This document shows, piece after piece, positions 1 through 64,000 of a DNA stretch of 64,000 nucleotides (the first letter of the stretch is position 1; every line of letters begins with the position of its first letter). Under the pieces are notes generated by a model. That model had not been told where the DNA came from and did not search any database. It saw only the letters and a list, made by a program, of their open reading frames with translations. Origin of the DNA: Amoeboaphelidium protococcarum X5 (Eukaryota > Fungi > Aphelidiomycota). A program made the translations under genes and the position numbers. The DNA lies in the NCBI GenBank assembly GCA_023515725.1, contig JALDTO010000192.1, positions 635,437-699,436 of the forward strand, in the 5' to 3' direction.

Positions 1-743
1 ATTTGCCAGTACTTATAATGCTTGATTTTGACTTAGTTAGCTTTAAAAAAGTGCTCAATGCGCTGAGAGTGGAGGACTCTTGATGCTTTGTGAATGATAG
101 AACCACCCAGACGAGAGCTATAAGGCAGATAGTAATCGTCATGAATGAATATTTTACCATTTTAGTCTGCGACTCTGACGTTCAAGTTTTTGCCATTCAG
201 TCCTCTGATTTCTTTAGTCACCATCACTGTAATGCGCCTAACAGTGAAGTCGTTTGACTCGCCCATTACACTATGCGTGACTTCCGAAGTGCGGAACTTC
301 CACATGTTATGGCTGGCTGCTAACTCCCGATGCAGTTATGAGGCTTTAGTTTATACCACTTCATTGGTGAGATCATCGGGGGCCCAGATCCAGTAACGGT
401 GGTTTAGGTGTACGCGATTATATGGAGGACTCTGAGAACTTTGGTGTTCAACTGCCATTTCAGTACCATCTTCATAGTTTTTGGCAGGCACATCCGTTCT
501 TGGTTAGTGAGGAGTTTGGTACTACTCTAGTTCATGCGCTTTCTCTTCTGGCTCATCTGCAGCGCGTTGAAACAGGCCAGCTGGATCTCCTGCTTAATCT
601 TGAGCCTTCATTTAGTGGATCATGATTTCTTTTTAAGGGTCTTGTTCTTTGAATATCTCTTCGAGCTCCTTCGGATCATCAGGTGGAAAATCTAGATCCA
701 TTTCAATCACGTCTTCTTGGTCAATTATGTTCTAGTCTGGCAT
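1..743 (-). CDS. Hypothetical protein, runs off the window edge (at least 247 aa in table 6)
   Basis: ATG at 743; the frame has no TGA down to position 1 (MPDQNIIDQEDVIEMDLDFPPDDPKELEE...HRYWIWAPDD...IEHFFKANQVKIKHYKYWQ). No family recognised. Confidence 0.6.
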
Positions 744-1317
744 GTCGTTGATTGTATGATCGTTTTTTACAATAATCAATTAGCAATTAAACCTTGTAAA
801 CTGAGCTATAGTACGATATTAATTAAGCATAGGAGAGGGTGCCATTCTCTGTTTTAATAAAATTCTTTACCAGATCAAATGCAACTTTCTTCAATTTCTA
901 TCTAGCAGCTTACTCTATATCTGGCTGGTTATACTACAGTATTTTCCCACTCACTACACTGTTCTAAATTTAATTTTACAGCCTATACCTTTATCGACGC
1001 TCTGGTGAGCAAACATTTTCATCAGTGAATTACTTTGAATCTCTATCAGAATCTTCCGATGTTTATGTCATTTACACTTAATCACCACTTTGATAAAGTG
1101 CAATTAAATCCTGCAGATAACTCAACGTCACTGCGAAAAAACTCAAATGGTAAAACAAGGCCGACCTTAGGTAAAATATCAAACAGGAAACTAAAGGGTA
1201 CAACACAACTCAAAAGACATTTATACTTTATATTTATAATCATGAATTTTCATTTTAAACACACACACACCACATTAATCTTCCAACAGTACAAAATTGC
1301 AAATTTCAACACAATGA

Positions 1318-4299
1318 TCATTCTTGCTACATCCATGCCTGGGATCCCACAATCTTTTCCAACTTGGTGACCACATGTCTACCATAAGTAAACTTCTTGA
1401 TCATTACCACATTTGGTCTCACTACAGCCAGTATTTTCTCAAGTTATGGCTTTGAACACACTTCAAGCAGTCTCTGCACCACATAGTTGGCAAATTGATC
1501 GCGCATCATCTGCATCAGAGGCATGTTCTCCACATTTTACTACGATGAAGGTGATTACTACGAAGCACTGCCCATTTTACCAGCAGGAATTGCCAGTAAT
1601 TCATCAATCAGCTCAGTGCGCTAAGTCTCACTTGCATAAATGACACACTTCTCGATCACATTACTGGCAAACTTGTGGCGGGATAGATGCAGCAATTAGC
1701 CTCTGACCTGTCGCAGAATATTAGCACGATCTTCTGGATTGCCACGCTCCAAAATGTGCTAAATCACATAGTTTCCATACTAATCCTGCACCAGTGTCTG
1801 CGTGAATGTACTCAACTCTGTCACCAGCGGACGAGTCAAAGCTTCATCACAGTGCTCAAAAATTCTCTGCATCACACGACAACCATAAGCATGAGTGGCC
1901 AGTGAAAATACTTGTCCACCAAAGCTACCAATAATCACTTTGATATCACTAGGCGAGGCAATCTCAATAGCCTTCTGCACAACATGATTTCCATTCTGAT
2001 CCTTCACCAGGGCAGTGATTGAAGGCTCAAGCTCATGTATGATCTGGCATTACTCTTCAGGTCTGCCAAACTCCAGAGACTTTTACACAACACGACAGCC
2101 ATACGTTTAAACAGATAGCTGCATAAATTTACCAGCCATATTCTGAATCAGACGAGAACGCTACTCAGGCGAACCGTATTCAAAAAACTTTTACACCACA
2201 TAGTTGCCGAATACGTCCGTGGTAAGATCAAAAGAGTGCGAGCATAGCTCTTCAAACAGGGCAGCACGTACCTTTGGCTCAGCATACTCCAACTTCTGTT
2301 GAATAAAGCGACTACCATGCTAATCAGAACTGAATTCAACCACATGCCCAAGAATATCTCCCAGCTCGTACTTTCTCGTTTTCATATTAGCTCTGAACTC
2401 ATCCAATGCCTATGAACGATTCTGCTAAACAGGTGCAGACTAACGCGTATGAGAGCGAGTAAATCGTTCATTGTTACCACCGTGATGCTAAAAGCCGTTG
2501 TGCGCACCGTGATTGCCATTGTTATGGTAATTGTGATGATGTTACTGCTGCTGATAGCCATGATGACCATGTGACATTGAATCTGAATAATAAGCATGTT
2601 ATGCAGATTGTGGACGACTTTGGTGATAGTCAAAACTATCGTGTGGATACTACATTAACATTGACGGATTGGCAGATGTGTAAGAATTACGATTCACTTG
2701 AGCCGGATAATTCAAAGCACCAGACGCAGAATGATCAAATTCTGGAAAGCCAGAGTTTAGGCCACCAAATTACATACTATGATTATAAGGTTTCTCATGC
2801 TGGTAGGAATGAGTACTAACCATAGACGGTGAATTAAATGCAGCAACTCTTGCAGACGGGGACGATTTGTTGTAACCTGAACCGCCATTCTGCTCAGTAA
2901 GAGATGATTACGGCGGCTGTCCAAAGTCATCTTCATCCGAGAGGCCAAAATTACGAATAGAAGCTATCATATCCTTATCCAAATGCGTATCATCAGATTC
3001 CTCAATATCATCAATGACAATAGACTGACTCAAGTGCGAGTGGCTTATCAGAGGGCTCTGATTCGTTGGATGATGGTGAGAGTGCACAGACAAAGAAGAG
3101 CCAGAGCGCTAAACTCCCCTGTTCACTGCACCATTATTACCATTAAACGCGTTCATGGCAGCAGTTGGAGGGGTAGAAGATGATCTTGGCAACGCAACCA
3201 GGCTCTGAAATTACTAAATCGAAAGTCCCGGAGGAGGCGGAGTCTTGGAAGCCAATCTCAAACGCTGCAAATCAGCACCAACATCCACATGACCACTAGG
3301 GAGGCGGCCAGCTTTTTGCGACTATTGCTACTAACTGTACATCATACCTGGTGACGGTGTTCTGTTAATATTAGAACCGACAGCTGAGCGGTACTAAGAC
3401 TCTCCCTGACTGCTGAGATGCTACTAAGACTACTATTACTACTACTAATGAAGACTGTAGATAGGTGCAGACTCAGGAGCATTATGAACCTACATACGAC
3501 TGACCGGCTACTAACGTGGAGACCCAACAGATTTCTGCTTCATCATCAAATTAGGAGACTAATGATGATGGTGATTATGATTATGGTTCAGCCTGGAATC
3601 AGAGCTGGTCCAAGCAGAACTGGCTCCGTTAGTGCCACTACCACCGCCAATAGCTGCACTTGCACTATTAGGTGATCCCCAAATCTACCAAGCCTGTCCA
3701 CTCTGGTACCCGGGGGTAGGCAGCTATTGATAAGAAGAGGATCCTCTCTCACTACTCGACATGAAGCTCTCAATCTCCTATACAACCTCCGGCTCTTGAT
3801 CATTGATATCTGCAAACTGATCACGATGCTGCTACTACTACTGAATTCCACCACCAACATTGTTCATGATACCAAACAAACCGCCATCACTAGCAGTGTC
3901 CAAAGTATCATCCTAGAGCAAGAGGCTAGCCGTAGTGGCATTCATACCCAAACGACTTCTGGATGGTAACAGCGGAGACTGAGAATTCTTACCAGCACCA
4001 AGACCACCACCAACACCACCATTCATAAAAGGCTGAATAGGAGGCGCACTACTACTTCTGCTAATATCCTTAATCAGATCACTAAAACCGCCATCATCAT
4101 GCAATCCAAATGGGAAACGAGATTAAGACAGCTACTGTTTTCTCTGCGCCGGTACAGCGGAAATACCATCAGCATGAGGTGACGCCCCAACAGGAGCAGG
4201 TCTCACCGGATCTGCCTATTTCTCAAGGCCAGCATTATTATCACTACTATTTTTGCTTTTATTATTCTTGTTATTACTATTGTTATTCATCATTTTCAT
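1318..4299 (-). CDS. Pumilio/PUF RNA-binding protein (PUM1/Puf3-like), ~993 aa, intronless
   Basis: C-terminal PUF repeats ([50 protein letters not shown]) and an N-terminal low-complexity region with RSSSAPP. ORF fragments share one frame from ATG 4299 to TGA 1320-1318. Confidence 0.93.
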
Positions 4300-5018
4300 T
4301 CACCAGACAAAGAGATAGATATACTATTAATATTACAATTTTACACACAGGGGTATTTGACTATTATGCACACTATGTACAAATTAATTATCCTATTGCC
4401 GTATATAATGGAATAGATCAGACTCTGGGAAGTGCCAATTATTACAAAGGAATCAGATATACAGCGCAACTATTATAAGAGAAAGTGTGTGTGTGTGTGA
4501 TACTTTGTATTACTAACCTATAAACTATCACAACAATTGAAGGATGAGATAATGACGAGTTAATTAACAATTAGGATTGAGAAGAGGAATTTTCACAAAT
4601 CTTTTTTTTACCAATTTTCTCGTCGATAAAAGCCCAGCTCTGCGACTCCTTTAAAATGAAATTTTTCTCGCACCAAGTTTTGTGTTACTTAATCGCCTGC
4701 TCCTGATTCGAACAAAGCTTCTAAATTAGTTTAATCTCTAGTCGCTGATTGATCATTGCTGTGTACAAATGTTCCAAGGCCAAGGATTCAATATATAAAT
4801 TTCTTGAGTCTGATACATTAAATCTTAAGACCAAATACGCGATTTTCTGTATTTAAGGCGTCTGTGTTAATTATCGAACGTTTTTTACAATGCGGTCACC
4901 TTGATGATGTGCTTGGTCTAATGTCTTTCTTCTTATCATCCTCTTTTCTTCTTTGATTCGTCTAATTGGTATTGTTAATCTAATTTAATTTCTAAAAATT
5001 TAACATTCTAAATTTAAA

Positions 5019-5498
5019 ATGTCAAATCAATAGTAATAAGGACTGTCATCTCGCGGATCTGCTACCGTGGTAGTGGAAGATAATTCTAATTCAACAGAGG
5101 AAGATCCTTAAGAGCGAATCGTCCGCAACTAGTAGCCTATCATTGTAGTTGGTGACTAATCTCCTTCTTAACAATCTGAACAATCATCTTAACAGTAGTA
5201 ATAGTAATAGTAATAAGAATAAGAATAGTAATCTGAGAATAGAGTGCGATGGGCGGATGATGTTGTGGATAATGAGAATTTGAACAGAAAGTCGAGCAAG
5301 ATTTGCTGCATCTACGTGAAGGATGATGATGATGAAGATGCGGAAGAGTCTGACAATGATTAAAGTAATAATGATCCTCACCAAGGTGGCTCATCATAAT
5401 CGAATGCTGATGGTAAAAAGAATGCATATGAAAGGTAGCCCAAGTATAAAAGCCACAAGCATCATAAACATGATCACAATTGTCACCAATAAAATTGA
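5019..5498 (+). CDS. YPI1: Protein phosphatase 1 inhibitor-3 (Ypi1/PPP1R11)
   Basis: RVRW PP1-docking motif followed by [20 protein letters not shown] and NAYERQPK; ATG 5019, TGA 5496-5498. Missed by the standard-code track. Confidence 0.92.
5190..5231 (+). repeat. TAA/TAG trinucleotide run encoding a poly-Gln tract within YPI1
   Basis: In-frame TAA CAG TAG TAA TAG TAA TAG TAA TAA GAA TAA GAA TAG TAA. Confidence 0.85.
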
Positions 5499-5595
5499 AG
5501 TTTCAACACTTGATAATTATACTCTGCGAATATACGTATAATTTTCAAAATATACTCATCTTCACAATACTCATAAAGTAACAATTACCAAGAGA

Positions 5596-6567
5596 TCATC
5601 TGGAATGACGTTCACGCAAGATTTTAAGCAAAGCCAGTACCAAATCTCCTCCGCGTTATTGCAACTGCTGCAAGGTGACCCCCACAGATTGCAATAAATC
5701 ATCAGCTTATCCATTCTGCAGCTTTTCACGCAACTGCTGAACTTACTCCACAAAGCGCGGGTCTCTAATCAGACTCTATACCTGCGCATTGGTTAGTTGG
5801 TCAGAATTACCACCTGGATGATGCGAAAACAATTAATCTCTAAGTAGATTATTACTCAGCGCAGGTGTGACCACCTCTGGAGTAAACTGACTCAGAATGG
5901 GATTCTGCGAGTCTCCACCCATATCAACATCATCTTGATTCTACTCAACTGCAGCAGATCCACTCACGTCAGTATCAGTGTCCATAGCCAATCCTTGCTG
6001 TCTCAGCAAATCCATCAACTGTCTCTGCTCTGCATTATCCATGCCCTGCAGTAATCCGGCTACACCGTCTTGTCCGACAGGCATGTCTAATGATACAGCT
6101 CCTGCTGGTCCATCCTTCAAAATCTTGTTCACTTTGGTGATCAGCTCCTTCTCCTTCTCCTTGCCAGCTTCATTATCTTCCAGTACAAAAGACTCCTAGA
6201 TCCAGAAGAACAATCTCTGAGACGAGGTGTTAAACTTGAGGACATACACTCCGCGACCGCCGTTAGCCTGTGGGATCAGTTTGAACTCTGCATCTCCCGG
6301 GAACATGATGAGATCATCTTCTACCGCAGCACCGATGGCACCATTCTCACGGCTCTTCCAGCACAGATGAACCAGCTAATCATCTTCATTCTTGGTGAGG
6401 TAGAATGATCCTTTGCGAGGATCAGCCGTGACTTGAGTTCCAACTCTGTTCAATTTACCACACTTGAACTCGACCAGATGGCGAGCACTAGCACCAACTC
6501 CTCTCTAGTTATTACCTCTACCAGCTCCGGCAAACAAGTCAACCACTTGCTAAGTTTACTAAGCCAT
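5596..6567 (-). CDS. RPN13: Proteasome ubiquitin receptor Rpn13/ADRM1
   Basis: Pru domain [23 protein letters not shown]...[11 protein letters not shown]...[13 protein letters not shown]...[22 protein letters not shown]; ATG 6567, TGA 5598-5596. Confidence 0.92.
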
Positions 6568-6891
6568 TTTGTCTCAAATTAAAGTGATTCTACGAAATAT
6601 AGACTATCTTGACGTTATAAAAGGAGAAAAAGGAACAAGCTGTTTTAACTATAGACGTTTTCGTTAACTGAACGGAGGAGAAAACTGAAAACTGAGAGCG
6701 GCAAAAGAAGACGATTCACTCTCGGCGCTGGGGAAAAGGCCGTATATTTAGAAGTGCCAAACGTTCCTTCAAACGCGGAGCTTTTGATACTTCTTTTCTT
6801 GAAACAAAATTGAAATATAGTTTGCATCCTTGTAGGTGTGTGTATACAGTTACGGATTCGACAGAAAAATAACTTAATTGTTGTAAATATA

Positions 6892-7907
6892 ATGGGAGGT
6901 AGTGTTTGATATTTTATTAATAAAGACTTATAATTAAAATTAAACTGTTTAAATGTATTGTAGCTGATTTGGATGCGTGGCTGGTTGAGGTGAAAGAGTG
7001 TAAGGCTTTGTAGGAAAAATAGATGCGGACATTGTGTGAGATTGTTCAGTCCTACCTGATGGAAGAGTCCAATGTTCAGCCAGTCTCGAGTCCTGTGACT
7101 ATTTGCGGTGATATTCATGGTCAGTTCTATGATCTCTTGGAGCTATTTAATGTTGGCGGCGAGTGTCCAGATACCAAGTACATTTTCATGGGCGACTTTG
7201 TGGACCGCGGCTACTTCTCTCTGGAGACTTGGACTCTGCTCCTTGTGCTTAAGGCCAGGTACCCGGATAGGATAACTCTATTACGAGGGAATCATGAGAG
7301 TAGACAGATTACGCAGGTGTACGGATTCTATGATGAATGCATGTAAAAGTATGGTAATGCTAATGTTTGGCGATACTCGTGTCAAGTTTTTGATTACCTC
7401 GGCTTGGCTGCCATCATTGACGGCCGGGTGTTGTGTGTGCATGGTGGACTGAGCCCGGATGTTTCCACCATTGATGGTATTAGATCGCTTGATCGGGTAA
7501 AGGAGATTCCTCATGCCGGTGCTTTCTGCGATCTGATGTGGAGTGATCCTGAAGATATTGAAGGCTGGGCAGTGTCACCTAGAGGTGCTGGTTGGTTATT
7601 TGGCAGTCGGGTGACATCAGAGTTTAATCATTTGAATGGCCTCACTATGATTGCTCGTGCCCATTAGCTCGTCCAAGAAGGATACAAGTTTATGTTTCCC
7701 AATGAGAATTTGGTTACTGTATGGTCTGCACCTAATTACTGTTATAGATGTGGTAATGTGGCCTCAATATTGTGTATTGATGATGTAGATGTGCCCGCCA
7801 GTCCAGTATCGAAAATTGATGATACCTGCTTCAAGATATTTTCCGCTGTGCCTGACCAAGAGCGTTTTCTCCCTTAGCGCAACAAACCATCTGAATACTT
7901 TATGTGA
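6892..7907 (+). CDS. SIT4: Ser/Thr phosphatase PP6/Sit4 catalytic subunit; intron 6899-6963
   Basis: GDIHGQ, GDFVDRG, RGNHE, RAHQL (Q=TAG), [11 protein letters not shown] and PP6-type [12 protein letters not shown] and [11 protein letters not shown]; ends SEYFM-TGA. Confidence 0.93.
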
Positions 7908-8167
7908 TAAGTTTAGAGCATTAGTTGTTCAATGTGCTGTAAATAAATATAATTCTGTTTTGTAGTTGAATTAAAAGCTATTATAGCAAAAGCCTTGATT
8001 AAATTTGAAACATTTATATTGTCATTGTGTTGTCCTCTTCCATTATCATCATCACTATCATCCACCAAATCATAATAATAATAAAAATAACGAAACATTC
8101 ATCATGCACAGCTTTCTCGATTGACTGGACCCACTTATTGATTGTGATACTCCAACTTACTTTAGAA

Positions 8168-9715
8168 TCAGAATCCACTATTGGCAACAATGTAGTTGCC
8201 GCAAATCTTATCATCAATAGCTGTAAGATTCTACTTAATGCCAGCACCCATTCTACCATAACGATAACAAGCTTCTTCTCTGAATACGTCATACAATCGC
8301 CTGTTGTACTTTCTCTCCACTCTTCTATCACTCTCCGGATAAGGATGTCGCTGATGTATTAGGAAATCGTCTGGCATTACCCAAAACTCCGCACCAGACA
8401 GAAAGATCTCATATAAGCACGCAGCCTTATTCGCACCATACCCAGTAAATCGTTCATCACACCAAGGCAGGCCCTCCTTCTTCATCAGCACGTACGGCTC
8501 ATAATTGTAATTGTATTGAGTCACTTGGTACGGCTGATCTGACTATACCCATCGAGCATAATCTGTGGGTCCGTGTCCTCTTTTCCAACTATCATGGAAC
8601 ATAACCAGATGATGTTTTTAGATGAACGGTATGGCCGCTTGCTTAGTGGACGGATACTAATCCACTTCCAACTCAACGGCAGAATTACTAAATTCAAAGG
8701 CTGGCACCACTAAAACGGCCGAGGCGTCCATGACTTTAGTCTTCAAGTCTTGTGGTATCTTGAGGGCAAAATTGGATTCTAACTCGGTGCATATAAAGAA
8801 ATCAACATCCATAGTCATGATTAGATCGGATCTTGCAAACATTCTAGCTATATTGCGCCAATAGTTGAATTACCTGTCAAATTTATCGATAACCAGATGG
8901 AGATCGACATACTTTGCAAATTCTGCACTCTATTTAGTCATCTCGGCAACTTGATCTAATGCATATTTGACATTCTCATCATCCGGAAGGTGTAATGTCA
9001 CAGACACCGGGCCATGATACTTGCGAACCAGTTGGTCCAGCACAGTTAATCTACCAATTGTGATCAGAGTGGTGATTGTAATGTCATCCATCATCGGAGT
9101 GTAAGACATTCTCAAGTAGTACGGTGTAAGACTGGATGGCTTTAGTGCATGCTGGAATAACTTGCTATGTAGAATAGAATCAGACAACTGATGCAATGGA
9201 TTACCAGAAACCTGAACAGAACTGTCCGACGAATAGTGCAGAGGTGAAAGTTACCTCAATCTATCGATCCATTTCTACGATGTAGGCTAGTTATCAGATT
9301 CAACTTCACTATCTGCAGAGTCAATACTGCTACTCTATTAAGAAAGCCTTGATAGTGGGCTCTACTTGGCAGAACGCACTCTCAACTGGACATTACTCAT
9401 ACCATTTCTGCTACCACCGCCCCCAACCGATGAAGCACCATCCTATTTCAAAACAAGAGACTTGGCCATATAGACAATATGAGTACTTGTATACGCCATA
9501 GATAGGAGTACATAGATGACAAACACAAACTTGATATACTTGAAATATGAGTAATGCATCGATTGTGCAGATGATGGCTTCCTAACTTTATCCATCAGTG
9601 CAGGGAGACTATTACTACTAATACTGCCTCCAGACTCTTTATGCAATTTATTGTATTTACTATTACCACCACTACTACTACTAGTACTACTACTACCGGT
9701 GGACGACGACTACAT
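8168..9715 (-). CDS. Glycosyltransferase family 49 (LARGE/B4GAT1-like) type II membrane protein
   Basis: N-terminal TM helix, then NYWRNIARMFARSDLIMTMDVDF (DxD), LVVPAFE, YEPYV...PWCDERFTGYGANKAAC; one frame from ATG 9715 to TGA 8170-8168. Confidence 0.88.
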
Positions 9716-10389
9716 GCAAGACAATGCTGACCACACGAGACGAGTACTAAAAGGGTAAACAATAGAACTGAGAACTAAGTGAATGAATGAATGTGTGTCT
9801 GTCTATTCAAACTGGCAGACTTTATTTCTCTCTCTCTCTCTCTCTTTATCGTTGAAACGGAATGGACAGCGACGACGACGGCGACGACCAGGGAAGCGAC
9901 CGTTGCAACAATCAGTCAACAAAACAACGACGAGCGGTGGGAAATAAAGATGAGACGTGACGCGACCAAGAAGAAGGCGACTCGTTTCAGATTCACCCAC
10001 AGATCAAACTCGCTCTCAGACCGACTTCCCTTTTGTAGAAATGACATTGTTTCTGCACGAGTAGATCGATCCCGTCCAAGCCACTTTAGGTACAATGACG
10101 CGTTCATCTGTTTCAACAATGTCAATTTGTGATGAGATTTAAGTAGATTTTAATTTTGAGGTATATTGTATATGGAGTTATCGTTGAATATGAAGGAGTC
10201 TAAGTACTGACGCAATGTGAGAGTTTCTTGAGTTTTACAAAGTGATAATGATTTATGAGATTGCGTTCCCTTTAGAAAACTTTCAATTTCTAAAGGCGAT
10301 TCGAAGACTGTTTTAGTGTCTTTGATTCGCTTTCAAGTGCTGAAGATAAGAAAGCTCTGACGTTTATAATAATTTTACCTGATTTCATT

Positions 10390-11943
10390 ATGACGAGAGG
10401 AAATCATTCACTACTTACTGATTTGTTATAAGTCCTGCACCAGTCATCTATAGTCTTGAATGTATTGCCATCCATAGTGTCTACGGGTTCTAATAGGCTA
10501 TAATCTGGATTGCGGCCACCGCGCATAATATATGTAAAGAACAATATCACGACAGATGCTTAGTCTTCAGGTTCATAATTTTAATAATAATCGGAATAAG
10601 ATTTACCTGTAATTCAAAATGAAAAGAAATAATTAGTGGCTGCCAAAGTTCCATCATCAAGAGTGTCGCGATTGGTAAATTATGGCCAGTTGGGTTTATC
10701 TATCGGTGTTAATATGCTGCGCGGTCAATCGATAAAGTCATCCGATAATCTAGATACCATAGTTTCTACACTGTCTCGTATGAGAGGAGCTGCTCTCAAA
10801 CTTGGCTAGATGTTGAGTCTGCAGGATTCTGAGATATTGCCAGAGGAGTGGCGACGCGTTCTGGTATAACTATAGAACTAAGCATACTATGTGCCTTTTG
10901 AACAGGTGGAGCCAATCTTGATTAAGGAATTGGGAAGTGATTAGAGAAGTGTATTTCAGGATTTCGAAGAGACACCCAGAGCTGCGGCATCTATTGGTCA
11001 GGTGCACTATGCTTCATTTAAGTCTCCCTCTGGTCTCATACCTGTGGCGGTGAAGATTTAGTACCCAAATGTTGCCAAATCAATCATCTCGGATCTCTCT
11101 ACTTTGAAATTGATTCTGCTAGCTTCTAAACTCTTACCGAAAGGTCTATTTCTTGATAAGACACTTGAGGCGGCTAGGAAGGAGTTGTTGCTGGAGTGTG
11201 ATTACAGGCGCGAAGCTTAGATGATGATCATGTTCTCGTAGCATCTGGATAATGATCAGACTCTTACCAGTGATACTGTGAGAGTTACGGTGCCGAAAGT
11301 ATTCGCTGACATATCTTCAGATAATGTATTGGTTTCTGAGTGGAAAGATGGCATCACATTCGGTAATTTATTATCACCATCCTCTGCTAGAATTACTCAG
11401 TAGCGATTAAATGCTATAGGATAGAGCATGTTAAAGCTGTGCTTGAACGAGATTTTCACGTATAATCTTATGCAGACTGATCCTAATTGGTCAAATTTCC
11501 TATATAACTAGCATAAGAATGAAGTTGTTCTGCTTGATTTTGGTTCCAGCAAGAGTTTTGATGATAATTTCGTGAGTCTCTATCGACAATTGCTCATCAG
11601 CGCAGTGGATATGGACCGGGACAGTGCCATCAAGTTGAGCCAGGACATTGGATATCTCACTGGATATGAATCGCAAATGATGATCAATGCGCATCTGAAT
11701 TCTCTGTTCACGCTTGCAGTGCCATTTAGAAAGAGTGGTGGATAGACTTATGATTTTGGCCGCACTGGAGTCACGACTTAGGTGAGATCTGAGATTCCAA
11801 TAATGCTAGAACATCGTCTCACCCCACCGCCTGAAGAGACTTACACTTTACACAGGAAACTTAGTGGGATCTTTCTGCTGTGCCAAAGATTAGGCTGTCG
11901 GTTCAATGCCGCACAACTTTTTGACGCTACAGTAAGAAAGTGA
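10390..11943 (+). CDS. COQ8: Atypical kinase Coq8/ABC1 (UbiB family)
   Basis: [24 protein letters not shown] (KxGQ with Q=TAG), [47 protein letters not shown]. Confidence 0.95.
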
Positions 11944-12028
11944 TGCCGAAAGATGATACATGATAAATTGAATTTCTTTTAAAGTAAGAAGACAATGATG
12001 AACGCACTACATTTTAAGGCTTAAAAGT

Positions 12029-12790
12029 TCATTTAATGCGAAGTCTATCTTCAGTCTGTTTACGCAAAGCTTCCACGGCATCACGCTCTTCATCTTTACT
12101 CGCATTATAGCTAAGAACAGTCTTATTAAACGGATTCTCGGGTGACTTTTACCATTCTTACCACATCAATTCCTTCACTTGGGTCAGTCTGAGCGATGGA
12201 TTCTCCTTCCTCAATCGAGCCAGATTGGCATCTTCAAATGCTTTATATGCAGCTTTAGCGCGTCGCTCTGGATGCTTCTCGATCTCTGTAACACCACTGC
12301 CAGTCTTGAATTATTACTTTTTACTACCAGAGGTGGCGCCTCCAGAAGTGGTAGTAGCCGCTACATCCAACAGATCAAGAGCATCATCAATGTTAGTGGC
12401 GGCAAATTCCTCAACATTGAGCGCCTATTATTCCACCTGCTTCTATTCAACCTTTTACTATTTCTTTGCTGCAGCCTTCGCACTTCCACGCGTCACTACC
12501 CCAGCCTTTTTATTACCAGAACTACCAGCAACTGCAGCAGCGGCAGCCTTCAGCTAAGACTCTTCCTCTTCTAGCAATTTTTTAGCTTCAGCTTTACGCG
12601 CTTATAACTCTGCTTTCTTCTGTGCCTCGGCAGCAGCTTTATTAGAACGCTTAGTATCAGCACCAGATTCCCATTTGGATGCCACTTCTTACTCACGAAG
12701 TTGTGCCTTCTGAGCATCTTTCTACTGCTAATTAGCTTCCTTCTTGGCTTTCGCTACCTCTGCTTTACTATTTCCCTTCTTTGGTGGCAT
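12029..12790 (-). CDS. CCDC124: Coiled-coil protein CCDC124/Lso2/Oxs1 family
   Basis: MPPKKGNSKA... and C-terminal EKHPERRAKAAYKAFEDANLARLRKENPSLRLTQVKELMWQEWQKSPENPFN. Confidence 0.9.
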
Positions 12791-12927
12791 TGTCTTCTCA
12801 ATGAATCTTCTTAGTACTGACTATATATAGAGCACAACTCGTCTAATTGCGAAGAGAGTTCGGCTGATTGACTTCTCACGCCCCAAGTGCAATTGCGAAA
12901 AGTGGGAGAAATTACTATCACAAAGAA

Positions 12928-15186
12928 ATGTCTGAGTAATTTAGTACTGGATAATAATCGTTATTAGCATAGTCTCCATCGATAGATGGGTTATTGTCTT
13001 TATTGGAAAGTCTAGGATATCATGCTTTTGCTGAATGTTTTAAAAGAGACTATTTATCTTATGATCTTTGGAGCACATATAGTTGTGACTAGTTTGAGTT
13101 GTTGCTTAGACAGTACAATGCTGATTTGACCTTGGCTTAGAAACTTTTTGATTATTTTCATAGCAATAGCAATGGCATGAAATAATCTCTATCTGATGAA
13201 GAGCTGGTAAAGAAAATGGACATGAGTAATAGAGATGCAGTTGTGGAATATATAAAAATCATATTTGAAAAGGAAGTAGGACCAAAGTGGACGCCACCTG
13301 TTGATGTTCAGTTTAAATCTAATGGGCTTGAAACTGATCTTGAGAGAAGAGTCACATCTGATGTTTATGAAAAGTTTGATGGCTTGGATGACGTGAAAAT
13401 TGCTTTAGCAGTGAGTGGAGCAGGTAAGACGCGTCTTTTACTCGAACTGCTGTACTAGTATGGAGGCTACTACTTTACTTTAGATCCTTTATCTGGTGGC
13501 ATAGGTTCTGGTGATTTGCGACATTGTAGTCTGCTTGCTGGCAGATTTACTGGTACGTATGGAACTGATATGTGACGAAAATTGATTTAGCTTCTGTATT
13601 TTGTGCGCATTCTTGTTTGCAAGTTACTGATTGAACAGTATGGCGTCAATTGTCATCCTCAGCTTCTGTTATGTCAGATGCATCCTTAAGATTATTTTGC
13701 TGGAAAAGATTTGTTCTTTTTGATTTATGAAAAGTTGACTACTTTGATGCTAAATGGGAAACGCATTTATACATAATATGTTGAAGCAGATATTGTCTTG
13801 TTCGGTGAATGCGGCTCATATCCAATATTGGCTATTGATGAGATTCAGAGGGCTCTGGACGGCGAATTCGTACACTTACTACCTAACAGCACTAATGTCA
13901 GGCCATTTTTCTCCTCTCTTATTTATCAAACTAAGGCTTTGGGGGGCTTTAGAAACGTGGTAGTGGCTGGTACTGGGATAAACTTTAATTTTGTGGAGGA
14001 ATGTCTGTCATCGGCAACATTTAAAAATATTGCGTTGAGCTATTAACTTATAACTAACTTTAAACCATTAAGCTAGCATGAAGTGAAGTATTATGCGAGG
14101 TGGTATCTCAATTATCACCGCTGTGACAATGTTGAAAGTGTCGTTTAAAGAGTTGGGGATTTTAGACTTTGCCATGGTCGGGCTAGATTTATCGCGTTTA
14201 TCTTGGATGAGTATTTGAGATTGTAAGACATTGACCAAGTTCTTGCTGCATTCATGCTAGGTATAACTTAGGTTGAGTCTCCTACATTTCCATTGAAATA
14301 TTTTGTCTAAGATATGAAAGCTTAAAGGGATCCTCTCATTCGTCATCTTGGCAATGAAACTATGTATTCTTTACTATCCAACGCGTTGTTCTCATACGTT
14401 TTAACTGGAAGAGCAAGAATGATTTTGCAACAAAGCGAGATGTCTGAAATAGTGCGGTGCGGATTGGGCTTTGTTGTCAGTGGGTAGTTGGGCCCTGTTA
14501 CCTCTGTGGATATCCTTGAAGACGCCGTCATTGAGTGTCTGCGCTATTTCATACCATTTAGCAGCATTGTTTATGAACTTTCCAAATAAGTGGGTATATT
14601 ACCTCAGCCTGCATCTGTTGGTTACATGTTTGAATATTTTGTCGCTTTTGCTTTAGTGGCCAATTTTGCTGGTGATGCCGCCTTGCTGTAGCGTCTTAAT
14701 GTGTGCAATCACTCCATTGATTCGTATTTGTTGCAGACTAACAAATTTGACGGTAGTAAAGTGTTTTTTCCAGATCACATGATGGGGCCTGACATCATTT
14801 ACCGCTGTGTTGCGAAAAAGATTGTGTATATTGTGCAGGTAAAGTTTGTTAACAAAATATCTAAGCAAGAGCTTGCAAATGCTTGGGACACTACTGATGT
14901 GAACAAGTTTAATTGCAAGCGTGGGACCTGTGAAGTTTTGAAGGGATTTTCCAGCAGTCGCCAAGAGCTATTGAGTTGTATCAATTACGTTCAATAATTT
15001 GGTTATAAGATTGAGAGATTGCTGGTAGTTCATTCAGGCTAGAATATTCCGAATTCAGATGGTGATGATGATAATGTCACTATCATATCCAAGACAAGTG
15101 CGCCTAGTTACTTCAGTGCTATTGGAGAGCTTGACGTTTGGAGATTACTTGACTGCTAAAGACTCCGCTTCTAAATGCAGAATTGA
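12928..15186 (+). pseudogene. Crinkler-related P-loop NTPase + PD-(D/E)xK nuclease protein (~750 codons) with one in-frame TGA at 13573-13575
   Basis: Walker A AVSGAGKTRLLLE, GIGSGDL, Walker B ILAIDEIQ, VVVAGTG, HGRARF, GYMFEY and nuclease-like FPDHMMGPDII...IVQVKF. A single frame, broken only by TGA 13573. Confidence 0.7.
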
Positions 15187-15849
15187 TACACTTTAGGTGT
15201 GAAAGTAAAAATAAAGTAATGATAGTTGAGTCTATTAAACCGTTCAGCATACCAGAAAGTCCATTATTTATTGGTGATACCATCTCTGGTTTATCGTAAT
15301 CTTGATAGCTATCTTCGCAGCGGAAAGTTAGAACTATGTCGCTTAATGTGTAGTTGATTCAGCATAGTCAGTAAGTGAGACTTACCACTTTGTACCGCGT
15401 CAAAGCTATCAGCGATTACAATTTCTCTACCGCCCAAATTAGCAATACCCTGCATACCAAGACATGCATTTAAAATTGATGTGCGATCACCGCTGTCACT
15501 GGCTTGTTACATCAACACGCGACGACCAGTCTCACTTGAAACTGCACTGTAACAACTAGAAAAGATACGGCGACAAGATTTCAATAGAATCACAATATAC
15601 AGCACATAAAATATCCATCCCAATTAGATTTAGCAATCAGCTCTTAATCAGGCCCGGAAAAATGTCGAATGCAGTTTGGATGCATAAGGAACAACATCCG
15701 ACTTCTTTGATTTCATTCACTCTTACATTTTACATTTTCAAACTTGTAGCTTTTTTATCCGCGAATTAAGTTATTTGATTCTAATCTAGCAATATATATA
15801 TCTTTAGGAGGTTCAATACACATACTGGAGGTTTAATAAATACTGATCT

Positions 15850-18630
15850 ATGATGGATGTGAATTTATTAAATTAGTTGGGATACAAGTTGCTCTTGGAC
15901 GAGTCGTATTATCGCACCACTGTAGAAAGGGGTAACTAGTTGGAGTTATAGAACGCTATTGATGCTCTCATTCACCTTCTCGACTTATCGTTATAGCCAT
16001 AAAAGTTTATAGAACTAGATAATTTGGTATAATCTTTGAGTACGCGTTAAAAGTTGTTATGTGGGCGGATATTTTAATTATACCAATGTCTACAAGTAAA
16101 GTCTGATGTTATTAGGCGTTATTGTAAATCCACGTCGTTCTGGCTGGTTTTTGCCAACTAGTTATCATTGAACGAAGATTATCTACATCATAGTCATCTT
16201 GATTATCAAGGGGAGCTAAAGTGGCCTTAATCTAAGACTGCTATAGTTTATCATTTGCTTAGATTATCGAATTAAAGAGTGTCTCCTGAATCGCAAGACT
16301 CGTCATTCTAGTGGTTATTGAAAGCCTTAGTGCTGATCTCTAAATTCGATTCGTTATTAATGTAAACAGTCTGCGAAATTCTGATATAGTATTGTGAAAG
16401 TACGCGTAATTTAGATTCTCTGCGTTCTCTTTATGAGAGTATTTTTACTGAAATTCCGGATGGTAATACAGATTCCACCGCTGATAATATAGGTCCTCGA
16501 CATTTTGTTTATATCAGACTCAAGTTTACCACCGCTTTGAAAAACATTTGTATGACCTTGTCTTAACAAGATAATAATACGGAGATCAGGCCGAGGCGGT
16601 TATATCATAAGATCATAAACTGTATTGAGTAGAAGAAGCGCGATGAAGTGTTTATATAGTTTGTGGATTGCCTCTTGTACTGTCCAGACAAATGCCGATA
16701 TAAAGTCAAGATGGATTTATAGTTTATTGTTGATATCCAAAGTATCGATATGGATTGCCCACTTGACTTTAAATAGGATGTTGAATAATCTTTGCTATTT
16801 GCTGATTTATTGACTTAAACAATGCCAGGGGATTCCGTTCGATTTCTTGCCATGCTGCCGTTGTAGTTTATAAAGCAGGATGCATTGGACAAGTTCAGAC
16901 CAAGATTGATGAGGCTGTTACAAGCTAAGTTGGTATAGAACGTGTCTGTATTAAATTACATTCGGCAAATTTATATAGTGTTTGGTTGTATTTTGGGTTA
17001 ATCCTATGATGATTAGATCACGTAGATTTGGTGGATGGATAATGTTCCTTCTAACAAGAACAAGATTCTGTTTACTCAACTACGGGTGTATCTGGTTTGT
17101 ATAATTCGGCAAGACCATTAATCTTTAGACATCAACCATTTGGAAAAGCTATCAATGTAAGTTGATTATATCACAACCGATTAGTAATAATAAGCGAGTC
17201 TGATGGTGGCTTTGTGCAAATATATGAGCGGGAACGGGCCTAAAGAGTGGGATTTGAGTTAGCTGATACCTGCATTCTATAAGCTTCAAGATATGTAGAA
17301 ATCTGATGGAATGGATGATGGCTTAGAATCCCGTCTGAGCTTTTGGACCAAGTTAAGTGAGCTGACTCTGTTGGTTCATGTCTTTAATAATCCTGATATT
17401 GATTATGTTAAAAATGTCGATGATGATGATAATGATTACTTTAATATACTGAATGCCAATGTAAGGTAGATTGCTCAGTCTTTATCTAAACTGGCGCGAG
17501 ATGTTGAAGTAGAGGAAGGGGAGGACGAGGATATGTAGTTGTAATCCATGAAATCTGATACCGATCTAAGTGATGGCCTAGATGCTTGTTTGAGTCTGGA
17601 TGGTGATTATTTGAGTGAACTCTTGATTTTGCTTACTAGCACTTAATTACATAATATTTTGCGATAGTTGGATTCATTATATCCAGTTGATATACTTGGT
17701 TAGGTGGACGCGATTCTCTTGCATGGTGGAGGAGATTTATTATCAGATGTAAGAGTCAAATAAAGTACATCACTTTTGATGTATCACGCTTTGCTTGTAC
17801 TAATCCAACGGATGAAACTAGATATAAAGTGTTCATGGACTGTGAAAAAGGAAGCTGAGCTGTCTGTTCTATATTCTCAGCTGTCTAAAGTTTGCTTACA
17901 TCGAAGCATGGAACGCGAGGCTTTACATCTCTCACACGCTGCACTGCTCTCACTCTTACAGTAGGATGCCTTGTAATCTAGTCTAGCAGATTTACTATGT
18001 CTTAATCTTACAGTTCTCTTTTACTGTTTCTACTAGTGGAAAGAGTACTTGTTGTGTGTAATTGTAATTTAGCACTTGAAGAATCACTGTGGCAAAGAGT
18101 TGTAAGATAAGGTGGATCAAAGGTTTACGGAGCGTCTGCTGATGCTTGCAGTTAATGAGAAGAAAGTCTCATAGAGTATGCTCAAGTTCCTGCACGATAA
18201 GAATGCCCTAGAATTTCTCTGGTACCACTTTCCGTACTTATCCAATGGCTTACATGGTAATGTACGTTGTGTATCTCCCGGTGATCTAGTCCTCTTCCTC
18301 TAATCTGAAGTATTCGACTTGTTCATTTCTTGACTTTTTGGTATCAGGCCTATCAGTCTAAATGGTGTACAGCAATAGGAGTTTTATTAGCTATTAAGAA
18401 TCTAAATAGATGGCACTTTAATAAATTTACATAGTCTTTAATCACTATCAAGTTTCGTTCATAATCCATGCACTTACTACAGTCAGCGCCTTAAAATCAC
18501 AGCGTTTTCACTCTTAACAATGTTCAAAGCAATATCCAGCCAGGTTCATAATCAAGGTGATCTAGTCAATTTAAAGCATTTTAGACTTGATATCCACCTA
18601 ATTGTTAACCATGTCTAAAGACTTGAGTGA
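15850..18630 (+). CDS. Large Leu-rich helical hypothetical protein; ends at TGA 18331-18333, or at 18630 if 18310-18372 is an intron
   Basis: About 827 codons without TGA from ATG 15850; the frame stays open a further 99 codons after TGA 18331. No family recognised. Confidence 0.65.
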
Positions 18631-20044
18631 ATAAATCGATAGCCTACTAAACATCCTCAGCCCCACAACACTCTCTAATACTGTGCATACTCAGCATCGC
18701 ATTTCCCACATCCACAGTCTATACACCCATCTTGGTGGATAGAATAGGTCCTATAGTACTTCCACATGGAGAGTCGTTGCGCACCACAAACTCTTATAGC
18801 TTTAAAGACTTATTATTATTACCACCATTTGATGCAATCTTCTTGTTGTAATCCTGCGCAATCTGCTTAAGAATTGAAGACCCGATACTAGTAGTGGCAT
18901 ATCTCTGATTAGCATTAATCTTGATAGTCACACCTTCATTCATTACGGGCTAGTGATTCTGCTCATGTTTATCAGCATAATTTGGATGTATCGCATGAGC
19001 CATATCTGCAGAGATTAGTAAAGAACTTGCCATACAACGAGATAATGCAGATTCAACACTTCCCACACTCGACGAGTCTTTAGAAGAGGCAAAAGATGAG
19101 ACAATTCTATCCAAAACTGAAGGTAAAAAATTGGAATTGGCACCATAAGCAGAATCAGAACCAACCTCCTCATTATCGAATAAAATGACCATAGATATTC
19201 CACACTCATTCGATTGATCACCACCTGCACTATTCAGCAATGCCTCTACAGCACAGTAACTCATCATCAGATTATCCAATCTAGGACTGAATATGAACTC
19301 ATTCTTCAAACCACCTAGTCTAGCAGGAACTGTATCATGTAGACACAGTTCAAAATCAACAATCTAATTCATAGTCTTCAGTTGCAACTTCTCAGTAATT
19401 AATGACAGTAAAGCCTCATGATGACTTTTACGAATATCTGACCCACTATCATCATTAGTCACCTTACCACCGTCATTCTACTACGACACCCTATTTAACA
19501 GAATAGGCTATAACTGAGATTCATCATTAAATTTAAAAGACTCCTTCACTGTTCTATCCAAATGAATGGCCAGAGTTGGTATACGCATAATGGCATCATT
19601 ACCAAAGCTCACCAACCTGGATTCCAACTTTTCATCAGCACCACTCTTGACAACTACACGACCACTCATGGATAAATCTCTATCAAACCAAGTGTGCCAT
19701 AAACCGCCACCATACGTCTAAACACCAACCAAGCCATATCCGGAAGCAACTTTCCGACTACGAGGCTTCACCTTGAGACATGGAGAGTCGGTGTGCGCAA
19801 CGACAATGCCAAGCGAGCCACACTTATCCTTGTTAATCTGGAAACCACTTCCAATCTTGAACGCAATCACAGATGACTAATTTCTAGTAACAAAGTACGA
19901 CTTGCCAGCCTATAACTGCCAATCCGCACCACCCTCTGATAGTTGTTAGAAATTGGCAGACAGCAGCCTCTTCTTCACATTATCCACAGCATGGAACGGC
20001 GAGTAACTAGTAGATAAAAATTCTAAGCAATCTTGAATCGTCAT
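18566..20044 (-). CDS. APE4: Aspartyl aminopeptidase (M18 family)
   Basis: SPFHAV, AHTDSPCLKVKP, TYGGGLWHTWFDRDL, PRLDNL, FDNEEVGS, SADMAHAIHPNY, CGSTIGPI, SMHSIRE. Confidence 0.95.
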
Positions 20045-20545
20045 ATTTCTTCTCTTTAACATTCAACTTTATCACTACTGTACAATCGATGAAATCTTAA
20101 GTTTCCAGTAGGTACTTTGATAGCAGGTACAAGTTAACAGCTAAAGCAAAACAAGTCAACAGCTGAACGGAATGGGCGAAGAGAAGAAAAGAGCCTCGCG
20201 ACTCAAAAACTCGCATTTGGTCAAATAAGGAGCTGCTTTGGTAGTCAGTCAGTCAGTCACCTACTAGCATCAATCACCTTAATTATACATTGGATGGAAC
20301 ATTTTAGATAGGGCCATCTTAGATAGAGCTTTGTGAAGCCATCTGTTATAGTTATGTTGTAAAGCAGTATTTTGGCAGTTTTGACTATCAGCACTCCTGA
20401 CAGGGGTTGTAGTATTACAGTACAAAGGGGCGATTCAATGATCGATATTTATACCAGTTAAAATGGCTGATCTACCGCTCATCTTGCTTTGCTTCTTAAT
20501 AACTTTATAAGTCATTTCAAATTAGTAGTAAGTTGTAGGAAATAC

Positions 20546-21726
20546 ATGATGAAGTTTATGATATTGAGTGTCGCGTATGGTTTGATTTTGGTTACAGCGG
20601 GTCGCGCTATTGGACAATACACCGATTGTATCTGATACTGGCGTTGAGGAACTGCCAGTCGATTCTTATGATAATGAAATTCAATTTGAAACTTTTGGCG
20701 GTGATGTTGCAGATAATGGATTTGATTTTGCAGGTGAAGATACCCGTGGTGAAGATTTTTTGCTGATTAAAGAAATCTAAAGGATGCTGTGGAATAAATG
20801 ACCGCCGCTGTTGCCTCTAATGATCTTGCACTGTACAAGTAGGCATGGTTCAGTGTCAAGTATGATACCTGGGGTGAAACTTCACCTGTATTCCTACAGG
20901 CTTGCTCATAGGGACGCGTCGAGATGGTATAATTTGCTCTGAGTGAACAGAAGCCTGCAGGTAATCGCGGCGTAAACATATATTTGGGTAGATACAATAT
21001 GGAGCAGTGCTTCGACCGGGCTTTATAAACTGGATAGTCATCAATATTGAGTTTATTGCTGGAGTACTCTGAAGACATGAGTGTGGTATTTAGTATCTGG
21101 ACGTAGAAGGCTTTGAGGGGGAATGATGCGCGTCCTATTCAGTTTTTGTATGAGGCCGCCTACTTCAGGGACAACATGTTGAGTAGTTACATCAGTCAAG
21201 TGGTAAAGTCTCCAACCCATGCAAATACTTTATTAGATTTGATGGATATATACCCGCCTCAATAATATGTTTTTGATTTATTGTGGGACAAGCTGAAACA
21301 GGAGCTATCGTTAAATCTTCTGTCTCTGCTATTGAATTTCCCAGTGTCTGATGTGAACATGTAAACGGGATTAACGAGATTTTGAATGAGGAATTGTTTC
21401 GTCCTCTGGCAGACGCTGGCAAGGTGGCTCAATTGTTCAAATTAATTATTAGTAGGAACGTTTTGCCTGCTTCTGATATTCTGTAGTACTTTTAGTTGGC
21501 GGCGTTGGGCGGTAATGAGAGTATCATATTCAGTATTGGGTATTCGCCAGCCGTTACGCGATGGGATATTCGCCAAATTATAAAAGCTTTGCCTAAATCT
21601 AAGGATTCACCTCGTAAGATTCTCATGCAGCTTTTGAAGACGAAGCCAAGAAGATCTTTATGGCGGTGGTTGAAGGATTTAAAACTGCACCAGAGAATGA
21701 AGAATTGGTTCAGTCGTTCGCCATGA
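20546..21726 (+). pseudogene. Secreted ankyrin-like helical protein, paralog A, with about 3 frameshifts (~20600, ~20760, ~21358)
   Basis: Signal-peptide-like MMKFMILSVAYGLILVTA. The joined translation is collinear with the gene at 21985-23061 (e.g. FLQACSQGRVEMV, QCFDRAL, FLYEAAY, YPP, YFQLA, IGYSP). Confidence 0.65.
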
Positions 21727-21984
21727 TAGGAATTCTCTATTATATAATAATGTTTAAGAATTTAGAATATACATAGGATATTTTATTTTATGAGCGGTCA
21801 AATTTTACTTAATGTAAGCTCTTTTCAGCTTAGAGTAGACACAGCGTGTCAGGTTCGTAGTTTCATGATTGGATGCTGCCTCAAGGTTGCAGTCTCCATG
21901 CATCTCGTGTGAATTATCTCAACAAAATCACCGAAACTATTTTCTTTGTATAATGCAATACATCTGATAATATAGATAGGCATC

Positions 21985-23061
21985 ATGTTTTATCAAAGAG
22001 ATATTTTGATCTTGATGCTGGTATTCATAGCGATTATTGCTTGGAAATCGGGTGTTGATGCTACCGAAACGTTGTTGCCTGAGAGAGAATCCATTATTTA
22101 CAAGGACGGATGGCGTTAGGAAATAAATTATAAACAACCTGTAGATCAACTGACATCTTCCTTAATAAACAGTGAGAATATTCGCGCCTTAAAAGCTGCG
22201 ATAACATAGAATGATATTGCATTGTTTCAAGAAGCTTGGGTGCCTGGTGATCCTCAGCTGGTGATGAAGTTGACTCCTTCGTTACTTAAAGCGTGCAAAT
22301 AAGGACAGAGAGAAATAATAGCAATCGTCGTCTAAAAGTTCTAGGGCGCATAACAGTCATCTGCCAATTAGTTTGCTTAGTTTAGACGACAATGCTTTGA
22401 TCAGGCTGTTGAATCTGCCTAACCAGAAGTGATAACATAGTTGATGCTCGTTGAAGACCTTCATTCGTAAGATTTGACGTCCTTGTTGGCACATCTCAAA
22501 CTGCAAGTCGTGCAGGCTTCACTTTCAGAAGACTTGGATAAGATTCGTCTATTCTACTAGGCAGCTTATCCCATCGACAGTCTGTTAAGTTAAGTTTTGC
22601 CGATTCTCGCTGTGTTGGAGGATTTGCCGATATTAAGGTCTTTATTTGAGAACTATCCGCCAACTGAACGATTTCTTAATATCTTGTGGCAGTTGGTAGA
22701 CCCTGAACACGTTGAATTATTGCCACTATTGCTAGAACAACCCATGGTTGAATAGAATATCAAGACTTTCAAACGTGTAATGGCTGCTTACATGGGCGGA
22801 CCTCAAGTTGAAGCTCGGTCTGCTGTGGCGATATTTAGAGCAGCTTTATAGCAGGAGCTTTTATCTAAGGGAGAAATTTTAATGTACTTTCGGTAGGCTG
22901 TGCAGAAATAGTCTGTTTCCCTTATTGTGGTTATCGGAAAGTCACCACACATAACAGCAGAGGAATGCAAATAGGAAAAGGGCCATTTTATGCTTGTTAA
23001 ACGTCCTAAAATATGGAATGCCTTATCGTGGTTGATACATTAAAAATTAAAATCTTAATGA
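21985..23061 (+). CDS. Secreted ankyrin-like helical protein, paralog B (358 aa), candidate effector
   Basis: Signal peptide MFYQRDILILMLVFIAIIAWKSGVDA; open to TGA 23059-23061; degenerate ankyrin-like units LLKACKQGQREII and CFDQAVESAQPEVITQLM. Confidence 0.8.
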
Positions 23062-23345
23062 ATAAAAGTTGACATCCAAAAGTATAGGTTGATCTTAGAA
23101 CTAGTAGTCGTTCTGAAGTTTTTTTGAATGCCTTGGCTTGGCATGCAGATAACGGCAAGTATGACGCGTTCAATTGTCGAATCTTTGCTCTTATATCTTA
23201 ATAGAACCGACATAAATTCTACAGTGATACACAAATACCCCATTGTTTAGTTTTGCGAATCAAGGGGGATCATTTTGAGGCACAAGATCTGAGAGAGTTT
23301 TTTCACTTTTCCTGCTGTTTTTCAATTGATCCATAGCATAAAATT

Positions 23346-23828
23346 ATGGAATCGAATAAGCGAAAATTCCAAGAGCTGGATGCTGATAATGAGGCCCCGG
23401 TTGGAAAGGAATCTTACAATTAAACAGACGATGCGGGCGTTTAGCATGTCAACTGCGAAGATCACGAATTCTCCATAGATAGAAAAGGAAAAGGCAAAGC
23501 TAGAATGATTCTAGATCCAGAAGCATCACAGGTGAATGAGCTTCCCGGTGATCTTGATGATCCCGATTATGTCGAGTCGGAGGACGAGGACTTTGTTCCC
23601 AGTGACGATGACGCGGATGATTATTCAGATTCGGACTCTGAAGAAGAAGGTGACTATTATTCAGGATACTAGGATTAAGATGCTTCACAAAAAGAAGAAC
23701 CCAGGGAAGATGATGATGATCAGCGAAATTTAGAAGGCGATGTTGAACGACAACAAACTCAAACAAACTAAACATAGCAAGGATCCTCAAGATCATCTTA
23801 ATCCCAAAGCTCGCGTCAATCTCAGTGA
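23346..23828 (+). CDS. Small acidic, probably nuclear, disordered protein (160 aa)
   Basis: MESNKRKFQELD..., RKGKGKA, DDPDYVESEDEDFVPSDDD; ATG 23346, TGA 23826-23828. Confidence 0.7.
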
Positions 23829-24041
23829 TTATATTTGTATTAAAGATTATTAGTACATATATTTACATCTTTTCTATTTTGGTCAAATTTAGACAGGTTA
23901 AGTTTGTATGCTCAGCGTTAACCACATGCTTGCAATGCGAAACCGAGCAGAGTTGCCATTATTGTTTCTGTTTCCGTATAGGATCGATCATCATATTGTT
24001 TGAAGCAAAACTATTGAACCTGTAGAATAAGCCCATTAATT

Positions 24042-25658
24042 ATGAAGTCTATTGCCAAGAATTTTGGAAAGTTGAATCAAGTAAGATTTTATATATATAT
24101 ATCTGATAAATGTCTAATTGAAATCTTTGCTAGTGTAGTTTGTCGGAGAAAAGGTATCATATCACAAATCTCATCAGCCATTACAACAAGACTTTTCTGG
24201 ATATAATCGTTGATATTGTAGTTTGCCGGTGCAAGTAAGCATGAAACAAGTCAAGAGTTTAAAGAGCTGGAGGCAAGGACCGAGGCTAGGAAGGATGCTA
24301 TTGAAGCTATCCTCGAAGCATCTAATGCTTATATGAAAACTCTGGAGAAGAAGAAGGAAACTGCACTGGAGAAGGGTGCCAAATAGTTGCCTGTGGAGAA
24401 CCTCGGTGGAGCGATGATCGATCATGGCTCAGATCTACCTGAAGAGTCAGAGTACGGTAAAGCTCTGCTCAAAGTGGGTGAAGCTGAGAATATGGTCGGC
24501 AAGATTCAGCAGGAGTTTGCAGCTACTGGGCGAGAATGTTTCGTTGCCAGATTGGAGGAGTACATGCAAGAGGTGAAGACGTACAAACATTTGAAAAGTA
24601 AGCTGGAGAACCGAAGATTAGATTACGATGCAAAGGTGAATCGCTTGCAGAAGAGTAAGAAGGAGAATCCCAATTTGGATGAGGAGATGCGTGCCGCCTA
24701 GCTAAAGTATGAAGAAACTTTGTAAGAGCTGGAGACTCTGATGATTTCGCTGAATGATAAAGAGTAGAATCAGTTGGACGGACTGATTTAGTTTCTTGAT
24801 GCTCAGTACGAGTATCATCAGAAGGCGGTCGATCTACTGGGCGAGTGTAAGCGCAAGTTGGCTAATAAGCAACTAGCAGGTAATAGACTGCATGGGCCAA
24901 AGAGTTTCTTCTCAGCTTCCTAATCCAGTTTGAACCAGAATATGGAAGGTGTGAAGGTAGGCGATCATCAGAGTGAGCAATACGATTCTTTTAGCAATGA
25001 GACTCCGCGCAAGGTGCCTGTAAATGGAGTTTAAATGCTGCAACCAGACGGTGGTGCTTTGTAGGTGCCGCGTCAGAATAGACTTGGTTCTGCAATGACT
25101 TACAGCACTGCTAGTGGCGGTACAACTGCTATGCCCAGTCGTCAGGTGAGTGAGTATCAGTAGGGTGAGAACGTACATCAGCGCCAAGTTCCAACAGTGC
25201 CTGAAACTAATGCTCTAAATCGTAAAATTGTCAGAGCTAATTACAGCTTTACTGCGGAGAACAAGAATGAGCTGTCTTTGAATAAAGGAGACGTGGTGAC
25301 TGTCATCCAAGAGGTGGATGAAGGTTGGTGGATTGGAGACTTGAATGGAAAGAAGGGTCTATTTCCTGCTAATTACGTCGAGGTTCTCCCTAAGTCTGTA
25401 AACGGTAGTGGATCTAACCCAAGGCTGGCCTCCACTTCTACTGAGAATCTTTAATATCAAGCAAAACCTGCAGTAAATTTTGCTAATAAGCCTAGCTTTG
25501 GCTAATCAGGAATGGCGTAGTAACCTCAGATGCCACAAAGGGATACAGGTATGCCAAGTAGGACATCTGCGGCTGCTAGTAGTAATATGACTAGATCTGG
25601 ATCATCTTTGAATCTATTGTCTTCTAATAACACTAATGCTAACAACATTACTAATTGA
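24042..25658 (+). CDS. Endophilin-like N-BAR + SH3 protein; introns 24081-24138 and 24154-24221 flank a 15-nt exon
   Basis: Spliced N-terminus MKSIAKNFGKLNQ|FVGEK|FAGASKHETSQEFKELE, BAR motif KLENRRLDYDAK, SH3 RANYSFTAENKNELSLNKGD...GWWIG...GLFPANYV. Confidence 0.88.
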
Positions 25659-25838
25659 GGACATGCTGCATGATGTGCTGATGGTTTGTGTGATGAGATT
25701 ATTGAGTATGTATTTAAAACTGACCAATGCAACAACTGCTTACATTAACATTGACGTGTGACATGTAGTTCTACTATAAATGGTAATGTCTGATCAGAAA
25801 TGAGACGAGATGATAAAATTGAATTTAAGCTTCATAAT

Positions 25839-27743
25839 TCAAGTAGATAACATTTTTCGCACAGACATAAATACAGGCACAAACACGGGAAATAACAGAG
25901 GGGCATATACAGCTAGTAGGTGTTCATTCGGAAAGTAGAGTAGAGACATCATTGTGGGATCAAAAAAGACCTTCTCAGCCAATTCTAATGCAGCCTTACT
26001 GCTTTAATAACAATCCATCAACGTGATGATATTTAATGTTCTATCAGCGGGTGTGGTGGCATCTACTGAATCTTTTAGACCAGGACTAAAACGTTGATCC
26101 TTCTATACATATCTCATAGCCACATCCAAGTGATTAAACACCTGGTCCAACTCTTATCTAATAGAGTCTGATACAGCCATGTTGGTCAATTTCTCCAGCA
26201 TCTTTTACAGTGCATGAATAGACTTGAATGTATCAATGATGTTCTGTGCAATCTTCTTCCGTATAAGGATATCCATCTACCACGCAGATATTCCAGATTG
26301 AGATTAATTCTCACGTACATTTAAGTGATAACTTTTTTCCACGTGCGTACTAAGATCATTAGAAGGCCAGACAGGCTACACACCAAACAGTGTTTAAATT
26401 TGACTGATAAAGACGCCAAACGGAATACTCAGTTGATCATTGCTCAACCTTTAAATATTATCCCGTGCAGTACTCGACTTCCTGTAGTTATCATCATCAT
26501 CATCGCCTGAATACTTTGCGACTTGATTTATCACATGAATACCACCCCAGCGAGGAAGCAGAATAGAATTCGTAGATGATAGAGAGGGTGATGACATATT
26601 ACCTTAACTATAACGACTTTCAACTTGCAGATACAACGGTCTGATCTAACGACTTGGTATGTACGTAATAAAGTTAAGTTCATGAACAGAAGCATTACTA
26701 GATGAATCCAATTTCCACTTTCCAAAATTGATAAGGTGGCTTTACTGTTCCATAGAAAGACAAAACTTTTGCTGCCCGTTAACAGATACACCATCACTAT
26801 CATCCTCTTCAAAAGTATCTTTCAAGTCGCGGCTAATACTTTGCACGTTATTCTTTTGATCCACACTTTAACATGATGCAGGTTATACTGCAAGATCTGC
26901 ATAATCTTGCACTGAATACTCAAAGCTAACGTCAGATATGATCTAGAGTTAATGTAACAACTTTTCCACAAACTTCTTATGAATAAAAGAACTATTCCAA
27001 CCATATAGTAATTAATCAGAATCCCCATTTAGTAATCTAAATGAAAGATGATACGATGCAGAGTGTTGCACCACCTCATTACTACTCTACTGTCTGGAAT
27101 TACACTAATCGTTGATTTGTAAACTCTCCTAGATCAAAATAGTCGCTAAAACTTCACTAATCAGATGCTAAAGATACCCACCATCTTGACCTTTTGGATA
27201 TTACAGAATGAGGGATCTGGATTAATCGTCTACTAGAATATGTATTCTGCCAGTATCCACAGCCACAAGCTGTATGTTGTACGCACTGGGAATAACATTA
27301 ACAGAGCTATTAATATCATCAAACACCATCTAGTCAACTCTGAGGTCCCATTTAACGCAATTCAATGCATGACTGTGTGAAGCATGTTCTTGTAACAACT
27401 ATTCCACAGCAGTCTATATATCAAATGCAGATATTGAGAGCTTATCACTTTCTGACTGAGGAAGATGGAGCATTACATTCAGTGGATACTTGAACACTTG
27501 ATTCTTAAACCATGCATCATACTTACTCAGCCTATCGAATGGAAGCTGTGCGCGATACACCGCAGTTGTACCAAGCCATATCGGCACAATCCAAAAGAAG
27601 CAGAATGCCACATAGACTACCGAGAAACTGTTATATTTAACTACACACCATTCAGTCAAAATTATAAAAAATAATTGATAATATAAATTAGAAAAAAATT
27701 AATTAATACCTAATACAGGGGGTTACAAAGGTGGTCGTACCAT
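25839..27743 (-). CDS. GPI17: GPI transamidase subunit PIG-S/Gpi17; probable intron 27641-27709
   Basis: N-terminal VPIWLGTTAVYRAQLP and C-terminal AEKVFFDPTMMSLLYFPNEHLLAVYAPLLFP signature. Confidence 0.88.
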
Positions 27744-28201
27744 ATTGTTATTGATTTACTATGCAGAAAGAACTACAATATGACTGACTGCATTTAGAAG
27801 AGTTATTAGGAGATGAGGAAATTCGTAAGAAACGAATTGAAACGGTGAGCTCCTATGTTGTACGATGAAATGATTATCAACAGTATTCGTACAGAACAGA
27901 AGTTATCACTTTTTATTTTATATACAATATTGTTCAGATAAGTCCGTGTTACCTGTTTGATTATCCGCACTTTCAGGATCAGGGGAATGACTCTTCAAGG
28001 CAGTAGTTACACTGATTATTACGCGTGACAAGAACACCTAACTTCAACATTTGGTCCTATAAATAAAAAGATTAATCAGCATATAAAACGATCTCACGGC
28101 GTGAGACGTACCAATGTTAAAATTGCAAAGGTTAAATACGCGTGAATCATGTGTTGGACGGTGCAAAGGTACTACCTATCGTCGTCTATGATGAAACCAT
28201 A

Positions 28202-29379
28202 ATGACCAAACAAACAATGCTCAAATTCACAGTAAAGGAGATACGGAGTTTTTTTTCCAAAAGACAGTGAACTCACAACAGCAACTCGATTAATTAAAGG
28301 TAGCAATTGCTGCTATTCAACAAGAAATCAATGTAGCAAAACAGAAGGTGGAGGAAGCAGAGCAGAGTAGCGACTGCTGAATGGTATTGCGGAGGGACAA
28401 CCCGCAGATATCATGGCTTAGCTCAGAAGTCTTTTGGTAGCGGCTAGTGCTGAGCTCGCCTGTCTGCGTTTGGTATAAGATAAGCTAATGGAGGAGAAGA
28501 TACTATTTACCCGTCAAAATAATCATCAAGAGATCGATTCCAGAGTTCATAGTGATATTACTGAAACATTTGAGAATATGATATACAAGGACATCTTCGT
28601 CGTCTGTTTGGTGTTGGATATCGCGAGGATATTGGTTTTATAACCAAAGGCGCGTCTTTATCAAATTCTGTAGCATTAGGGCTATTAAAGCAATTGTATC
28701 TTGATTTTAAAAGGTAGAAGTCAGGACAAGCCGACATTCTTTTGTATTTAGACAAGCCTTACAGCTCATGGTCAGTTGATGGAAATGAAAATGATCGGTT
28801 CGTATCGATTGGGAAGGATGATGATATTGATTTTGCAGCTGCTTTGGAAAGCTTGAACTAAACAACTCCAGTCTGTCAGATCACTCCTCCTCGTCCTTCT
28901 TAAGAGGATCTTGATTAGGATTCAACATTGGTTTACAAAAGCAACGCGTCATTCTATGCCTTTTTTAGGCCTCCACAAATAAAAAATGGTATTTGGACAA
29001 GAGGGAACAGTTGGAACTTCAACTCGCGTATCTGGGTTTGAAATATCTCATAGCGCAGGATGAGTCTTTTGTCAGTAAACCGTTGGATGCTAAGCGTGTC
29101 GAATTGGCGTAAATTGTGCCTCGGTTGGTTGCGTTCGCTGGACTTTCTACATTCGATTCGTATATAGACATCAAAGAAGAGGTAGTAAATTCCATTGTGG
29201 AAGCCAAGTTTCCTTTGCTTTGGATTTTCTTTCAGTCGGGAAGGTTGGTGTATGTATACAGTAGGTCAGCAGGTGCTGAAATGATGCAGCAAAAGATGGA
29301 TATAGCTGAGATTAAAGATATGATTAAGGATGTGGCTAGGTAGATTAAGGATATGGCTGAAAGATCGTCTACTAACTGA
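28202..29379 (+). pseudogene. Multiply frameshifted remnant of a coiled-coil + unknown-domain gene
   Basis: Protein-like segments alternate between frames: QQQLDQLKVAIAAIQQEINVAKQKVEEAE; EYDIQGHLRRLFGVG...GQADILLYL; REQLELQLAYLGLKY...PRLVAFAGL...GRLVYVY...IKDMIKDVARQIKDM. Confidence 0.45.
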
Positions 29380-29477
29380 AAACTAAAATATAAGATGTTT
29401 TAAATGATGTACCAGAACCAAAAAGGGAAAAGGCAATAAATAAATGCATAATAGAGAGAGATGAAACTTATTTGTTT

Positions 29478-31127
29478 TCATTCTTGGTCAACAGAGCCTG
29501 TGTTATCCTCTTCAGCGTCTCCATTGTCAGCAGCTGGTGCATTACCTTCATCTTCGGCAGAATCAGCTTTACCACTCTTTGCCTTCTCCTCCTACTCCTT
29601 CTAGTACTTCTCCTCCTCAGCTAGCAGCTTAGCCTCCAGCTCAGTTGCCTTTTGGATATTCTCCTTGGTGACGCGGTCCTGGTTCTCCAAAAAGTATACA
29701 CGCTTCTACTTCAATGCCTCAATGGTCTTTGGAACATCAGCACGTCCAGATGGGGCATCAATCTTCAAGTTCCAGAATTGGTCCAGGACACCCAGATCCA
29801 AGCGGAGATCCTTCTCCTTCTCAGCCTTGTTCACCTTCGCAGCCTTGGCCTTCTTACCACCAATCTGCATGGTAACCTCATCCAAGTCCTCCTTCTTCTT
29901 ATACTCAACGGCAGCAGTGAATCCCTTTGGCAAAATTGCATCCTGAGTAACCTCACGAGGCGCTTTCACAGTCATCTTGCTATCCTGAGAAGCAGCAGCA
30001 GATCCCAAAATCTCAGCATCCAACAGATCGCTTCCACCGACAAGACCACTCAGCAGAATCATCAGAGCATTGCAAGTCTTAATCTCATTGGAGAAGGCTG
30101 GAATCTCTGCATTCTCTCTAGCCTGCTTCACACGCTCCAATCTCTTCTTTCTCTCCATCTCCTATCTCTGCTTTCTCATCTCAATGTCACGTCGCTTGCG
30201 CTCTTCGTTCATGAAAGCATTGAACAGATCCTTTTTGGCATAATATTCACGAGCCAGCTATCTCTTCTAGTCGTTCAAATCATTCTGCTTCTTCTACAGA
30301 TCGTTGCGCTCATCGTAAATCTTCTTCAACTTGCCTCTGTTCTCTTTTTGCTCTTCCTCAACCACCTTCAGCTCCTTGTAAGTCTTTCCATGCAACTACT
30401 TCAGACGGCGAGACTCTGGATCAAATGAGGATAGAGTGTCACGCAGAGAGTCAACACGGCGCTTCTGCTCCTCAATAGCATCTTCCTTAGGATTGAAAAC
30501 ATCAAGCTGCTTCTTCTGACGCTTCAAGTTACTGATCTCGGACAGCACCTTCTTCTCCTCATTGACTGGCAATGAACCGCTAGAGACCAATTTCTCCAAC
30601 TCATTACAGCGGCGATCAACTTCAGAGGCACTCTTGAACGGAAGCTTATCACGAGCAGCCTTCAACTCATCCTACTTCTTTCTCAACAGTTCCTGGGCGG
30701 CCTTCAACTCATCACTGACACGAGCTCTCTTGGCTTCGTGCTCAGCCTGTTCCAACTTCACAGCATCCAACTAAGCCTTCAACTCGCTTCTAGCCTGACC
30801 AGCTGGACTTTCGCTGCTCTCAGCATCAATTTTGGCGCGCACCTTGTCCAGCTAAACCTTCAACTTATCGATATCGTTCTGCAAGTCTTTCTGCTTGCGA
30901 TCGAACAAGATCTAATCAGGCTTCTCTGGGCGCTTTCCACTCAGCAACAGAGCCTTAGCCTCAGCGATGATTGCTTAATCAATAGTACGCGTCTTAACAC
31001 CAGCAGGGCGATCTCCACTAGGACGACGGTTGGCGCCATCCCTCTTATTTCTACCACCGGATTTGTGAGCAATCTTGGATGATTTAGCTTGCTAATTATG
31101 GGATACAGCAGGTTCTACAGTCGTCAT
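29478..31127 (-). CDS. BFR1: Nuclear segregation / mRNP protein Bfr1
   Basis: RPEKPD, KLPFKSASEVDRRCNELEKLVSSGSLPVNEEKKVLSEISNL, PAFSNEIKTC, LDLGVLDQFWNLKIDAP. Confidence 0.88.
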
Positions 31128-31447
31128 TTTACGTTATAAAGTATTAAAATAAGTAAACAAAGATGATCTACTATTTAAATTAATCGCGACTGGGAACAAG
31201 CGACTGAAAATCTTTTTGAACTTTGATCGTTTTGGGTTGATCGCGCTCAGCTGGCGAAGGACGACGAAAGAATTGAATGGGCGAGCTCTGGTAAGGCGCG
31301 ATCGACAAGGCTCTATAAAGAAGAGCTCACAGTCAGCTATCTGGCTGTAGATTATCCACTACTGTAGTCATAATCTGTATAAACATTGAGAGGAATAAAT
31401 TTATATCTAAAATACAATTCATCTCAAAGTCTTAACAATAAATAACA

Positions 31448-32068
31448 TCAAAACATCACCAGCATCACGAATATCGCCAGAAAGAGGAAATCCAAACTCC
31501 TTACTGCAGCAAAACTTGTCACAGGCGGTTGAAGGGTGAAGTCAATGCATTGATAATAATCTTTCGGTCCACTTGTGTACCGCACTTGTACGGTGATGGG
31601 CACCGGTGTTTAAACATTCAGTAGGAGAAGTGGCTTGATCTGAGACAGTGTCCACTGGGTACCATTAGGCGTAGTTAATGGGAACGGGATGTTAGTGACG
31701 GCCGGCACCAGAAATCCTTGAGTACTCACCTGTCCACCGGTAAATTGAGGATTCCCGCCCATCATAAGAGACGCTGAGACATTACCGCTACCGTAACCCA
31801 TGTAAATGAGCCCGCTGATGGTTAAATTTGACGTTGTGTATAAAAACTATCTTTCACTGACAGCTGATGCCGATCCACTAGAGCCACATGGCTTATCGTT
31901 TCCACCAGGAGGAGTCGTTTCTCTGTCGCCTTGATCTCTAACAGTTCGCAGTACTATGCTTTGATTAAGCGGAACATTATCCACACTTATCGCTGTTATA
32001 TTAAACTCTGCCTAGATATAGCTGATACCAACAATAATTAGTAAAAGCGCCGATCGTAATAGTTCCAT
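31448..32068 (-). CDS. Secreted, probably GPI-anchored protein (206 aa), Bim1/X325-like fold suspected
   Basis: Signal peptide MELLRSALLLIIVGISYIQA, PCG motif, ITVQVRY...YYQCIDF and a hydrophobic C-terminus LDFLFLAIFVMLVMF. Confidence 0.75.
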
Positions 32069-32697
32069 TATTATCTCTAAAGTCTAATTAATTCTAAATC
32101 CTTTTCACTCTAGTTTTAATTTCTGAAACAGAACCAAAATAGGTTGGAAAACTGATCATTTGCTTGTTTGTTTGTTGAATCACCTTTGCTTTCACTAATA
32201 GCGCTGGTAGAACCAGCTGATGAGCTTTTGGAACTTTTGTATTATCGCTCTCACGGAGAAAGTCGTAACTTAATTTGGATTCCATATTAAAATCTAATTA
32301 TCTAGCTTTATTCGATCTTTCAAGATTTTGCTACCAGCAATTTGACATTCAGTCTTTACGCTATTCAGTGCGCGTATCTGAGAGACTAGAAGAGTTTAGT
32401 TGGCAGCTGCTATTTAAAAACCTTGCAACAATAGCTCCATGTTAATCCATACAAGTGAATTTTAATTGCCTATTTCTAAATCGCGTTCAAGGTCCACATC
32501 CCTTTTATGGACTGCAGTGGCTATCATTAATATTTCCACGTAAAGCTGATTGAACAGACCTCATTGAAAGCGATAACGTTGTCAAGCAGCTGTGATCATC
32601 AACCGTCATTAGTGATGGTATCCATTGATGAAATTTAAACTTTTCTGCCACCTGATACGCACCAGTCTGCAAGTAATAATAATAATAATAATAATTA

Positions 32698-33621
32698 ATG
32701 TCCAATATAACTCAGCGAGATAACTTTAAAGTATTGATCATCGGAGCGTTTCTCCTCTCCTCTAATGCTGGATACATTGGTGCGTTGTCGATCGCCGGTC
32801 TGCACAATTGCACCGTGGCCCACATTTCTGGAGATATGATAAAGTCTGCCATTTATGTTGCGTTAGAAGACTGGTTCTATGCTGCGCGGATATCGATGGT
32901 ATGGCTCAGCTTCATGGCCGGCTCAGCGGTGAGTGCAATGATTGTCAGTGGAACTAAGACGTTTGATCTTCGGCGGACGTACGGTTGGGCTCTGTTGATT
33001 GAAAGTGGATTGCTGTTCATCTCGTACTTGGTCGCCGATAACCAGGTAAAGTTGAATAACTGGTGGTGGTCAGAGTACTTTGCTGCGATGGCATGTGGTT
33101 TATAGAATGCGCTGTGCACGACTTACAGCGGTGCCGTTTTGAGAACCACCCATATGACTGGATGTGCCACTGATTTTGGTATTGTATTAGGATAAGAGGT
33201 GAGGATGCGTGTGATCATTCCTCTACGACAGCGACTGAATGCTATCGGGTATAAAAGAATATAAGCGGTATCATAGCCTGATGCAGAGACATCAATTTTA
33301 TGGAAATTAAAGTTTTTGGTGCCTTTGATGGCGGGATATCTGTTTGGTGCATTGGTGGGCACGCTTTGCTATGTACACTTTAAGTAACACGCTTTAGTCG
33401 GTCCATTTGTATTCACTGGTTGCATTGGATTATTTTTCGCAGTTTGGACCACATTGCGCAAGGTTGGATTACAGGTTTAAGCTCTGGGATCGGATATAGG
33501 ACACAAAGTCACGCTCCTTCTTCATCCGCATGACCATGAAACTGCGCATTAGCATTAGGACCCGGTCAGTGATACCGTACAGTTAAATGCTGTATCTAGA
33601 ACATCCCAAATACAAAATTGA
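32698..33621 (+). CDS. DUF1275/YoaK family membrane protein
   Basis: NAGYI, AHISG, SFMAGSAVS, AMACGLQNA (Q=TAG), SGAVLRTTHMTGCATDFG; TGA 33619-33621. Confidence 0.88.
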
Positions 33622-34531
33622 TCTCAAAAATCTTTTTATAAATTGTATTATTTTTATTATCCATCCATATTGAGGCATAAAAATAGTAAAAACTACGGTG
33701 CGTAACTCTTCTCTTTAAATCCAAGTTGTCATAAAGGCTTTGGGTACACTAAAAGACAACTATAAAGACATTTGACTTCACAAAATCTCCATTGATGGAC
33801 TTACTGATGTGGATGACTTTCTCAAGGAAATCAGGGACGGAATCCCAACTCGCAATTCTTCAAAACGCTTCAATCGCCCTGTAACAATCTGATAGAACAA
33901 CTGAAGTTGATGTCGGCGTTTCGCCTGTTGATTATTTGAATGGCACACTCACGTAAGAATCCTCTCATTGTGAAGATTGCCTTTGTTGCAATACTCATCC
34001 GTCAAGTTACAACCATTTTAAAATGAGTAAGGCGTCGGGTCGAAAATATTTGGATGCTATTGCCACTTAAAGATTCCCAAACGCGTACACAGTGCCTTTT
34101 TCCTGCGAATTCAAACAGCAAACCATACGTTATCATACTTCATTCTGATTTTTGTAAAGAATCGATGTCATATTTGTAGACTGTAGATTATTGGTGTCAA
34201 AGATGGCCTACTCCTCCAACCCGGATGATTTGACAATCAAATGGGAAGATTCTTCTGATCTAATAGCTCACTTACTGTTTGATAAAGTCTAATTTAATGT
34301 GCATCAATAATTTATTGCTTGACGGTTATAACGCTTGTTTCAACGATGCACGTAGTTGGTTCACTGATTTTGCGTTTCTCTTATCTCTTGGTAGCCAGAA
34401 GATCGTTACAACATGCAATAGCAAGATAAAAGGCAAGTTGGAACCCGTTGGTATAACTCGGACGGATTCATGGAATTGAGATAGAGTAAAGCGCATTTAA
34501 AATATAGCTAATTTCATCTATTAGTATTCAC

Positions 34532-39010
<4,479 letters not shown>

Positions 39011-39344
39011 AATTATGTTGTTTTAATAATTAAACGATCCACCAGATAATTTATAGAATCAGAATGTTGCTAAGATAAGCAAAAGCAGAGGAAAAACGCG
39101 TCACAGATCGTCGTGGAATAAAATGAAAAGAGCTCTCGTCATTCTGAGCCGCGTGTTAGACCAGTCATTTAGTATAAATAGTGATAGACTTTGTAAACCA
39201 TTGTCTATCATTCATTACTTACTAAATATACAACATAGTTTAAAAGTAAACGCCTATTTTTGAATTAAATGTATTGTCTAGAATCTCAAAAAGTCCAAAG
39301 TGATAATCCCAATAAGGAGTAATCGTTAAGTGACACCAGCCGAT

Positions 39345-40148
39345 TCAGAGAAGATTCGTCTATTGAATCTCTTCCTATTCAAAAATAACACCGTCGTACA
39401 ACATTTCGTCACTCCTCGTCTTTTCCCCGCCATTTGCGAGCACTTTGTTCTCCGCGCCTGAGATGTGTTTTTATTAATAGAGAGCTTCGCCACTCTGTTG
39501 TTTCACTTTAGTCACAAGACGCGTCTGCTGCCTCACCCATCCATTGAACCAGTACAGATGCAATGGATATATTCCGGCCACAATGAGCCACCATGGTCCA
39601 TCGATGGGCAGTTTGAGGTTGTAGAATTTGTAAATCATGCATCCGTGGAACAGAATACGCGTAGAGAAGAAGGTGAATCCAAAAATCTTGTCATTTCTCA
39701 ACGACTTCCAGACATGGCCGAGCGAGAGTACTAGAGTGGGTAGTTCCATGACTGCCATCACTATGAATGGCCCAGTGAGTTGTATCTTTATCAGATGAGT
39801 GACCAACCAAAAATAACAGAGATGATGCACGTATCCACTGAGTATATCTATATTCTACCGATATTCAACCAGTCCGACCAGGATGTCTACCACGAGATAA
39901 CAGACGAAGAAACAGCTTAATTACATGTCAAGCTCTGTGTGTGCAGGATGTATACTCATATTGAATCCACTATCTGAGATGAGCCTTATCACGCTATAAA
40001 AGCTACCAATCGTCATTACGAAGGATGCTATTAGTGTCATGATCCAGGCCTTTTATCGCGGTCCAGCCTATGGTATTTACTATTTGATGACATGGTATCC
40101 GCCTAAAAGTAGTGCAAAAGATGCAGCAGATGCTTATATCACTGACAT
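39345..40148 (-). CDS. TLC (TRAM/LAG1/CLN8) domain membrane protein
   Basis: KAWIMTL, GYVHHLCY, MELPT, FGFTFFSTRILFH, LHLYWF. Confidence 0.85.
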
Positions 40149-40781
40149 TATATTGTATTGATTGCTTTTAATTAGAATATACTTTGACAAAGAGGAGTGG
40201 ACAATAAAGTGCAAGTGTGTTATTTATAAACAAACAAGCCAGTGATAGGCACGATGTTGCGGCCGTTTGAATCGCCGCTGCCGGCCTGTCGAATAGCAAA
40301 AGAGATCGATCACGCCGCATGTAACAGTGTAACGCTGCATGGTTGAGTAATCTATTGTAGTCTATTTCTGTTCATTGATGTGTTCTAAGTAGAGTTCTTT
40401 TGTTATGGAATATAATTAAAGAGTCTATGAGAAAAGCTATCCGAGATATCTTCGTTCCTATAAGGTAACCAGACACCACAAAGAATTAGCCAAATTGACT
40501 AAAAAAAGCATTTAATCGTATAAGAGGACTACTAAGCTCTCTAATGAGGCATCATGTTAAAGACAATAATTTCAAACCAAGGCGCGAGGCGTTAGTGTGT
40601 TGAATCAGCGCGCGAATAACAGTACGTAACGCTAACCGCATGACTCTTTTCTGGGGACAAGTTTTCGCTTATCAAACTACTTGAAGAGCGACGCGTCTTG
40701 ATGTGATTTTGACGTTATTATAGTCCTTTTGCCTTGTTGTTTATTATTTTGGTCACTACTAAAAACATTAAAGGAAAATAC

Positions 40782-42293
40782 ATGTTATCGTTAAATTGTT
40801 TTGTAGTGTGTATTTTGTCGGTATTGCTACTTGCTGGCGCTGAGTAGTAACTTGTCACAAAGGATAACAAATTCAAGATTGACTGGAGAATTGACAGCAC
40901 CAATGATGTGGTCACATTTGGAGTCAGCGAATTGGTGCCCGGATTTTTCACCGACAGATGGTTTGCCCTGGCATTTAATGACAAGGATGGTAGGAGGACT
41001 ATGAACAATGTCGATATGGTGTTTGTTAATGTGGATAGCAGTGCATAAAATTGTGTTGTCACCGATCGCTGGTCAGATACCCAGTCTGAGCCGAGTACTG
41101 ATGACTAGTTTGGCGGCGTGCAAGATTATTATGCCCAACAACTTCGTGCCACTAAAGACGGCCATGCAAGATGCGAGTTTAGTCGCAAATTAGAGACTGG
41201 CGATAAATATGATTTCCAATTCACTAAGAATCAGACTATTCTCCTATTCTATGCTCACTCTGAAATTCTGGATGGTGGTAGTCGTTTCGACAGACACCAC
41301 AAGACTGTTGGAGGATAATTGATTAATTTATTTGATGCTAATCAAGATGTAGACTAAAGACAGCCTGGTGGTATTTATCTGGACGATCCTAACTACAGAT
41401 TAAAGCGCGGTGAAGTATTGTGGAAATGGAAGGTGTTATGGCACTCTGCAGCAATGACCGTTGCATTTATCGTCCTAATGTTCCCTTTCGCAGTGTTGGC
41501 GCGTTATATGAAGTACATTGTGCCTAAATGGTTCTTTCATCATTGGAAAGGTCAGGTACTGGCGACATTGATTGCCATAGCTGGATTCATCATTGTGTTT
41601 TATCATTTGAAATGGAGCTTTAGATGGACTAACAGACACACTTATTTGGGCGTTGTGTTGATGTTTGTTCTCATTCCCCTCTAGCTGATTATGGGCTATC
41701 TGAGTAATGCTTTGTGGTATGCTGGTAAACCGCCGCATTTATGCCCGGATAAATTGCATTGGATTCTTGGTTATGTTATCTTAGTGTCATCCGTGGTCAA
41801 CATTGGTTTTGGTGTCGAATGGTATTAGGAATTAGCTCCGTTATATCTCGCTAGTTAGAAAGTTGAATTGCAATATGATTCGTAGGGTAACGTGTCTAAC
41901 CTCAACAATGGCCTCAATTGGACAGTGTTCGCAGTAGCATGTAGTTTCCTGGGATTAGGACTCTTGCTCTTTGAAGTATTTGTTGGATAAAAGCATGAAC
42001 ATTAGTAGACTTCTGAATAGTACAACACGTCTTCTGTATAGTCATCTTCTGATGATATCGCCACGATGGACGTTGAAGAAGTGCCAGTAGCGGTTATACC
42101 AAATGAAGAAGAGGTGGCTATCGATGATGCTGGTGTTGAACCTTTAGTGTTGTTGGAGAACAAGGGACAGCGAAATAGTAGAGGTATTGAGTTCAAGTGG
42201 AGCAGATCTTGGACTAAAGCGTTCTATGTTGTCTGGTGGATAACTCTAACTATTGCCTCGATTTTGTTCATTCTATCGTTGGTGTACATGTGA
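40782..42293 (+). CDS. DOMON + cytochrome b561 domain protein
   Basis: Signal peptide; DOMON WFALAF...MNNVDMV...FSRKLETGD...H; b561 histidines in WHSAAM, WFFHHW, HTYLG and DKLHWILG. Confidence 0.88.
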
Positions 42294-42417
42294 TTGTCGT
42301 GCTGTGTCTATGTGGATTAATTTGAAGATAGATGCTATTGACGTGATAATAAGAAATAAATTAAAATCTTTTTATGAAAATAAATATCTGTGTTTATGGC
42401 AATGTATTTTTAGAAAG

Positions 42418-43452
42418 TCAATCATCTTGGTTGTTCTAGTTCACGAAAGCCTCAGCTTCATCATGGTACTCTTTCCATTGCGCATATACCGTTTTCCAAT
42501 TCTGATCAATATTGAACTCTTTCGTTTACAAGAATGGCTTATACAGGGTATAGTGAATAATTCTAGCATTAGGCAGCAATCTATCCCAAGTCCTACGAAG
42601 ATCAGCTTATCCCCATGACCGGAGCAGGGCAAGATTTAGATTGTAAATATAGTCCATCAACACAAGGCCATGTCTGAAATAGTAATTCAACAGGCCTTGT
42701 TCGGCCCACACAGCGGGATAAATGTCCGGACAAGACATCATCCTCATAAAGTCTGTGAACATTCTGCTACAAGGGATGAGAGACATTACGCCAGCATTAA
42801 ATGTATCTCTATACCCATCGGACTGATTCTCCCAAATGTCACCAACGGCAGCGAGTGGCACAGACTATGGCAGATCCAAAAGAGCGGATATGTCGCCTAC
42901 AATTAGCACATCCGCATCCAAATACACCATTCTATCGTACTGAGTCATATTCCAGATGTTCAACTTTGTGTACTGATCATAGAAATGAGGCGGAGGCTCC
43001 ATGCCAGCTACCGGTTAAATCAGAGTGACAGGCTCCAGTATGAATCCAGCTCTGGACAGCCTCTCAACATAATACTAACTCACTTTCTCTTCCAGGTACA
43101 AGATAAGAAATGGCACCGATGGGTGGTGTTTAAGAGCGGAGTAGGCAAGAGTCATCACCCCATCATAATAATTATCAGACAGAAACTACGTGACAAAAAC
43201 CTTGTTCAGTGACGCGGGATCTTTCTAATGCGCGGCATTCATCTATTGGCATGACTTGATGGAATTAGAGCAGGTGGAGCGTCTACATTACACCGGCAGT
43301 TGGCTGTCAATAAGCTCTGTATTTCTGATAAACATAAAGTAGATTAGATTGATCATTGCCAAGACACCAATAGCAGCGAGAAGATAGGTATATTGAGGTC
43401 GCTTACCCAGCCACTTTCTAATATGAAATCGCTACATAGTAATTCCGTTCAT
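42418..43452 (-). CDS. Glycosyltransferase family 8 (glycogenin-like), membrane anchored
   Basis: QYTKLNIWNMTQYDRMVYLDAD, FNAGVM, AEQGLLNYYF, YNL, IIHYTLYKP; N-terminal TM. Confidence 0.9.
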
Positions 43453-44534
43453 ATTTTATCTGACGCAATCTTGTAATTACTAATTTATCAGTTAGACTAC
43501 GAAATAAGGTAAGTAAGGTGTTTATATTGATAAGGCGACTCTCCGTGCTTTGAATCTTCCCCCTGGCCAGGACTGACTGAATCATCAAAACGTTGCGACC
43601 AAATTGAACAAAAGCGGTCTGGACTGTGGGTGTTGTGGCGCCATAGACTCAATCCAAAGAACATGAAATAATATACTAAGATGGTAAAGAACATGCTATA
43701 TATTAAAAAGTCATTATTTCGTAGATTCCAAAAGACTTTGATAGTATTTCAGCTTGGTATTTAGTATAAAGATAGTCTATGACTCTTGCCGCGAGACTCG
43801 GTCCTATGAGAGGAGTGTAGCAAACTTGGATTAGAGTTGATCAATCAGCCCTTGCTAATCTTGTTTTATTTATTAAACTAATTCTCGGTTGGCTCCCTAT
43901 TCTTCCAATTCCTCCCGATATTCCATCATTTAGATTAAGAATTCATTCATATCCGGAAAGTTCAATTATGACTGAGACTCTTCCTCACTATCTCCATCGT
44001 GATCGACTAAATGTAGTATCCGCAGTAGATATTAAGAACGCTTGAGTGGATCTTACAAAACTTTATACGCAGTATTAACATACGCAGACCACTATCTGGC
44101 GTATTCATCTTGCTACTGATTGCCAATCTTGGCATATGTATCTGGATGACACTTTTATTACAATCTATAATACTGTTAGCGAATGGATTTTAAATCTATA
44201 TCAAAAGTAATAGCAGGTATCTAGAATAACTAAAAATATGAATTCTAATACGCGTCCTTTATCTTATATGACGGAACTTGTTAAGGGATACTCTGCAATG
44301 CCTGACACTAATAACACGATACCATCAACATACAGTCTCTGTTGATCTCTAATCTCGTACCGCAGTTCCAACATGCCTTTAATCTGACTGTATTTATCAA
44401 TCTAGTTGGTATTTATGACTTGCGAATATTCTTTCTCCAACCAACCAACATCATTAACCAAGCGCGTGTCTGTCCCTCTTGATCCTTTTTAAAATAAGAA
44501 TTCTCTGAAAAAGACAAATCATTAAAGGAGAAAT

Positions 44535-45302
44535 ATGGCGGATGAGCATAGTTCAGAGATTGTCAATAGCGAGTTGGAGTAAGAATTAAAAGATCTAAAA
44601 GAATAATTGAGTGAAATTGAGGTGGAACTATAAACATAGCCCGATGATGAGGAATTGCTGGCTTTGAAGAAGGAGTTACGCGACCTGATAGAGACTGCTC
44701 AGTCATAACTGTAGTCATAGAGTCAGGATAAAGCTCAGGCAATTCCCGAGATTTCTTAATTTTCTATTGGCGAGCTGGTGAAAGCCAAGTATTCGCAGGA
44801 TGGCAAGTATTATGATGCACGTGTTGATGCGTCAAAGGGCGATGATCAGTATCTGGTCACTTACACTCAATATGGCAACACGGAGTTTGTGAATAAGCGC
44901 GATCTGAAGAAATTGCCCACCGCTGATGATAAAACGGAAGATGACAAGAAGAGGAATAATAATAACACTGACTAGAAATTACCAAAGAAAAATGCAAATA
45001 AGCCTCCGACAAATCATGGAGTACAGTCGTAACAATAACAGTAGCCACCGGTGCGTAAGCGAAAGAAGGCCACGTTTGAAGAGCGAATGGAGAAACGCGA
45101 GAAAGAAGCGGCCGAGAAACAGAATGCTTGGCTCAGTTTCGCGGCTAAAGCTCCTGCCAGGCCCAGTGCTACGGGACGATCTGTTTCATCAACGCAGAAA
45201 GCATTGGCAAGACCTGTGGCGTAGTCTTCATCTCACAGGCCTCCACCTCAAGCTGGTCCTAGTGCTAATCCAATCAAAGGATATCATCCCTATAGAAAGT
45301 AA
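44535..45302 (+). CDS. SMNDC1: Splicing factor SPF30/SMNDC1 (Tudor domain); 3' end ambiguous (TAA 45300-45302 or TGA 45462-45464)
   Basis: QLSEIEVELQTQPDDEELLALKKELRDLI, Tudor FSIGELVKAKYSQDGKYYDARV...YTQYGNTE, KQNAWLSF. Confidence 0.82.
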
Positions 45303-45357
45303 ACGCTGTAAATCAAATAAATTTAAGTTTCATTCACTGAGTATGCACTATGTATTT

Positions 45358-45735
45358 TCACTATTAATTAGACTTTTACGCAGCCTCCTTCAACATTGTC
45401 ACCAACTAACCTTTTCTGTTCAGAGCCACAATATCATCACAGCCACCGACATGCTTTGAATTGATGAATATGTTTGGCACAGTTCTTTGACCAGTCATAG
45501 CTTTCAATTGGTCCTGAATCTGCTGGCCGGTAGCCTGAAAATCATTGTTGACATCATTCATCTCATCCAGTTCATAGACGCGATAACCAGCAATCAACTT
45601 GGTGTCACCCACCTCATTCTTGATCACTTGCTCAAGCAGATTCTTTGCGTTTCTGCAGTATGGGCAATAAGTCTTACTAAACACCAACACTGCGTATTTG
45701 TTAACAGCCTACTGGATTTTCTGTTGCAAACTCAT
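45358..45735 (-). CDS. Dithiol glutaredoxin
   Basis: VFSKTYCPYC, TGQRTVPNIFI, HVGGCDD; ATG 45735, TGA 45360-45358. Confidence 0.95.
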
Positions 45736-46174
45736 AATTAATTATCACTTATATTAAATGCTTTGATAGTTATAAAAGGGAGAATGAAAAGAGATGAGTA
45801 TAAGATTTTTTTCCAGATTCACATCGGTAATGATGCATCAATGATTACCAATCAACGTGACGTCACTTTTTTTGAACCATAATGGGAATACAAGGCAATG
45901 TTCTAGACGCGGTATTAGAATGATTAAAGAATAACAATAAGAACTTTATGCGAGTTCTTAATGGCGTTGGAATAATCACAGTCAGAGATCTACCTCGAAA
46001 ACTACAAGCACGCGTGTCGGGATCTTCATCGATAAAAATTGCTCAAAATCTCTGCGCGCGTTGTTTCCTTTGAATTCCACCGCGTCGAATCCCTACCGCT
46101 GGTCCAGCCTGAATTTCTATAGCTGTGCATATATATTACGGTGCTGATAGTCTTATAAATATATCAAGTCAGCT

Positions 46175-47140
<966 letters not shown>

Positions 47141-47218
47141 TCAGAGTACTTTAAACTTAATTTAATCACTTAAATGAAATAGAACTGACTTTTTTATACA
47201 GTATTGTACCACATGTTA

Positions 47219-49666
47219 TCATTGTTCACTTTTCAATTGCTCTATGACTTATTGTGCGATATTACTATCGCCCTTGTTCAGCTCTGCTTCAAGTCGTTTC
47301 AATTGACTGCCAAATTGGTTACTCTATGAGGCATCACTTTGATCAACACACTGTACTCTATACGCACCTTGTCCGAGTGATCTACCGCGTGATTCCCAAG
47401 TGATTCTAATCTAACGTTCATCACTAAGTTGTATAAGAGCACAATTATCGTCTTACGCGGCCGTTACTAACTTGTGAAGCAGAGTGAGACACATTATACG
47501 CACTGATTATACAAAAGAGGCAGTGGCCTCGCGCAGACAATCTTCTCTCACAATGAGTGAATGCAGCGTATTAACATGATACTACACTTATTCGGCCTAC
47601 AGCGTATACACGAATAGAAATTTAATCTAACTCTCAGTTATAAATATGAGAATACGCCGCTGAGTCACATTCATTCCAGATTAGAGCGGAGATTAAACGA
47701 ACAGGTACCGCGACAAATACCCAGAGCAATACAGATAAATAACGTGTTTACATCCAAGATTGTCTTTTATTCTTTAAATTAACGGATCTTTACCCAAATC
47801 GTCTATGTCTCTGCTTTGCACCATTAGTCGCCCATTGGGAGACACTAAATCTCGTTCTAACTGGTATTATAACTGAGCCTGAGCAAACTGAATCGCTATT
47901 TTACTAATTATAGTAGACAATTACTACTCCAACTGTTAACCATCCACCAAACCATCCAGATTGAGTGTAAACTCTTTGAAATCAAATGGAATATCAATTG
48001 AAGAGTGCGCAGATATCTCAATCAACTCTTATCCAGATTCATCTGATGCATTCACAGTCAGAGCTATTGTAGGATAAAGCTACTGTATATTCATAAAATA
48101 CAATTCAAACACTCCAACCCGCGGACTTTATATGAGTCTAAACGTGTTATGGTCCAATTCATCTCCTAAAAATCCATTAACAGACGCGGAAGAAGACAGC
48201 ATTAAATCACCCAAGAGAACATCTGAATATTACACGGCTTTAAACCCGAGCACCTTCATTGTTCCTCTAAGTAGGTGTAATTGACAGATTTTATCATAAC
48301 ACTTTAACAACCACTTGACTTGAGAGAAATTACTACCTGAATTAATTGAGGCGGTTATCAAACTGAGCTAATCAAAGAAATGCCTTTTAACATCAGCATC
48401 CACAGTTGAGACAGAGAACTTGCCATCTTAAACTCTAATCTTGATATTCAAAGGCCAATAAACAGATTCCACCTAAAACTACATCTTGTCTGCACCATCT
48501 TTAATATCGCAACCCTGTGAGATTAGATGCATTTAAAGACGATCCAATTTCATCAGAGCTTTTTACTGGAGCAGCTGCGCAAGAACTTGTTCCAAAGTAT
48601 CAGGAGGCAAGTTGAACGTGTGAATAACTTTGTAATCCCTATCACAGAGCACTATTTACCGCCCACAAAGAGATGGTAAGGTCGCAGGCTGATCAGTATT
48701 AAGCAGTAACGCATTCGATTGTATTCGCAAGTGCAACATGTTATTCTAATCATCATTCCAATATGAAAACATTATTGACTGTACAGGGTCCGCCATATTC
48801 GCAACATCATCATCCTCAACATTAATCGAGTCGATGCCATACAGCTATTCATATTCGCTACTATGTATGAGCCATGATATACACTTCTCCAGCATGAACT
48901 CATGAGATAATCTATCCAAATGCTCATAGAGAACGGCAATAGTGGAATCTGCACGATCAGATTAAAACTCTTTGATCGCGATACCATGCAAGTAATCAGC
49001 ACACATCTGACTCTACTGGGGGGATAATTCAACCATGAGAAATTCCACTCGCAGCACTATCCAATAGTATTACCTGGCTGCAATATCATAAGACAACGAA
49101 AGATAGACCTTATACCACTAAGGTTTTTCCAAAGATAGTATGCCATAATCAACAGAGAATCGAAGACCGGCAGTGGACGGTAATAAGAGCGATTCAATTG
49201 ACAATTAATCTTTAATCTTGCGGTCCAAAATGTCATAAATATCTTTATATTATTTTGCGCTCAATTCAAATTGTAATAGAGATAGCGATTGAGAATAATA
49301 ATGAGCAATAGAGGATGATGCAGTTACCAACTTCAGAGCTTGATCAATAGAACTTGACGGCGTGAGGTGATCTGATCGTCGACTTTAAAACAAGTCATCT
49401 GCACACTATAATACTTTAAAAACTTTATCAGATTCCAACTTGAATAGATCGCGCATATCAACATATTCATTACCCAGCTGAGCGTACACAGTGTTAACAT
49501 ACTTGATGAGAGCATACATCTTTTTCAGGGTGTTACTGTGTCGCTGCATCTCAAGGCAAAGAGCATCTCGTCCAGAACTACCACCAATACCACTGAGAGA
49601 GGTACATAGCTACGCGGTAAGCTTTTTAACCAAATCTCCAAGATTAATATTAGGCGGTCGTTCCAT
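47219..49666 (-). CDS. ~815-aa protein, probably a divergent Mediator subunit Med14/Rgr1
   Basis: Long table-6 ORF. N-terminal pattern INLGDLVKKLTAQL...KKMYALIKY...PSSSIDQALKLVT...FSVDYGILSL...WIVLRVEFL...LYEHLDRL resembles the Med14 domain; recognised by eye only. Confidence 0.5.
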
Positions 49667-49924
49667 ATACTGTATAAAGAGAGTCAAGCGAAGTTTTCCA
49701 GAAAATCTATCTATCGTAAAAAGTCAATATTACCAGAGGCGATCGAATAGCTGCAGATGAAGCAAAAATAAAAGTACTTTCCACAGCGGAATGGGAGAGA
49801 GGAAGAGAGTAAAGGATAAAGAACGAAGAGAGCGCGCCTTATACTGTAGCTCCATAATTATTCCGTGCAAATCCGAAACAAATCAAAGCACACAAGACCA
49901 GAATAGAAACTAGATAGATTAAAG

Positions 49925-50422
49925 ATGAGAACTGTACCTGCTGGACCTGTTTAGAGACTTAATACCGAGAATGTGAGAGATGTCAAGATTGCGATTGTTC
50001 ATGCTGAATGGCACCTGCCGTACATTAAGCAACTTGTGGATGGGATCAAGTTAGTGTTGGATGATCATCAAATGACGCGTTATCAATTATTTTCTGTGCC
50101 GGGAAGTTATGAACTGCCTTTGGAGTGTCAACGCGTACTCCAAGACTTGGACTTTGACATCGCGATCGCTGTCGGTATACTGATCAAGGGCGGTACTATG
50201 CATTTTGAGTACATTGCCAGTGCGGTGAGTCAAGGTCTGATGGATGTGCAGTTGAGATTGAACAAACCCGTGGTGTTTGGCGTGCTGACGTGTCTCAATG
50301 AAGATCAAGTCAAGGAGCGATGTGGACTATAAAGCCCAACCGGTTCTGCATAGCCACTAAACCATGGCCTGGACTGGGGCAGAGATGCAATTAGATTGAT
50401 ACTACAAAGATACAATGACTGA
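49925..50422 (+). CDS. RIB4: 6,7-dimethyl-8-ribityllumazine synthase
   Basis: IAIVHAEWH, VPGSYELP, GILIKGGTMHFEYI, PVVFGVLTC, NHGLDWG. Confidence 0.95.
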
Positions 50423-50482
50423 CTGATTGAAATAAATCAATAATTAAAATGATTTTATATCCAAGTAGCATCTTTGCACTTA

Positions 50483-52993
50483 TCAACGGCGTCGTTTACC
50501 ACTCTGCTTGGACTGCTTGGAAGGGCGGGCATTCTTCTCACGGCGCTTCTCCTTCAACTTGCGCTCCCTCACAATCGCGTCTTTACTCTTCAACTCATCC
50601 TTGATGGTACGTGGCTGCTTACCTTGTGATTTTAGTTTCTTCAACTTTCGCTCATAGTCAACACTCTTGGGATCGAGAGGTTTCGGCGCTGTCTGTTTAT
50701 TGTGTCTAAAGCGTCCACCTTTTCCATTTCGCATTACCCGGCCATTGTGTGTGAGTTGCTCAATAAACTGGCTATCTTCTTTCCCACTAAAAGACACCTT
50801 GTTCTTGTTCTGCCACTACTCAAAAGCCTTAGTCTTGTAGGAGGCGCGGATCAGTGCACCACTCTCGGACTTCATGTACTTTTTATTGTCAGATCCAATC
50901 TGTCCCTGCTTGACAAATTTCTTCTGCTTTTTATCCCAGACTAGTTTACTCTTATGGCCTTGAGATTTGAGACCGGATTCATCATCTGCAACAATATCCA
51001 GTGCTGCTGTACTAGCCATCTTGTTGAATGGAGAATTTAGATCATTGACAGCATAGCCGCGTTCATCTGAGGCATCTTATCTAGCATACGGAATATAATA
51101 CTCTTGGTCCTTAAAGTCTTCTGGCGCAGCTTTACGCTTTCTATTCTGCTAACCAGAAGTCATGTCAAATACTTGAGACAGCTCTACATCATCCATTTAA
51201 CTATTATCACCGCTGGAGTGGTCATGGTCAATGATATTCTACTTGATACTGCTCATCTGGGCATTATTCTAGATTTTCTCTCGCTTCTTGGCAATAGCAG
51301 GAGATAATAAAGCGCGCCTATTCTTCATCATGTCAGCTGCATTATCAGGCTCTTTATGGTGTTTGTTCAGGCCCATCTTTCTGATTTCAAAGATCGTCTC
51401 TTGCGGTCTGAAGTTGCGCAACTGCTCCATCAAATTCACACTCTGCAGCTGGTTGGCATTCATATACTGACGAAGGAATGGGTGTACACCACACTTGACA
51501 GAGTCCAAAGGAGCGTACTCCATGATCTACCTAGCCTATATATGAGATTCCTTAGATGCCTAAGAGCGAGTATTCTTGTACAGTTTATATCCATTCTAGC
51601 TAGACTTTTTCAAGGCTGATAACTGATCCTGGGTAATTAGAGCACTATCAACACTCTCCATCAACTCTTGCATAAGAAGTTGAGGGAACGAAGCGTAAAT
51701 CACCTCATTTCTATAATCAACCATCTTGGATTCCACATTATCCGCTATATCACTTCCCAATCTCCATGTCTTGCCCAGAAATAACTTTAAATCTATCAAA
51801 TGAGCCAAATCATCATTAGTGATCAGTGCAAATGATCGTCCACTTCTACCAGCTCTGGCAACTCTACCAGATCTATGAATAAACAGCTTTGGTTTATCAC
51901 AAAAATCATAATGAATAACATTGTTCAAAAAAGGAATATCTATACCACGAGCAGCCAAGTCGGTAACAATTAGAAATCTAGTCTAGCCAGATCTGAACTT
52001 GCTAATATTGATAGACCTCGCCACCTGGTCCATGGAGCCGTATACATAAGACGATTCCAACTAGAGAAACGACGACAACAACTCCCTCAAATACTCGACA
52101 TGATGCTTTGTAGATGCAAAGATGATAGTCTGCTCATTGTCAGTATTAATTACATGCTTCACCAAGTAGAGCAGAGCCGCGTCCTTATTCGCCTACTTCA
52201 CACCAAAGAACATCATATCCAAATCTGGCGATATCTTTGATTCCGAATCCAAGCGTATCAACACTGGAGATTAAAGACCAGCCTTTGCAAATTCAACCAA
52301 AGATTTAGGTAAAGTGGCAGAGAATAAACACGTCTACCTGTTGGGAGACAATTTGTGCATAATCTCGCGCATCTAATCTTCAAATCCCTATTCAAAAAGA
52401 CGATCAGCTTCATCAAACACCAGATACTAAACTGTAGACAGAAAGTCAACGTTAGACATCTCCACCATCAGATGCACCAAACGACCCGGGGTGGCACATA
52501 TAACATCCGGATTAGTCGCTATCATGGCAAATTGATCATCCAGCGAATCGCCACCCACGATATTCACCACACGCAAATCAGTAAACTTGGCAATATCACG
52601 CGTAAATGAGGCCGTCTATAGAGACAGTTCTCTTGATGGACTTAGAATGAGGGCGCGAGCTCCGATCTTCACATTATGACTCTTCAACTTCTCCAGCATT
52701 GGAATTACGAACGCGGCACTTTTACCGGATCCAGTTCTAGACATCGCCACCACATCACGCCCAAACTTTCCCTCAGCAGATGATCCCAGAATGACGGGAA
52801 TACACTTTCGCTGAATGGGAGTAGGCACTTTATATCCCTTCTTCATGATACCTTAGAATATGGCATGAGATAGACCCATGGACTGGAAGCCACCAGATTT
52901 CTTCTTCTTTCTATTCGCAATCAATGAATACTCTTCAATAGCTTACGCATCGCTCAGTTCATCATCAGACGCAGAATCATTATAATCAGACAT
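50483..52993 (-). CDS. DBP10: DEAD-box RNA helicase Dbp10/DDX54
   Basis: [65 protein letters not shown]. Confidence 0.96.
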
Positions 52994-53213
52994 TTTAATA
53001 TAGATAGCACAAGGTAATTAAGTGCTTATATAGTTCTATAAATGACTGGCTGATATACTTTGACTGATTTTCACTATTAAGTAAGACAAAGCGAATCAGA
53101 GCAGAGCGAACTGAATTAGGCGCGATCTTTTACTATTTGGCTTTTCTTATCCTGGGAATACATTGATCGCTGCAAGCTCTTTCTATTTTTAATAAGAATA
53201 CTGATAATCTACA

Positions 53214-54093
53214 ATGTTGAAACAGGCAATGTAATTAGATGAAGATTTGGCTAATTTTGAGCGGTAGTTGGCTCTGAGTTCAATAATAGCTCAGCAAAAG
53301 TTGGATTCGAGATTTACAGAATTGCGCGAACGGTTAGAACGATTTAACCAAGACTTGGAAGTAACGTGATTTCTATTGAGTACCTAATCTATTACTGCTT
53401 TTATTCTGTTGCATTATATGTAGGCGCTTCGATTAAGGGGAAAGTTCATAGGGAGTGACACGAATATTAAAGCTGGCGATGACATGCAAGAGTGTGATTA
53501 GTACAGAAACATGTAAGAGCTTCTCAGCCTTTGTGCAATCAATGTCCATAGACCGCGTTACTGATGTAGTCTAATCACAAGATTTCGGAAGATTACCAAT
53601 GCATATAAAGCTCACGTGAAGAAGTAGGATGCCGAGTAAAGGCGACAGTTGTTGGGTGATTAGAGAGAATCCAAGGTATCATCTGCTGCAGCGGCTAATA
53701 ATGATCGCAATCAATCAACCGTCCAGAGAAGTGTTAACGATGCTCTGAAGCGGGCAAGTTAGCTAATGAGTGCAGAGATTGAGCGAAGTGCAGAATCTCT
53801 TAAATCTTTAGGTAAATGATTAATGCTAATTATAATGTATTCATCAAAATGTAAACTCAATCATATCCATCACCGTGTATGTAGAAAGCTCATCAAAGTT
53901 GTTAAATGATACTGGAAATGTGTACGGCGAGGAGCTCTAACACGCGCTTGGTAAAACTGATGAGGCTCTAACAAAATTGGCGCAACGGGAATTCACAGAC
54001 AAAGTTCTCATCATTCTGGCTGTCTCAGTATTCATGGCTGTGGTTGCATACATTGTAAAAGAGCGTCTTTCATCTTCAAGTTCTAGATTGTGA
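53214..54093 (+). CDS. SEC20: ER SNARE Sec20/BNIP1; introns 53361-53423, 53513-53569, 53812-53884
   Basis: VNDALKRASQLMSAEIERSAESLKSLESSSKLL...LAQREFTDKVLIILAVSVFMAVVAYIVKERL; three GT-AG introns restore the frame. Confidence 0.85.
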
Positions 54094-54156
54094 ATATTAT
54101 TAGGCATGAGTAAGAAAAATGGTTAATTCATACAGACCCATATGTTGATTAGTTCT

Positions 54157-56526
54157 TCATTACTATCTCAATTTCGATGCCAGTAGCATACCAAGAGATA
54201 CTGCGCCAACTATGACTCCAGTTGCACCAACATAAAATCCCATTTGACTATTCTTATTGTTGGCTTACAACAAATTCCTTTGATGTTGACCACCCATTGC
54301 ACTTGCTTTCAATGATAACAAGTCAGCGACATCATCTTCGTCGTCGCTATGGTTATAAATAAGACTCTTACTTCTCGAAGACTGCGCGCCTGTATCGTCA
54401 TAATTGGTCACGATCTTTATTTCCTTAGTGCTGAGATTCTCTATCAAGATAGACAGACCGACAGTGAGTCTAGTCCAATTCAGTCTCTGCGCAGTAAGAC
54501 ACGCGCTTTGCAAATCCTCTTGGCTCTTTAAGCGAATAAAATCATCCTCATCGTCCTTATACAGAATTGACATGTGATAAACCAAATTATTACTGCTCTT
54601 CGTCGTTGATACATTCTAGGGCACTACTTTCCATCCCTCATACACTTCAGTTTCCTTATTACCAGCCTACTTCTTCATACTCTAATACTCTTGATCTGTG
54701 ATAAGCTGACAATTTATAACTTGGCAAATCTTCTCCACTAGCAACAAAAGACAATCTTCCTAATTCTTATAATCTGCATCACTATCTACGCCAGACAAAA
54801 TATATCTGGATGTAAACTTGTGGACATGTCTAGCTTTAGAAAGAGGATCCTTCACCTTGAAGACAAAACTGTCAACTTACTGATTAACAGGCACAACTGT
54901 ACTCTAAGAACCAGTCAATGAAGGATTAACTCTTTCAAGTACAACTTCTTCGGAAGCAGTGGATCTGGTGACTGATGAACTATTATAATTTTATTGGCCG
55001 CTATGTAATTGCTAATGAGCCGCCTCCATCTCCTCAGCGGTGGACTCCCAAAACTTGGACCACATTGGACCAGGCGCATCTTCGTCTGCAATACGGTTCT
55101 CTTGATTCGCATCATCACCACCAACACCACCTGCGGCATCATCAACACTATTAGAACTCTGCAAATAGATACGTGGACTAGGACGAGCAGCCTATTACTC
55201 AATCAATCCTTCAATCACACGATATCCGAGGCCGAGAATATCTACTAGACCAGCAATTTCGCTCATATAAACAACAGTTGCATCAGCCTTTGTCTTTCCA
55301 GGCGAGAATTTAACAACAGGCAAGTGCAAATACCTTCCGCGATACATTTTATCCAGTGCATCGTTCACCTTCATATCAACAGTTGCAAAGTCTGGCTATG
55401 GAGTCATGACGCGGATGACCGAGGTGGTACTAGGATCCATAGTACCGGTGGCTAAGACTCTAAGCACAATATCTTTAGTCGTGAATATGCCCTGCATCAC
55501 CTACTCAGGACTCACAGAGTAAATCAACACAGCCGTCTATCGGTATCGTCTCATAACTTCTGCAGCCTCACGAACGCTAGTCTTAACATTAACGCAAGGG
55601 ACGCGGTATCTATCAGCCGTATTACTAGTGCTAGGATTACTTTTCACATCAATGCTCACATCCACCACTGATTTATGATCTCTGAAGGTACCGACAACAT
55701 CAGCCAGATCCGGCTCAATCATACGATCCTTCATCTCCTTGAACCAGTTCTCAATAGTCTAATCAGCCTGAAAATTGTACCAACTCTTCTAGAATGCCTC
55801 AAAAGCACTGAGCAATCTAGTCACAGTACCCCAAGAATTGTTAATCTTACTCTGAATATGCTGCAGAATCTTGGCAATATCCAGCAGGCCAACAATCTTG
55901 TGACTCTACTCTCCACCATCACCCTCGCCGGCACCGCCTCCCTTCCTCAGCACAGGTAAATGTCTAAAATGACCTTCAAACATCAAGTTCATCGCATAAT
56001 CAACATTGGCATCCTCATCCACAAACACTGGATTCTTGGTCATGATGTCTCCAATCTTGGTCTGCTGTGGATCTAGACCTTCGGCAACTAGTCTAAAAGC
56101 AATATCCTTGTCAGTGACTATGCCGCACAATTCATGGCTATTCCCAACCTTCTGAGTGACCAGAACGGCATCAATATGATGACCAGCCATTGCCCGACAC
56201 ACGTCACGGACACTTGTTGCATCATTTACAATCACGGGACTGGATGGCATCATCTAAGCGACAGTACCCGGCTTTGCAGATGCAAGAGGAGTAGTGTTAC
56301 TGGATGAACTTCTACCCGCACCAATCTATTACTAGGAAGACTAACGACCATACTTGGATGGAGTCGTGGTCGTGATCACTGGAGAGGATGGTGCATACTT
56401 TTTCCTAATCTACTAGTCTCTATTCCTACTACGCAACTTTAACTTACTCTATTACTAAGCACCATCTTACTCAGGAGATAGAGGCTATTGAGAAGAAGAC
56501 GACTACTATTACAAATTACTATCCAT
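54157..56526 (-). CDS. CBS-pair + PB1 domain protein with C-terminal TM (Mug70/CBSCBSPB-like)
   Basis: GIVTDKDIAFRLVA, IMTKNP, GHFRHLPV, GIFTTKDIVLRV, RVMTP, PB1 acidic ILYKDDEDDFIRL, TM GVIVGAVSLGMLL. Confidence 0.9.
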
Positions 56527-56919
56527 ACGAGCAGACAACATGAGTGTTTTGTACTCCTACTCGGCACTCTGTAACAACAACAGTGATTTCTATAAGGAAA
56601 GAGCAATGCGAAAGGAAAAAGAAAGAGTGAAGAGCCGAAACCACACAGGAAGAGCGACGAGAGAGCGAGACGAGTCGAGTCGAAACAGCAACTCAAACGA
56701 TCAACGAAGGACAACGATGATCTTTGAACAATCTCGATAGAAAGCTTCAAGTGTGAAGCGCGAGGAACAATATCAGTTTAAGATTAGAAGAGCTGCGATG
56801 TTTATTGATTTAAACGAATGTCTTTGAAGAAGAATTTAATGTTAATATAAGGCAACTGCGATATAGTATAGTAGAGCAAACAAAAACTGCAGTAAAAGCA
56901 AAAATTTCAATAGAGAATG

Positions 56920-58314
56920 TCAAAGTTTATTTTCCAATTTCAAGTACTGAGTCCATCTGAGTTGCGCGTAATTTTAGTAATCAAAGTCAATATCAGAGAG
57001 TTGAGACTGGACAAGCGCCCACACACACCAATAGAGATGAGAGACGCGCTGGTAATGGTCCACCTGTTCCATCAACTAAATCACATCTTGATCAGATATC
57101 GATGCTGCCGGTTAGTCTTGAAATGTCGCCAAATACTCTCTAAGCCATTCCTACTAAAATTAAGCTGATGGGTAAAGAGAGTAATCACACTTGAATCCGG
57201 CAAACTCATTAAAGTGATTAGCGATATCAAATGCAGCATATGACCAAGATCCATACTCATAATCGATAAATCTAATTTACTACTAATCAGTCAGAATAAT
57301 GTTAGCGGACAGGAGATCATTATGACAAAATACAACGTTACCACCAAAATTCTTCGATCTCTGCGCATCAATCTCCATTTGCAACTTCTTTATATTAATC
57401 CCGTTAATCTATTCTAGGCACTCGATCTGATCAAACCATTACTCGACAGTATTCCACAAGCAAGGAAGAGGGCCATTCTTATTACAGCCGCTCATCTAAC
57501 TATTAGCAGGAGATAGTGGAATTTACCCATTCCGAGATCTAGGTGAAGGTGATCCATCCAACTTGAAAGCTTCCAGCTCGTGAACATATTCAAATAACTA
57601 ATCTCTAGCCGTAGGTATTGGAACTTTAACTCGCCGGTGCCAGTCACCTAATGCTCTTGCAATTAATCTCCAACACTAAATACCATTATTATGACTCTAA
57701 TCCTAAGAATCTTGAAATAAATCTCGAGTCTTCAACACTTGTCCATGTGTATATCCATAACAGAAGCCATTCAGAAAACGTCCATATAAAGGTGGCGCTA
57801 AATCAATCTTCTCCAAAGTGAACATTGTCATCAATTCCGAATCTCTATCAATCAATGAAGATGTACCTAGGCCGTAAATCCTAATGAGGACAACAAACGG
57901 ATCTTCTTTATCGCAGTCTGAAATAGTGACCTTGAGCAACTTATTTGTAATGCCATCTGTACACAATTCAATATTCACAGTCTCTTCACTGATGTGGTAC
58001 TAGTGACCAAATACTTTGCGTAGAAATTTGAATATCCCCTTGTGTGATTGTGCATCCAAGTCCATCTAAATAAATGGCTTCATATTCAATTCCTATAAAG
58101 CGAGAAAATAGTCAGACTTCTTCATAGAGTATCCATTCTATAACATATCCGAGGCATTGAGAGAGGTGGACCGCTTCAACTATTACATGGACAATGGCGC
58201 AGACGGGAGAAGGACAGGAGACCAAGTCTTGAGAGAGTAATTCTTAAATCGCTTGGGATTAAAATCCTCCGCTGATGGCTATTAATTCTCTATACTATTC
58301 GATCCATGCATCAT
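56920..58314 (-). CDS. Ethanolamine/choline kinase
   Basis: DGITNKL, LIRIYG, IDRDSE, APPLYGRFLNG, VVFCHNDLLSANII, FIDYEY, FDIANHFNEFAG, IDFDY. Confidence 0.93.
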
Positions 58315-58772
58315 TCAAATTATGATATTATCCTCTTTTATAAATCAGCAAGTGAAATTTACTGAAAAAACGATCAGATTGCTGAAAGGGAGGAATGAAA
58401 AGTCACGGAAGCAAAAATGATTGACAACACTCTGCGTGTCACATCGATCAGTGAAGGATCATTCTATATCAATCATCACGTGAATTAATAAATAGCTGCA
58501 TTCAAGAGTTTCAAAGAGAACAGATGTATTTATTTAGAGTCTAGATAGAGTGTGGACTATCGCTGGCTTTATGCATTATCATCATCCTTCAGAATATCAT
58601 TCATTTGTTTTCAAAGCGCGCTCTGGTCAAAGAAACTTCGCGTCGTTGTTTCGTGTCAGAAATTGCTCGCAGTTATCTTTTACCTCTCTTTAGCACTACA
58701 GTACCTATTACAATAAGTCGGTTCATCTCTACCAATAACCTTGAGGCTGTAGTTGGAAGCGTTTTATATAAA

Positions 58773-59880
58773 ATGAATGATAATGTCATACACGCTATTG
58801 CAGGTATGTTCCGTATTCAATCCGCATGAGATATATCACATAGTTCACTCTTAAAGCGTAATATAATGTAATGTAGGTGCCGGTGGTGGTATCATTTCGA
58901 TGGCACTGACTTATCCGCTGATCACTGTTGGAACTCGACTGCAAATTTAGTAGAATAAAAAGACGGGTGGATAGAGTGATGCGAATCAGCAGTATAAAGG
59001 CTTGGTGGATGCATTCCAGAAGATTGTCAAGTATGAAGGTGTCGCTGGCTTATACAGCGGGATCAATAGTGCTTTGTTTGGCATAGCATTGACGAATGGT
59101 GTGTACTATTACTTTTATGAGTTTTCCAAGTCCCAGATGCTGGCCTTGAAGACTACTACCACGTCATCTTCATCTTTAAAGAACTTGAGTGTCATTGAGA
59201 ACCTACTCGCTGGCACTCTAGCTGGTTGCCTTACTGTTTTTATAACCAATCCGGTGTGGTTGTTGAACACTAGATAGGCCAGTGGGAAAGGTAATACATC
59301 GCTGAGTGAGGATGAGTTATCAAAAGCATCTGCTCAAGATCAGAGTAGTAGCGGTACGATTGCCATGTTGATGCAGATAATCAAGGAGGATGGTCTGCTG
59401 TCGCTGTGGCAAGGAGTCGGTCCAGCGCTGATCCTGGTGTCTAATCCTGCGATCTAGTACATGGTCTTTGAGTAGTTGCGGTAGAGAATTGAAAAGACGA
59501 AGTAGTTGACAGAGGTTGACTTTTTCATCCTGGGTGCATTATCGAAACTGGTTGCCACCTTCCTCACTTATCCTTACATTGTTATAAAGAGCAGGATGCA
59601 GTTGCGCTAAAAGAAGGCTGCGTCTTCTGGTGTTGGCTCTTCTAAAGGCAGTAGTGATACGCGACCAAAGTATGCCGATACTCTGAATTCAATCAAGACT
59701 GTCTTGAAGGAGGAGGGTGTTACTGGTCTGTACAAGGGATTGGGTTCTAAATTGACGCAAAGCGTGCTAACTGCCGCCATTTTGTTTATGGCCAAGGAGA
59801 AGTTGTTTGTGATTACCAAGGAGACTGCTCTGTATATTGCATCTTGGATAATGGCTATGGAAAGCAGAAGACAAAAGTGA
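58773..59880 (+). CDS. Peroxisomal carrier of the mitochondrial carrier family (PMP47/PMP34/SLC25A17-like); intron 58804-58876
   Basis: DNVIHAIAG|AGGGIISMALTYPLITVGTRLQ, NGVYYYFYE, TNPVWLLNTR, LVSNPAIQYMVFE, TYPYIVIKSRMQ, QSVLTAAILF. Confidence 0.9.
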
Positions 59881-60019
59881 TTGTGACTTGATGATTTGCA
59901 ATTGGAGTGTTATATCAGTTTCATTACTAAACTATACCCTTTTTTTAACTCATTACAGTATTCACAACTTTACGGGATTCATAACTATCAATGCCTTGGT
60001 ATGACCAGCAACGTTAATC

Positions 60020-61981
60020 TCAGGCAAATTCACCTCCAACTTGAACTTTTTACATTTCAGCCTAATTGGGAGTGACTTTAATGTCTTGATATGGACCAGA
60101 TTAGGATAGATTGACGATATTGCTAGATTTCAACAGCAGCAACTCTAGAAAAAACTTGCATACATCAGATCTCTTGGCATTGGAGGATATTTGGGATAAG
60201 CAGATTCCTTCAGCATTCTAAGCGGATTGGAACTTTGATTACAACAATTTGATGGTCTTTATAGAGTTTCCGCTTAGCGAGGACTGCTTTTTCATGGATG
60301 ATTCCAACATGTTGCCTTCCATTGCCGCTCTCACCGGGGTACCATTAACACTATTTCCACCCAGGAGATTTTCTTGATCCTCGGCATCAACCGCAGCAGA
60401 CAGCATAGATTAAAATGGAGTTTTATCAACAGCCGGCGAGTAGATTGATATTTCAGCAAGTGGGTAATTGTTATCATTATCTGGTAACTGTTGATTGTAA
60501 CTCGACATCGTCGGTTCGTAGATATTGTCATTGAAAGACTCAATAGCCATTTGATCGGGCAGATTATCTGATTCTTGGCCTTTTACAGAAGGTGCACGAT
60601 GGTTATCCACGACTGGGTCAGCATTCAATTCATCAGGTTACAGCAGAGGAAGACGCGACTAAGGAGGATCAAAATATTTCTAATCAAATAAGATCTTCTC
60701 ATCCTGCTGAGATTTCAAAGCTACATAAGATTTGCCGACTGAAACAGGAGTCAAATTGATAGCCCAGTGACCCTTTTTGCAAATATTAGAAGTATCTTTC
60801 AACTGACGAGCAATTTCGGAATTAGACAACTCAAGTACACTGTCTAGAGCTATGGTTTTATTCTTGCGGCGAGCCTACTACTTTGCAGCAACGGTCTTCT
60901 TCAGCTTTTTGGAAGATGCAGGCTTTGTTTGGCTTTCCAACAAATTCTCATTGCCAATCACTTAGCCAGCGAGCTGATCACTGTCAACGTTATTAAAGGA
61001 ACGCCCTTGCATGGAAGGAGTAGGAGGAAGGGACATTGATATCTCTTTCAACAGAGGATTTTCTTCAATAGTGTCCAAATTCATAGATATTTGGGCATCA
61101 GCATGCACCATAGGAGCAAAATTACTCATACTACCTATAGAAAACTTGCGAACAGACTCCATATCAATTACACTTCCAAGGCCGCCACCGAGACCAAAGC
61201 TGAGTCGAGACATTGACTGGTCAGCCAGAAAATCACCAGTTCTTGATTAATCTCTTCTAACAGTCTCCACTTCGTTGAACGATTCATTTCCCAGAGGACC
61301 ACCAAAATTGGAAATTGATACGGCAGATCTCTGGACAGTGGATAAAGGACCAGTCATCTGATTAAATTCTGGAATCAAATCAGTCCCAAAATTCAAGTTT
61401 GAGAATAAATTACCAGAAAGACTAAAGTCATAATTCTCTCTCAGCGTGATATCATCCAGGCGCGCAGTTTTGTTGGTGGATGGAGCCTTGAATGGAGCAT
61501 TTGACTGACGACGAGGAGTGGATATAGAAAGCATACTAGAGTTGGCATCAACCGTAAATTGACCAAAATCAATGCCTTCATCTTCAGGCCTGTTCATGAA
61601 TTAATTTCTTCTGACTCCAAAATGAATTACAGGATCCGTTTCAGCATGAAGTGTAATGGCATTTCTGGGAGCCATTGCCTACTCGTCAGGCAGTTCAACA
61701 TTAGAAGGTTTGAAAACCATTTTAATCTTGACCAAAGCTTCATTACAGTCTTCCAGCAGGTATCGAGTCTTTCTAGAGTATATGCGGACCACACCCAGCA
61801 GCAACTGCCCAGACAGTCTCAGTGCAATGATGGACGCGTCTCCTTCCAAAATGTCATCCACAGAATCCTTGATATTGGTCTGGTATATCTGAGCCTTTGA
61901 CAACTTCTTATCCAGGTGAGCAGCCAGCCAAACCTTTGCCAGAGCACCCTTTTTAGCCAAAATTTAATCGTTATAGAACAT
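60020..61981 (-). CDS. RAD21: Cohesin kleisin Rad21/Mcd1
   Basis: MFYNDQILAKKGALAKVWLAAH, ALRLSGQLLLGVVRIYSRKTRYLLEDC, C-terminal FFLELLLLK...QSGPYQDI; ExxR candidate separase site EVETVR. Confidence 0.93.
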
Positions 61982-62623
61982 TAAGAATGTTGTTAAGATG
62001 ATAACGCAAGGTAGGAAGACGGAAAGTGAAGGATAGAGAGAGACGAAAGGAACAAGGTGAAACGAAGAATCAAGTATGTGAAACGAGGTTTCATCGTATT
62101 GACGAATCAGTCTCAAATGAACACAGTAAACAGAATGCTAGACAGAGTAAAGGTTCTCTTTGTTTTTGATATCTAAAAAAACTATTGTGGTCTCTTATTA
62201 TTAGTGCTACCCTGATTCATTGTAAGGTTCGACTCTGCGTTTAGATGTGTTTAGCATGAAATCCGACGGACGCGATTTGGTAACCGGAGATTGTTCCAAA
62301 ACGGGTGATTAAAGGTGGGATTGACTGCAAGATGAATCCGTGATCCCACAATTTATCGGAGAAATAGCCACATACAGTTTGACGCGTGGCTATAAAGATT
62401 TAGAATTGTTATTTTTGCTTCGTGACGCGTTTTAGCTGTATCTGATCTGGGTAATCTGGAGATAACAACCGTGAATAAAATCCGGATTAGGAGAGAGATT
62501 AAAATCAATCGGAACAAACTTGTTTTGCTGTTGATTAGAACACATGCAGGGTACTAGATTCTGTATCAAGCTCATATTTCTCCCAGAAATAGCTTCAAAA
62601 AGTATGATAAAATAAAAATTGCG

Positions 62624-62628
62624 AAAAA
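62624..62628 (-). terminator. Pol III oligo-T terminator of tRNA-Glu
   Basis: TTTTT on the minus strand, 3 nt after the discriminator base. Confidence 0.7.
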
Positions 62629-62631
62629 TTA

Positions 62632-62703
62632 CTCCCAATCGGAGAATCGAACTCCGGCCACTTCGGTGAGAGCGAAGGATCCTAACCACTGGACCAATTG
62701 GGT
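62632..62703 (-). tRNA. tRNA-Glu (anticodon CTC)
   Basis: 72-nt cloverleaf ACCCAAT TG GTCC AGTGGTTA GGAT C CTTCG CTCTCAC CGAAG TGGC CGGAG TTCGATT CTCCG ATTGGGA G; the 1:72 pair is an A-A mismatch. Confidence 0.92.
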
Positions 62704-62716
62704 TAAGTAATACTGC

Positions 62717-63535
62717 TGTTATCTTTAGATCGGGACTACTTGATATACTAGACAGGGAAAACTTAGACTGACTATACAGGATCTAACCAGACAAGCAAGG
62801 TAAAAACGTGTAAATAAGTTGAATACTATACTAACACGATGATCAAAAGAGATGGATCTCATCTATCGTGAGAACTTGATTGTATAATCTTGAGGAGGCG
62901 TGGGAACGTTGCTCAGCCACAATAGGCAAAGATCATTGATCAGTCTGCACGACTGTAACATTATGATACTCTAGGACAGACTATAAACACAATAGGAACA
63001 AACGGGAAGCTATATACAAAGATTAAGAGTCAAACAGAGACACCAACAGAAGTACAGGAAGATAAAATATGTTAATAAGATAAATACTCTATACACACGT
63101 TAAGTGGAAGAAATCAATGTTCATAAGTGGCGCGCAAATATACTGCAGATACTTGCCTATTCGAGACGTCAATGATGAGAGAGGCGCGCACTTGAAACAA
63201 TGTTGATCATCTAAGCCCCACAGAGTCAGTTGTTGATACTTGATCGACGCGTGTGCTAACAGTTATTCTGCAGCAAGTAATAACTATATGTTGCCACAAT
63301 CGGAAGACCACCAGACAAAGTTCGAGAGACCAGACACAAGAGGAATAAGTATATTGTGCAAATAAGTAAAAACTATATTAACACGATGATCATAAAAAGA
63401 AGGATGTACTCAGACATCCGCATATATAACTCAAGGCGTGGGAAACATCGGCAGCGACATGAGGCGTGGGAAGATCAGTACGCCACTCAGCACCGAGATG
63501 TGGTATCAGCCTCATGATCAGGTGTTACGTTAACA
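62717..63535 (-). repeat. 3' LTR (819 bp) of a Ty3/Gypsy-type element
   Basis: Begins TGTTA directly after the polypurine tract GGAGAGGGAGGTAG (63549-63536, minus) and ends TAACA at 62717, giving TGTTA...TAACA inverted termini. The second LTR lies outside the window. Confidence 0.75.
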
Positions 63536-64000
63536 CTACCTCCCTCTCCATGTTGGACATCTTGCCTTAAGTCCTAGAGGCAGTACCATCATAAAAAAAG
63601 ATTTGTTTTACTACACCGACGTGAGCCAAGGTGCAAGATCAGACTCATTCACCACCGAATCTAGGCGCAATCCAGCGGGAGTCATTAGCCAATATGTACC
63701 AGGAAAACCGACGTCAACGACAGCATATGGACCCTTCCAATTGAATTCAAACTTATTCTTGCCGTGATGTTTCAGCTTAACCCAATCACCAACCTTAAAA
63801 TAATACTCCTTGGCAGAAGGATCTAAATTGTACTTTTTTCTCATTAACTCAGCTTATACCTAAGATCGCTCAAACGCAGCACGTCTAGCATTACCCATGT
63901 CTTCAAAAACACGAGCTTCCAATTCACCATGTAATTGCGCTTCTTCCAATTCATCCAAAGGTTTCATAAGGGAAGATGGCGGGTGAGTGTCACTAGGAAT
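63518..64000 (-). CDS. Retrotransposon Pol, integrase C-terminal part (truncated by window)
   Basis: Frame open from 64000 through in-frame TAG 63862-63860 and TAA 63856-63854; first TGA at 63520-63518. Confidence 0.8.

Follow-up and report, generated by a model that had tools for sequence, protein, structure and literature searches.

The tRNA-Glu locus and its nested LTRs

The window, a stretch of 64,000 nucleotides from the genome of Amoeboaphelidium protococcarum X5, contains one tRNA gene according to ARAGORN, a tRNA-Glu(CTC) on the minus strand (62632..62703), which is the Pol III target of the insertions described here. Rfam reports the same bases (RF00005, 53.1 bits; L031:69-140), and the tRNA assignment of the initial annotation is thus confirmed by two methods. 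A 13-base spacer (62704..62716), read directly from the sequence, separates the 5' end of the tRNA from the first LTR base, a TG..CA-type LTR terminus at 62717. The gap between the two, and the shared orientation of the element and the tRNA gene, had both been described from the sequence alone, and both descriptions hold. The spacer carries ACTG (62712-62715), the likely target duplication of the element termed C below, followed by one extra C at 62716.

The bases from the LTR terminus to the polypurine tract (62717-63535) had been read as a single LTR of 819 bases. This reading was rejected: BLAST against the genome itself returned no other full-length copy and three sets of partial matches, often paired at a spacing of 4.9-5.2 kb, which divide the stretch into three units, each with copies of its own and full-length elements elsewhere. 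The outer boundary at 62717 stands despite the nest of three LTRs inside it.

All parts of this nest lie on the minus strand. Immediately upstream of the spacer, 62717..62722 holds the outer end of the 3' LTR of family C, reading TGTTA on the plus strand; these bases were read directly against the intact C LTR end in L034, and the C LTR can probably be reconstructed by joining them to its main part farther from the tRNA. They overlap the proximal copies of the target duplications of B (GTTA, 62718-21) and A (TTAT, 62719-22). A solo LTR of family A follows (62723..62960, ~238 bases), with 98.7-99.2% identity to the LTR pairs of the full A elements L033 and L037, a second TTAT at 62961-62964, and a terminal dinucleotide on the tRNA side that is AG in sense, not CA. 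Next comes a solo LTR of family B (62964..63261, 298 bases), running in sense from TGTTAGCA to GAGTATCA, with 98-99% identity to the LTRs of the full B elements L032, L035 and L036 and a second copy of GTTA at 63262-63265. The main part of the family C 3' LTR (63262..63535), which belongs to the integrase-bearing element, shows 93% identity to both LTRs of the intact C element L034 and begins with TGTTAACG immediately after the polypurine tract (63536..63549; GGAGAGGGAGGTAG in sense). A and B are regarded as solo LTRs because only C runs on into the polypurine tract and the integrase.

The remaining bases (63550..64000, minus strand) encode the 3' end of pol, namely the integrase C-terminal domain with its GPY/F module and a short tail (Pfam MLVIN_C, E 2e-7, 63614-63853). 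The minus-strand integrase coding sequence reaches the window end, directly after which an 80-base run of N starts, and the integrase core of this C copy is unreadable across the run. Past the 80 N the family C element resumes, with 95% identity to the intact L034 on C207. The initial annotation had predicted a 5' LTR beyond the window, flanked by the duplication ACTGC. This LTR is present and flanked, but only its first 43 bases are left (L031:5446-5488), the remaining LTR, primer site and leader having been deleted. The far flank reads ACTGT, agreeing with four of the five predicted bases and differing in the last. ACTG stands directly after the 5' LTR stub (L031:5489-5492), and one extra C parts it from the LTR on the tRNA side, so ACTG is likely to be the target duplication of C, at the price of a one-base indel. 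The window copy of C also carries a frameshift in an A-run within the last ~25 codons of pol, as seen by comparing its tail with that of L034. With this frameshift, and with the loss of most of the 5' LTR and of the leader, the copy is dead. Two bases past the C 5' stub lies an inverted LTR of a fourth type, D (224 bases, starting TGTTTCTG), and beyond it B-like debris that is 75% identical.

The target duplications (TTAT for A, GTTA for B, ACTG for C) were found on both sides of each insert, and every duplication at this tRNA gene is located at -7 to -19 relative to the mature 5' end. As the C LTR has its outer five bases at 62717-62721, B and then A inserted 4-5 bases inside its end. The farther an insert lies from the tRNA, the lower is its identity to active relatives (A 99%, B 98-99%, C 93-95%, D 88%, debris 75%), a gradient that fits insertion in the order D, C, B, A, which we infer for this tRNA-Glu gene from the arrangement of the sequences. 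The window records at least four successive insertions at one site, within 13 bases.

Structure and coding capacity of the element families

Nine LTR pairs were used to define the three families. The LTR has 237 bases in family A (in sense TGTTACAG ... CTAACA), 298 bases in family B (in sense TGTTAGCA ... GTATCA) and 266 bases in family C (in sense TGTTAACG ... ATCAACA); in the subfamily B2 it has 299 bases and ends in AAAA, not CA. Families A, B and C are sister Ty3/gypsy-type elements of about 5.1-5.5 kb, and their anatomy could be read directly from eight full elements, which carry paired LTRs with TG..CA ends, a polypurine tract and short duplications. Seven of the eight have zero differences between their LTRs, and seven of the eight have perfect 4-base target duplications. 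Identical LTR pairs and perfect duplications mean that these copies are recent, genuine integrations rather than survivors of long selection, and the youth of the families is thereby directly observed. The polypurine tract before the 3' LTR is identical in families A, B and C and in the metagenome relative L105.

Reading under the standard or bacterial code leaves the elements riddled with stops, as if all of them were dead. That reading was discarded, since taking TAA and TAG as sense restores the ORFs: each full element then has a gag ORF (207-417 codons) and a pol ORF (1223-1332 codons) in one frame, separated by a single TGA. The base after the gag-pol TGA is C in all families. tRNAs with the anticodons UUA and CUA are present. 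A code in which UAR is read as Gln has been reported for Amoeboaphelidium protococcarum (PMC5304391), so the reading of UAA and UAG in the elements agrees with the aphelid label of this DNA.

Pfam searches of stop-free pieces (L031, L034, L035 and L037) gave the order Retrotrans_gag, zf-CCHC, aspartic protease, RVT_1, RT_RNaseH, rve and MLVIN_C. This pol order of protease, reverse transcriptase, RNase H and integrase is that of Ty3/gypsy elements (Metaviridae). Ty3 was the best match for the RNase H in a PDB sequence search, and the integrase core matched foamy-virus integrase (E 2e-17) better than Ty3 (E 3e-5), which is a sequence match and not a phylogeny. An integrase that ends in a GPY/F module and carries no chromodomain, as had been noted for the window copy, was recovered with the MLVIN_C match. 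No Pfam match to a chromodomain was obtained at the integrase C-terminus; the frame ends ~45 residues after the GPY/F domain, in a tail that is partly LTR-encoded. About 10 residues after the integrase C-terminal domain, this tail contains the motif N-x-x-[FY]-F-[YSN]-D-G-[TS], kept in families A, B and C, in the metagenome relatives and in Batrachochytrium salamandrivorans (B. salamandrivorans) proteins despite only 46-73% overall identity.

The elements have no TGG-type primer site. Instead, positions 2-11 after the 5' LTR form a ten-base stretch that can pair with an internal word of the LTR, found at position 121 in A, 149 in C and 161 in B. The pair is TTAACACGAT with ATCGTGTTAA in both A and C; in B it is TTAACACGTT with AACGTGTTAA, a compensatory change relative to A and C, and in L105 a wholly different pair occurs, TTTACACTTC with GAAGTGTAAA. 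TATATA is found 41 bases upstream of the LTR word in C and B2. This predicted primer layout is the self-priming signature of Tf1 and Tj1.

Genomic distribution relative to Pol III genes

A sample census was made on ~220 kb of the 23.6 Mb genome. The initial annotation had named a random placement of copies relative to tRNA genes as the outcome that would speak against targeting; the LTR copies proved to be non-random. In 19 of the 22 clusters ascertained through their LTRs, 2-43 bases separate the nearest LTR edge from the mature 5' end of a Pol III gene downstream of it, 17 of them at tRNA genes of more than 10 isoacceptor types (Arg, Pro, Gly, Asp, Lys, Glu, Thr, Met, Gln, Ala, Ile and a UAA-reading suppressor tRNA) and two at 5S rRNA genes. 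At the 5S genes, the LTR ends two bases before base 1 in L032, where the duplication TCAT spans the first transcribed bases of the gene, and the gap is three bases in L027. No LTR-ascertained cluster was found downstream of a Pol III gene, and in three clusters (C13, C207 and C264:290 kb) no Pol III gene was detectable in the sequence examined. Among all 22 Pol III-adjacent sites, the same and the opposite orientation occur 11 times each.

A second sample was ascertained through tRNA genes, as the best 63 Rfam tRNA matches picked without regard to LTRs, with upstream sequence for 61 and downstream sequence for 44. An A or B LTR ends 13-43 bases upstream of 13 of the 61 genes, and none of the 44 has one within 560 bases downstream (Fisher p = 6e-4, some of the sampled tRNA loci being duplicated homeologs and the census loci hence not fully independent). 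Under a generous random expectation, a probability of 4e-4 that a given 50-base window contains an LTR edge, the binomial p is ~4e-32. An all-against-all comparison of tRNA flanks was dropped, as it is confounded by the duplicated homeologous loci, and a search with an LTR library was used in its place.

The distances depend on the tRNA type, with 28-34 bases at Lys(CTT), ~35 at Ala(AGC) and 11-14 at Pro, Gly, Met and Arg genes, a grouping that gene-specific start sites would produce; the tRNA distances (8-35 bases) run to mature 5' ends, and the position of the start site is direct only for the 5S genes. A TTCATCCAAA-type motif beside several insertion points is a hint of such a start site. 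The positional specificity itself is a direct observation. Together, the 19 of 22 clusters and the contrast of 13 of 61 against 0 of 44 tRNA genes support the Pol III-targeting interpretation that was first proposed from a single insertion. We consider it very probable that the window is a hot spot of targeted gypsy integration at a Pol III start site, and gypsy inserts would be stacked upstream of the tRNA-Glu gene because this group of elements aims at the start sites of Pol III genes.

Relatives in a chytrid and in metagenomes

A word search with a 186-residue piece of the integrase gave 98 matches, the closest being metagenome proteins from JGI, with identities of up to 73%; after these come dozens of proteins of B. 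salamandrivorans. Nine relative loci were examined, and two of them have a related element beside a tRNA gene. The JGI contig L105 holds a full element that shares the polypurine tract and the TGTTAA start; its 3' LTR ends 11 bases upstream of a tRNA-Val(TAC). In the B. salamandrivorans locus L101, an LTR pair is present and the 5' LTR (TGTTAAAAC...) starts 8 bases upstream of a tRNA-Val(AAC). This tRNA was called by ARAGORN and shows by eye a 7-pair acceptor stem and A and B boxes; Rfam did not report it, even at E up to 1. The other seven of the eight B. salamandrivorans loci are nested repeat regions with no tRNA or 5S gene, and the support from relatives therefore consists of one locus and one metagenome contig. 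Pol III targeting in the relatives is suggested by these two sequences, not established.

Comparison with Tj1, Ty3 and DGLT-A

Tj1 of Schizosaccharomyces japonicus, a Ty3/gypsy element related to Tf1 and Tf2 (PMC4600332), is the closest described element in design, because it combines the self-priming layout with a gag-stop-pol arrangement. Like the elements described here, it is ~5 kb long with LTRs of ~240-300 bases, its gag ends in a stop codon and is followed in frame by a pol without a start codon of its own, and its primer-binding site can pair with a stretch of its own LTR. The insertion distance of Tj1 is 1-10 bases upstream, with 5S genes hit as well (PMC5911963; PMC4600332); common to both are insertions at 5S genes and, within ~12 bases, upstream of tRNA genes. 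They differ in that Tj1 has one fixed orientation and 5-base duplications, against the 11:11 ratio and the 4-base duplications found here, and in that the host of Tj1 is an ascomycete rather than an aphelid-like organism with the UAR = Gln code. The Tf1/sushi type shares the self-priming signature as well, but the chromodomain of that type is absent in these elements.

Ty3 of Saccharomyces cerevisiae inserts 1-4 bases from the Pol III start (PMC5911963). The gypsy domain order, integration in both orientations at tRNA and 5S genes (at the start site of the latter, and probably of the former), and stacked solo LTRs are common to Ty3 and the elements described here. In contrast to the +1 frameshift, the tRNA-iMet primer and the 66-residue vestigial chromodomain after the integrase C-terminal domain in Ty3, we found an in-frame TGA that would be read through, the self-priming signature and a ~45-residue tail without a domain, and the similarity of the integrase core to that of Ty3 is weak (E 3e-5). 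As far as their sequences can tell, the elements thus lack the three features of Ty3 proper, namely the vestigial chromodomain, the +1 frameshift and the tRNA-iMet primer.

DGLT-A of Dictyostelium discoideum is found in either orientation at a distance of 13-33 bases upstream from mature tRNAs (PMC5006619, PMC5911963). It resembles the present elements as a gypsy-type element of a compact genome with an overlapping range of distances and insertion in either orientation, and it differs in its single gag-pol ORF, in the lack of intact copies in D. discoideum and in its amoebozoan host. Moreover, 5S targeting is not listed for DGLT-A in the table of PMC5911963, whereas 5S genes are included here. 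The initial annotation had named both Ty3 and DGLT-A as models; insertion at the first transcribed bases of 5S genes brings the targeting closer to that of Ty3 and Tj1 than was proposed there. It is well supported that the elements are a new and well-documented member of the known class of gypsy elements that target Pol III start sites, and not a new mechanism.

Possible mechanism of targeting

In the explanation that we propose, families A, B and C and the LTR family D would integrate a few bases away from where transcription of tRNA and 5S genes begins, in either orientation and with 4-base target duplications. Each newcomer would land on the tRNA side of its predecessor or in the last bases of it, as may have happened in the window, where C is now dead and A and B are solo LTRs. 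If Ty3 and Tj1 are a guide, the integrase is likely tethered to the Pol III initiation complex, and TFIIIB would be the most likely partner. The Ty3 integrase is positioned by TFIIIB, partly via its vestigial chromodomain (residues 446-511), which contacts Brf1 (bioRxiv 10.1101/2021.07.27.453949). Since the present elements have no chromodomain, either the integrase C-terminal domain or the short tail that is conserved after it probably serves as the tether, again by analogy with the known elements.

Other accounts of the same distribution have to be weighed. That random or weakly biased integration was followed by purifying selection, which in a gene-dense genome would spare the harmless copies next to tRNA genes, would suit the compactness of this genome and the general expectation of safe-harbour survival (PMC5006619). 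Copies with identical LTRs are too young for such sorting, however, and they already lie 2-35 bases away from their targets. Among the sampled loci, none was found downstream of tRNA genes or in other intergenic DNA, four insertions occur within 13 bases at the window site, and the 5S insertions span the first transcribed base, all of which makes a selective origin of the pattern very improbable. Even less credit can be given to a by-product of segmental duplication or gene conversion, in which modules of a tRNA gene plus an LTR would have been spread together. Many tRNA loci are indeed diverged duplicate pairs that share both flanks, and the window locus itself has a homeolog on C212 that is 80-87% identical. 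Nevertheless, this homeolog lacks, judged from coordinates only, the ~5 kb present between the same flanks at the window locus, the flanking tRNAs belong to more than 10 isoacceptor types with 5S genes in addition, spacers and duplications vary by site, and both orientations occur.

A more serious alternative accepts the targeting to Pol III genes and places the tether elsewhere than on TFIIIB, for example on a Pol III subunit, on TFIIIC or on the nucleosome-free DNA of active tRNA genes. The Ty1 integrase binds AC40, a Pol III subunit. The elements are without the vestigial chromodomain by which Ty3 contacts Brf1, their integrase core is nearer to foamy virus than to Ty3 in the PDB search (E 2e-17 vs 3e-5), and a peptide tether like those of Ty1, Ty5 or MLV could reside in the short conserved tail. 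On the other hand, insertion a few bases from the first base of 5S genes and 8-14 bases from many tRNA 5' ends is the pattern of Ty3 and Tj1, unlike the broad ~1-kb window of Ty1 (PMC5911963). We therefore regard a partner other than TFIIIB as possible though not probable, and retain TFIIIB as the preferred partner.

A wider and somewhat more doubtful proposal, which we advance tentatively, is that a self-priming, chromodomain-less gypsy lineage of aphelids, their uncultured relatives and B. salamandrivorans might target Pol III starts via the integrase-end peptide N-x-x-[FY]-F-[YSN]-D-G-[TS]. If this were true, the tether would be distinct from the Ty3 chromodomain, and Pol III targeting in the fungal stem lineage would be either ancient or independent of the yeast elements.

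Significance

Pol III-targeted LTR elements have been documented mainly in ascomycete yeasts and dictyostelids. In the literature searched, we found no paper linking Amoeboaphelidium to retrotransposons and none on an LTR retrotransposon upstream of tRNA genes in chytrids. The present data add several young families with Pol III targeting in a deep fungal-relative lineage with a reassigned genetic code, together with kin in a chytrid and in an environmental contig that also stand at tRNA genes. In practical terms, the stacked LTRs account for the accumulated repeats in front of tRNA genes in the assembly, Pol III start sites probably lie where the elements have inserted, and genetic code 6 is needed for the ORFs of the elements to be seen in annotation. 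The families also offer comparative material on two questions: whether start-site targeting was inherited or arose convergently, and which part of the integrase reads the Pol III complex where the chromodomain is absent.

Self-priming signature and coding of the elements

At each of the loci L032–L039, which include full or intact elements of families A, B and C, ten bases just past the 5′ LTR are complementary to a word within the LTR at position 121 in family A, 149 in family C and 161 in family B; in C and B2, TATATA is located 41 bases upstream of that word. The paired words show compensatory changes both between the families and in L105 (63–72 and 4986–4995), a related element on a metagenome contig, and this pairing resembles the self-priming signature of Tf1/Tj1.

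A single in-frame TGA separates gag from pol in families B (L032:2183–2185), C (L034:1997–1999) and A (L037:1909–1911), and also in L031, which continues the degraded family C element of the window (4661–4663); the following base is C in every case, subfamily B2 reading TGA CTA. Because TGA is the sole stop codon of the Amoeboaphelidium protococcarum X5 genome, the separator suggests programmed readthrough. Every long retroelement ORF requires TAA/TAG to be read as sense. Matching tRNAs for the codons UAA and UAG, bearing the anticodons UUA and CUA, are encoded at L007:1821–1895 (contig C200) and at L026:845–918 / L039:456–529 (contig C158), and the tRNA gene with the UUA anticodon itself has a family B LTR 16 bases upstream.

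About ten residues past the integrase C-terminal domain, the motif N-x-x-[FY]-F-[YSN]-D-G-[TS] (window 63550–63613; pol tails of L034, L035, L037 and L038; proteins P0001–P0019) is kept from the aphelid families through to Batrachochytrium salamandrivorans. Since it overlaps the T-run upstream of the polypurine tract, the region may alternatively have a cis-acting RNA role.

Duplicate locus and assembly

The window locus (61900–62710, with L031:6362–6583) has a diverged duplicate on contig C212 (113293–114063 and 115250–115468) at 80–87% identity. Many tRNA loci occur as similar diverged pairs, so the assembly seems to hold two diverged genome copies. The window's last base, 64000, is directly followed by 80 consecutive N (L031:1438–1517), at a point where the intact family C element L034 has 19 bases. 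This stretch is either an assembly gap or withheld sequence, and because of it the integrase frame of the window's element looks shifted.

Insertion sites

In B. salamandrivorans, the tRNA-Val(AAC) called by ARAGORN at L101:1537–1612 has a good acceptor stem and A and B boxes; an Rfam search of L101 with E up to 1 gave no match there. The related elements L100 and L102, with no detectable Pol III gene, carry a second, outer direct-repeat pair that flanks and adjoins the inner LTRs; the repeats are nested or stacked insertions. The 224-base family D LTR, beginning TGTTTCTG, was found at L031:5491–5711, L034:590–813 and on contigs C162, C200, C233 and C264; no full-length D element was seen, only solo copies, and each of these adjoins A/B/C-type LTRs within tRNA-upstream stacks. 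The LTR–tRNA spacers at tRNA-Pro, tRNA-Gly and tRNA-Gln (L035:1018–1030; L036:954–967; L039:6505–6525) share TTCATCCAA(A) in the tRNA sense, the target duplication falling on its TTCA, and this motif may represent a conserved Pol III start-site context.
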